Both the position numbers and the translations under genes were made by a program. Below, piece by piece: positions 1 through 64,000 of a stretch of DNA of 64,000 nucleotides (within the stretch, counting starts at the first letter, position 1; every line of letters starts with the position of its first letter). The stretch is taken from the NCBI RefSeq assembly GCF_902713615.1, contig NC_052164.1, positions 105,600,989 through 105,664,988 on the forward strand, read 5' to 3'. The notes under the pieces are model-generated. The model did not search any database and was not told the DNA's origin. It saw only the letters and a list, made by a program, of their open reading frames with translations. Source of the DNA: Scyliorhinus canicula. Its lineage: Eukaryota.

Positions 1-229
1 GAACTTGTCAACTCACACAGTTGAGTTGAGTTTTAACAACACCATGGGTTGGATTCTCCGACCCGCCAGATTTCTGCTTCAGCATGCCAGTGGGATTCTC
101 CGTTTCACCAGCTGGTCAATGGGGCAGCCCCACACCATCGGGAAACCCCCGGACTGCCGGCAAACTGGAGCATCCCGCCGGCACAGAATCCAATATGTCC
201 AAACCGTTTGTGTTCTGTGCGATCTTCTC

Positions 230-465
230 AGCCCAACTCTTACAAACATCATTGTTGAGTTCAGTGAAAAATGCTTCTTCGATTGAATGGGGCTAACCCC
301 CTGGCCCTTCGGTATTTACAATATGTGGATTTAAATCTATAGCAGTGTGTAATCATTTCCTTATTTGTTTTAATGAGCTCCATCCAGTGCTCAAATTCAC
401 CTTTGACATTGAGCAGTCAAATCAACTCCGTTTCTTTGACATACTAATTGAGAAATCTGCCACGC
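230..465 (+). mobile_element. Decayed Penelope-like (PLE) reverse transcriptase fragment
   Basis: Translation NELHPVLKFTFDIEQSNQLRFFDILIEK resembles the PLE RT C-terminal motif N.xHPxIKFTxExE.xxxLPFLDxxI. Confidence 0.55.
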
Positions 466-1225
466 TGCATCTCTCTCTCTTTGCANNNNNNNNNNNNNNN
501 NNNNNNNNNNNNNNNNNNNNNNNNNNNNNNNNNNNNNNNNNNNNNNNNNNNNNNNNNNNNNNNNNNNNNNNNNNNNNNNNNNNNNNNNNNNNNNNNNNNN
601 NNNNNNNNNNNNNNNNNNNNNNCTCTGCATCTCTCTCCTCTCTCTCTCTCTGCATCTCTCTCCTCTCTCTCTCTCTGCATCTCTCTCCTCTCTCTCTCTC
701 TGCATTTATCTCTCTCTCTCTGCATCTCTCTCTCTCTGCATTTCTCTCTCTCTCTGCATCTCTCTCTCTCTCTCTGCATCTCTCTCCTCTCTCTCTCTGC
801 ATTCTCTCTCTCTCTCTCTGCATTTATCTCTCTCTCTGCATCTCTCTCTCTCTCTGCATTTCTCTCTCTCTCTGCATCTCTCTCCTCTCTTTCTGCATCT
901 CTCTCTGCATCTCTNNNNNNNNNNNNNNNNNNNNNNNNNNNNNNNNNNNNNNNNNNNNNNNNNNNNNNNNNNNNNNNNNNNNNNNNNNNNNNNNNNNNNN
1001 NNNNNNNNNNNNNNNNNNNNNNNNNNNNNNNNNNNNNNNNNNNNNNNNNNNNNNNNNNNNNNNNNNNNNNNNNNNNNNNNNNNNNNNNNNNNNNNNNNNN
1101 NNNNNNNNNNNNNNNNNNNNNNNNNNNNNNNNNNNNNNNNNNNNNNNNNNNNNNNNNNNNNNNNNNNNNNNNNNNNNNNNNNNNNNNNNNNNNNNNNNNN
1201 NNNNNNNNNNNNNNNNNNNNNNNNN
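466..1225. repeat. (TC)n microsatellite with TGCA interruptions, broken by two assembly gaps (485-622, 915-1225)
   Basis: Directly visible. Confidence 0.95.
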
Positions 1226-1535
1226 NTGTTCCCATAACCGTCGATTCCCTTATTGATTAGAAATCTGTCTCTCTCAGCCTTGAACATACTGAACGACCCG
1301 GCCTCTACAGCTCTCTGCGGTAAAGAATTCCACAGATTCACTCCCCTCTGAGAGAAGAAATTCCTCCTCATCTCTGTCTGAAATGGGTGCTCCCCCCCCT
1401 CTCCCCTCACTCTGAGATTCTGCCCTCTGGTCCTAGACTCTCCCACAAGGGGAAACAACCTCTCAGCATCGACCCTGTCAAACCCCCTGAGAATGTCTCA
1501 GTAAGGTCGCCTCTCATTCTCCTGAACGCCAATGA
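1226..1535 (-). mobile_element. CR1 LINE 3' fragment
   Basis: FPLVGESRTRGQNL..RRNFFSQRGVNLWNSLP is the CR1 ORF2 C-terminus. Confidence 0.85.
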
Positions 1536-2766
1536 ATCTTGCTCTCGTCTGCTGAAATATTCACTATTCCAGGATCATGTGGACATTGTTGGCAGGACCA
1601 GCATTTATTGCCCATCCCTAATTTCCCTTCAGAAGGTGGTGGTGAGCTGCCTTCTTGAACCGCTGCAGTCTCTGAGGTGTAGGTACACCCACTGTGCTGT
1701 TGGAGGAATTCCAGGATGTTGCCCCAGAGACAGTGAAGGAACGGCCGATATATTTCCCAGTCAGGATGGTGAGTGAGTTGGAGGGGAACCTCCAGGTGGT
1801 GGGGTTCCCAGGTATCTGCTGCCCGTAACCTTTAGATGGTAGTGGGTTTGGAAGGTCTCCAATATTAGATGTGATTCTGCAATTGTCCTAATAATTACGC
1901 TGACAACCAATTTAGGATTGTCAGTCAGGCTCACAGTGTGGGATATGCTGGAGGCCACATCTATTCATACACAGGGCCTTGTACTTTGCAGAGAGAAGGA
2001 ACATTGTACACACCCTGCCTGTTTCAACTGAGCAAAATAGGCAACAGTCGTTCTGTATGTGAAAATGTTTTCACACAGCGAGTAGTTTGGGTCTGGAATA
2101 CACTGCCTGGAATTGAGTTGGAGGAGCTTCAACTGAGGCATTCAAGAGATTAGTGAAGAGGCATTACATGATTATTTGAATTGAAACAGTGTGCAGTGAT
2201 ACGGGGGAAAACAGGAGCACGGCACAAAGTCATAATGCTCAATCAAAGCCAGTACAGACTTGATGGCTGAATGGCCTCCTTCTGCACTGTAACAATTCTG
2301 TGATCCCAGTTCATTCCCAAGGGTAATACCTTGACCAATCAGAGTTGAGCTACTTGGTTTGAATCCTCCATGGCAACACCTCTGCCAACTCAGAGTCCGC
2401 ACTTGCCAACCACTCAGCGCTCTCTTCTCCTGAAGTATAAATTGTTGGTCTGTGTACATTTGATGTTCTTGTGAAAGTCTTGATGAGTATAACACAAAAT
2501 GCTTTGAAATGTCAAAGTTACACATCCTGACAGGGTTTTATTGCTGGAGTGTTGCTGTGAACCTGACGCATTACCGTGTGGGTAACATTCTCTGTTTCAA
2601 TCTCATTCCTGATTGGTTATAAAACAGAGGCAGGAATCTCTTTAATCTCTCATTCTGTTGTTATGTACCAGTCAAAGTGTTTATATTGGGCTGTCCTTTC
2701 AAGTTATATCCTTGATCTGTACTGATAGTACCCCCCCCCCCCCCTCCCCCCTCACCCTCTACTCAC

Positions 2767-2893
2767 TGGAGTTGTTGGCTGATTTCCGAGCCTTGGATTT
2801 GATCAATGCCATCCTTGGCATCATTTGTCAATTGACTGATGTAATCCCAGAAGGCATCTTGAACCTGACCTTCATTGACCTCAGCCTGGCAAC
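2767..2893 (-). CDS. APOA4: Apolipoprotein A-IV-like, second coding exon (127 nt): (G)CQAEVNEGQVQDAFWDYISQLTNDAKDGIDQIQGSEISQQL
   Basis: Acceptor tctgtttctttcccag, donor gtgagt, phases 1 and 2. Aligns by eye with human ApoA-IV [38 protein letters not shown] and has the same exon length. Exact paralogue identity not tested. Confidence 0.8.
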
Positions 2894-3164
2894 CTGGGAA
2901 AGAAACAGATAATCAGAACATTCAATGAATCCACTGTTCATCCATAAACAGGAATCTTGTGATGATCCATCAGCGATTCAACCATGTCTTGTTCGTGAAT
3001 AAAAGAATAAATTTGCTACTTCTAGAATCATAGAATCCTACAGCACAGAAAAGGCCCTTCAGGCCATCACGTCTGCGCTGGTCAAATAATAATAATAATC
3101 TTTATTGTCACAAGTAGGCTTACATTAACACTGCAATGAAGTTACTGTGAAAATCCCCTAGTCG

Positions 3165-4350
3165 CTTCATCCCCAAGGCCTTCTTCCATAACCTAGATAG
3201 ATTAATTATGATATTTGTGGGGGGTGGGGAGCGGGGGGAAAGAATCCAAGAGACCCCATATGAACACTGCAAAGGAGGAAAATGAAGGGAGGCCTGGCGT
3301 TGCCAAACTGCAATGTTACCACTGGGCAGCAACAGCGGAGAGAGTGAGGGGATGGGTGCACGACCCCAACTCGGAGTGAGTGCAGATGGAGGAGGCCTCC
3401 TGTAGGGGGATGACCCTCTGGGCCCTGGCCATGGCAGCACTCCCATCCCCTTGACAAAATATACATCGAGACTGTGGGACCAACTAAGACAGCATTTTGG
3501 ACTGACCAAGATGTCCCCCATGGCCCCCATCTCAGAAACCACAGATTCCTGCCAGCCATGCTAGACGCAACATTTAAAAAATGGACACAGGGATGGAGGA
3601 ACACTGACAGTCAGGGACTTCTACACAGGACACAGACTAGCGATGCTGAATGAACTGACGGAGGAATAGGAACTACCGACAGAACATGCCGATGAAATGG
3701 GACACTTACAAATAAAACACTTCCTCCGCAAAGAGACAGATACCCTAGGGCCCCGGAGACCACATTAATAGAGGACCTGATGACCACGGGCGATAAGGAA
3801 GGGGGTCTCTGTGGGAAAATATATGGACAACTACTGGACAGAGCCCGAACACCATTAGACGAGATCAGACTGACATGGGGGGGGATGAACTGGGGACAGA
3901 AATATGTTGGGGACTCTGGAGCGAAGCACTGAGCAGGGCCAACCCCACCTCCTCCTGTGCAAGGCTCAGCCTAATGCAGTTTAAAGTAGTACACAGAGCG
4001 CACCTGACAAGCTCCTGAATGAGCAGGTTCTTCCCGGAGGCGGAGAGCGGTGCCAGAGGGGCCCGGCCAACCACACCCACATGTTGTGGGCTTGCCCCAA
4101 GCTGGCTGGGTTCTGGGCAGCCTTCTCCGAGGCAATGTCCAAGGTTGTGGGGGTGAGGGTGAAGCCATGCCCAAGAGTGGCAATCTTTGGGGTACCAGAG
4201 TTACACATGGGAAAGAGGGACACGCCAAACTAGGCAGCAACAATTTGTAAATAAAGACACTTAAGACAAAAGCCTTTTTACACTGTACAATAAATGAAAA
4301 CAAACAGCAATGTACATAATTTTGAAAATGCCAATAAAAAGATTTTTTTT
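3165..4350 (+). mobile_element. L1-clade LINE 3' fragment (ORF2 C-terminus and tail)
   Basis: CARLSLMQFKVVHRAH and HMLWACP motifs, followed by AATAAA and an A/T-rich end. Confidence 0.8.
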
Positions 4351-4364
4351 TTAAGTATCGCATA

Positions 4365-4975
4365 TACACACCAACAATATCACACCCCCCCGACAATATC
4401 ACACCCCCCCCGACAATATCACACCCCCCCGACAATATCACACACACACACCCAACAATATCACACCCTCCCGACAATATCACACCCCCCCGACAATATC
4501 ACACCCCCCCGACAATATCACACCCTCCCGACAATGTCACACCCCCCCGACAATATCACACCCCCCCCGACAATATCACACCCCCCCGACAATATCACAC
4601 ACCCCCGACAATATCACACCCCCCCGACAATATCACACCCCCCCAACAATATCACACCCCCCAACAATATCACACCCCACACCCAACAATATCACACACC
4701 CCCGACAATATCACACCCCCCGACAATATCCCACCCCCCCAACAATATCACACCCCCCCGACAATATCACACCCCACACCCAACAATATCACACCCCCCC
4801 CGACAATATCACACCCCCCCGACAATATCACACCCCCCCGACAATATCACCCCCCCGAAAATATCACACCCCCCGACAATATCACACACCCCCGACAATA
4901 TCACACCCCACACCCAACAATATCACACCCCACACCCGACAATATCACACCCCCCCCCCGACAATATCACACACA
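4365..4975. repeat. Minisatellite of ~18-21 bp (cccccgacaatatcaca) in the apolipoprotein intron
   Basis: About 30 visible tandem copies. Confidence 0.95.
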
Positions 4976-5016
4976 CCGGCAACACGCGCACCTGAGAATA
5001 TAAGAAGCACAGGTAC

Positions 5017-5065
5017 CTGACAATAGGTTAGCAGCTAGAAGCACAAGGATTGCTCTGGGAAACAT
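5017..5065 (-). CDS. APOA4: Apolipoprotein A-IV-like, first coding exon (49 nt), signal peptide MFPRAILVLLAANLLS(G)
   Basis: Kozak ccaccATG, hydrophobic core, CAG|gtacct donor in phase 1 that joins 2893. Gives a 20-aa signal ending CQA|EV with no propeptide, as in ApoA-IV. Confidence 0.8.
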
Positions 5066-5424
5066 GGTGGATTTCTTCAACAAGGAGCACATTAAGCACA
5101 ATTTCTGTTTTTCTGTGGAGAGACAAATTCAGAGTTATTTGGAGGGTTAAATCATTAAAAGCATCAGTTACATATTCCTGAGGAACTAATTGAAAATACC
5201 TGTTCATTAATTTAAAAATTATTCTGAGTGTTACTAACTCCTTCTGAATGCCACACAATTAGAGATCTGACTGTGACTATTAGCCGGTATTCTCAATATC
5301 AGCTGCCTGTTTAACTGTTTAGCGTAGTATTAACTTGCTTAGAGATACCTACTAACCACTTCCCAGGTCAGCGTATAAGCCCTGGGCTGTAACATTGAGA
5401 ATTACAGGCCAGTGTTTCTCTCAC

Positions 5425-5546
5425 CTGCTTCTCCTCTACCCCTCCTGAGGTTCAGTGTTCCAATGCCACAGACCTTCTCTCTCTATAAGGGAACCTTATC
5501 AGTTGATAAGGAGCTGTTCTCACTGCCGTGTTCATGGACTTTCCCT
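5425..5546 (-). promoter_or_regulatory. Candidate apolipoprotein promoter and non-coding first exon
   Basis: On the minus strand: HNF4-like AGGGAAAGTCCA (5546-5535), inverted GATA pair (5495-5510), TATAGAGA from 5487, then CAG|gtgaga donor at 5425/5424. Confidence 0.55.
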
Positions 5547-5819
5547 GATCCCAGGAAAACGTGGAGCTTCCAACAACTCTGTCACTGTGAGCGGTGATGT
5601 ATTTCCTCCACTTGCTTCCAACGCCACTCAGAGTACAAATTCCAACTCAGACTCATGTCACAGAATAAAGGCCGTAGTTTGATCATCTCTGTAATGTCTT
5701 TAACATTCTGAGGACTTATTGTAAAGGATTTGATAGAGTAACTGAGGAGAAACTGTTTCAAACAGCAAGATGATTGGTAACCAGAGTGAAAGAGATTTTA
5801 AATAATTGGCAAAATAACT

Positions 5820-6136
5820 GTAGCACAGTGGTTAGCACTGTTGCTTCACAGCTGCGGGGTCCCAGGTTTGATTCCTGGCTTGGGTCTGTCTGTGCGGAGT
5901 CTGCACGTTCTCCCCGTGTCTGCGTGGGTTTCCTCCGGGTGCTCCGGTTTCCTCCCACAGTCCAAAGATGTGCAGGTTAGGTGGATTGCCATGAGAAATT
6001 GCCCTTCGTGTCCAAAAAGGTTAAGTGGGGGTTACTGGGATAGGGTAGATATGTGGGCTTGAGTAGGGTGCTCTTTGTAAGGGCCGGTGCAGACTCGATG
6101 GGCCGAATGGCCTCCTTCTGCACTGTAAATTCTATG
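5820..6136 (+). mobile_element. HE1/V-SINE with CR1-type tail
   Basis: tRNA-like head, V-core (TCTCCCCGTGTCTGCGTGGGTTTCCTCCGGGTGCTCC), tail ending ttctatga. Confidence 0.9.
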
Positions 6137-6680
6137 ACGAGAATGTTTTGTTGCGGGTTGTTGTGATCTGGAACACATCGTCTGAAAGGATGGTGGAAGC
6201 AGATTCAACAGGAGCGTTTGAAAAGAAATTGGAGAAATATTTGCAGAGGAAATTTGCAGGTTTGTGGGGTAAGAGCTGTGGAGAAGTTGAGGGGTGTACG
6301 ATTAATTCAATGTACTTTTCAAAGAACTCACACAGGCGCAATGGGCAAAAAGGCCTCAATCTGTGTTTTAAGAATCTATAATTCCAGCCCCTCACGATGT
6401 AAGGTGCCCCCTCTCTGTCCAATCAAACAACACATGTTGTACCATCTCCATTTGTTCAGTTTGCCCTCAGACACTGTCAGGTACCGAGAAAGGATTTTTC
6501 CTGCATGTTTTCTGCAATATTCAGCAAGTCCTTCATTATTAGCTAAAAAACACTTTTCTGTGTCCTGAGGAGACAAAGGGTGCTATAGAAATGCAGGTTT
6601 TTCTTTCCCAAGTGCAATCAGTTTAGAGTTTTCACTGTGCTGGATGCTGATGGAGACTGGAGCAGGTGCATGCTGAGGTG

Positions 6681-7565
6681 AACATAAGACCATAAGACAG
6701 AGGAGCAGAATTAGGCCACTCGGCCCATCGAGTCTGCTCCGCCATTCAATCATGGCTGATATTTTCTCATCCCCATCCTCCTGCCTTCTCCCCATAACCC
6801 CTGATCCCCTTATTAATCATGAATCTATCTATCTCTGTCTTAAAGTCACTCAGTGATTTGGCCTCCACAGCCTTCTGTGGCAAAGAGTTCCACAGATTCA
6901 CCACCCTCTGGCTGAAGAAATTCCTCCTCATCTCTGTTTAAAGGATTGTCCCTTTAGTCTGAGATGGTGTCCTCGCTTCAAATTTTTCCTACAAGTGGAA
7001 ACATCCTCTCCACGTTCACTCTATCCAGGCCTCGCAGTATCCTGTAAGTTTCAATAAGATCCCCCCTCATCCTTCTAAACTCCAACGAGTACAGACCCAG
7101 AGTCCTCAACCGTTCCTTATACGACAAGCTCTTCATTCCAGGGATCATTCTTGTGAACCTCCTCTGGACCCTTTCCAAGGCCAACACATCCTTCCTTAGA
7201 TACGGGGCCCAAAACTGCTCACAATACTCCAAATGGGGTATGACCAGAGCTTTGTATAGCCTCAGAAGTACATCCCTGGTCTTGTATTCTAGCCCTCTCG
7301 ACATGAATGCTAACATTGCATTTGCCTTCTTAACTGCCAACTGAACCTGCACGTTAGCCTTAAGAGAATCGTGACTAAGGACTCCCAAGTCCCTTTGTGC
7401 TTCTGATTTCATAAGCATTTCCCCATTTAGAAAATAGTCTATGCCTCCATTTCTCCTTCCAATGTGCATAACCTCACACTTTTCCACATTGTATTCCATC
7501 TGCCACTTCATTGCCCACTCTCCTAGCCTGTCCAAGTCTTTCTGCAGCCCCTCTGCTTCCTCAAT
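6681..7565 (-). mobile_element. CR1 LINE, 5'-truncated
   Basis: WQMEYNVEKCEVMH...[17 protein letters not shown]...; 3' tail at 6681. Confidence 0.92.
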
Positions 7566-7792
7566 ACATGTGGTCTGTTTGCTTGTATTAAATCAGGAAT
7601 TCTGCCTGCAGCAGTTGGTCAAGTTGCAAGGAGCTGGGAACATCATACCACATATCCAGCTATCCCAGAGGATGTGCAATAACCTCATGGACTGGACAGT
7701 CTCTCTGTCTCTGCCTTATTGTCTCTGTGTCGTTCTGTGTTCCTCTAGCTCCCTCTGTCCCCCTGTGAATGCCAGAAGGAACATTCAACCTA

Positions 7793-9920
7793 TTTTTCAG
7801 ATACAGTGTTGTTGGATACAGTGTTGTCCATTTCGGATACAGTGTTGTTGGATACAGTGTTGTCCATTTCGGATACAGTGTTGTTGGATACAGTGTTGTC
7901 CATTTCGGATACAGTGTTGTTGGATACAGTGTTGTTGGATACAGTGTTGTTGGATACAGTGTTGTTGGATTAAGTGTTGTCCATTTCGGATACAGTGTTG
8001 TTGGATACAGTGTTGTCCATTTCGGATACAGTGTTGTTGGATACAGTGTTGTCCATTTCGGATAGAGTGTTGTTGGATACAGTGTTGTCCATTTTGGATA
8101 CAGTGTTGTCCATTTTGGATACAGTGTTGTTGGATACAGTGTTGTTAGATACAGTGTTGTCCATTTCAGATACAGTGTTGTTGGATAAAGTGTTGTTGGA
8201 TACAGTGTTGTCCATTTCGGATACAGTGTTGTTGGATACAGCGTTGTCCATTTCGGATACAGTGTTGTTGGATACAGTGTTGCCCATTTTGGATACAGTG
8301 TTAGAACATAAGAACTAGGAGCAGGAGTAGGCCATCTGGCCCCTCGAGCCTGCTCCGCCATTCAATTAGATCATGGCTGATCTTTTGTGGACTCAGCTCC
8401 ACTTTCCGGCCCGAACACCATAACCCTTAATCCCTTTATTCTTCAAAAAACTATCTATCTTTACCTTAAAAACATGTAATGAAGGAGCCTCAACTGCTTC
8501 ACTGGGCAAGGAATTCCATAGATTCACAACCCTTTGGGTGAAGAAGTTCCTCCTAAACTCAGTCCTAAATCTACTTCCCCTTATTTTGAGGCTATGCCCC
8601 CTAGTTCTGCTGTCACCCGCCAGTGGAAACAACCTGCCCGCATCTATCCTATCTATTCCCTTCATAATTTTAAATGTTTCTATAAGATCCCCCCTCATCC
8701 TTCTAAATTCCAACGAGTACAGTCCCAGTCTACTCAACCTCTCCTCATAATCCTCATAAGTGTTGTTGGATACAGTGTTGTTGGATACAGTGTTGTCCAT
8801 TTCGGATACAGTGTTGTTGGATACAGTGTTGTTGGATACAGTGTTGTCCATTTCGGATACAGTGTTGTTGGATACAGTGTTGTCCATTTCGGATACAGTA
8901 TTGTTGGATACAGTGTTGTTGGATACAGTGTTGTTGGATACAGTGTTGTCCATTTCGGATACAGTGTTGTCCATTTCAGATACAGTGTTGTTGGATGCAG
9001 TGTTGTTGGATACAGTGTTGTCCATTTCGGATACAGTGTTGCCCATTTTGGATACAGTGTTGTTGGATACAGTGTTGTTGGATACAGTGTTGTCCATTTC
9101 GGATACAGTGTTGTTGGATACAGTGTTGGTGGATACAGTGTTGCCCATTTTGGATACAGTGTTGGTGGATACAGTGTTGTCCATTTCAGATACAGTGTTG
9201 TTGGATACAGTGTTGTCCATTTCAGATACAGTGTTGTTGGATACAGTGTTATTGGATACAGTGTTGTCCATTTCAGATACAGTGTTGTTGGATACAGTGT
9301 TGGTGGATACAGTGTTGTCCATTTCGGATACAGTGTTGTTGGATACAGTGTTGCCCATTTTGGATACAGTGTTGTTGGATACAGTGTTGTCCATTTCGGA
9401 TACAGTGTTGTTGGATACAGTGTTGTTGGATACAGTGTTGTCCATTTCGGATACAGTGTTGTTGGATACAGTGTTGTCCATTTCGGATACAGTATTGTTG
9501 GATACAGTGTTGTTGGATACAGTGTTGTTGGATACAGTGTTGTCCATTTCGGATACAGTGTTGTCCATTTCAGATACAGTGTTGTTGGATACAGTGTTGT
9601 TGGATACAGTGTTGTCCATTTCGGATACAGTGTTGTTGGATACAGTGTTGGTGGATACAGTGTTGCCCATTTTGGATACAGTGTTGGTGGATACAGTGTT
9701 GTCCATTTCAGATACAGTGTTGTTGGATACAGTGTTGTCCATTTCAGATACAGTGTTGTTGGATACAGTGTTATTGGATACAGTGTTGTCCATTTCAGAT
9801 ACAGTGTTGTTGGATACAGTGTTATTGGATACAGTGTTGTCCATTTCAGATACAGTGTTGTTGGATACAGTGTTGGTGGATACAGTGTTGCTCATTTCGG
9901 ATACAGTGTTGTTGTCCATT
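7793..9920. repeat. Two-unit minisatellite (15-bp GGATACAGTGTTGTT and 21-bp GGATACAGTGTTGTCCATTTC)
   Basis: Directly visible; interrupted by a CR1 at 8303-8758. Confidence 0.97.
8303..8758 (-). mobile_element. Young CR1 3' end inserted in the minisatellite
   Basis: [24 protein letters not shown]...; nearly identical to 21900-22350; possible AGTGTT TSD. Confidence 0.92.
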
Positions 9921-10271
9921 TTCAGCTTGTTGAAGTGGGTTTGCCAGTGCAGATGCAACTGCAAAAAAGTACTTTTAAAACCACAATATTCTGTATATAG
10001 CTAGCAACGAAATGTTTGTGAGGCAGCATGGGACTTAGCTAACTAACTTGGCCACATTCCTTGTCAGGACCATCTCATACAGACACACACACAGACAAGG
10101 CACATTCAGCAGAAATCTCCATAATAGCAGCCCCTGAGCAGATACTCTGTGGAATGCTGGTTATAGTTTAAGCCTCTAATGAGATGAAGATAAGAGATCC
10201 ATGTTAACATAAGGAAAGCCGATAAGGCATTCTGGAAGACCATCATGAGACCGTGAGTAACCCCCTAGTTG

Positions 10272-10598
10272 TAGAATCATAGAATTTACAGTGCAGAAGG
10301 AGACCATTCGGCCCATTGAGTCTGCACCGGCTCTTGGAAAGAGCACCGTACTTAAGCCCACACCTCCACCCTATCCCCATAACCTGACCTAACCTTTCAG
10401 ACACCAAGGGGCAATTTAGCATGGCCAATCCACCTAACCTGCATATCTTTGGACAGTGGGTGGAAACCGGAGCACCCGGAGGAAACCCACGCACACACGG
10501 GGAGAACGTGCAGACTTCACACAGACAGTGACCCGAGGCCGGAATTGAACCTGGGTTCCTGGAGCTGTGAGGCAGCTGTGCTAACCACTGTGCCACCC
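10272..10598 (-). mobile_element. HE1/V-SINE
   Basis: Reverse complement of head, core and CR1 tail. Confidence 0.9.
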
Positions 10599-10866
10599 CA
10601 TGAGATGACCACCCTGTTACCAGCTGCCTAGTAACCAACCTCATTGGTCCTAAATATCAATGGATAATCATTATGATTGGATTGTGTCCAGCTGAGGTGG
10701 GCTATTTGTAATTGTATAAATGATGATAATTGTCTTTGTTGAGTGGAGAGGTATCTGGATTTCTCAGTAGCCTTCTCCTTCTCCCCGTCGGTGTAATACA
10801 ATAAACTGTTTGATGTTTCGAGCAGACCCGAGAGTCAAGTGATTCTTTTGGATTCATTCCCACTAA

Positions 10867-10953
10867 CACAGCCAATAGAACTAGCTGACCAATCACAGCC
10901 AATAGAACTAGCTGACCAATCACAGCCAATAGAACTAGCTGACCAATCACAGC
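10867..10953. repeat. 3 x 27-bp tandem repeat containing six CCAAT boxes
   Basis: cacagccaatagaactagctgaccaat x3. Confidence 0.9.
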
Positions 10954-11524
10954 TGAGGCAGTGGCCACATGGTCCCACCAGTGACACGAAGCTCAGGTCA
11001 AAGCAGCTGACACACTATTCGGTTAAATGGACTCCATGTGGATATCTACTTAACCAACAAGGTTAAAGTTCACATGCACACTGAAATGACAAAGTCCAGT
11101 GACAGGGTGTATTAATCACCTTTTATTGACTGCTGAGAGATCACAATTCCCAGATGGTGATTGACGTTTTGGAGACCGCTCTGGTCAGGTTTGGATAGCC
11201 ACTCCCTAATGTCAGGGGTCTGACTTCATGATAAGAACAGACAGACATCACCATGACACATTGATCTTATAGAGATTGTAATACAGAGTATGAATTCCAG
11301 AAAACTACTTTCATCTAAATTGAGATTAGGACAAGGATTCAAAGTAGCAAAACATAACTTTAGGAGGGGACTGTAAATGGGACACGCAGAACTGTAACAT
11401 CAGCACTGTATCAAACTGATGGACACATGGAACTGATCTTTGATACAATAGTGAAGCTGAAATATCATTTGGAAAACGCAGTCTGATGTGTCCCATTTAG
11501 AGCTTCACAAAACCCACCTTTTGT

Positions 11525-11755
11525 TTATTTTTTTAAATATAAATTTAGAATACCCAAGTCATTTTTTCCAATTAAGGGACAATTTAGCATGGCCAGTCCA
11601 CCTACCCTGCATATCTTTGGGTTGTGGGGGCGAAACCCATGCAAACACGGGGAGAATGTGCAAACTCCACACGGACAGTGACCCAGAGCCGGGATCGAAC
11701 CTGGGACCTCGGTGTGGTGAGGCAGCTGTGCTAACCCCTGTGCCACCGTGCTGCC
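11525..11755 (-). mobile_element. V-SINE, short A-tailed variant
   Basis: Same head and core, A-rich end instead of a CR1 tail. Confidence 0.85.
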
Positions 11756-12205
11756 TTCTTTTTATTTATTTACTTTTCCAATTACCACATCCTTTTGCCA
11801 CCCTCTCCCTTTCTCCACCTCCATATTTGTTTAAAGCCTGTTGTATCTCACCTTATTCCAGTTCCGATGAGACCCGAAATTGCCCTTAGTGTCCAAAATT
11901 CTATGATCTATGATTAACCTAGGACAAAAGTTCGGCATTACATTGTGGGCTGAAGGGCCTGTTCTGTGCTGTATTTTTCTATTAACAGGAGTGTTGGAGA
12001 AGATCATTCAGATCACACAGTCTGCTCCCCAGTTCAATTAGATCACTACTGACCATCCATCCCAACACCATTTCCTGCACGATCTCCTCATCCCTTAATG
12101 CGATTGGTGTCCACAAATCTATTTTTTTCTTTAAAATTCTCAGTTACTGAGCTTCCACAGCCTCTGGTGTAGAAAGTTCCAAAGATTCACCATCCTCTGG
12201 CTGAA

Positions 12206-12383
12206 GGGGCTGTTTAGCACAGGGCTAAATCACTGGCTTTGAAAGCAGACCAAGCATGCCAGCAGCACGGTTCGATTCCCGTAACAGCCTCCCCGAACAG
12301 GCGCCGGAATGTGGCGACTAGGGGCTTTTCACAGTAACTTCATTGAAGCCTACTCGTGACAATAAGCGATTTTCATTTCATTT
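12206..12383 (+). mobile_element. Second tRNA-derived SINE family, (ATTTC)n tail
   Basis: ggggctgtttagc head, GGTTCGATTCCC B-box; second copy at 36315-36491. Confidence 0.8.
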
Positions 12384-12466
12384 CCTCATCTCAGTCTTAC
12401 ATTTCCTGTCCCTTATTCTCAGACTGGTTTTGGACACACCAGCCGTGAGAATCACCCTATTCACAT

Positions 12467-12729
12467 TGATGAGCCATCAATTGCACGAGAGACGAGTTGC
12501 TATACAAAAGTTAGGCTTCAATAAGCTAGAACTTAGCCCTGCGGTTGTCTACAATAAAATGGACGACCGCCGGGCGCTTCGACTATTTATACCTCGGTAA
12601 GGAGGCGTGGTTAACTCAGCCTCTCAACCAATCGGAGAGCTGTCACATGACTGGTCTCAACCAATCGGTCGAGAGGCACATGACCGACCAGCACCAATGG
12701 CAGACAGCTATGCAAATCATATCACCACA
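12467..12729 (-). repeat. Gypsy 3' LTR (263 bp)
   Basis: Direct repeat of 17347-17622, differing by an 11-bp and a 24-bp indel and a few substitutions. Confidence 0.95.
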
Positions 12730-13240
12730 TTCACCCCTTGCAGAGAAAGAGGCCGGGGGGGGGGGGGGGGGGGGGGGGGGACTGGTGATATGAGTAGCAG
12801 CCAGGAGGACAAAAATTTTCTCTCCTTTCTTTTATTACATTTTGGGCTTCCCACTGGCCCAGACAATTAGCAATATTACACAAAGTCCCAACAAAGTCCA
12901 TGGAGCTGTTGAAATTTAGATCGATTCGATCAGTCTTTTCGTGGCCCGTGATGTTCTGGCAGACCGCCGCAGTGGAGTAGGTGACGTCGGTTCAGCCGAT
13001 GGTGGTGATTCCGCTGATGTCCTGGAGTCCGGGAGCGATGGTCCTTGAATAGTCTCCGTCACCCGGGCTGGCGGTGGAGACGCCATGGATGGGGAAGGGG
13101 TGACCTGAGTGGGGCGCTGGGGGGAAAAAAACAGGGGGGGGTCTGTGGTGAAGGGGTGAAGGCCGCACGCCGGCGGGTGCCAGGTCCCGGAGGGAGACCG
13201 TGTCCTGCCGACTGTCGGGGTACTCCACATACGCGTACTA

Positions 13241-13586
13241 GGGGCAGCAGGGTAGCATGGTGGTTAGCATAAATGCTTCACAGCTCCAGGGTCCCAGGTT
13301 CGATTCCCGGCTGGGTCACTGTCTGTGTGGAGTCTGCACGTCCTCCCCCTGTGTGCGTGGGTTTCCTCCGGGTGCTCCGGTTTCCTCCCACAGTCCAAAG
13401 ATGTGCGGGTTGGGTGGATTGGCCATGCTAAATTGCCCGTAGTGTCCTAATTAAAGTAAGGTTAAGGGGGGGGTTGTTGGGTTACGGGTATAGGGTGGAT
13501 ACGTGGGTTTGAGTAGGGTGATCATGGCTCGGCACAACATTGAGGGCCGAAGGGCCTGTTCTGTGCTGTACTGTTCTATGTTCTAT
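13241..13586 (+). mobile_element. HE1/V-SINE inserted into the Gypsy integrase C-terminus
   Basis: GTACT TSD (13235-13239, 13587-13591); removal restores ...NPQYAY... Confidence 0.93.
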
Positions 13587-16500
13587 GTACTGCGGGTTAC
13601 TGTGGAGTAACTGGACTTGTTCCACCAACGGGTCGGACTTGTGCACCCGCACATGCTTCCGAAGCAAGATGGGTCCGGGGGTGACCAGCCAGGTCGGGAG
13701 AGGGGATCCGGAGGACGACTTCCTGGGGAAGACAAGGAGACGTTCATGATGTGTCTGATTTGTTGTGGTACAGAGGAGTGAGCGGATAGAATGTAGGGCA
13801 TCGGGGATCACCTCTTGCCATCGGGAAATAGGGAGATCTCCGGACCGGAGGGCCAGCAGTATGGTCTTCCAGATGGTACCATTCTCCCGCTCGACCTGTC
13901 CGTTACCCCGGGGGTTATAGCTGGTCGTCCTGCTAGTGGCGATGCCCCTGTTGAGCAGGAATTGACGCAGCTCATCGCTCATAAATGAGGACCCCCGATC
14001 GCTGTGTATGTACGCGGGGTAGCCGAACAGGGAGAAGATGGAGAGGAGGGCCTTAATGACGTTCGATGTGGTCATGTCGGGGCAGGGAATGCCGAAGGGG
14101 AAGCGGGAGAATTTGTCAATTACCGCCAGGAAGTAAATATTGCAGTTGTTAGAGGGAAGGGGCCCCTTGAAGTCAATGCTGAGACGTTCGAAGGGGCGGG
14201 ATGCTTTTATCAGGTGTGCGCGCTTGGAGTGGTAGAAGTGCAGTTTGCACTCGGCGCAGATGTGGCAGTCACGAGTTACTGTCCTGACTTCCGTGATGGA
14301 GAAAGGCAGGTTGCGGGCCTTAATGAAATGGTAGAAACGGGTCACCCCTGGATGGCAGAGGTCCGCGTGGAGGGAGCGGAGGCGGTCTATCTGCGCGCTG
14401 GCGCAGGTAACGCGGGATAGGGCATCGGAAGGCTCATTGAGCTTCCCAGGACGATACAAGATCTCATAGTTGTACGTGGACAACTCGATCCACCACCCTA
14501 AGATCTTGTCATTCTTGATCTAGCCCCTTTGTGCATTATCAAACATGAAGGCTACTGACCGTTGGTCTGTGAGGAGGGTAAATCTCCAGCCAGCCAAATA
14601 GTGCCTCCAATGTCGCACGGCTTCGACTATGGCCTGGGCTTCCTTTTCCACAGAGGGGTGGCGGAGTTCGGAAGCCTGGAGGGTTCTGGAGAAGAAGGCC
14701 ACGGGTCTGCCCGCTTGGTTCAGGGTGGCGGCCAGAGCAACTTCTGATGCGTCGCTCTCGACCTGGAAGGGGAGGGACTCGTCGATGGCGCGCATCGTGG
14801 CCTTTGCGATGTCCGCTTTGATGCAGCTAAAGGCCTGGCAGGCCTCTGTCGACGGCGGGACGGTCGTGGTTTGAATGAGGGGGCGGGCCTTGTCAGCGTA
14901 GTTGGGAACCCATTGGGCGTAGGAAGCGAAGAAACCCAGGCAGCGTTTGAGGGTAAAGGGGAACGGGAGTTCCATTAGGGGGCACATGCGTTCGGGGTCG
15001 GGGCCTATCACTCCTTTACGCACTACGTAGCCGAGGATGGCTAGACGGTCGGTGCTAAACACGCACTTATCCTTATTGTATGTGAGGTTAAGGGGTTTTG
15101 CGGTTTGGAGGAACTTTTGGAGGTTAATGTCGTGGTCCTGCTGATCGTGGCCGCAGATGGTGACGTTATCGAGATACGGGAAGGTAGCCCGTAATCCGCA
15201 CTTGTCGACCATTCGGTCCATCTCCCGTTGGAAGACCGAGACTCCATTTGTGACACCAAATGGAACCCTAAGGAAGTGGTAGAGGCGCCCGTCAGCCTCG
15301 AAGGCGGTGTACAGTCGGTCACTCGCGCGGAGGGGGGGCTGGTGATAAGCGGACTTAATGTCCACAGTGGAGAAGACGTTGTATTTCGCGATATCGTTTA
15401 CCATGGCGGAAATACGGGGGAGAGGATACACGTCCAGTTGCGTAAACCGGTTGATGGTTTGGCTATAATCGATGACCATCCGGTTTTTCTCCCCCGTCCG
15501 GACCACCAGCACTTGGGCTCGCCAGGGACTGTTGCTGGCCTCGATGACCCCTTCCGTCAGCAACCTCTGGACCTCGGACCTGATGAAGGATCGGTCCTGG
15601 GCGCTGTACCATCTGCTCCGTGTGGCGACGGGTTTGCAATCGGGGGTGAGGTTAGCAAACAGGGAGGGAGGGTCCACTTTGAGGGACGCGAGACTGCAGA
15701 CAGTGAGGGGGGGTATAGGGCAGCCGAATTGGAAGGTCAAGCTCTGCAGGTTGCACTGGAAGTCCAGTCCTAGGAGTGCCGGTGCGCAAAGGTCAGGGAG
15801 GACAAGGAGTTTATAATTTTAAAAAACCCTCCCTTGGACCGTGAGGTCCGCGATGCAGCACCCGGTGATGTGGACGGAGTGCGAACCTGAGGCTAACCCG
15901 ATTTTGCGTGTTACGGGATGGACAGGGAGCGCGCAGCGTCTTACCGTGTCAGGGTGAACGAAGCTTTCCGTGCTCCCGGACTCCAGCAGGCAGCCCGTCT
16001 CGTGGCCGTTGAGGTAGATGAGCGTTGTCGTTTTGGCAAGCGTGCGTGGACGTGACTGGTCGAGCCGAATGGCCGCGAGCCGTGGAGAAAATCCATATTC
16101 GTCGTCGTCATCCGAGTAGGTGCTGGAAGAACCTTGCGTGCCAGTCCCGGAAGGTGGTGCCCAGGACCCGCACGTGGAGTCGGGATCCCAAGATGGCGGC
16201 GCCCATGGGGCCCTCGTGGTTGCTGGGGCCGGGCTAGCAGTGCCGGCGGGCCGATCGGAGCGGCTGGGAGCGGGGGCAGAGAGGCGCGCAGGCCAGGCGC
16301 GGGGGGGGCGAGCTGAGAGTAGCACGGTGCACTGGAGGGGCCCCGGAGGAGAGAGAGGCACGCAGGCCAGGCGCGGGGGCCGGGGGGCGGGGGGGGGGGG
16401 GGGGGGAGTTGTGCGGCGTCTAGGAGGGGACCGGGAGGGCCCAGAGGAGAGAGAGAGACGCGCAGGCTGGGCGCGGGGGCCGGGGGGCGAGGGGGGAGAG

Positions 16501-17328
16501 ATCAGCACGGCATACTGGAGGGGCCAGCAAGGGCCCGGAGGGGGGGATCCCTGGTCGCTGCGCAGAACCGCAGCGACCGTTTTGACCTGGCATACGGAGG
16601 AGAAGTGGCCCTTCTTCCCGCAGCTCTTACAGAGGGCGGAGTGGGCCGGGCAGCGCGGGCGAGGGTGTTTAGCGAACCCACAGAAATAGCAGCGGGGCCC
16701 CGTGGATTTGTCGGGGCGTCCCACGGCGCAGGCCTGAGGGGGGTCGGGAGCGGCGGATGGCGGTGGGGAAGTGTGCCAGGAGGCCCAGGGTGGTGCAGCG
16801 CGGCTGGGGGGATAGGCGCGAGCGTTTAGATCGGCGACCTCCAGGGAGGTGGAGAGAGTCCGTGCCTCAGTTAGGCTGAGGTCATCTTTCTCCAGCATCC
16901 GCTGGCGGATAGCGGCAGACTGCATCCCAGCCACGTAAGCATCTCTGATCAGTAGTTCCATGTGCTCCGTAGCTGAAACAGCGAGGCAGGAGCAGTTCCT
17001 CCCCAGGATAGCGAGGGGCTGGTAAAAATCGTCTAATGACTCACCGGGGAGCTGTTGTCTGGTGGCCAGCAGATGTCGGGCGAATACTCTGTTGACTGGT
17101 TTAAGAAACTGTCCATTCAGCTTTAGTATGGCGGCATCGTAATCTTTCTCCTCCTGCTATACCCACGCTGGAGTGGAGGATGTGAAGCTTCTGTGCCATG
17201 GTGGGGGGGCTGTTTGCAGACGCCAGGTATCCTTCGAGACATGTCAGCCAATGTTGAAAAAGTTCTGCAGAGTTCGGAGTTTGCGGGCTGATGCGGAGGC
17301 ATTCGGGCCTGATCCAGAACTCCATCAA
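13587..17328 (-). pseudogene. Gypsy gag-pol pseudogene
   Basis: ORF pieces 17101-17328, 15819-16961, 14520-15740, 13482-14483; protease triad reads ESG; RT YLDN; IN SIDFKGP/IHSDRG/VERENG. Confidence 0.9.
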
Positions 17329-17346
17329 AAATCTAGTTTATTAAAT

Positions 17347-17622
17347 TGATGAGCCATCAATTGCACGAGAGACGAGTTGCTGTACAAAAGTTAGGCTTTA
17401 ATAAGCTAGAACTTAGCCCTGCGGTTGTCTACAATAAAATGGAGGACCGCTGGGCGCTTCGACTATTTATACCTCGGTAAGGAGGTGTGGTTAACTCAGC
17501 CTCTCGAGCTGTCACATGACTGGTCTCAACCAATCGGTCGAGAGGCACATGACCGACCAGGGCCAATGGTAAGCCGGTGTTCTGCACCAATGGCAGACAG
17601 CTATGCAAATCATATCACCACA
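17347..17622 (-). repeat. Gypsy 5' LTR (276 bp)
   Basis: CCAAT motifs; TATAAAT near 17471-17465; ATTAAA at 17402-17397. Confidence 0.95.
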
Positions 17623-18184
17623 CACATCAACCCATCAAGTCTGCACCACCTCTCTGAAAGAGCCCCCTAGCTAGGCCCACACCCCCACCTAACCCTGTCC
17701 TGTAAGAGGTTTGTAACTTTGAATGAGATCATATCTCATTCTTCTAAACTCTAGAGAATACAGGCCCAGTTTTCGCAAATCTCTCCTCATGAAAACAATC
17801 CCGCCATCTCGTGGAATAGCCCTAGTCAACCTCCATTGCGCTCCATCTATGGCAAGTATGTCCACCTTAATAAAGAATCAAAACTGTACACTCACTATCC
17901 ACAGATATCACAATGCTGAGATGTTGTGATCTTTGCTGCATCAATTAACTAATGCGAATAACCTTTCTCATTGGTAATTTTTCTATGAACGGACACTAGG
18001 ATAACAAATAAAAAATCTCCGTTACTCGCTGTGCATTTCACATCAGGGTATTCCCAAAGCACTTTCTATCCAACAAAGTAGGTTATTGAAAAATCACTGT
18101 TTCAATGTAGCCATCAATTAGTGCTTAATATAAACTAATCAAACCTGTATTCGAAGCTGCCAACTTGTGACAATAAGCGATTTT

Positions 18185-19010
18185 CATTTCAACAGCCTCA
18201 CTGTGTCTCGAAGCTGTCCACTGACCCCATCAACTCAAATTTGATCTTTTCCACCGCAGAAAGTTATCCAGGTCCCCCAGTCAGACCGTCACCCTGCGGC
18301 GTATCTGACCTCCAATCAGCAAGATCCTTCGCCGGGCAGTTAGAGAGGCGAAGGCCACGACATCAGTCCCCTTCTCCTCCAGCAGCTCCAGCATTTCTAA
18401 TACCCCAAAGGTCGCTATCATTGGGTCCAGCCTGACCTCTAACCCCACAATTTTAGCTAACATCCCAAACACCGCTTCCCAGTAACTCTCCAGCTTCTTG
18501 CAACACCAGAACGCGTGCGCATGATTTGCCGGCCCTCGCCTACACTTCTCACCCCCATCAGCCACCCCCTGTAAGAATCAATTCATTCTCGCCCAGGTCG
18601 TAGGAACCCTGTGCAGCATCTTAAACTGAATCAAGCTCATCCTCACTCAGGAGGAGGTTGAATTCACCCTGTGCATCGCCTCACACCACAGCTGCCAGCC
18701 CATCCCCCCCCCCCCCAACTCCTCCTCCCATTTATTCTTGATCCTCACCAGCTGCACGCCCCCCCCCCCACTCCCCCCCCACTCCCCCCACCACCCATAT
18801 ATATCCCCAATCCTACTCGCCCCCGACTCATTCGGGAACAGCAGTTGCTGGAAAAGGGTGTACCCCAGCAGCCTGGGAAACGTCCTCCACTCCTTCCATG
18901 CAAAATCCCTTGCCTACATTTATCTGAATTCACTCCCCCTCAGTAACTCAAACCTCTCCAGCAACTCATCCAGTACTGCAAACTGCCCTTCCAAACACAG
19001 GTCCCTCACC
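18185..19010 (-). mobile_element. L1-clade ORF2 C-terminal fragment
   Basis: CRRGPANHAHAFWCC...LTARRRILL motifs. Confidence 0.8.
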
Positions 19011-19695
19011 ACATTTCAGGTTGAGCATCTGTGAGACAGAGAGTGTCATGGGTAGCACGTATAGAGAGGTGGTCACACCGCAGGCTCAGACTCCGCAGGC
19101 AGGCAGGGAATGGGTGACCTCCAGGCAGAGGAAGAGAGCGAGGCAGGTAGTGCAGGAATCTCCTGTGGCCATTCCCTTGCAGAACAGATATACCATTTTG
19201 GATACTGTGGAGGGGAATGGCCTCTCAGGGGAAAGCAGCAACAGCCGTGGTTGGTTCTGCTGCAGGAGGGAGGAGTAGTAAGTGTGACAGTGCAATAGTT
19301 AAAGGAGATTCGATTGTAAGGGGAATAGAGAGGCGTTTCTGTGGCTGCAAACGAGACTCCAGGATGGAATGCTACCTCCCTGGTGCTGAGGTCAAGGATG
19401 TCTTGGAGCGGGAACTGGACATTCTGGAGGGGGAGGGTGAACAACCAGTGGTTGTGATGCACTTCGGTACAAACGACATAGGTAAAAAAACGGGATGAGG
19501 TCATGACAGCAGAATACAGGTATTAGTACAGATTATGTGGAATCTGTCTGGGTGGAGTTAAGAAACATCAAGGGGCAAAAACCTTTTGGAGGGGTGGTGT
19601 ACAGACCACCAAACTGCAGTGGTAATGTCGGAAATAATTAGGCAGGAAATCAGAGATGCATGTGATAAAGGATCATCTGTGATTATAGGTGACTT

Positions 19696-19923
19696 TTTAA
19701 AAAAATGTAGAGTATCCAATTCATTTTTTCCAATTAAGGGGCAATTTAGCGTGGCCAATCCTCCTACTCTGCACATCTTTGGGTTGTGGGGGTGAGACCA
19801 ACGCAAACACGGGGAGAATGTGCAAACTCCACACAGACAGTGACCCAGAGCCGGGATCGAAGCTGGGACCTCGGCGCCGTGAGGCAGCAGCGCTAACCCA
19901 CTGACTGCGCCCCCGTGCTGCCT
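19696..19923 (-). mobile_element. A-tailed V-SINE with 16-bp TSD
   Basis: tgattatRggtgactt at 19680-19695 and 19924-19939. Confidence 0.9.
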
Positions 19924-20752
19924 TGATTATGGGTGACTTCAATCTGCATATAAATTGGGTGAATCAAATTAGTCACAGTACAATAGAGAGGGAATTTCTG
20001 GAGTGTACACGGGATGGTTTTCTGGACCAATACATTGAGGAACTAACAAGGGAACAGGCCATTTGGACTGGGTGTTGTGCAGTGAGAAAGGATTAGTTGG
20101 CAGTCTGGTTGTGAGAGAACCCTTGGGGATGAGTGACCATAATATGGTAAAATTCTTTATCAAAGTGAATAGTGAGTTAGTTGGTTAGGTATGAACTGGC
20201 TATGGCGGACTGGGAAACATTACTGAAAGGAAGGACAGCGGACAGACAATGGCAACATTCAAGGAATGGACAGGTGAACGGCAAAAGTTGTTTATTCCTA
20301 TTTGGCACAGGAGTAGAAAGGGAACTGTGGCCAAACCATGGTCTACAAGGGAAATTAGAGATAGTATTGGATTCAAAGAAGAGGCATAAAAAATGGCAAG
20401 AAAAAGCAACAGACTGAGGATTGGGAACAGTTTAAAATTCAGCAAAGGTGGACCAAGGGATTGATTGAAAAGGGGAAAATACAATTTGAAAGTAAACTAG
20501 CGGGGAACATAAACCATGACTATAAAAGTTTCTACAAGACCCCTAACAGTCAGAAACGGGGGAATTCATAACAGGGAACAAAGAAATAGCTGAGGAACTA
20601 AATTTGTACTTTGCTTCTGTCTTCACAAAGGAAGACAGGAATAATATACTGTAAGTTCTGAGTAACGTAAGTTTTAGTGATGAGCTGAATGAAATTAGTA
20701 TTGGTAAAGAAATGGTTTTGCAGAAATTAATGGGATTGAAGGCGGACACATC

Positions 20753-22350
20753 TAGGGGGGAGGTATTTGCTCGAGCTGTTGGGAAGGGTTTAAACTAATG
20801 TGGCAGGGGGATGGGAACTGATGCAGGAAGTTGGAAGGTAGTAAAACAGGAACAGAAGCAAAAGGAAGTAAGGGGGAAGTGTAAGGCAGAGAGGCCATAG
20901 TCAAAAATCAAAAAGGGCGACAATACAAGGTACAGTGACTGAGGGGAGCTCAGTGAATAGGCCCAGTAATACTAAAAGGAATAAAACGGGAAGTAAAAAC
21001 ATTAATGGTAAGCGACGCGGCAGGTTGTTACATGAAGATATGGGTTCAACAACAAGGAAAATTAGGAGAAAAGTTAATAGGAAATATAACTTAGGAGAGG
21101 TTACTGATCGAGGTGTTAAGATTCAAAACAGAGGTATAAAAGCCAACATAAGTGTACTTTACCTGAATGCTCGTAGTATTCGGAATAAGGTAAATGAGTT
21201 GATGGCGCAAATCATCGTGAATGACTGTGATTTAGTGGCCATCACTGAAACATGGTTAAAGGATGGTCACGACTGGGAGTTAAATATCCGAGGGTATCAA
21301 ACTATTCGGAAGGACAGAGTGGATGGTAAAGGAGGTGGTGTAGCTCTGTTATTTAAGGATGACATCCGGGCAATAGTAAGGGATGACACCGGTGCTATGG
21401 AGGATAAGGTTGAATCCATTTGGGTGGAAATCAGGAATAGTAAGGCGAAAAAGTCACTGATAGGAGTAATCTATAGGTCACCAAATAGTAACGTTATGGT
21501 GGGGCAGGCAATAAACAAAGAAATAATGGATGCATGTAGAAATGGTACAGCAGTTATCATGCGGGATTTTAATCTACATGTCGATTGGTTTAACCAGGTC
21601 GGTCAAGGCAGCCTTGAGGAGGAGTTTATAGAATGTATCCGCGATAGTTTCCTAGAACAGTATGTAATGGAACCTACAAGGGAACAAGTGGTCCTAGATC
21701 TTGTCCTGTGTAATGAGACATTGCTAGAGGGACAGAGTTTAAGACTAGGGAGGTTATGCTGCAATTGTATAAGGTGTTAGTGAGGCCACACCTGGAGTAT
21801 TGTGTTCAGTTTTGGTCTCCTTACTTGAGAAAGGACGTACTGGCACTGGAGGGTGTGCAGAGGAGATTCACTAGGTTAATCCCAGAGCTCAAGGGTTGGA
21901 TTACGAGGAGAGGTTGGGTAGACTGGGACTGTACTCGTTGGAATTTAGAAGGATGAGGGGGGATCTTATAGAAACATATAAAATTATGAAGGGAATAGAT
22001 AAGATAGATGCGGGCAGGTTGTTTCCACTGGCGGGTGAAAGCAGAACTAGGGGGCATAGCCTCAAAATAAGGGGAAGTAGATTTAGGATTGAGTTTAGGA
22101 GGAACTTCTTCACCCAAAGGGTTGTGAATCTATGGAATTCCTTGCCCAGTGAAGCAGTTGAGGCTCCCTCATTAAATGTTTTTAAGATAAAGATAGATAG
22201 TTTTTTGAAGAATAAATGGATTAAGGGTTATGGTGTTTGGGCCGGAAAGTGGAGCTGAGTCCACAAAAGATCAGCCATGATCTCATTGAATAGCGGAGCA
22301 GGCACGAGGGACCAGATGGCCTACTCCTGCTCCAAGTTCTTATGTTCTTA
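20753..22350 (+). mobile_element. Younger CR1 with APE endonuclease and an internal deletion of the RT
   Basis: YLNARSIRNK..ITETWL..DFN..LDLVLCNET jumps at ~21720 to the ORF2 C-terminus; splits the host KADKSPGPD-like motif. Confidence 0.88.
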
Positions 22351-22453
22351 TCTCCTGGGCCTGATCACCTTCATCCCAGAGTAGTTAAGGAAGTGGCCCG
22401 AGAAATGGTCGATCCATTGGTGGTCATGTTCCAACTGACTCTGAAATGATTCA

Positions 22454-22812
22454 GGGGCAGCGCGGTAGCATGGTGGTTAGCATAAATGCTTCACAGCTCC
22501 AGGGTCCCAGGTTCGATTCCCGGCTGGGTCACTGTCTGTGCGGAGTCTGCACGTCCTCCCCGTGTGTGCGTGGGATTCCTCCGGGTGCTCCGGTTTCCTC
22601 CCACAGTCCAAAGATGTGCGGGTTAGGTGGATTGGCTATGCTAAATTGCCCGTAGTGTCCTAAAAAGTAAGGTTAAGGGGGGGTGTTCTTGGGTTACGGG
22701 TATAGGGTGGATACGTGGGTTTGAGTAGGGTGATCATTGCTCGGCACAACATCGAGGGCCGAAGGGCCTGTTCTGTGCTGTACTGTTCTATGTTCTGTGT
22801 TCTATGTTCTAT
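22454..22812 (+). mobile_element. HE1/V-SINE
   Basis: Near-identical to 13241-13586. Confidence 0.92.
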
Positions 22813-23097
22813 GATTCCTACAAATTGGAGGGTAGCGAATGTAACCCCACTATTCAAAAAGGGAGGTAGAGAAAAAACAGGGAACTATTGACCAGTGAGC
22901 CAGACGTTGGCAGTAGGGAAGTTGCTGGAGTTTATTATCAAGGATTTCATAGCACAGCATTTGGAAAGCAGTGGTGTAATCAGACATGGATTTACGAAAG
23001 GAAAATCATGCTGGAAATCTACTCAAATTATTTGAAGATGGAACCAGGGAGAACCAGTAGATGTGGTTTATTTAGACTTTCAGAAGACTTTCGACAA

Positions 23098-23444
23098 GGG
23101 GCAGCACGGTAGCATGGTGGTTAGCATAAATGCTTCACAGCTCCAGGGTCCCAGGTTCGGTTCCTGGCTGGGTCACTGTCTGTGTGGAGTCTGCACGTCC
23201 TCCCCGTGTGTGCGTGGGTTTCCTCCGGGTGCTTCGATTTCCTCCCACAGTCCAAAGATGTGCGGGTTAGGTGGATTGGCCATGCTAAATTGCCCGTAGT
23301 GTTCTAAAAAGTAAGGTTAGGGATGGGGGGGGGTTGGGTTACGGGTATAGGGTAGATACATGGGTTTGAGTAGGGTGATCATTGCTCGGCACAACATTCA
23401 GGGCCGAAGGGCCTGTTCTGTGCTGTACTGTTCTATGTTCTATG
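23098..23444 (+). mobile_element. HE1/V-SINE
   Basis: Near-identical to 13241-13586. Confidence 0.92.
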
Positions 23445-23724
23445 TCTAACATCGCAGATTAATATGTAAAGTTGAAGCACATGGGATTCCGGGTAGTGTC
23501 TTGAGATGGATAGAAAGCTGGTTAGCAGACAGGAAGCAAAAACTTTGGAATAAGTGGATCTTTTTCTGATTGGCAGGCAGTGACTAGTGGGGGACCGAAG
23601 GGATCTGTGCCAGGACCTCAACTGTTCACATTATATATCAATGATTTGGAAGATGAACTAAATGTATTGTCTCCAAATTTGCAGATGATACAAAGTTGGG
23701 TGGGAGGGTGAGCTGTGAGGAGGA

Positions 23725-24011
23725 TCATAGAATCTGTACAGTGCAGAAGGAGGCCATTCAGCACATCGAGTCTACCTCAATCCTCTGAAAGAGCATCCTC
23801 CCTAGGCCCATTTTCCCAACATATCCCTGTACCCTCACCTAACCTGCAGTTCTTTGGGCTGTGGGAGGAAATTGGAGCACCTGGAGGAAACCCACGCAGA
23901 CACTGGGAGACACAAGGTGAATGTGCAAACTCCACACAGTGTCCCAAGGCTGGAATTGAACCCAGGTCTCTGGCACTGTGAGGCAGCAGTGCTAACCACT
24001 GTGCCACTGTG
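23725..24011 (-). mobile_element. Older V-SINE
   Basis: Diverged core and tail. Confidence 0.8.
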
Positions 24012-24329
24012 CGACCTGAAATATTTATTTGCTTTGAAAACCTGGTTTCTCTATCCAGAGATGCTCCCCGATCGGCCGAGTATTTCCAGCATTTTCAGTT
24101 GTAATTAAAGCAGATTTTGGTTGTTTTTAGGATCTTGCTGTGTATAAATCAGGACTGCCTTTCAAACTACAATTCAGTTGGTTTCAGATGTTGCGGATGA
24201 GAATAAAATATCTTTCACAATTATTCCAGTGATTTGAATCATTGAATCATGTTTTATGGTTGTGGAGAGAATAGACAGACTAAAATCTCAATGCCTCAGT
24301 TTTAGGCGCTATCCCAATGCAGGTTGCTG

Positions 24330-24730
24330 CTGCTGCAGTTCACCCTCCGGCCGGGTGGTGGCGGCCGCGGGGAAGGAAACTCCCGGTGGCTCAGCCGGTT
24401 GCTCAGGCGGGGCGGCGGCAGCGGGAGGCCGGGGAGCGGGAGGCCGGGGAGCGGGGAGCCTGAGGCCGGGGAGCGGCAGCGGGAGGCCGGGGAGCGGCAG
24501 CGGGAGGCCCGAGGCCGGGGAGCGGGGAGCGGGAGGCCTGAGGCCGGGGAGCGGGAGGCCCGAGGCCGGGGAGCGGGAGGCCCGAGGCCGGGGAGCGGGG
24601 AGCGGGAGGCCTGAGGCCGGGGTGATGGCCGGGGTCGGGGTTTGCCAGTCGGTTTTCCCGGATTTGGGCGCCGAGGATTCGGGTCCGACTCTGATCGAGA
24701 GTCTGTGCATGAACTGCCTGGAAAATGTGA
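24330..24730 (+). promoter_or_regulatory. ZPR1 CpG-island promoter/5' UTR with GC-rich tandem repeat (ggggagcgggaggccYgaggcc)
   Basis: CpG-dense region ending at the ZPR1 ATG. Confidence 0.75.
24625..24726 (+). CDS. ZPR1: ZPR1 exon 1 (MAGVGV...[11 protein letters not shown])
   Basis: gtgATGG start; donor gtgagg. Confidence 0.88.
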
Positions 24731-27700
24731 GGAGAGAGGGGATATGGGGTTGGGGGGGTGTTGGAGTGGGGGGGTGTGGGGGGTGGGGGGGGTGTGTAGG
24801 GGGTGGGGGGGTGTGTAGGGGGTGGGGGGGTGTGTGGGGGGGGTATGGGTGCGGTGTGGGTGTGGGGGTGGAGGGGGGGTGAGGGGGGTGGGTGGGTGAG
24901 GGGGGTGTGTGGATGAGGGGGGTGGGGGGTGGGGGTGGGTGAGGGGGGTGGGTGGGGGTGAGGGGGTTGTGTGGGGGTGAGTGGGTGAGGGGGGTGTGGG
25001 TGGGTGAGGGGGGTGTGGGTGGGTGAGGGGGGTGTGTGGGTGAGGGGGGTGTGGGTGAGGGGGGGTGTGGGGGAGGGGGTGGGAATGGGCCAAGGGGAGA
25101 TGTGGGGAGATGTGGGAAGCTGGGAGGGGAGGGAGGAGATTGTGGGGGGAGTTGCTTCAAAATCAAAGTTCCACAACTGCCATTGGTGCTCAGAGCTGGG
25201 GAGCTGAGAATGTAGCCGTGGGGCCACCCGGGGCTGCGCCACACGGGGCTGTGGGCCACACGGGGCTGTGAGCCACACGGGGCTGTGGGCCACACGGTGG
25301 GCCCACATGCGGCTGTGAGCCAGACCATGGGATGTCCTGTTCTCCAAATGTGCTTTTTGCAATCTGCACATGTCGGCAGCACGCCAGTGATTTAAATAAA
25401 TGCCAGAAAATCTCAGCGGGTCTGGCAGCGACTGTGGAGAGAGAGAAACAGTTAACTATCTTCGAGCTGATCAATTGATTGGATACGATCAGTGATGGTG
25501 ACTTCACCAATTCCTCTCGACATTCCAGGCTCTGAGCAGTAATGTGACAGATCTTTTCATCTGTTTTATTGAATGGATGATGATGATCACATCAATATTT
25601 CTTTCTGTTTTTGTTCCTTTCCAAAGGGGATGACTCGGTTGCTGTTAACTAAAATTCCATTCTTCAAAGAAATTATTGTGAGTTCTTTTGCCTGTGAGAA
25701 CTGTGGATGGGTTAACAATGAGATCCAGTCAGCAGGGAAGATTCAGGAGCAGGGCGTGCAGTATAAACTGCGTGTTTCTTCCAAAGAGGTGAGTTAGTGC
25801 CTGTACTTGGTGCTCTTATCAGAAATTGAAATATTTGTTTCTGACTCAGTGAAATTACTTTTCTCATTCTATTCAGTGTGACGCATGGGTTTTGGCCGAT
25901 ACTCTAGAGTTTAGAAGAATGAACGGTCAATTTGCTGAAACATGTAAGAGTCTCAGGGGCTTTGACAGGGTAGATTTTGAGAGGCTGTTACCCCTCATGG
26001 GGGAATCTAGAACTAAGGGACACAGTTTCAGAATAAGGGATCTCCCATTTAAAACAGAAATGAGGAGGAATCTTTGAGATGGTGAGTCTGGAATTTTCCT
26101 CGGCAGAGGGCAGTGGAACCTGGGTCATTGGCGGCTCAGCAAGACATGTATTTTTAAAAAATAATTTTTATTCTAATTTTCACATATTCACAAAAAAGAA
26201 AACAATAACAGAAAATTCTAAGAACAAAAAAAAACAGAACCCCCCCCCGCTGTAAATACAAAAGAGAAACAATAAATTAACGCCCGTCGTTGGCAAAAAA
26301 CAGATATTCAACCCAAAACAAAAACAGAGAGAGACCCCCCCACCCCGGGTTGCTGCTGCTGCTGACCTTTTGTTTTTACCGTTCTGCCAGGAGATCTAGG
26401 AATGGTTGCCATCTCCTGAAAAACCCCTGAACTGACCCCCTTAGGGCAAATTTCACCCTCTCCAATTTAATAAACCCCGCCATATCGTTGACCCAGGCCT
26501 CCACGCTTTGGGGCCTCGCATCCTTCCACTGAAGAAGAATCCTCCGCCGGGCTACTAGGGACGCAAAGGCCAGAACACCGGCCTCTTTCGCCTCCTGTGC
26601 TCCCGGCTCCACTGCAATCCCAAATATTGCGAGTCCCCAGCGTGGATTGACCCTGGATCCTACCACCCTCGATACCGTCCTTGCTACACCCTTCCAAAAT
26701 TCCCCCAGCGCTGGGCATGCCCAGAACATGTGGACATGGTTTGCTGGGCCCACAGAGCACCTAATACACCTGTCCTTGGTCCCAAAAATACGGCTCATCC
26801 TTATCCCGGTCATATGAGCCCTATGCAGCACCTTGAACTGTATGAGGCTAAGCCTCGCACAAGAAGAGGAGTTCACCCTTTCTAGGGCATCCGCCCACGT
26901 CCCCTCCTCAATCTCCTCACCCAGCTCCTCCTCCCATTTATCTTTCAGCTCCTCCTCCGAGGCCTCGTCTACCTCCTGCATCACCTGGTACACTTCCGAG
27001 ATCCTCCCCTCTCCAACCCATACCCCCGAGAGCACCCTGTCCTGGACCCCACGCAGCGGCAGCAGGGGGAATCCCGCCACCTGCCGCCTGACAAACGCCC
27101 TTACTTGCATGTACCTAAAGGTGTTCCCCGGGGGGAGCCTGAACTTCCCTTCCAGCTCACCCAGGCTCGCAAACTTCCCGTCTATGAACAGGTCCCCCAG
27201 CCTCCCAACACCTGCCCTGTGCCAACTCAGGAACCCGCCATCAATTCTCCCTGGAACAAACCGGTGGTTCCCCCGTATCGGGGACCCCATCGAGGCCCCC
27301 ACCTCCCCCCTGTGCCGCCTCCATTGCCCCCAAATGTTGAGGGTAGCTGCCACCACCGGGCTCGTGGTATACCTCGTCGGAGGGAGCGGCAGCGGTGCCG
27401 TTGCAAGCGCTTCCAGGCTCGAGCCCACACAGGATGCCATCTCCAGCCTCTTCCATGCTGCCCCCTCCCCGTCCATTACCCACTTACGCACCATCGCTGC
27501 GTTGGCAGCCCAATAGTACCCACAAAGGATGGGCAACGCTAGCCCCCCCCCCCCATCATCCCGGCCCCGCTCCAAGAACACCCGTCTCACCCTTGGAGTC
27601 CCATGTGCCCACACAAACCCCGTAATGCTCCTGTTAACCCGCCTGAAAAAGGCCTTCAGGATAAGGATGGGGAGGCACTGGAACAGGAACAGAAACCTCG

Positions 27701-30700
27701 GGACTGCACCCTACCCGCCAAAGACAGGACAGCATGTCCCACCTCTTAAACTCCTCCTCCATTTGCTCCACCAGCCTTGTGAGATTTAGCTTATGCAAGG
27801 CCCCCCAGCTCCTGGTCACCTGAACCCCCAAGTACCTGAAGCTCCTCTCCGCCCTTTTCAGTGGGAGCCTCCCAATCCCCCCCTCCTGCTCCCCCGGGTG
27901 TACCACAAACAGCTCGCTTTTCCCAAAGTTAAGCTTATACCCTGGGAAATCCCCAAATTCCCAGAGAATCCCCATCACCACCGGCATTCCCCCCACCGGG
28001 TCCGCCACATACAACAATAGGTCATCCGCATAGAGCGACACTCGGTGCTCCTCCCCACTCCGGACCAGCCCCCTCCAATCCCCCAACTCCCTCAGGGCCA
28101 TAGCCAGGGGTTCAATTGCCAGCGCAAAAAGTAGGGGGGACAGGGGACACCCCTGCCTTGTCCCTCGGTATAGTCGAAAATACTCCGACCTCCTCTTATT
28201 CGTGGCCACACTCGCTCAGCTAGACATGTTTGATGGACAAGGGAGTGGGCGTTTATGGGAGGTGGGGTTTGTGGGAGGCAGGGGTTTATGGGAGGCAGGG
28301 GTTTATGGGAGGCGGAGTTTATGGGAGGCAGGAGTTTATGGGAGGCAGGGGTTTATGGGAGGCGGGGTTTATGGGAGGCAGGGGTTTATGGGAGGCGGGG
28401 TTTATGGGAGGCAGGGGTTTATGGGAGGCGGGGTTTATGGGAGTCGCGCAGGAAAGTGGATTTACGACCACAATCGGATCAGCCATGATCTTATCGAATG
28501 ACGGGACAGTCATGATGGACGGAATATTCCACTCATATTTCTTATTCCTCCCCTCCATACTGGAGTGCACATGAATATTGAGAGAGATTTACGGTGATAT
28601 GGTTGGATGTTTCAGCTGTGCCACTGTTGAAATTGATGTTTGTTGTCTAAACTGAGGTATGGCCATTTGATGACAGTTCTGGTGCTGTGAAATCAGTGTA
28701 CCACAACAGTACCATGTGACAGCACACATGTGAAATCAGTGTACCACAGAACGTTACCATGTGAGCACACATGTGAAGTCAGTGTCACACATTACCATGT
28801 GAGAGCACACATGTGAAATCAGTATAACACAACATTACCATGTGACAGCACACATGTGAAATCAGTATACCACAGAACGTTACCATGTGAGAGCACAACT
28901 AGTTGTCTTGATTTTGATGAACTGTGTTCTTTATTTTCAAAATAATTCTGTCAAGCTGTTTAAATTGAATACTGACCTGTACTAGTGGATCTCTTTTTAA
29001 TCGGCCTTCTTGGCACAGTGAATCTTTAATTCTGCTTGACACGATGAATCTATCAGTCTGTGTGTAATCGTGGTGAATCTATCGGTCTGTGTTTAAACGC
29101 GGTGAATCCATTGGTGTGTGTTTAATCTTGCCTGACACGGTGAATCCATCGGTCTGTGATTAATGCGGTGAATCTATCGGTCTGTGATTAATGCGGTGAA
29201 GCTATCGGTCTGTGTTTAATTGCCGTGAATCCATTGGTCTGTGTTTAATCTCGGTGAATCCATTGTACAGGATCTGAACCGTGAAGTGGTGAAAGCTGAC
29301 TGTGCGACAACCAAAATCCCTGAACTTGACTTTGAGATTCCACCGTTCACACAGAAAGGGGGTAAGTAGCTGCTCACTGATTCACACAGAAAGGGGGGTA
29401 TGTAGCTGCTCACTGATTCACACAGAAAGGGGGTAAGTAGCTGCTCACTGATTCACACAGAAAGGGGGGTATGTAGCTGCTCACTGATTCACACAGAAAG
29501 GGGGTAAGTAGCTGCTCACTGATTCACACAGAAAGGGGGTATGTAGCTGCCCACTGAGTCACACAGAAAGGGGGGTAAGTAGCTGCTCACTGATTCACTG
29601 TTTGTACCACTGGACCAGCAGATTCTGGTGCAAAATTCTTATCTGGGTTCCTGAGAAGGGTTCCCGAGAAGGGTGACCAGAATAATATCCTACCGTGGGG
29701 CACTTTAAAGACACATAAGTTGAGAGAAATATAACGGAGGTGTTCAGAATCAGTAGAGATAGGTTATATGGAAATGGGAAAGGTTGGATTTTCATAAAAA
29801 TCCTTGCAGTCATCACTCTCTGCTCACGAAAGAGAATAAATAAGTTCATGATTAAAGAGAGATTTCCAGTTGAGAAAGAGTTATTTACATGTGAAAAGAG
29901 TGGGCAAAGAATGTTCTGAAGCTTTGCTCAATTGTCTTACGAGGTGAGGGGTTTCCTGTGTTTACAGCCACTGTGGTTAATGGGTGGATTTGGCACTGCA
30001 GGTGGTTGCACTATCTTCACAAGGATGCCTTTAATGATCCCATCTGTTCACATCTCTGTGTTTGTAGCCCCTGTTGTAGCACAGTGACAGTTGCCTGTGT
30101 TGGCTCTGTTGTAGCACAGTGACAGTTGCCTGTGTTGGCTCTGTTGTAGCACAGTGACAGTTGCCTGTGTTGGCTCTGTTGTAGCACAGTGACAGTTGCC
30201 TGTGTTGGCTCTGTTGTAGCAAAGTGACAGTTGCCTGTGTTGGCTCTGTTGTAGCACAGTGACATTTGCCTGTGTTGGCTCTGTTGTAGCACAGTGACAG
30301 TTGCCTGTGTTGGCTCTGTTGTAGCACAGTGACAGTTGCCTGTGTTGGCTCTGTTGTAGCACAGTGACAGTTGCCTGTGTTGGCTCTGTTGTAGCACAGT
30401 GACAGTTGCCTGTGTTGGCTCTGTTGTAGCACAGTGACAGTTGCCTGTGTTGGCTCTGTTGTAGCACAGTGACAGTTGCCTGTGTTGGCTCTGTTGTAGC
30501 ACAGTGACAGTTGCCTGTGTTGGCTCTGTTGTAGCACAGTGACAGTTGCCTGTGTTGGCTCTGTTGTCGCACAGTGACATTTGCCTGTGTTGGCTCTGTT
30601 GTAGCACAGTGACAGTTGCCTGTGTTGGCTCTGTTGTAGCACAGTGACAGTTGCCTGTGCTGGCTCTGTTGTAGCAAAGTGACAGTTGCCTGTGTTGGCT

Positions 30701-33700
30701 CTGTTGTAGCACAGTGACAGTTGCCTGTGCTGACTCTGCTGGCTGTCGTTACTATTCACCGTTGATCAGAATACCACAGGTTAGGGCTGCACGGTGGCCT
30801 AGTGGTTAGCACAGCTGCCTCACGGCGCTGAGGTCCCAGGTTCGATCCCGGATCTGGGTCACTGTCTGTGTGGAGTTTGCACATTCTCCCCGTGTCTGCG
30901 TGGGTTTCGCCCCCTCAACCCAAAAATGTGCAGAGTAGGTGGATTGGCCACGCTAAATTGCCCCTTAATTGGAAAAAATAATTGGGTAAACTTAAAAAAA
31001 AAAGAATACCACAGGTTAGGGTGCTTCTCTGTAAACAGTTACAGCTGCAGAGAGTAAAGCAGAGATATGACAGTTATAAAGATTTGACCTGTTACTGTGA
31101 TAGCCCTGAAAACAATTAAACCATCTTTACCATGGGCAGCACGGTAGCATTGTGGATAGCACAATCGCTTCACAGCTCCAGGGTCCCAGGTTCGATTCCG
31201 GCTTGGGTCACTGTCTGTGGGGAGTCTGCACATCCTCCCCGTGTGTGCGTGGGTTTCCTCCGGGTGCTCCGGTTTCCTCCCACAGTCCAAAGATGTGCAA
31301 GTTAGGTGGATTGGACATGATAAATTGCCCTTAGTGTCCAAAATTTCCCTCAGTGTTGGGTGGGGTTACTGGGTTATGGGGATAGGGTGGAGGTGTTAAC
31401 CTTGGGTAGGGTGCTCTTTCCAGGAGCCGGTGCAGACTCGATGGGCCGAATGGCCTCCTTCTGCACTGTAAATTCTATGATCTATGATCTCATCTGTTCT
31501 AATACACAGAATCCTTAGGGTGCAGAAGCAGGCCGTTTGGCCCATTGAGTCTGCATGCCTCTTTATTCTACCTAGTCCCACGCCCAGTCTTATCTCATAA
31601 CCTTACACATTCTCTCTTTTCAGATAACAATCCAATTCCCTTTGAATACTTTGATCAAGCCTGCCTCCAACACCCTCTCAGGAAATTCCTCCCAGACTTC
31701 AAAACTTTTCCTCCTTTTGTTCAATATTTTGAATCTGTTCCCTCTAGTTCTTGATGTTCTCTTGCGAGGGAGCAGTTTCTCATTATTTACCCTGTCCATA
31801 CCCCTCAGAATCGTGAATACCTCTCGCAAATCTCCTCTCCGCCTTCTTTTCTCCAAGAAAAACAGACTCAATCTCTCCAATCCATCCTCATAGGTACAGT
31901 TCTTTATTCCTGGAATAAATATTGTGAATCTCCTCTGTACTCTCTCTAGTGTCTCCACATCCTTCCTCAAGTATGGTGCCCAGAACTGGATACAGTCTCC
32001 AGACGAGGCCCAGCTAGTGTTTTATCCAAGTTCAACATGGCTGCCTTACATTTGTAGTCAATACTGTATAAATAAAACCTAGGATATGATATGATTTATC
32101 AACTGTTCTCAACCTGTCCTGTCATCTGCAATGACTTGTGTACATGTACACTGTGAAGGAGTGTTAATTATTTTTCTATGGATTATATGCATGTATGTTG
32201 CTACTGGTGTATTCACTTGGACCTAAATGCCAGACTGTGAAGTATCTGATCATAGAGCTTCTTTGAATAGATATTGTTTGCCGGTAGTGATGGACTGGTA
32301 CTAATGACTGTATTGGAGCATATTTGCCTGCTGCTTTTAGCAGTTTTGACGAGTTTGGCTCTCCTCTGATCTGTTCCTATTTTTGCAGCACTGTCTACTC
32401 TTGAGGGTCTGATTGACAGAGCTGTTGCTGGTCTAGAGCAGGATCAGCCCACACGAAAGGTAGGTGGTCAGCACTGGTCACTGGTTTGCTGAGAATGTGA
32501 AACAAAGTCCAGTATTGAATGTTTGCTTCACCCCCGACTCCTTTCCCAGAATATCCCCAATGTTCAAGCATCAAGGTATAAGTCCAGGATTCAAGACTAG
32601 GAGAGACGAACATAAACACTGTGAAACTGGGATTAGGAGCTGTCAAACTTGCTTTTTTAATAAAAGAAACTGCATATAAGGTAGAGTTCCAGAGCTTGAA
32701 CTCCTGGTCGTGTGTCGGGTACCCACAAAGCCCTGAGCACGTAATTTCCTGCACTGGCAGATGGCGGCAAAACAGTGTCTAGAATTTGGTATATCGAAGC
32801 AAAGATGAACTAGATTATTCAGTAAGAAGTCTTACAACACCAGGTTAAAGTCCAACAGGTTTGTTTCAAACACTAGCTTTCGGAGCACTGCTCCTTCCTC
32901 AGGTGAATGGCGAGGTACCTCGCCATTCACCTGAGGAAGGAGCAGTGCTCCGAAAGCTAGTGTTTGAAACAAACCTGTTGGACTTTAACCTGGTGTTGTA
33001 AGACTTCTTACTGTGCTCACCCGAGTCCAACGCCGGCATCTCCACATCATAGATTATTCAGAGAATGGCTTGGCATAGCTAGTGCTTATAAAGAGTGAGG
33101 CTGATTGCTAGATGAGGCCATTGCCTTTCACATAATGGTTGTTCAGTCTGTGCGGGGCTGATATGTGGGGTTCCACCCCCACATTGGGAGCAGTGATCCA
33201 GCAGTGAGTTGGGCCTGATCTGTATTTTTTAATATGTATCATTAATGTGGCCTAAAGAAAATCTTTATTTCTTGGTCCTGCTACCCATCCCAGGCAACTG
33301 ATCCTGATGTGGCCTCCAAGATTGAGGAATTTATTGAAAAGCTAACCAAGCTGAAGGATGTAGAGATGCCGTTCACACTGGTAATTTCTGTCTGGGGTGA
33401 TGTATTACTGCGATACTCCTGTCGGTGAGAATTCATTGCGCGGGGGAAGCTGTTTACCTATGTGCACTGAACTGTTCCTCTACCAATCCTGAAACATTGT
33501 ACATGTATATTAGAGGCAATGATGCCCAAATATTCAGAGGCTGATGAAATGGAATGTGCATTAAATAAGTTGGAGCACCAGAGGAAGCTTTTAGTGAATA
33601 TTGATAGACTGGCCAAGAGTTCGCAGAATTCATGGAGTGTCAATAAGAGTAAGGCTTTAAAACAAAAAAAATTATGTTCTGGGGAAAGCTGTGTGCAGAA

Positions 33701-36700
33701 AAGCAGCAGAATTAAATGTTCTTGCACTGTTAGCATATCTGGCAGGCCTGCATTGCCCTTGCGAAGGTGGGGGAAGCCACCATGAGCCACTTCAGCCCAT
33801 GTGGTGCAGGTACTCCCTGCCCTCAGTGTTTTATTGGTTTCTGGGGCCACCTGAAGGCCAGGCCAGGTAAGGGCAGCAGATTTCCTTTCGGAAAGCCCAA
33901 CGGTGAATCAGATGGGTTTTTCTGGCAATCTGGTAGGATTATTATTAATAAGACTGATGTTTTATTCCAGATTAATTAACACAGTTGAGTTTAAATTCCC
34001 CCGGCTGCTGGAAGTGGCACCTCTATCTGGAATGTTAGTCCGGGCCTTTGGGTTACTTGTCCAAATTGCAAAGCCCCTGGGTAATCCGGTTTACAAAACA
34101 TTAACAAGATAACACAATAAAATAAATGACTAGAACCCTACATTCTGCAGCGAGACTGAGAATATAAAAATTTATATAACTGTATGTCTGTAAAATTAAT
34201 GACTGACCACAGCTCCACATAGCAGTTACAGGCTTCACAATATAGCAACAATGCTGTTTAGAGTTGCTACAGCAAAGAATTACTAACATGGCTATGAGGA
34301 AACATAAATGCAACAAAAGACTGGGGGCGGCACGGTGGTTAGCACTGCTGCCTCACAGCTCCAGGAACCCGGGTTCAATTCTGGCCTCAGGTGAATGTGC
34401 AGACTCCACACAGGCATTCTCCCCATGTCTGCGTGGGTGGGTTTCCTCCGGGTGCTCCGGTTTCCTCCCTCGGTCCAAAGATGTGCAGGTTGGTGGATTA
34501 AGCACGATCAATGTACCACCACCATTGCACAGTAGGGTAGCACAGTGGCTAACACTGTTGCTTCACAGCTCCAGGGTCCCAGGTTCGATTCCTGGCTTGG
34601 GTCACTGTTTATGTGGAGTCTGCATGTTCTCCCCGTGTCTGCGTGGGTTTCCTCCGGGTGCTCTGGTTTCCTCTCACAAAGATGTGCAGGTTCGGTGGAT
34701 TGGCCATGCTAAATTGCCCTTAGTGTCCAAAAAGGTTGGGTGGGGTTGTGGGGATGGGGAGAAGGTGTGGACTTGAGTGGGGTGCCTTTTTCATGGGCTG
34801 GTGCAGACTCGATGGATCGGGTGGGCTCCTCCTGCACTATAAATTCTATGATAAAGTAGCAGCCGTGTGTACCATCTACAAGATGCACTGCAGCAACTCA
34901 CCCAGGCTCCTTGGGCAGCTCCTTCCAAACACACCACCACTACCCTCTAGAAGGTTACGGGCAGCAGATACCTGGGAACTCCACCACTTGGAGGCGCCCC
35001 TCCAAGTCTCTCACCACCCTGACTTGGAAAGATATCCTTCACTGTCGCTAGGTCATAATCCTAGAATCCCTTCCCTAACAGCAATGTGGGTGTACCTACA
35101 TCTCGGGGACTGCAGCGGTTCAAGAAGGCAACTCATCACCACCTTCTAATGGGCAACAAATGCTGGCCTAGCCAGTGAAGCCCTCCTACCATATCTTAAT
35201 TTTTAAAAACCCTTGACTTGTTTTCACGTTCAGTTAATCGGGTATCCTTGTGCAGGTTGTGGATGATCCATCTGGGAACAGCTTTGTCGAGAATCCCCAT
35301 GCCCCACAGAAGGATGAGGCGTTAACGATTACTCATTACAAGCGAGATGCTGCACAGGACAGCATGTTGGGGCTGCAGGTAGGTGTGTATATGTGGTGGG
35401 TATGTGTGTTGGCTGAGTTATTAGGATCTGATAAGTCACCACTTTTTGAAATAGTGGCTTTTCAACCTTTGTTTGGGAGAATGTTTAACAAATGTTCCCG
35501 TATAACAGGAAGAGAAATTTCATGGCCATTTATGAAGAATTTACACAGAAACAGGTCACTAGGCCCAGCCCATCTGGTATTGACGATCAAAATGAGCTGC
35601 CTTCATACTGTTTATTTAGCTTCCTGTTAAATGCTTCACTGTTATTCATCTCAACTACTCCCTGTGGTAGTGAGTTGCACACTCACACCGCACAGATAAT
35701 AATGTAGAACTTATTACCACAGGTATAATTGAAGCTTGAAATCCCCAAAGTTAATTAATGAGTTTGTAAGTTATTTGTAGATGTTTCCGAGCTAATCTTG
35801 CTTCCCCTAAATGTTGTTTAAATCCAGTCGAACCCCTACAAAATCGCCGAGAGTCTAACCCCTACAAAATAGTGTGGTGCTGTATGTTGCTGTGATCGTG
35901 AATGATTGAATCTTCTGTGCACCAATGATTTTATTTTGTCCGATATCCTTACAGGCATCTACAGAAGAGGAGAAATCCCAAAACACCAGTGACGATTTCA
36001 GGAATGAAGTGAGTGTTCCCATGAGGACTGTAAACCATAACTGATATTGAGGAAGTATTAGTAAAGCTGACTATATAAAGTTGATATGTCTCCAAGACCT
36101 GATGAATACATTCAAGAATACTGAGGGAAGTAAGGGTGGAAATGGCAGAGGCACTGGCTGCAGTCCTGGAATCATCCTCAGATAGTTTGGGGGGGGGGGG
36201 GGGGGGGGGCGTGGTTTCCTGGACATCAGGTGTTCATGTCCTGGTACATGTAAGATTGAGGGGGGCTGTGTGTTTCATGTATATCATTTCTATATTTCAA
36301 AAGCTCATATTTCAGGGGCTGGTTTAGCTCACCGGGCTAAATCGCTGTCTTTTAAAGCAGACCAAGCAGGCCAGCAGCACGGTTCGATTCCCGTACCAGC
36401 CTCCCCGGACAGGCGCTGGAATATGGCGACTAGGGGCTTTTCACAATAACTTCATTGAAGCCTACTCGTGACAATAAGCGATTTTCATTTCTTGACATTC
36501 AGAGTAGACTTTCCTTAGAAGTGGGTTAGGAGTAGCTGGGTGATTTTAAACTCTGCATCCAGTAGCCAGACTTGACCAGCAGATATCTGACCCTAAAACG
36601 ATCGGTTATAATCTTAACAGAAGAGGAAATCTGTGTTACTAAATGATGTGTTTCCATCTCTATAGGTGTTGCAGTTTGGTACCAACTGTCCAGGGTGTAA

Positions 36701-39700
36701 TGCACCTGCGGAGACCAACATGAAGTTAGTGCGTATCCTTTGACCGAGGGTGCAATAGCTGGGGCCTTAACAGACATCTTTGCAGCATCCTTGAGCACGG
36801 GTGAGGTCCCGGAGGACTGGAGAATTGCTAATGTTGTCCCTTTGTTTAAGAAGGGTAGCAGGGATAATCCAGGGAATTATAGACCTGTGAGCTTAACGTC
36901 AGTGGTAGGCAAACTGTTGGAGAAGATACTGAGGGATAGGATCTATTCACATCTGGAAGAAAATAGACTTATCAGTGATGGGCAGCATGGTTTTGTGCAG
37001 GGAAGGTCATGTCTTACAAACCTAATAGAATTCTTTGAGGAAGTGACAAAGTTAATTGATGAGGGAAGGGTTGTAGATGTCATATACATGGACTTTAGTA
37101 AGGCGTTTGATAAGGTTTCCCATGGCAGGTTGATGGAAAAAGTGAAGTCGTATGGGGTTCAGGGTGTACTAGCTAGATGGATAAAGAACTGGCTGGGCAA
37201 CAGGAGACAGTAGTGGTGGAAGGGAGTGTCTCAAAATGGAGAAGGGTGACTAGTGGTGTTCCACAGGGATCCGTGCTCGGACCACTGCTGTTTGTGATCT
37301 ACATAAATGACCTGGAGGAAGGTATAGGTGGTCTGATTAGCAAGTTTGCAGATGATACTAAGATTGGTGGAGTTGCAGATAGTGAGGAGGACTGTCAGAG
37401 AATGCAATAAAATATAGATAGATTGGAGAGTTGGGCAGAGAGAAATGGCAGATGGAGTTCAATCCAGGCAGATGTGAGGTGATGCATTTTGGAAGATCAA
37501 ATTCAAGAGCGAACTATATGGTCAATGGAAGGGTCTTGGGGAAAATTGATGTACAGAGAGATCTGGTACAGAGAGATCTGGGAGTTCAGGTCCATTGTAC
37601 CCTGAAGGTGGCAACGCAGGTGAGAGAGGTCAAGAAGGCATACAGCATGCTTGCCTTCATCGGACGGGGTATTGAGTACAAGAGTTGGCAGGTCATGTTA
37701 CAGTTGTAACTTTGGTTAGGCCACATTTGGAATACTGCGTGCAGTTCTGGTCGCCACATTACCAGAAAGATGTGGATGCTTTAGAGAGTGTGCAGAGGAG
37801 GTTCACCAGGATGTTGCCTGGTATGGAGAGTGCTAGCTATGAAGAAAGGTTGAGTAGATTAGGATTGTTTTCGTTGGAAAGACGGAGGTTGAGGGGGGAC
37901 CTGATTGAGGTCTACAAAATGGAGAGGTATGGACAGGGTGGATAGCAACAAGCTATTCCCAAGAGTGGGGGTGTCAGTTACAAGGGGTCACGATTTCAAG
38001 GTGAGAGGGGGAAAGTTTAAGGGAGATGTGCGTGGAAAGTTTTTTACGCAGAGGGTGGTGGGTGCCTGGAATGCTTTACCAGCGGAGGTGGTAGAGGCGG
38101 GCACGATAGCATCATTTAAGAGGCATCTACACAGGTATATGAACAGGCGGGAACAGAGGGAAGTAGACCTTGGAAAATAGGCGACAGGTTTAGATAAAGG
38201 ATCTGGATCGGCGCAGGCTGGGAGGGCCGAAGGGCCTGTTCCTGTGCTGTAATTTTCTTTGTTCTTTGAGCACATTAGACACAATGGAATAGTAGTAGGG
38301 AGGGAAACGGCTGCACTTGAATTAAAACATCCAGCGTGTTTGACCAAGATCAAAAATGTCAATTTGAAAAATGTTCTTTATTTCAGGTAGAAATTCAGTG
38401 GCAATAAAGAAGCAGCTTCTGTTAGACTAAAGGTTAAACCGTGGAAATCTCTAGAGTTCGCGAGCTGCTAGGGTGTGGTTTGGGTCTAGGTAGGGTGCTC
38501 TTTTGGAGGCTTGGTGCAGACGTTGATGGGCCAAATGGCCTCCTGCACTGTAGGGATTCTATGATTTTCCCTCACCCACTGAATGCACTCCATGTGGGTG
38601 CCAGCCCTCGCTCCAGGACCATTTCTCAGGCGAGTCTGGACAGTGATTGACAACAGGCTGTTTCATGTGAATTCCATCTATCAAGTGGAGCTTGATGTTT
38701 TCCACACAAGCAGTTTGTTGTAGAAGGCAGACTCGCTGACTCTGTCTCTCCTGCACAGAGTTTTTTTAAATGTACTTTATTCAAAATACATGTAAAAACA
38801 GCAACATTTAAATACACATCCCTTACAATCACAGGCCAGTTTTCTCCCTTTATCTCCCCCCCCCCCCCCCCCCCCCCGCGACGAACAATTCCTCAAACAT
38901 GAACCACCCACACCGTATCTCGAAGCCCTCCGCTGACCCCTTCAACCCAAAATTAATCTTCTCCAACCAGAGAAAGTTGCACAAATCCCCCAGCCAGGTT
39001 GCCACCCCTAGCAGTGTATCCGACCCCCAATTGAACAGGATCCTTCGGGCAATTAGAGCGATTAAGGCCACAACATTGGCTTCCTTCCCCTCCAGAAGCT
39101 CCGGCCTTTCTGATACCCCAAAAGTCACCTCCATTGGGTCCGACCTGAGCTGCACACCCACTAGCATAGTTTGTGTCCCAAACACCACTTCCCAGTATTT
39201 CTTCAGCCCACACTTCTCGCACCCATCAGCCACCTCCTGAAAGAACTAACTCATCATCGCCCGGGTCAAATGTACCCTGTGCACCACCTTGAACTGAATC
39301 AAGCTCATCCTCACGCAGGAGGTGGTTGAGTTCACCCTCTGCATCGCCTCGTCTATTTCCCCACCCCAAATCCTCCCCCCATTTGTTCTTGATCCTCACC
39401 AAACCTCTACAATAGTCCCTTGATCCTGCCCATACTCTCCAGCGGGTCCAACACAAACAACAACAGGTCGTCCGCATAATGACACCCAGTGCTCCCTGCT
39501 CCCCCTCGCCATTCAAAAAGGAATGAGAGTGTTAATCTGAAAAGGAAGAATGTGCAGGGCTATGGGGCGAATGGCACTAGATGAGCTGCTCATTCAGAGA
39601 GTCAGGGCAGACCCGATTGGCCAAAAGGCCTCCCCGTGCCATAACAATCCTGTGATTATTTTCAGAAGTTAGTCCTTTTTTTTTTTTTTTTTTGTTTTCA

Positions 39701-42700
39701 AAATTTATCCCTGATAATGGGTCTTGCTGGGCAGCACGGTGGCCTAGTGGTTAGCACAACCGCCCCACGGCGCTGAGGTCCCAGGTTCGATCCCGGCTCT
39801 GGGTCACTGTCCGTGTGGAGTTTGCACATTCTCCCCGTGTCTGCGTGGGTTTCGCCCCCACAACCCAAAAATGTGCAGAGTAGGTGGATTGGCCACACTA
39901 AATTGCCCCTTAATTGGAAAAAATAATTGGGTAATCTAAAATTAAAAAAAAAAGATAATGGGTCTTGTAGCAATCATTTGTAATAACCATAACAACACTC
40001 ACTGTCCATTTAGCAGCCGCACTACTCTGGGGTTTTAATGGGTTCCAGCTTGAAGCTGTGCCCGTGTTTTCCTTTATCAAAGGTGGCCAGAAATCCCACA
40101 CTTTAAGGAGGTGATCATTATGGCAACTAACTGTGAAGCCTGTGGACAGAGGACCAATGAGGTAAATATTACTGACTTTCTAAATTATAACGGGGAGAGG
40201 GATTGTGGGAAGAAGATTAAACTATTGACTGTGGTATTGTGAACATTTATTGTGCTCCTCCAATTCCTTTTTTGTCTTGTGAAGGAATTGGCTCCTTGTT
40301 AGATCATTCTGCACCATTAACATCCACTCCACTCCCAAAAGGATACTCTGATGAGCTAGTTCATGGCCTCTGCCAATGTTGTTCTGGACTGATATCTGGA
40401 ATGAGATTAGCCTGGCTAATGCTTCCCCTACCACTTATGCTGACTCTACAAAGGCATGCCCGAGAGTGCCGGTAACCGTGTGGGGAGTATCAGGGTTTTA
40501 TGTTCATTGCACCTGTGTTTATGATGCAGGGGGAAGAACTGAGTTGTTTCCCTTCCTCCCTCACACTAGACCGTGAGCTGTTCTGGTGTTGCTCTTGCAA
40601 AAGGGAAATTCTAGTTGCAGCTGTGTAACTTATCAAAGTCAGTGAGCAGCTGGCTTTGTACAGAAATGGTGCAGCAATTCTAGATTGGCACCTGAGCAAG
40701 AGCTCTGAACAAAGGCAGGAGTTTGTTTCTTCAGGCCAGAGAGATCCTGGACACCACTGAATTAAATCCCCTCACTCGTGGCAAAGGTATAACAGTTGAC
40801 TCTTTTGCCCTTGATTTAAAGACTCGAAAATGGGACTAACTTTATAGAACATAGAACAGTACAGCACAGAACAGGCCCTTCGGCCCTCGATGTTGTGCCG
40901 AGCCATGATCACCCTACTCAAACCCACGTATTCACCCTATACCCCCAACAACCCCCCCCCCCCCCCCCCCGTAACCTTTTTAGGACACTACGGGCAATTT
41001 AGCATGGCCAATCCACCTAACCCGCACATCTTTGGACTGTGGGAGGAAACCGGAGCACCCGGAGGAAACTCCTGTTCACTATTTAGTGACTCATGTTGCA
41101 AAGCCTGAGGAGAAAAAGAGAGTGCATTTATATAGTATCTTTCACAACCATCAGTGCTTTGCCAGTGAAATATTTTTATGCTGTAATGTTCTAATAAGCT
41201 GTTGTCGGGCTGTGATCACCCTTGTGACTGAATATTTTGCAATTCACCTTGTCCCAACTCCCACATGAAGAGGTGCAAGAGGCTGTGACACCTTACTGAA
41301 GTGGGGAATCTGAATCTTTAGAGGGGGAGGATAGCAGAGGTTCTGTTTGGCAAAAAGAGCAGACAGAATTATATAAACATTGCTTGTTCATTCATAGTTA
41401 TTTTACAATTTTAGGTGAAGTCAGGAGGAGCCACTGAGCGTCTGGGAACCAAAATCACACTGCGAATTACTGACCCGTCTGACATGAGCAGGGACTTGCT
41501 CAAGGTACAACATTGTTCCATCACCGTGGTTTGGAGCCGCAAGCTTCTCATGTGTCCTGTTCAATTGCTGCATCTGAGAAAGGAACCTGATCAGTAATTG
41601 GTTACATTTATAACGATAATTAAATCTTTACAAAGGCATAATATTTATCGACTGTGGTTTGTGGTATTCAATGGTTGTGAACAATAATTCTGTCCTTTTT
41701 TGTCCCTTGTAGTCAGAAACCTGTGCCGTCTTTATTCCAGAGCTGGAGTTTGAGCTCGGAATGGGAATACTCGGAGGAAAGTTCACTACCTTGGAAGGGT
41801 TACTGAATGATGTGAAAGAATTAGTGAGAAATGATTTATTTTCTAAATCTTAGTCATTTGTTCTGGGAACATGCAAGGTGTTGGTGCAACTACCTTGGGA
41901 CTCTGGAAGGATTCGAGCTGCTCCTCCCTCCCTGGGAGCAGGACTTAGCTGAATTCCTCTATTTGTTTTAAAAAAAAATTATGTTTGGCATTAGAGGTAA
42001 AGGTGAAGGATTCTCCATGAGGAGGAAGCTGTTGATCCACTTTGTCAAGAAGCACTAAATCGTCAGTGGGAGGAGGGGGAAGGTTGGGGGGGCGGGAGAT
42101 TGAGGGATATATTTGTTTTTTATATTTTGGGGGGGAAGGGTGGGTTGAAGGATATTTTGGTTTAGACAAACTCTGGGGGGAGATTGGCGGTTTTCTATAT
42201 ATGGTGGGTTTACCAGGTTATATTATTCCAATATTATATGTTACTGCTTCACGGCTTGTTATAGTTCTCTGATATATTATCTTTTAAAAATATGTATTTT
42301 TTTTCCCCTTGATTTAATAGACTGTGGCAAAGAACCCATTTTTTGCTGGGGACAGCACCGTTCCTGAAAGATCCAAGAAACTTGGAGAATTTGGGCAGAA
42401 GTTGAACGAGGTAAGAAAGTTCTTAGCTCCTGAATTTTATATTTGATAAATTGGGGTATTCCCCAGGTACTGTTGCAGTTCACCATGTGAGTGAATCCAG
42501 GTGGCATTGAGCAGTGACTGAAAGCTGAGCCAGATTCAAAACCAGGGAATCCTTAAAAATGAACCTGAGGATGACACCGTGCATCCACTGTAGTGACCTC
42601 CAGCTTGCATCTTTCCCCATGGCTGAACTTTATGTAAGTGCTGTTCAGATTCTCGCCATTTCTAATGTTTGTCGGACTTTATATTCCCCTAAACAGCAAT

Positions 42701-45700
42701 GAAGTAAGGCAGGTGACAGTAAATGATAGGGTTGAGGGAGCCTGTTGGCTGTGGATGTAACTGTCCAGCAGATTACAATCAAACTAAAAGCTAAGAGCTG
42801 AATAAGTCTCCACTTGTGCAGCGTGACAGACTCGGTGAGGCAAAGGCATGTGCTGCCCTCACCCCGGTCTGCAGTCCGACGAGTCTGACGTCCCCAAGAT
42901 GGCCACCAATGGACAAGGCTCCAGATCAATGTTAAGAATCACTGACATTTAAAATTTAATTTAAATAATCTTTATGGTCCCAAGTAGGCTTACATTAACA
43001 CTGCAATGAAGTTACAGTGAAAATCCCCGAGTTGCCACATTCCGGCGCCTGTTTGGGTACACAGAGGGAGAATTCAGAATTCTCAGCTGGTAGAGGAATT
43101 GAACCCGCGCTGCTGGCCTTGTTCTGCATCACAAACCAGCTGTCTAGCCCACTGAGCTAAACCAGTAAACCATGGTGCTGAGGAAGGAGACCCAAATGCT
43201 CACCATCTTTCGGCACGACCAGAACATGTGGGTATGGCTGGCGGGCCCACAAAAACACCACTTGCACCTGTCCTCCACTCCAACAAAGAACCCGCTCATC
43301 CTATTGTGTCCATCCCGACTACTGGCCCTTGTCTGCAGTGCCCAACGCAGATTCTCTCCCGATCCTGGTGCCTGTGTAGTTTGGCGATTATCACCCTTGG
43401 CTGCTCCCCGGCCTTGGGTTTTGATCGGAGTGACCTGTGTGCCCTGTCAATCTCTGGTGGCTTGGAGAAGCTGTCTCTCCCGACTAAGTTGCCCAGCATC
43501 TGGGCCACATGGTCTATCGGGTCCCTGCCCTTGATCCCCTCTGGAAGGGCCCAAAATTCGGACGTTTTGGCACCAAGTCTGATTCTCCTGATCCTTGACT
43601 TTGTCCTTCAGGCCCCCCTGGGTTGCTCCACCTTTTTATTTCGGCCTCCAGAGCAACAATCCTGTCGCTCTGCTCTATCGACAGTTCCTCGATCATCTTC
43701 CCTTGAGTTTCCAGCTTCTTCCCCATTCTGCTGATCGCCGTCTGCATGGCAACCATCGCCTCAGTCACCGCCACATGGATCCCTACTTTGATTGCCTCAC
43801 TCAATGCAGTCAATTCCTTAGTCAGGAATATCTTCCATCTATCTCCGGGGGGGGGGGGGGGGGATTGTCTGGGTCGCTGGTCTCCCTCGCCTCGTGGGTC
43901 CGCCGACTCGCTCCTTTTCCTCTGCTTCTCTAGGGCCTCTTGAGCTCCCATTCGCTGGCATACTGCACCTTTCCTCTTCCTTCTTGTTTATCAGTACAAT
44001 GAGTTCAAATATTTGGGCTGAATTTGTCCAACAGTGCCTATTTTATTGTAAATTGGAGGAGAGACACCCGATGGTCGACTGCTCAGCCCATTCCCCGTAC
44101 CTGTGAGAAAAACGGGAATTCCTGATCATGTGGATGCAAGATTCCCCACCGGTCCGCTCCCCCCATTGCTCCATGAAAGTTCGAAGAACCATCACCATCC
44201 GCGAGAGAGCCAGTGATTTAGGGCATGATTGGTCCATTCTGGTTTCCAAACACAGTTAAAGTCCCCACCTAAGACCAGTCGATGTGTGTCCAAATCAGGG
44301 ATGGAGGCTAGCAAACCATTGATAAATGCTGCATCGTCCCGGTTAGGGGCATATACACTCACCAAAAGTACCAGAGTACCTGCCAAGGACCCACTTATTA
44401 TTACATACTTACTATTAGGATCAGCCGCAATCCCGGTGGCCAAAAAAGACACTCGCTTATTAATCAAGATTGCTGCATCTTGGGCTCTACCATCAAAGAC
44501 CGAATGGGGCACGTGCGCCACCCGCCCCTTCAGACTCTGGACTGGTCCCTCACCCACAAATGGGTTTCCTGCAGAAATACCACATCAGCGTTTAAGTTGT
44601 TTACATGGGAAAAGACTCATGATCTGTTTAGTGGGCCACCCACTCCCTCGACGTTCCAGATGACCAGTCGAGTTGGGGTGTGTCGTGTTGTCCGACCCCC
44701 CCCCCCTTTCCGGTGTCAGCCATTTCCACCGTCAGTGATAAGCAAATAAACCTTTATAGCGGCATCCCGGAGAGATGGCAGCCACCCCCACCCGTAGAAA
44801 AACACAAAGCATGTTCTAGAACAAGCAGGCATCAGCCAGCTTCCCCTCTAAATCCCTGTACTGGATCCAGTCCCACAGTTTCAGCGCCCTCTTAACTGCC
44901 CCCTCAAGGGCAATTAGGGATGGGCAGTAAATGCTGGCAGAGCCTGCGACATCTACATCCCACGAACGAATAATAAAAAAGTTATCTCTGACAAGTCCTT
45001 TGGCCAGCTGTCCTAATGTCATCATCCCTGGCACAAGTCATATTTTCTTTGACTGTTTAACAGAGGCTCCTTGGTGCTGTTTAAATGCAATTGATATCAG
45101 TGACGGCAGCTGCAGCAGTTATTGATGCTGAGAGAACCTGCTACACTATGCATGTGGGAAGTGGAAGGGTAAGAGGGGAGTTGAGGAGAAACATTTTCAC
45201 CCAGAAGGCGATGGGAGTCTGGAATTCACTGTCTGAAAGGGTGGTTCAGTCAGAAACTCCCGGAAAGTTTAAGAAGTATTTAGATATTCACTTACGCTGC
45301 CGTAACTTCCAGGGTTATGGCCCAAGTGCTGGGATTAATGTAGTCAGATCTTTGTTGACTGGTGTGGACACAATGGGCCGAGTGGCCTCCTTTCTGTGCT
45401 ATAAACGTCTATGAATTTATACTATTCAGCTTAGACAGTAAGCTACCTCAGTGGATGAGTCACCTCAGCCTCTGAGATCCCTCAAACTCCTGTTACCTTT
45501 GAACTATTTTGACTATTTGGGTTTTTCTGTGCTTTTGCTGAACATTTTTTTTTGTCTGAGTTGGGTTTTATTTTTTTCCTTTAGATTATTTTGGGTAAAA
45601 GAGAAGCTCACATCATCCTTAGAGACTCTGCTGGAAACAGCTACCTACAGGCAAGTACTGCTGAAATAATCTTGATTGTCACAAGTAGGCTTACATTAAC

Positions 45701-46732
45701 ACTGCAATGAAGTTACTGTGAAAAGCCTCTAGTCGCCACACTCCGGCGCCTGTTCGGGTACACGGAGGGAGAATTCAGAATGTCCAAATTACCTAACAGC
45801 ACGTCTTTCGGGGCTTGTGGGAGGAAACCGGAGCACCCGGAGGAAACCCACGCAGACACGGGGAGAACGTGCAGACTCCACACCGGCAGTGACCCAAGCC
45901 TAGAATCGAACCTGGGACCCTGGCTGTGTGAAGCAACAGTGCTAATCAATGTGCTACCGTGCCGCCCGTGAAATAGCTTCACCCTGTCTAAACACAGTGG
46001 GTTCCAGCCAAGAGTGGAAGAAGAAATCTGCCTGCGCTGCTGGCTATGTGCAGAAAGAGCTACTTCAGACGGTGCCGATGAGCTCTAAGAGGGGCTGCTA
46101 TTCAATCCCCTGCATCTCCCAGCTCGGAACACCCCTAAGGACTCTGCTTCCACTCAGATTATCCATTTACCCGAGTTCAATTACTCCCAGAAGAAAATGC
46201 TTTTAGCCGGATGCAGCTGTCATTTAGTCAGGTTGAGTGATGGCTGGCTGCCTCTGTCCTGCTTGTGTCTCTGATGGAGGGTTCACTCTCCTTCATCCAG
46301 AATTAATATTGAGTGACCGGTCAGTGCAATCAGCTTATTGAGACCAATTATTGTCATCGTAACCCTACATGTTTTTGGGCATTTTGTCTCCTTCTTCAGT
46401 GGGTAACCACATCAAGGAATGGAGATTCCACAGATCTTTTATCGTCACAACTTGAACTGGCTTTAATCTGGCCGATGTTGTAAAGACAGAAGAAGCAGGG
46501 TGGAGAAGCCTGGAGTCTGGGAAAGAGTTTCATGTTTAATTATTATTATGGGGATTCCGTTCCTAACATATTTCCTTGTTTCTTCTCTCTGTCAATGTAG
46601 AATTTATATGCCCCGGATCCTGATCCAGAAATGACGGTTGAAAAATTCGAGCGCACATTTGAAGATAATGAGGAACTTGGTTTGAACGACATGAACACTG
46701 AAGATTATCAAGAGCAGAAAGTGGATAAATAA
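24625..46732 (+). CDS. ZPR1: Zinc finger protein ZPR1, 14 coding exons, 1317 nt / 438 aa (gene span)
   Basis: Manual splicing gives one open frame with two C4 zinc fingers (CMNC..CENC; CPGC..CEAC) and A/B domains; exon phases are consistent throughout. Confidence 0.97.
24745..25135 (+). repeat. G-rich (GGGGGT-like) low-complexity tract in ZPR1 intron 1
   Basis: Dozens of G3-G8 runs. Confidence 0.9.
25627..25788 (+). CDS. ZPR1: ZPR1 exon 2 ([15 protein letters not shown]...SSKE)
   Basis: AG/GT, 162 nt. Confidence 0.97.
26150..28213 (-). mobile_element. 5'-truncated L1-clade LINE nested in an old CR1 tail
   Basis: [15 protein letters not shown]-terminal Cys domain; 16-bp TSD gctcagcWagacatgt (26134-26149, 28214-28229). 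Confidence 0.95.
28252..28441. repeat. 16-17-bp minisatellite (gggtttatgggaggcRg)
   Basis: About 11 copies inside the CR1 tail remnant. Confidence 0.92.
28688..28897. repeat. ~42-bp minisatellite, ~5 copies
   Basis: gtgaaatcagtgtaccacagaacgttaccatgtgacagcacacat variants. Confidence 0.9.
29040..29265. repeat. ~28-bp degenerate minisatellite forming the ZPR1 exon 3 acceptor region
   Basis: ggtgaatccattggtctgtgtttaat.. about 8 copies. Confidence 0.88.
29271..29361 (+). CDS. ZPR1: ZPR1 exon 3 ([10 protein letters not shown]...FTQKG)
   Basis: AG/GT, 91 nt. Confidence 0.97.
29346..29598 (+). repeat. 7 x 35/36-bp tandem repeat of the exon 3 end plus splice donor
   Basis: ttcacacagaaagggg(g)gtaWgtagctgctcactga. 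Confidence 0.97.
30070..30740. repeat. 35-bp minisatellite, ~19 near-identical copies
   Basis: ctgttgtagcacagtgacagttgcctgtgttggct. Confidence 0.97.
30784..31002 (+). mobile_element. Poly(A)-tailed V-SINE with TSD of at least 16 bp
   Basis: agaataccacaggtta at 30768-30783 and 31003-31018. Confidence 0.93.
31134..31487 (+). mobile_element. HE1/V-SINE with CR1 tail
   Basis: Complete head, core and tail. Confidence 0.92.
31510..32150 (-). mobile_element. CR1 3' fragment
   Basis: [15 protein letters not shown]...RRRGDL. Confidence 0.85.
32389..32459 (+). CDS. ZPR1: ZPR1 exon 4 ([24 protein letters not shown])
   Basis: AG/GT, 71 nt. Confidence 0.97.
32823..33049. mobile_element. Palindromic, probably Penelope-derived non-autonomous insertion
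   Basis: Perfect palindrome 32820-33013; 12-bp TSD tagattattcag (32811-32822, 33050-33061). Confidence 0.85.
32928..32962 (+). ncRNA. Minimal type I hammerhead ribozyme motif (mirror copy on minus strand at 32871-32905)
   Basis: cac-CUGAGGA-a-ggagc(agu)gcucc-GAAA-gc-UA-gug: core boxes, stem II, palindromic AGCU stem III, 3-bp stem I. Confidence 0.7.
33294..33380 (+). CDS. ZPR1: ZPR1 exon 5 ([14 protein letters not shown]...PFTL)
   Basis: AG/GT, 87 nt. Confidence 0.96.
34323..35180 (+). mobile_element. Two tandem V-SINEs followed by a LINE 3' remnant
   Basis: SINE heads at ~34323 and ~34533; remainder matches 54460-54790. Confidence 0.8.
35256..35378 (+). CDS. ZPR1: ZPR1 exon 6 ([14 protein letters not shown]...MLGLQ)
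   Basis: AG/GT, 123 nt. Confidence 0.97.
35955..36008 (+). CDS. ZPR1: ZPR1 exon 7 ([18 protein letters not shown] linker)
   Basis: AG/GT, 54 nt, ends in conserved RNE. Confidence 0.88.
36315..36491 (+). mobile_element. Second SINE family copy
   Basis: Matches 12206-12383. Confidence 0.8.
36666..36732 (+). CDS. ZPR1: ZPR1 exon 8 ([22 protein letters not shown])
   Basis: 67 nt, followed by U12 donor GTATCCTTT. Confidence 0.97.
36744..38263 (+). mobile_element. 5'-truncated CR1 LINE with RT domain
   Basis: [36 protein letters not shown]; (TTCTTTG) tail; CTTTGA TSD. Confidence 0.95.
38760..39420 (-). mobile_element. L1-clade 3' fragment
   Basis: Same C-terminal motifs as 18185-19010, with A tail. 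Confidence 0.8.
39729..39953 (+). mobile_element. Poly(A)-tailed V-SINE with 14-bp TSD
   Basis: gataatgggtcttg at 39713-39726 and 39954-39967. Confidence 0.93.
40091..40161 (+). CDS. ZPR1: ZPR1 exon 9 ([24 protein letters not shown])
   Basis: 71 nt, phase 1 start. Confidence 0.97.
41415..41504 (+). CDS. ZPR1: ZPR1 exon 10 (VKSGGATE...SRDLLK)
   Basis: AG/GT, 90 nt. Confidence 0.97.
41713..41823 (+). CDS. ZPR1: ZPR1 exon 11 ([14 protein letters not shown]...[16 protein letters not shown])
   Basis: AG/GT, 111 nt. Confidence 0.97.
42321..42410 (+). CDS. ZPR1: ZPR1 exon 12 ([12 protein letters not shown]...QKLNE)
   Basis: AG/GT, 90 nt. Confidence 0.94.
43200..44830 (-). mobile_element. Rearranged L1-clade fragments (endonuclease, ORF1, C-terminal piece)
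   Basis: VSVYAPN..LGGDFNC (EN); [16 protein letters not shown] (ORF1). Confidence 0.8.
45585..45650 (+). CDS. ZPR1: ZPR1 exon 13 ([22 protein letters not shown]), GC donor
   Basis: 66 nt; CAG|GCAAGT. Confidence 0.93.
45669..45968 (-). mobile_element. V-SINE with third tail type
   Basis: V core plus ...gcctacttgtgacaat..gattatt tail; TGAAATA TSD (45662-45668, 45969-45975). Confidence 0.88.
46601..46732 (+). CDS. ZPR1: ZPR1 exon 14 ([11 protein letters not shown]...[17 protein letters not shown])
   Basis: Acceptor and TAA at 46730-46732. Confidence 0.97.
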
Positions 46733-47138
46733 TTGAGAATTTAAATTGAGGACAGGATGGAGTTAGGAAGGGGATAGCTGGTGTGAAATCTTCAAATAAT
46801 TATTCTTCAAAAGAAATGAGATTGTGATCGAGTGGAGCAGTGAAGTGTTTATAGTGCAGCGTGATGTGGATCTGAATACATTCCATCCAGGTCACAGGTC
46901 CTGAATATTGCAATGCCATTTAGTACAGAATGAAAACAACAGTCACTAGGCTTACCTCCATCTTTATTCTTCTGTGTCTCCAGCCAAGCTAGGAGAGAAA
47001 GTCCATTTAGCCTCGAGTTGGGTCCCTCCCTGACCAAACTCAAATGAGGGGAATCGCAGGCCAGAGCCTATTTGCCACCACCCAGCAGCTCATCTTGCCC
47101 TTGGATATAATTTCTGTTACTTATTTGTCCAGACTTCA

Positions 47139-47883
47139 AATAAAACATTGAAGCCAGATCACACTGGCATGGTGCAGTTTGGGGTGAAACCTGCACTGAC
47201 CAAACTACGATTAATACATCAGGAAACAGTATTGTAGCTGTTCATGTGCAATCCTGAATGCACAGAGGCATTTGCATGATATTTACATCAACTGTGATGA
47301 CTGTACAATATAAAAAGCTTATTTTATTTGTATTGGAATAGGATGGATTCATTCTTTAGGGTTTGGGACAGTGTAGCCTGAACAATCTTGTACATCTGCG
47401 TGTTGGTAAATTCCATCAGCAGAATTGGACTGTGGACCCTCAGAATCCCTAGTCCTGTTTCACAATCCTAATGTTGGATAACATTCTGAAGCTTCCAATC
47501 ATTTAACATGTATTATTTTGATAAGCTTAAAGACGTGGCACAAATTGGTATTATCGCAAGTTATTTGCTAATTGCTCAGAGGCAAAGTGACTAAGTGTTT
47601 GTGATGACAAAATTATAATATACGTCCTGAGCACAAATCCATTTTCTCTGCGTGTTGAAAGCAGAGTGGAAGGTTACATTCTATTACAACCAAAGTCAAA
47701 TGCGTGAGTTCTGAAATAAAAAGAGAAAATTCTGCAAATACCTGTGTCAGGCAGCAAGTGTAGAATTCTAACGAGAGCTCATCAAAGTGAAGCTCACAGA
47801 TGGTGTCTGATCTGAGCATTTAAAAAATTTTCTTTTGCTCTAAATTTCCTTGATCTTCAGTCGCGAGATATTGAATAAATAAA
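47139..47883 (+). terminator. Candidate ZPR1 poly(A) signals (AATAAA at 47139, 47715, 47874/47878)
   Basis: Motif only; which one is used is unknown. Confidence 0.5.
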
Positions 47884-50800
47884 TCAATATTCTTTTTTTT
47901 AAATTTGTTTTTATTCAAAATTTTACAAACCACTACAGAAAGAAAACAACAAAAAACATAATAAAGAAAAGCAAATTGACAACTTAACAAAGCAAGGTGG
48001 GGTATCTGCCCTTTACAAGTAAAATCTATCCATCACTCATACCCCCCCCCGGTTGCTGCTGCTGACCCCCACTTAATGTTCCGCGAGAAAGTTAAGGAAC
48101 GGTTGCCACTGCCTGGAGAACCCCTGCAAGGACCCTCTTAAGGCAAACTTTATCCTTTCCAAACTTAGAAACCCAGCCATGTCACTGACCCTTAGAAACC
48201 CAGCCATGTCACTGACCCAAGTCTCCACACTTGGGGGCTTCGCGTCCCTCCACATTAACAAGAGCCGTCTCTGGGCTGCCAAGGAGGCAAAGGCCAAGAC
48301 TTCGGCCTCTTTCGGCTCCTGCATTCCCGGATCTTCTGACACCCCAAATATCGCTATCCCCCAGCTCGGCTTTACCCGAGTGTCCAAGACCTTGGACATA
48401 GCCTTTACAAAGCCTCTCCAAAATCCTGTCAGTGCCGGGCATGCCCAAAACATATGGACATGGTTTGCTGGGCTCCCTGAACACCTCACACACCTGTCCT
48501 CCACCCCAAAGAACTTACTCATTCTCGCCATAGTCATATGAACCCGGTGCACCACCTTAAACTGAACCAGGCTAAGCCTGGCACAGGATGAGGAGGAATT
48601 GACCCTGTCCAGGGCGTCTGCCCACAGGCCCTCATCCAGCTCCTCCTCCCACTTGCCCTTCAGTTCCTCCACCGAGGCCTCCTGCAGCTCCTGGTATATG
48701 TCCGATAGCTTTCCGTCTCCTACCCACACGCCCGAGACCACCCTGTCCTGTATCCTCCGGGTCGGTAGCAGCGGAAATTCCCCCACCTGCTTCCTCACGA
48801 AAGCTCGGACCTGCAGGTACCTAAAGGTATTCCCTGGGGGAAACCCAGATTTCTCTTCCAGCGCCCTCAGGCTAGCAAAAGTCCTGTCAATAAACAAGTT
48901 CCCCATCCTTTTGATACCCGCTCTGCGCCAGCTTAGTAACCCACCGTCTATTCTACCTGGAACGAACCTGTGGTTGTTTCGTATCGGGGTCCAAACTGAG
49001 GCCCTTACCTCCCCCCTGTGCCGTCTCACTGACCCCAGATCCTCAATGTCGCCATCACCACCGGGCTCGAGGTGTACCGTGTCGGCGGGAGCGGCAGTGG
49101 TGCCGTTATCAATGCCCGCAGGCTAGTATCCCTGCAAGACGCTTCCTCCAACTGTTTCCACGCCGTTCCCCCTCCCTCTACTACCCATTTCCGAATCGCC
49201 TCCTCCACCAGCACACTCAAAACCTCCCTCATCTCCTTCCTCATTGTCTCCATGTATTTTGTAAACTGCCTTTCGAATTCCGCAGCCATCACCTTAGTTA
49301 TTTTTTCAGCCGTAAGCATTGCGGCCTCCCCTGGTGCTCCAGCCTCCATTTTCCTTGGTGACCCCGCGGTGACCTTTCTACTCCCCGACGGATTTTCAGC
49401 TGTTTTCACAGCCATTTTTTTACTGGCCCTCGACATATCCCTTCCCTGTGCTTTCTCCTGGCCTTCACCGCCTTCGCTGCCCCTAGGACTGGGCGTCAAT
49501 CCCCGACAATGCCGTTCTCGAACGGGAGCCCTCCAATGCGCGGCTACCTCCCGCCCGCCGTCACCGGAAGCTGGTGGCCAGGATCTTGGCAAACAGTTTG
49601 GCATCTACATTAAGGAGTGATATCGGCCTGTAGGAGCCACATTGCAACAGGTCCTTATCTCGCTTAAGGATGAGCGAGATCAGAGCCTGCAATATCGTCG
49701 GGGGAAGGGTTCCCTTTTCCTTAGCTTGAGTGGGTTGCTCTTTGTAAGGGCCGGTGCAGACTCGATGGGCCGAATGGCCTCCTTCTGCATTGTAAATTCT
49801 ATGATTCTCAGTTGGTCCAAGAATCGCTTCATCCCCTCCCCCCTCCGGGGGTTCTGACTCATACAGTTTACCATAAAAGTCCTTGAAGACCTCATTGATC
49901 ATTGCCGAACTCAGCACTGTGTTACCCCCCGTCCCTAATTCCCCCAATTTCCCTGGCCGCCTCTCCCGCAGTTGGTGCGCCAGCATCCTGCTTGCCTTCT
50001 CCCCATACTCGTACATCGCTCCTTGTACCTTCCTCCACTGAGCCTCTGCCTTCCCTGTGGTAAGCAAGTCAAACTTCGCCTGCAGACTCCGCCGTTCTTT
50101 TAACAACCCCTCCTCGGGGGATTCCGAATTCCTCCTGTCCACCCAAAGTATCTCCCCCACCAACCCCTCCCTCTCCATCCTATCCCTCTTCTCCCTGTGG
50201 GCCCTGACTGAAATGAGCTCCCCCCCGATAACTGCCTTCAGTGCCTCCCAGACCACACTCACTGAAACCTCCCCAGTATCGTTGGTCGCCACATAGCCTT
50301 GGCTACTCCTCCGAATCCGCCCACAGACCTCCTCATCCGCCAATAATCCTACGTCCAGTCTCCACAGAGGGCGTTGGCCTCTCTCCTCCCCCAGCCCCAA
50401 CTCCACCCAGTGTGGGGCATGGTCCGAAATCTCAATGGCTGAGTACTCTACCCCCTCCATTCTCGGGATTAGCGCCCTACTCACCATGAAAAAGTCAATC
50501 CGTGAGTACGCCTTGTGGACATGGGAGAAGAAAGAAAACTCCTTCGCCCTTGGCCGAGCGAATCTCCACCCATTTGGTCCATGAACCCCCTCAGGACCTT
50601 GGCCGCTGCCGGCCTCTTACCCGATCCAGACCGAGACCGATCCAGGGCCGGGTCCAGGACCGTGTTGAAGACCCCCCCCCCCCCCCCCCGTTACCAGACT
50701 GCTTGTCTCCAAATCCGGAATCCTACTCAACATCCGCTTCATGCATCGTCCCAGTTCGGAGCAGACACATTCACTAACACCACCCGGGCTCCCTGCAGTT

Positions 50801-51704
50801 TGCCACTCACCATAATATATCCACCCCCTTTATCCGCCACAATACCCCCCCCCCCCGCCTCAAATGCCAGCCGCTTGCTCACCAAGATTGTGACCCCTCT
50901 GGTCTTCGCATCCAGCCCTGAGTGGAAGACCTGCCCCACCCATCCCTTCCTCAGCCTGGTTTGATCCGCGAGCTTCAGATTCGTTTCTTGTAGCACGGCT
51001 ACGTCTGCCTTTAACCCGCTTCAGTGCGAAAACACACGGGCCCTTTTGACCGACCCATTCAGGCCCTCACGTTCCACATGGTCAGCCTGGTCGGGGGGTT
51101 AATTACCCTCCCCCCACCGACTAGCCATCCCCGTTTTCGGCCAGCCACGTGCCCACGCCTCCCGCACACTCCAGCCCCCCAGCCGGAGGCTCCCCGTCCC
51201 GACTCTCCCCTTTACTCCAAAAATTGATTCCCCTCCAATCAGCAAAGCAGCATCCCAGCCCTCCCCCCTCTTCAACCCCCCCCCCCCACCCTAGTCAAGC
51301 GTTCGCTTAACCCCCCCCCATTGCACTCCCGCAAGTCAGCTGATTCGTGCTGACCCCATCCGCCCCCGACCCGACTTCCAATGCCCCTATTGGCTCCCTC
51401 TACGGGTCTCCAACCTCCCCCCCCCCCCCCCCCCCCCCCCCAACTAAGTGAGGTAAAGAGAGTCGTCGTTCCCCCCCCCACACCCCGTGTGTACAGAGAA
51501 AAAAAAACACAACTCTCTCAAACAAACAAACTTTGGGTGCTACCCCCAACGTTGAGCGAATAAACTGCTCTCACTGTCTGGCCCGACTCCATCACCTGTG
51601 ACGCAGCTCTTCCCCAACTGCGACCCAGCCCAGAACCCCCAGGGCCCAGGGCACAGGGGGCAACAAAAACAAAAGAGAACACGGGGAGAAAACCCAACAT
51701 AACA

Positions 51705-52325
51705 CCGCCCCACAGCCCCTACCCACCCACCACCCCACCAGCCCCCACCACCCCCCCCGCCCCCCACCGCCCCACCAGCCCCTACCCACCCACCACCCCA
51801 CCAGCCCCCACCACCCCACCAGGCCCCACCACCCCACCCCAGCCCCCACCACCCCCCAGTCCCCACCATCCCACCAGCCCCCACCACCCCCCCGCCCCCC
51901 ACCATCCCACCAGCCCCCACCACCCCCCCAGGCCCCACCACCCCACCCCAGCCCCCACCACCCCCCAGTCCCCACCATCCCACCAGCCCCCACCACCCCC
52001 CCGCCCCCCACCATCCCACCAGCCCCCACCACTCCACCAGCCCCCACCACCCCACCAGCCCCACCAGCCCCCCCAGCCCCCACCACCCCCCCCACCCCCC
52101 ACCAGCCCCCAGCCCCCACCACTCCACCAGCCCCCCCACCACCCCACCAGGCCCCACCACCCCACCAGCCCCCACCACCCCCCAGTCCCCACCAGCCCCC
52201 ACCAGCCCCCACCACCCCACCAGCCCCCACCACCCCACCAGCCCCCAGCCCCCACCACACCACCAGCCCCCCCCACCACCCCACCAGCCCCCACCAGGCC
52301 CCACCACCCCCCAGTCCCCACCAGC
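51705..52325. repeat. C-rich (cccaccagcccccacca) expansion in the L1 inter-ORF spacer
   Basis: Directly visible. Confidence 0.9.
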
Positions 52326-52351
52326 ATGCCCCAACAACATACTGCAGTCCA

Positions 52352-53245
52352 TTAGTTCGAGTCCAGCTTCTTGTTCTTTATAAAAGTCCACGCCTCATCC
52401 GGTGTATGGAAATAGTGGTGCCGGTCCTGATATGTAACCCACAGCTTCGCCGGTTGTAACAGCCCGAACTTCACCCCTTTGCTGTGGAGGGCCGCTTCGG
52501 CCCGGTTGAATCCCGCACGCCTCTTGGCCAGCTCTGCACCCCAGTCCTGGTAAATACGGATCTCACAGTTCTCCCACCTGCTACTCCGCTCCTTCGCCCA
52601 TCGCAGGACACGCTCCTTATCGCTGAAGCGGTGGAATCTTACCACCATAGCTCTCGGCGGCTCGTTCGCCCTCGGCCTCCTGGCCAGGACTCTGCGCGCC
52701 CCACCCAGCTCCAGGGGCCGCGGGAAAGCCCCCGCACCCATCAGCGTTCCCAGCATCGTGGTCACATACGCCCCAGCATCCGACCCCTCCCTGCCTTCAG
52801 GGAGACCCAGAATCCGCAGGTTCTGTCTCCTTGACCTGTTTTCAATGTCTTCCAGCCTCTCCTGCCATCTTTTGTGCAGAGCCTCGTGCGCCTCCACTCT
52901 AACCGCCAGGCCCAAAATCCCATCCTCGTTATCAGAGGCCTTCTGCTGCACCTCCTTGATCGCCGTCCCCTGCATCTTCTGGGTCTCCACCAACCTTTCA
53001 ATAGAAGCCTTTATAGGGGCCAACATCTCCACCTTTAACTCACCGAAGCAGCTTCGGAGAAACTCCTGCTGCTCCCGTGCCCACTGGGCCCTCGCTGCCC
53101 GATCCCCGCCGGCCGCCATCTTGTTTTTTCGCGCCCGTTCTCTCTTCTCCAAAGCCGCCTTTTTGACTGCCCCACTCCTGGTCCACTCCATACAGCGCTG
53201 GGGGACCCTCACTGTTTCCTTCCCACACCGGGAATCGTCGTCCAA
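52352..53245 (-). CDS. L1 ORF1p (coiled coil-RRM-CTD), open frame; true start may be a downstream Met
   Basis: EDIENRSRRQNLRILGLPEG, PPRAMVVRFHRFSDKERVL, IYQD, PAKLWVT. Confidence 0.85.
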   Translation of the reverse strand: MDDDSRCGKETVRVPQRCMEWTRSGAVKKAALEKRERARKNKMAAGGDRAARAQWAREQQEFLRSCFGELKVEMLAPIKASIERLVETQKMQGTAIKEVQQKASDNEDGILGLAVRVEAHEALHKRWQERLEDIENRSRRQNLRILGLPEGREGSDAGAYVTTMLGTLMGAGAFPRPLELGGARRVLARRPRANEPPRAMVVRFHRFSDKERVLRWAKERSSRWENCEIRIYQDWGAELAKRRAGFNRAEAALHSKGVKFGLLQPAKLWVTYQDRHHYFHTPDEAWTFIKNKKLDSN

Positions 53246-53544
53246 ATGCCGCTGGAGCTCCGTAAAAGGCCCAAACGTCCGTTATCGGCGGGAGCTGCCG
53301 ACCGTGTGACCTACCCAGGCATAGCCGCAACCGGAAGTCTAAATCAATATTCTTTGTGAGTTGCAGTTGTCTTTTTTCGCAAGCTGGTAAAATCACTTGA
53401 TCTCTTTCCCAAAATTATCCCAACCTCTGCATTTATTAAGAAACAAAGACAAAGTCTCAGGTGGGGACAGCTTTACTTTCTGAAGGCGTGTTCTTAAGCT
53501 TCCCATGCTTTCATTCATGATTGTTCTCCGTGTGGATAGTTCCA

Positions 53545-54790
53545 ATTTCAACTATCTTCAACTGCTTCATCAGTGACCTTTTCTTCCTCATGATGTCAGA
53601 AGTGGAGATGGTCACTGCACAATGTTCACCATTCGTGACCCCTCAGATACTGAAGCAGTCGTTGTCCATATGCAGAAAGTCATGGACAATGTTCAGGCTT
53701 TGGATGATAAGTGGCAACTCGCGTTTGCGCTAAGTGACAGGACTGTCCCCAATGAGAGAATCTAACCTCCCGTTAACATTCAATGGCATTACCGTCACTA
53801 AACCCCCATTATCAAGATCCCTGGGGGTGACCATTGATCAGAAACGGAACCGGATTCGCCATATAAACACTGGCTTTTAGACCAGGTCAGAGGCTGGGAA
53901 TTCTGCGACGTGTAACTCACTTCTGGCCCCCTCCCCCTGAAAGCCGGTCCACCATCGAAAGGCACAAGGCAGTAGTCTGATGGAATGCTCTCTACTTGCA
54001 ATGGGCGGCATGGCAGCTCAGTGGTTAGAACAGTCACTTCACAGCTCCAGGGTCCCTGGTTTGATTCCCGGATTGTGTCACTGTCTGTGCAGAGTCTGCA
54101 CGTTCTCCCCGTGTGTGTGGGTTTCCTCCCACAGTCCAAAGATGTGCAGGTGAGGTGGATTGGTTTTGCTGAATTGCCCTTAGTATCCAAAAAGGTTAGG
54201 TGGGGGTTGCTGGGTTACGGGGATAGGGTGGAGGTGTGGCCTTAGGTAGGGTGCCCTTTCCAAAGGGACGGTGCAGACTTGATGGGCTGAATGGCCTCCT
54301 GCGTTGTAAATTCTATGATGTCTATGATGCTTGGATGAGCTCAGCTTCGACAACACTCAAGAAACTCGACACCATCAAGGACAAAGTACCCTTGATTTAC
54401 ACCCCATACACCACTTTCAAGATTCACTCCTTCCCCCCCCCCCCCCCATCAATGCACAGTGGCAGCCGTGTGTACCATCTACAAGATGCACTGCAGCAAC
54501 TCATCAAAACCCCTTCAACAGCACCTTCATAACCTCTGGTCTCTACCATCTAGAAATGCAAGGGCAGCAGACAGATAAGAACACCACCTACCACCTGGAG
54601 GTTCCCCTCCAGGTCACTCCCCATCCTGACTTGGAAATATATCGCCATTCTGTCGCTGGGTCAAAATCCTGGAACTCCCTCTCTAACAGCACTGTGGGTG
54701 TACCTACACCCTATGGACTGCAGTAGTTCAAGAAGGCAATTAGGGATGGGCAGCAAATGCTGGCCTAGTCAATGATGCCCACTCGCATCC
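53545..54790 (+). mobile_element. Old CR1/L2-clade LINE 3' part with a V-SINE at 54003-54328
   Basis: Decayed RT-like text; tail gcaattagggatgggcagcaaatgctggcc shared with ~1600, ~35150 and ~44910. Confidence 0.7.
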
Positions 54791-55769
54791 CATGATGACG
54801 TGTGCAATTTGGCAGCCAGTGATTGGCTGAGGTGTGAGGTGGTTGTGAAAGGCAAATTCTTGTTTTAACTAAAATCTATATCAAAACATCTTATAATCGT
54901 GGGAGGAGCTGAAAGATGTTTAGTTTGGAAATAGCTTGCTGCTTTTCATGTCAAGCATGCAGGAAGCCCTTCACTAGCTTTCTTGCAAAATTGAACAGGT
55001 GCTGCCTCCTACATTATTCATTGTTTGTCTCCTTGCTTGGTGCTGGCTGAGGACAAGTGTATGTCAGGTGCAAGGAACCTCTTTTAAATCCTTGTCTGAT
55101 CTTTTGTGTCCTTTTTATTTCTCATCTGGTTCAACGTTCCAGATTTTAGGTTTAAACTACAGACTTTTGAAACCCCCTCATCCCCGGCAAGCTGCTATTT
55201 GAACTGGCCCAAGGGAATTCCCCTCCGTGCAGTGTGTGGTATGGCAGGGTCACGTGATGTCATTTTGATGGACTTGGCCAGCAGTAAATCGGCTCTTCTG
55301 AAATTCCAGGACATATCCTGTTTCCAATTGTGATTGGTAGAGCCCTTCAGAAGCTCCTGGAACAGAAGGCAGATTCTATTTTGACTCTCAGTTCTGTGAA
55401 AACCTAGGAAGCAGCAGGTTCTAACAGCTAAGGCTGATGATTAAAACACTTTTTAGGCCGGCCTGTGGAAGTTTCACTTTGGATTAAAAGATTGAGGAGC
55501 TGAATCTGATTTCTCGCAACTGTATTTAAAGACCTTTCTCTCTGCAATCAGTTCAACCTGCGGGAGGATCCAGTCCAGCACTGCTTGCAGGAAGAGGGGG
55601 CTGTTTGGAAACCTATTTAAAATCCTCAGGTGAAGAATTCTAATATTTTCTCTGTGAGGCTGAGTCAATCTGGTGGAGATTGTGCAAATGAGAGTGACTT
55701 CCCAGGGAGAATTCTACAGCCTGCCTCTTCCAGTTGGAAACAAACAGAAGATCCAAGCGAACCGAATAT

Positions 55770-56048
55770 TTCAACCTACCCAAGGTCAACACTTCCACCC
55801 TATCCCCATAACCCAGTAACCCCACCCAACACTGAAGGAAATTTTGGACACTCAGGGCAATTTATCATGGCCAATCACCTAACCTGCACATCTTTGGACT
55901 GTGGGAGGAAACCGGAGCTCCCGGAGGAAACCCACGCACACATGGGGAGGATGTGCAGACTCCACACAGACAGCGACCCAAGCCGGAATCGAACCTGGGA
56001 CCCTGGAGCTGTGAAGCAATTGCGCTATCCACAATGCTACCGTGCTCC
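55770..56048 (-). mobile_element. V-SINE
   Basis: Head and core. Confidence 0.88.
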
Positions 56049-56084
56049 CACAGATTCTCCCACAAGAGGACATATCCTCTACAC

Positions 56085-56479
56085 ACTCACCCTGTCCATA
56101 CCCCTCAGGGTGGCCGTGTACACCCACCCTGTCCATACCCCTCAGGGTGGCCTTGTACACCCACCCTGTCCATACCCCTCAGGGTGGCCGTGTACACCCA
56201 CCCTGTCCATACCCCTCAGGGTGGCCTTGTACACCCACCCTGTCCATACCCCTCAGGGTGGCCGTGTACACCCACCCTGTCCATACCCCTCAGGGTGGCC
56301 TCGTACACCCACCCTGTCCATACCCCTCAGGGTGGCCGTGTACACCCACCCTGTCCATACCCCTCAGGGTGGCCTCGTACACCCACCCTGTCCATACCCT
56401 CAGGGTGGCCGTGTACACCCACCCTGTCCATACCCCTCAGGGTGGCCTCGTACACCCACCCTGTCCATACCCCTCAGGG
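56085..56479. repeat. 37-38-bp minisatellite, ~10 copies, CR1-derived core
   Basis: cacccaccctgtccatacccctcagggtggccgtgta. Confidence 0.95.
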
Positions 56480-56514
56480 TAAAAGTCTGGTGATGAAACC
56501 ATTGTCGATTGACA

Positions 56515-56777
56515 GAGAACATACAGTGCAGAAGGAGGCCATTCGGCCCATCGAGTCTGCACCAACCCACTTAAGCCCTCACTTCCACCCTATCCCCGTA
56601 ACCCAATAACCCCTCCTAACCTTTTGGTCACTAAGGTCAATTTAGCATGGCCAATCCACCCTAACCTGCACGTGTTTGGACTGTGGGAGGAAACCGGAGC
56701 ACCCGGAGGAAACCCACGCACACACGGGGAGGATGTGCAGCCGGGAATCGAACCCGGGACCCTGGGGCGGCTGTGCT
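56515..56777 (-). mobile_element. V-SINE
   Basis: Core and CR1 tail. Confidence 0.88.
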
Positions 56778-56849
56778 ACCCAGTGTGGCCTACAGGGGAG
56801 TGCAGAGCCACAGCAATGTGGTTGGCTGTGTAATGCTCTCCGGGATGGT

Positions 56850-57830
56850 GACCCAATGCCGCCTTCACCATATTCACACCCGGGAGAGGCGGCAACCCGG
56901 CTGAGAGGGACCCGCACCAAGATGGCGGCGGCTGGGGGCGGGGCTGGGGGTGGGGCCGGGGGCGGGGCTGGGGCTGGGTGTGGGGCCGGGGGGCAGGGCC
57001 GGGGGAGGGGCCGGAGGCGGGGCCTGGGGCAGGGGGCGGGGGCCGGGGGTGGGGCTGGGGCTGGGTGTGGGGCCGGGGGGCAGGGCCGGAGGCGGGGCCT
57101 GGGGCAGGAGGCGGGGGCTGGGGGCGGGGCAGGAGGCGGGGGCTGGGGGCGGGGCCGGAGGCGGGGCCTGGGACGGGGGGGCGGGGCCGGAGGCGGTTGC
57201 CCAGGGGACGCGGGGGCGGGATGGGGCAGGGGGCGGGGCAGGGGGCAGGGCCAGGGGTGGTTGCCCGGGGGACGTGGGGGCGGGGCTGGGGGCGTGGCCT
57301 GGGGGCTGGGGGGGTGGGGCCGGAGACACGAGGGGGGCGGGGCTCGGGACACGTGGGGGGCGGGGCCCGGGAGACGAGGGGCGGGGCAAGGCCCGGGAGA
57401 CGAAGGGGGCGGGGCAAGGCCCGGGAGACGAGGGGGCGGGGCCCGGGAAAAGAAAGGGCGGGGCCCGGGAGACGAGGGGGGCGGGGCCCGGGGGAAGAAA
57501 GGGCGGCGCCTGGAAGAAGAGGGGGCGGGGCCGAGGCGGTTGCCCGGGTGACGGGCGCGGGGCCGGCTGGGATTGCGATGGCCGCCCTCAGTAAGGAGGA
57601 ATATCTGAAGCGGTACCTGAGCGACTCGGCCCAGGAACCGGACCGCCCGGCAGCCAGGCGGAGGAGGAAGAAAGTCAAGATCAAAGCGGCTGGGTGAGGC
57701 GCCCGGAGCGGGGGCGAGAGCCCCGGAGCGGGGGCGGTCAGCCTCACCGGGAAGGCCCGGGCCCGCTTGTGGTGTCGGCCGGGCGGGACCACGGGACCAC
57801 CCCCCCCCCCCGAGCTAGATTACCCGGTTA
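56850..57830 (+). promoter_or_regulatory. BUD13 CpG island with YY1 motif (CAAGATGGCGGC 56918-56929) and a GC-box repeat expansion
   Basis: CpG density; many GGGGCGGGG copies. Confidence 0.75.
57578..57693 (+). CDS. BUD13: BUD13 exon 1 (MAALSKEEYLKRYLSD...RRRRKKVKIKAAG)
   Basis: LSKxEYLKRYLS N-terminal signature; phase 2 donor gtgagg; synteny with ZPR1. Confidence 0.93.
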
Positions 57831-58909
57831 CCTCAATTCTGTTACTGGAATCTTGCTGTGCCACACTGGGGTTTCCTGGATCCTAACAGCGGGTGGGGTG
57901 GCCTAGAGATTGAGGGGGGAGAAGACTGGGTCTAGGTCTTAAACCTCTTAAGCCTTAACCTCTTAAGTCTTAAGCCATAAACCTAAAGGTAGTTACAAGG
58001 GCATGAAAAGAAGCTCCTGAGAATCATCTGGTAATGTAGATTCAAGATAGGTCAATAGAGGCAAGGTGGATTCTTTCAGGAGAGTGGCACAACAGATGGG
58101 AAAATGGTGTTGATGTCACCAGCCCTAAATGGCTGCTTTCTCCACTGTGTCATAGAATCCCAACAGTGCAGAAGGAGTCTGTATCGACCCTCCAAAAGAG
58201 CACCCTGCCTAAGCAAGTTCCCCACCCTATCTCTATAACCTAACCTACACATCTTTGGACACTAAGGGACAATTGAGCATGGCCAATCCACCTAACTTAC
58301 ACATCTTTGGACACTAAGGGACAATTGAGCATGGCCAATCCACCTAACCTGCACATCTTTGGACTGATAGTGAGAAAAAAAGTGGTGGGATGGTTCCAGT
58401 GATGTGACATTCACAGGGTGGACTCAATCAGATCAGGGCACCTTTTCAAAGGGTGTTCTGATACATAAGAGTCAAAACTGAAGTCCTCACCCCATCCCCC
58501 ACACCATGCCACCCTTGCCTCTTAGCACCCACCCAGATAGCCCCTCTCCCCCCCCCCCCAATCGAACACCCCCTGGCACTGGTTTCTTCTAGCAGGTTCT
58601 GCTCACCAGGTGTATGCCTGCTGTAATTCACAGCATGCTGACATGAGTAGATTATGTATCAGCTTTGGGGGGGTTATCAGGTGTAGTGTCAGGATTCCTG
58701 ACATGTCACTGGCAGGAGGCGGGGAATGCAGGAACAATCATGTCATGCCTTCACATTGGTGTAAAATGTGATTTGGACCTCCCTCTGGATTTTCCATTCC
58801 CTCCACCGATCTCGTCTGACAAAAGTGAGCTCAATCCCCCCAAAGTTGGCTGACAATTAAAGGAACATTTCCGGATACTCAGAATACATAGATTCAACGA
58901 GACAGTAAA

Positions 58910-59990
58910 ATTCCAAAGGGGTGATCCACCATCTGTGGTTAACTAAGAACATTAAAGATACTATCAGACTTCAAAGAAAAAAATCATTAATTGCACAAAG
59001 GTTGGGCGGTAAGTCAGAATTGGGCAGAATATAAAAAATAGTAAAGAATGCCGAAAAAATCAACAAGGAGGAAAAATTAGGGTACGAGAAATAGTTAGAA
59101 ATATAAAGACAGACAGTAAGAGTTTCTGTAGATATTAAACAAAGCGAGTCTGAGGAATGAATAATAGAAAATGAGATGGCGGCAGATGAGTTGAACAGAT
59201 ATTTTACACTATAGAAGATAAAGTAACATCAGGCTGAGTCAACATGTGAGCAAGTAATTAAGAAAGCTAATAGAATGTTACTTATTATTGTGAGGGGATT
59301 GAATGCAAGAATGGGGAGGTTATGCTTCAGTTTTACAGGGCATTGCTGAGCCCACATCTGGAGTATTGTATACAGTATTGGTCTCCTTGTGTACGAAAAG
59401 GTGTAAAAGGATTGGGAGCAGTTGAGAGAAGATTTACTAGACTAATAGCTGGAATGGGTGGGTTGTCGTCTGAGGAAAGGTTGGACAAGCTGGGCTTCTA
59501 TTCGCTGGAGTTTAGAAGAGTTAAGAGGAAACTTTATTGAAACATAGATCCTGAGGGGACTTGACAGGGTGGATGTGGAGAGGATGTTTCCTCTTCACAG
59601 AATTACAGACTTGTTAAGATGCAGATGGAGGCTATTTGGTCCATTGTGACTACATTGGCTCTCCAAATGAGCATCATGGCATGGTGCCATTCCTCTGCCT
59701 TTTCCCAGTGCAGCTAGAATGAGGGGCTCTGTTTAAAAAGCGGTTTCCCATTTAAGATGGATGAGATTTTCTTTTCTCAGGGGGCTGAGAGTCTCTGGAA
59801 CTCTCTTCCTCACAAGGTGATGGAAGAAGAATCTTTGAATATTTTTAAGGCAGGGCTGGATAGATTCTTGGTAAGCAAGGGGGCGAAAGATTATCGGGGT
59901 AGGCGGGTATGTAGGGTTGAGGTTACAATCAGATCAGATGTGATCTTTCAGAATGGCAGAATTGGCTCAAAGGGCCAAGTTGCCTATTAA
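58910..59990 (+). mobile_element. Decayed CR1 fragments
   Basis: PHLEYCIQYWSP, SLEFRR, LWNSLP. Confidence 0.82.
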
Positions 59991-61413
59991 TGAGTTTTAA
60001 CTTGGTGCCTAGCTCCTCATACTCTGTATGCAGAACTCCTTTCCACTCCCGACCAGAGCAGGGCGGCAAAGTGGTTAGCACTGTTGCTTCACAGCGCCAG
60101 GTTCCGAGGTCCCGAAAGACGTGCTGTTAGGCGAATTGGACATTTTGAATTCTCCCTCTGTGTACCCGAACAGGCGCCAGAGTGTGGCGACTAGGGGCTT
60201 TTCACATAACTTCTATGCAGTGTTAATGTAAGCCTACTTGTGACAATAAAGATTATTATAGATGTCCTGAACCCTGTCATTGGACAGGCATCACAGCTGT
60301 CTGGACCCTCGCTCTTTATTGCAGAGAACACTGTCAAACTCCTTCACTAAACTGTCCCCCACTGCTACTACATTCATTCCTTTTTGTTCCCTTCTTCAAT
60401 GGCTCTCTGTGCCATGGTCAGTTTGCTCATCCACCCTGCAGCCACCACTCCCATCCAAACAAATTGAGGGAACCTCAAACCTGTTGGAAATTGCAAATGC
60501 TGATACTCCTGCATTCCTGTCCTCTGGCTTCCCCTTGTCTTTCTCACTTACAGTCACGCCTTCCTGTCCCTGACTGCTGACCAGATCAGAAGATTATCCC
60601 AAGAGATGTGACTGTCTCCTGTTATGAAACGTCCAGGTAATATTGCCCACCCCTGATGTGTCGCAGTGTCTGCAGCTCATCTCCAGCTCAATGACTCTGA
60701 GCTGAAGCTCTTCAAGCTGCAAACACTTACTGCTGACGTGTCCTGGAGCACACCGGCCTCCAGGAGCTCCCACATGCTGCCGCCTTGACACGTCACCTGT
60801 CCTACAATCATTAATGTATTTTAATTATTTAGTTATTCATATCATTTTATATATTTTGCTAACTTTACCACCGGTCTTAAACATTAGGACTGGAACAGAC
60901 CTTAACCATTTACCAAGTCCGACAATATTTTCTCCTTTCAACTTGTGTTTAAAAAAAATCCTGTTTATTCCCCTCCGGTAATTTTGCAAATTACTTTAAA
61001 TCTGTGTCCCTCTGGTTACCAATCAGCCAGCCACTGGAAAGTTTCTCCTTATTTACCCAATCCAAATCTTTCATGAAATTGAGGACCTCTATCAAATATC
61101 CCCTTTAACTATTTAAACTACCCCAGCTTTCCCAGTATCCTCGTATAACTGAAGTCACTCATTCCTGATCCAATTGTAAATCTCTCTGCCTTCATATCCT
61201 TTCTAAAGCGAGATGCCCAGAATTGGACACAATGCTTCACCTTTTAGGCTGTAACGGTTTGACATAACTTCCTTGTTTTTGAACTCTACTGAAGTTTCCC
61301 CTTTTTGTTATTGAAACATTCCTTGTCCTCATTATCTGTACCAGGTCAGGCCCGATGTTGGGTCTCTAGCTCATAAGCAGTTGAAAATCTCTCTCTGTTT
61401 GGTTACAATGCAG

Positions 61414-61516
61414 AATGCGGATTGTGGATGATGATGTGACCTGGAAGAGCCTCACAAAGGAGAAGGAAACCATGCTGGTGGCAGCAGAGTCTGACGAGGA
61501 TGAAGAAGCCCCTGTG
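61414..61516 (+). CDS. BUD13: BUD13 exon 2 ((G)MRIVDDDVTWKSL...DEDEEAPV); gene continues beyond the window
   Basis: GMRIVDDDV motif; CAG acceptor, gtaagt donor; phase matches exon 1. Confidence 0.95.
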
Positions 61517-61929
61517 GTAAGTGGTAGACTGATAAATTGTTCCCGTGACCGACTTAAGTTGGGCTTGTTCAGTAGGTAACAAGTCAGCTTTTATTGTTTC
61601 TAAATCTACTTCAGTAATGACAAGTATGTCCAGGTAAATTTGATACTAACACACAAACAAGCCTCCAAAATGATTAGGTAAGGAGAAGGTACAGTCCTGG
61701 AAAAGGTTCAGCAGTTGAGCTGAAACCTAATCCCATTTTCCCTAATACCTGTCAAAACCCCCTTAAAAATAAATTGATATTATCACATGAGAGCAAGAGC
61801 CAGAGGTGAGATGAGAATTTCTATAACAGAACACAACCTGAAAGGGCAGTGGAAGCTGCTCCAATATGAAAGGCAACTTACCATTTGCCTTCTTTACTAC
61901 CTGCACAACTACAGCCAATGGTATGTTGG

Positions 61930-64000
61930 CCTTCATAGCGAGTCTAGGAATAGAGATATTTTACTGCAATTGTATCGGGCATTGTTGAGGCCACACAAGT
62001 ATTGTGTGCATTTTTGGTGTCGTTTTGTATGCCAGGTTGCTGTGGGAGGCAAGGGGGGAGATTGCAGCAGCTCTGACCATTTTCAAATCTTCGTGAGCCA
62101 CAGGCAAGATATCAGAAGACTGGAGGACAGCTAATGTGGGGCCATTATTCAAGAAGGGAAGTAGGGATGAACCAGGAAATTACAGGCCAGTGAGTCTAAC
62201 TTCAGTGGGAGGGAAACTACGGAAAAACATAGAACATAACAGTGCAGAAGGAGGCCATTCGGCCCATCGAGTGAACCGACACACTTAAGCCCTCACTTCC
62301 ACCCTATTCCCGTAACCCAATAACCCCTCCTAACCTTTTTGGTCACTAAGGGCAATTTAGCATGGCCAATCCACCTAACCTGCACGTCTTTGGACTGTGG
62401 GAGGAAACTGGAGCACTCGGAGGAAACCCACGCAGACACGGGGAGAACGTGCAGACTCCACACAGGCAGTGACCCAGCGGGGAATCGAACCTGTGAAGCC
62501 ACAGTGCTATCCACTTATGCTACCGTGCTGCCCAAAGTTAGAACAATCTTTATTGTGTCACAAGTAGGCTTACATTAATACTGCAATGAAGTTACTGTGA
62601 AAATCCCCTAGTTGCCACATTCCGGCGCCTGCTCGGGATACACAGAGGGAGAATTCAGAATGTCCAATTCACATAACAACCATGTCTTTTGGGACTTATG
62701 GGAGGAAACCGGAGCACCCGGAGGAAACCCACGCAGACACGGGGAGAACGTGCAGACTCTGCACAAACAATGACCCAAGCCGGGAATCGAACCCTGGTCA
62801 ATGGTGCTGTAAAGCAACAGTGCTAACCACTATGCAACACTGTTAGGGACAGATTAATCTCCCTTGGACAGGCAAGGATTAATCAAGGATAGTCAGCAGG
62901 CTGATGTGGCAGATCAGAGCCCCTGGGATGCAGGGCAATTCGACAAACTTGATCCAAAACTGGTTTAGTGGCAGGAGGCAGAGGGTGATGGTTGAAGGTT
63001 GTTTTTGTGACTGGAAGCTTGTGTCCAGTGGTGTTCGTCCCTTGCTTGTAGTGTACATGAATGATTTGGATGTAAATGTAGGAGGGATGATAGGAAGTTC
63101 ACAAATGACACAAAAATTGGTGGTGTGGTTAATGGTGAGGAGCAAGAACCTAGATTGCAGGATTGCATTATAGACGGGCTGGTTAGATGGGCAGAAGAGT
63201 GGCAAATGGAATTTAACCGTGAAAGGTTTGAGTTAATGCACTTTGGGAAGACTAACGGCAAGGAAGATACAATGAATGGTCAGACCCTAGGAAGTACAGA
63301 GGATCAGAGAGATCTGGGTCTGCAGGTTCACAGATCTCTGAACAGGACAGGTAGATAAGGTGGTTAAGAAGGCTGATGGGATTCTTGCCTTTATTAACCG
63401 AGACATTGGATATAAAAGCAGGGAGATTATGCTGGAGCTATACAAAACGCTGGTCAAGCCACAGTTGGAGTATTGTGTGCATGTTCTGGTCACCACACTA
63501 TAGGAAGTGATTGTACTGGAGAGGGTGCAGAGGAGATTCACCAGGATGTTGTCTGGCTGGACCGTTTCAGTCATAAACAGAGACTGGTTAGGCTGGAGTT
63601 GTTTTCCTTGGAGCAGAGAAGGCTGAGGGAGGATATGATTGAGGTGTATAAAATTATGAGGGACGTGGATAGGGAGGCACCTGTCCCCTTAGTGGAGGGG
63701 CCAATAACCAGGGGCCACAGATTTAAGGTATTGGGCAGGAGGTCTCGCGGAGATGTGAGGAAAAGCTTTTTCACCCAGAGTGTGGTTGGAATCTGGAACT
63801 GACTGCCTGAAAGGGAGGTCGAGGTGGGAACCCTCACAGCTTTTAAGAAGCTTTAGATGAGCACTTGAAATACCACAGCAGAAAGGCTATGCACCAGGTG
63901 CTGGAAAAAAGGGATTTGAATAGTTAGGGGCTTGATGGTCAGCGCAGACCTGATGGGCCAAATAGCCTCTTTCCATGCTGTAAAACTCTTATGACTTTAT
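61930..64000 (+). mobile_element. Decayed CR1 with two antisense V-SINEs (62226-62533, 62543-62842)
   Basis: WFSGRRQRVMVEG, WQMEFN, FFTQSVVGIWN; SINE cores. Confidence 0.85.

What the first reader, a model, noticed from the sequence alone, without database searches (positions are those of the whole stretch)
29346..29598. Seven tandem copies of the ZPR1 exon 3 splice donor; only the first keeps the frame open
Seen: the last 16 nt of exon 3 plus the donor are repeated, giving GT sites at 29362, 29398, 29433, 29469, 29504, 29539 and 29575. They alternate GTAAGT/GTATGT in near-identical context. Reading past donor 1 hits an in-frame TAG (29367-29369), so any downstream donor should give a premature stop and NMD. 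Each unit also has cacAG 7-8 nt before its GT, allowing possible micro-exon or stepwise splicing. Inference: either a strong unexplained preference for the first donor, or a copy-number-tunable dosage control on an essential gene.
Basis: partly seen in the sequence, partly recalled or inferred. Interest (0 to 1): 0.75.

Follow-up and report, generated by a model that had tools for sequence, protein, structure and literature searches.

The report
Splice-donor minisatellite behind ZPR1 exon 3
The end of ZPR1 exon 3 plus its splice donor has been copied seven times in tandem into the intron of this shark gene, a kind of exon-boundary minisatellite already known from human F7, IFI6 and CBS, and most likely a tolerated repeat rather than a dosage control.

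Summary
A 35/36-bp minisatellite (29346-29598, 7.1 copies) starts 16 nt before the end of ZPR1 exon 3. It repeats the 5' splice site at 29362, 29398, 29433, 29469, 29504, 29539 and 29575. Only the first GT keeps the frame; every later one reads into the TAG at 29367-69.

This is a known kind of structure. Human F7 intron 7 carries a 37-bp VNTR whose first unit spans the exon/intron border, and only the most upstream donor is used (PMC1557585). That paper lists IFI6 (6-16), CBS, LMNB2 and PDGF as further cases.

This scan has already found the same thing on other DNA of this genome: PDCD11, an MHC class I gene, GEMIN5 and ARL16. Those follow-up notes report first-donor use only. I did not check them.

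Minisatellites cover 10% of this window, so one crossing an exon border is not surprising.

I could not test donor use. No shark ZPR1 protein or orthologous locus could be reached. First-donor use therefore rests on orthology of the exon 3/4 junction and on precedent. The dosage-control idea is untested and has no support here.

Verdict: new member of a known kind, low to moderate interest.

The parts
29271..29361 (+). ZPR1 exon 3 (30 codons plus 1 base, phase 1 at its 3' end)
   Evidence: Pfam jr-ZPR1 positions 2-31, E = 3e-9. tblastn places pheasant ZPR1 (P0049) residues 139-169 here at 77% identity. Acceptor AG at 29269-70.
29346..29598 (+). 35/36-bp minisatellite, 7.1 copies, built as a 71-bp dimer repeated about 3.5 times; the first unit is 16 nt of exon plus 19 nt of intron
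   Evidence: Tandem Repeats Finder scores 444 (period 35) and 476 (period 71, 97% matches). Unit table.
29362..29369 (+). Donor 1 (GGG|GTAAGTAG), the only donor that keeps the frame; taken to be the authentic 5' splice site
   Evidence: Joining 29361 to 32389 gives the residue order seen in orthologues: P0049 169 to 171 with one split codon. U1 duplex -11.9 kcal/mol.
29367..29369 (+). In-frame TAG reached by any transcript that reads past donor 1
29398..29405 (+). Pseudo-donor 2 (GTATGTAG)
   Evidence: U1 duplex -8.1 kcal/mol.
29433..29440 (+). Pseudo-donor 3 (GTAAGTAG, identical to donor 1)
29469..29476 (+). Pseudo-donor 4 (GTATGTAG)
29504..29511 (+). Pseudo-donor 5 (GTAAGTAG)
29539..29546 (+). 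Pseudo-donor 6 (GTATGTAG; this unit carries two further substitutions)
29575..29582 (+). Pseudo-donor 7 (GTAAGTAG)
29594..29598 (+). Terminal TTCAC, repeating the TTCAC that opens the array at 29346-29350; this 5-nt microhomology brackets the ancestral single unit
   Evidence: Read directly from the sequence. That it seeded the first duplication by slippage is inference.
32389..32459 (+). ZPR1 exon 4, the acceptor partner of the donor(s)
   Evidence: Sequence. tblastn places P0049 residues 171-193 here at 74% identity.

Best explanation
This is an exon-boundary minisatellite. A 35-nt segment made of the last 16 nt of ZPR1 exon 3 and the first 19 nt of intron 3, bracketed by a 5-nt TTCAC microhomology, was duplicated by slippage. 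The two copies then diverged by an A-to-T change in the donor and one extra G. The resulting 71-bp dimer was amplified to about 3.5 copies. The array begins inside the exon and runs downstream, so the coding sequence and the first donor stay intact, and the six extra donors lie in the intron. The spliceosome most likely uses the first donor nearly always, as it does for the identical pseudo-sites of human F7 intron 7. Likely reasons are 5'-to-3' selection or exon definition from the exon 3 acceptor, possibly helped by the G5-6 runs that lie in the intron once donor 1 is chosen. On this reading the array is a tolerated by-product of a genome rich in minisatellites. Any rare use of a later donor would produce a transcript with a stop at codon 33 of the extended exon, which should be removed by nonsense-mediated decay. 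Shown: the anatomy, the frame logic, donor strengths and gene identity. Inferred: which donor is used, the order of duplication events, and neutrality.
For: The array and all seven GT sites are confirmed. The gene is ZPR1, with 14 coding exons mapped. Only donor 1 reproduces the orthologous exon 3/4 junction; all others hit the TAG at 29367-69. Units 1, 3 and 5 are identical, units 2 and 4 are identical, and the 71-bp period gives 97% matches, which points to recent dimer amplification. No pseudo-donor pairs with U1 better than donor 1: -11.9 kcal/mol for copies 1, 3, 5 and 7, and -8.1 for copies 2, 4 and 6. In F7, only pseudo-sites that match the consensus perfectly competed with the upstream site (PMC1557585). 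Precedents are F7, IFI6 (6-16), CBS, LMNB2 and PDGF. The RNA has no special fold that could mask sites (z = +1.74). Minisatellites cover 10.4% of the window and 9.1% of the ZPR1 span. Their closeness to exon edges is not beyond chance (p = 0.05-0.085). Other notes of this scan report the same structure at four other genes of this genome, with first-donor use only (unchecked AI notes, leads only).
Against: [quoted passage not shown] That rule would favour donor 7 here. In IFI6 and CBS the first two pseudo-sites are also used, so some leakage to donors 2-3 cannot be excluded. Neutrality is assumed, not shown: no population or cross-species data were available.
Confidence: 0.75

Rival explanations
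1. Leaky decoy donors and a dosage effect. A measurable share of transcripts use pseudo-donors, most likely 2 and 3 as in IFI6 and CBS, or 7 under the intron-proximal rule. These transcripts acquire the TAG and are degraded, so ZPR1 output falls as copy number rises.
For: Pseudo-donors 3, 5 and 7 are identical to donor 1, and all seven lie in the U1-pairing range of real ZPR1 donors. IFI6 and CBS use two pseudo-sites, and the title of a paper cited there (Lievers 2001) links the CBS VNTR with reduced activity. In vitro, strong duplicated sites splice from the downstream copy. All extended exons (127-304 nt) are within normal exon size.
Against: In living cells, F7 shows no use of identical pseudo-sites. 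Other boundary arrays of this same genome are reported to use only the first donor (unchecked). ZPR1 is an essential gene (own knowledge), so a large loss of output would be selected against. No expression or copy-number data exist here.
Confidence: 0.13
2. Functional U1 landing pad. The six extra strong U1 binding sites just inside intron 3 help define the short exon 3, whose acceptor region lies inside another minisatellite and has a poor pyrimidine tract, or they protect the long intron from premature cleavage. On this reading the array is kept by selection without being spliced at.
For: The exon 3 acceptor has only 60% pyrimidines in the 20 nt upstream, against 75% for exon 4. A 5' splice site downstream of an exon recruits U2AF and U2 to the upstream 3' splice site (PMC8724738). 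G runs inside introns can reinforce exon-intron borders (PMC1802585, citing McCullough and Berget 1997).
Against: This is pure inference. A single strong donor already provides the function. The near-identity of units points to a recent expansion rather than long-term retention. No conservation data are available.
Confidence: 0.06
3. Assembly artefact. The array, or its copy number, is wrong in the assembly.
For: Tandem repeats are a classic source of assembly error, and no reads could be laid here.
Against: The array is only 253 bp long. It carries unit-specific variants (G5 or G6 runs, A or T in the donor, two substitutions in unit 6, G for T at the start of unit 7) in an orderly dimer pattern. 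Similar arrays are common across the window.
Confidence: 0.04

Closest known systems
Human F7 intron 7 37-bp VNTR (Borensztajn et al. 2006, PMC1557585)
   Same: Unit size is nearly the same (37 vs 35-36 bp) and so is copy number (5-9 vs 7). In both, the first unit spans the exon/intron border, so the authentic donor is followed by identical pseudo-donors that compete for one acceptor.
   Different: F7 units hold 4 exon bases and a weak donor (UGG/gugggu). Here the unit holds 16 exon bases and a strong donor, alternating with a one-mismatch variant in a dimer pattern. In F7 some pseudo-sites would keep the frame; here none can, because of a TAG 5 nt into the intron. Donor use is shown for F7 but not here.
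Human IFI6 (6-16) exon 2 minisatellite and CBS 31-bp VNTR at exon 13/intron 13
   Same: Both are minisatellites that reiterate the splice donor at an exon border. The CBS unit is 24 exon nt plus 7 intron nt, in 16-21 copies.
   Different: In both human genes the first two pseudo-sites are also spliced. For ZPR1 this is unknown, and any such product would carry a stop.
Human LMNB2 (100 bp, 10-15 copies) and PDGF intron 4 (81 bp, 16-18 copies) junction repeats
   Same: The exon/intron junction is reiterated, and only the authentic donor is used.
   Different: Their units are much longer, so the pseudo-donors are spaced further apart.
Boundary minisatellites noted by this scan in the same genome (PDCD11, MHC class I, GEMIN5, ARL16)
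   Same: The architecture is the same, exon end plus donor copied into the intron, and the genome is the same. Follow-up notes report that only the first donor is used.
   Different: Those arrays have 20-70 copies and this one has 7. ARL16 involves a U12-type donor. They are AI notes that I did not verify.

Membership tests
Exon-boundary (5' splice-site-reiterating) minisatellite, F7 IVS7 type | Head-to-tail array with a unit of roughly 10-100 bp | tested here: met
   Period 35 (and 71), 7.1 copies, 93-97% matches.
Exon-boundary (5' splice-site-reiterating) minisatellite, F7 IVS7 type | The first unit spans the exon/intron junction, so the donor sequence recurs in the intron | tested here: met
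   The unit starts at 29346 and the exon ends at 29361. GT sits at seven in-register positions.
Exon-boundary (5' splice-site-reiterating) minisatellite, F7 IVS7 type | Pseudo-sites are identical or nearly identical to the authentic donor | tested here: met
   Copies 3, 5 and 7 are identical over -3 to +8. Copies 2, 4 and 6 differ at +4 only.
Exon-boundary (5' splice-site-reiterating) minisatellite, F7 IVS7 type | Only (or mainly) the most upstream donor is used in vivo | not testable with these tools
The indirect evidence is that only donor 1 gives the orthologous junction and an open frame.
Exon-boundary (5' splice-site-reiterating) minisatellite, F7 IVS7 type | Copy number varies between individuals (VNTR) | not tested
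   No second individual or assembly could be reached.
Regulated unproductive splicing (alternative 5' splice site coupled to nonsense-mediated decay) | Reproducible use of a stop-generating alternative donor, usually conserved between species | not testable with these tools
   The stop-generating geometry is present, but neither usage nor conservation could be examined.
Recursive splice site | An acceptor AG directly abutting a donor GT (AG|GT) | tested here: not met
   In every unit the CACAG ends 7-8 nt before the GT.

The most novel reading that the evidence does not exclude
At least five genes of this shark genome carry donor-reiterating arrays, one of them on a U12-type donor. This could mean that 5' splice sites themselves seed minisatellites in this lineage, for example through a process coupled to transcription or U1 binding, or through G-run-dependent slippage, rather than being overlapped by chance. 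Alternatively, the ZPR1 array might leak enough to set ZPR1 dosage according to copy number.
Probability: 0.1. Interest if true: 0.6.

Novelty: new member of a known kind. Interest (0 to 1): 0.25.

Why it matters
Arrays of identical strong donors that compete for one acceptor are natural experiments on how the spliceosome picks a 5' splice site. Work in living cells on F7 says the most upstream site wins. In vitro work with strong duplicated sites says the intron-proximal site wins. A non-mammalian vertebrate with many such arrays, this one with very strong GTAAGT donors in an essential gene, could show how general the upstream-first rule is. As a single locus, however, it adds little beyond the human precedents and the other cases already noted in this genome.

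Tried and rejected
The stretch holds no N. I did not resend it or trim it, so read laying could not be used.

2. Protein route to shark transcripts or orthologous loci.
- A word search with the exon 2 open frame found only 47 short proteins. The best was a genomic open frame of a related shark at 91% identity, with no exon junctions.
- The exhaustive representative search gave a pheasant ZPR1, P0049, as the nearest full-length protein.
- A word search with P0049 listed only birds, reptiles and mammals in its best 120.
- A MAFFT alignment of P0049 with the exon pieces was scrambled by the internal duplication of ZPR1 and was unusable as a profile.
- I assessed querying with a hemichordate ZPR1 (P0309) to lift slow-evolving sharks up the list. 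The shark only ties with birds, so I left the third word search unused.

3. Exact look-ups of three window open frames near the array found nothing on record.

4. RNA structure masking the later donors is rejected (z = +1.74).

5. Enrichment of arrays at exon edges in this gene is not significant.

6. Eperon 1993 and 2000, Turri 1995 and McCullough and Berget 1997 are not held in the library. They are cited only through papers that are held.

Exons were searched separately by reference.

Full report
**The observation**

The stretch 29346-29598 is a clear tandem array. Tandem Repeats Finder gives period 35 with 7.1 copies, 93% matches and score 444. It also gives period 71 with 3.6 copies, 97% matches and score 476.

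Splitting the array in register gives units that start at 29346, 29381, 29417, 29452, 29488, 29523 and 29558:
- Units 1, 3 and 5 are identical: 35 nt, a run of five G, donor GTAAGT.
- Units 2 and 4 are identical: 36 nt, six G, donor GTATGT.
- Unit 6 is a GTATGT unit with five G and two further substitutions.
- Unit 7 starts with G instead of T and has six G and GTAAGT.

The 24-nt intronic part of the unit occurs seven times in the window and nowhere else, against 0 expected from shuffles.

**The gene**

The + strand carries ZPR1.
- Exon pieces hit Pfam Zn_ribbon_ZPR1 (E = 1.7e-19 and 3.2e-12) and jr-ZPR1 (E = 3e-9 to 1.4e-10).
- tblastn with a pheasant ZPR1 (P0049), found by the representative search, lays 13 exons in order from 24649 to 45650. 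A further piece at 46601-46684 appeared only as a weak match (E = 3.8) to an internal repeat of P0049, and I take it as the fourteenth exon by eye.
- Exon 3 is 29271-29361. It has an acceptor AG at 29269-70 and holds 30 codons plus one base.
- Exon 4 starts at 32389 after a good acceptor.
- Joining 29361 to 32389 gives the same residue order as the orthologue: P0049 residues 139-169, one split codon, then 171-193.
- Reading past donor 1 meets the TAG at 29367-69. Every later donor therefore yields a stop at codon 33.

Exons were searched one by one by reference.

**How it arose (inference from the sequence)**

The array opens with TTCAC (29346-50) and is closed by another TTCAC (29594-98) before unique intron sequence resumes. 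A single ancestral unit bracketed by a 5-nt microhomology is the classic substrate for a first slippage duplication.

The strict alternation of two unit types, and the better fit at period 71, indicate the order of events. The first two copies diverged, and the dimer was then amplified. The perfect identity of units 1, 3 and 5 and of units 2 and 4 says this was recent, or that the array is being homogenised.

**Can the extra donors work?**

By pairing to the 5' end of U1 (sequence from established knowledge), copies 1, 3, 5 and 7 give -11.9 kcal/mol and copies 2, 4 and 6 give -8.1 kcal/mol. Seven other donor positions of this gene that I scored, some placed only approximately, range from -4.6 to -13.7 kcal/mol. 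All seven array copies are therefore plausible donors, and none is stronger than the first.

The RNA of exon 3 plus the array folds no better than shuffles (z = +1.74), so masking by structure is unlikely.

The extended exons would be 127-304 nt, which is not abnormal.

The CACAG in each unit ends 7-8 nt before the GT. Its upstream 20 nt are 55-60% pyrimidine, and the implied micro-exons are 7-8 nt long. Stepwise splicing is thus possible on paper only.

**What is known**

Borensztajn et al. 2006 (PMC1557585) describe the same architecture in human F7. There, a 37-bp VNTR of 5-9 units has a first unit that spans exon 7 and intron 7. Their findings:
- Only the most upstream donor is used.
- The pseudo-sites become active one by one when the upstream ones are destroyed.
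- Only pseudo-sites raised to a perfect consensus compete.
- The behaviour does not depend on cell type.

They list further cases. In IFI6 (6-16), with 25 pseudo-sites, the first two are also used. In CBS intron 13, two pseudo-sites are used. In LMNB2 and PDGF only the authentic donor is used. The CBS unit is 24 exon plus 7 intron bases in 16-21 copies.

A contrary rule comes from in vitro work. [quoted passage not shown] Applied here, that rule would predict donor 7, which would destroy the message. ZPR1 is an essential gene (own knowledge) and only donor 1 gives the conserved protein, so the upstream-first rule is the likelier one at this locus. This is inference.

**Context in this genome**

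Minisatellites with period 10 or more cover 10.4% of the window and 9.1% of the ZPR1 span. Exon 3 is flanked on both sides by arrays.

Four of the eight arrays in or beside the gene lie within 20 nt of a coding-exon edge. A placement test gives p = 0.05-0.085, which is not significant.

This scan has already noted the same structure on other DNA of this genome: PDCD11, an MHC class I gene, GEMIN5 and ARL16. The ARL16 note calls the animal a catshark. The follow-ups report that only the first donor is joined. These are unchecked AI notes and I use them only as leads. The human precedents they name I checked in PMC1557585.

**What could not be done**

The stretch has no N. I neither repeated nor trimmed it, so there are no junction reads and no read-level check of the array.
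- The protein databases gave no shark ZPR1. An outgroup-query trick looked unpromising, so I left the last word search unused.
- Exact look-ups of nearby open frames found nothing.
- Donor usage, copy-number variation and conservation therefore remain untested.

**Verdict**

The best reading, at about 0.75, is a tolerated exon-boundary minisatellite of the F7 type, with the first donor used nearly exclusively. A leaky or dosage role (about 0.13), a U1 landing-pad role (about 0.06) and an assembly error (about 0.04) remain open. It is a new member of a known kind and of low to moderate interest. Its main value is as one more natural test case for 5' splice-site choice in a non-mammalian vertebrate.

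Noticed in passing
window 29025-29263: A 29-bp minisatellite (about 7 copies) ends 7 nt before the exon 3 acceptor. The branch point and pyrimidine tract of intron 2 therefore lie inside a repeat, and the 91-nt exon 3 sits between two arrays. The acceptor itself is not duplicated.
   Followed up: partly
window 30071-30738: An unrelated 35-bp unit is repeated 19 times at 97% identity in intron 3. It has the same unit length as the donor array but a different sequence.
   Followed up: no
window 24420-24619 and 24745-25106: A GC-rich 22-bp array ends 6 nt before the ZPR1 start codon (24625). A G-rich 17-19-bp array on the coding strand starts 19 nt after the exon 1 donor (24727), and could form G-quadruplexes.
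   Followed up: no
window 36666-36737 and 40093-40161: The exon encoding the start of the second zinc ribbon is followed by a long intron. That intron holds a reverse-transcriptase-like open frame (about 36701-38177). Another note of this scan (s1-236562) treats this as a CR1 insertion at a U12-type donor.
   Followed up: no
whole window: Minisatellites with period 10 or more and TRF score 100 or more cover 10.4% of the 64 kb, in 18 merged arrays. They are concentrated in the 5' part of ZPR1.
   Followed up: yes
P0001 (Logan contig, 1838 nt): A genomic open frame from another run matches the window's exon 2 open frame (74-aa query) at 91% identity over 77% of the query. It is probably a related shark. 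The contig is too short to reach exon 3.
   Followed up: no
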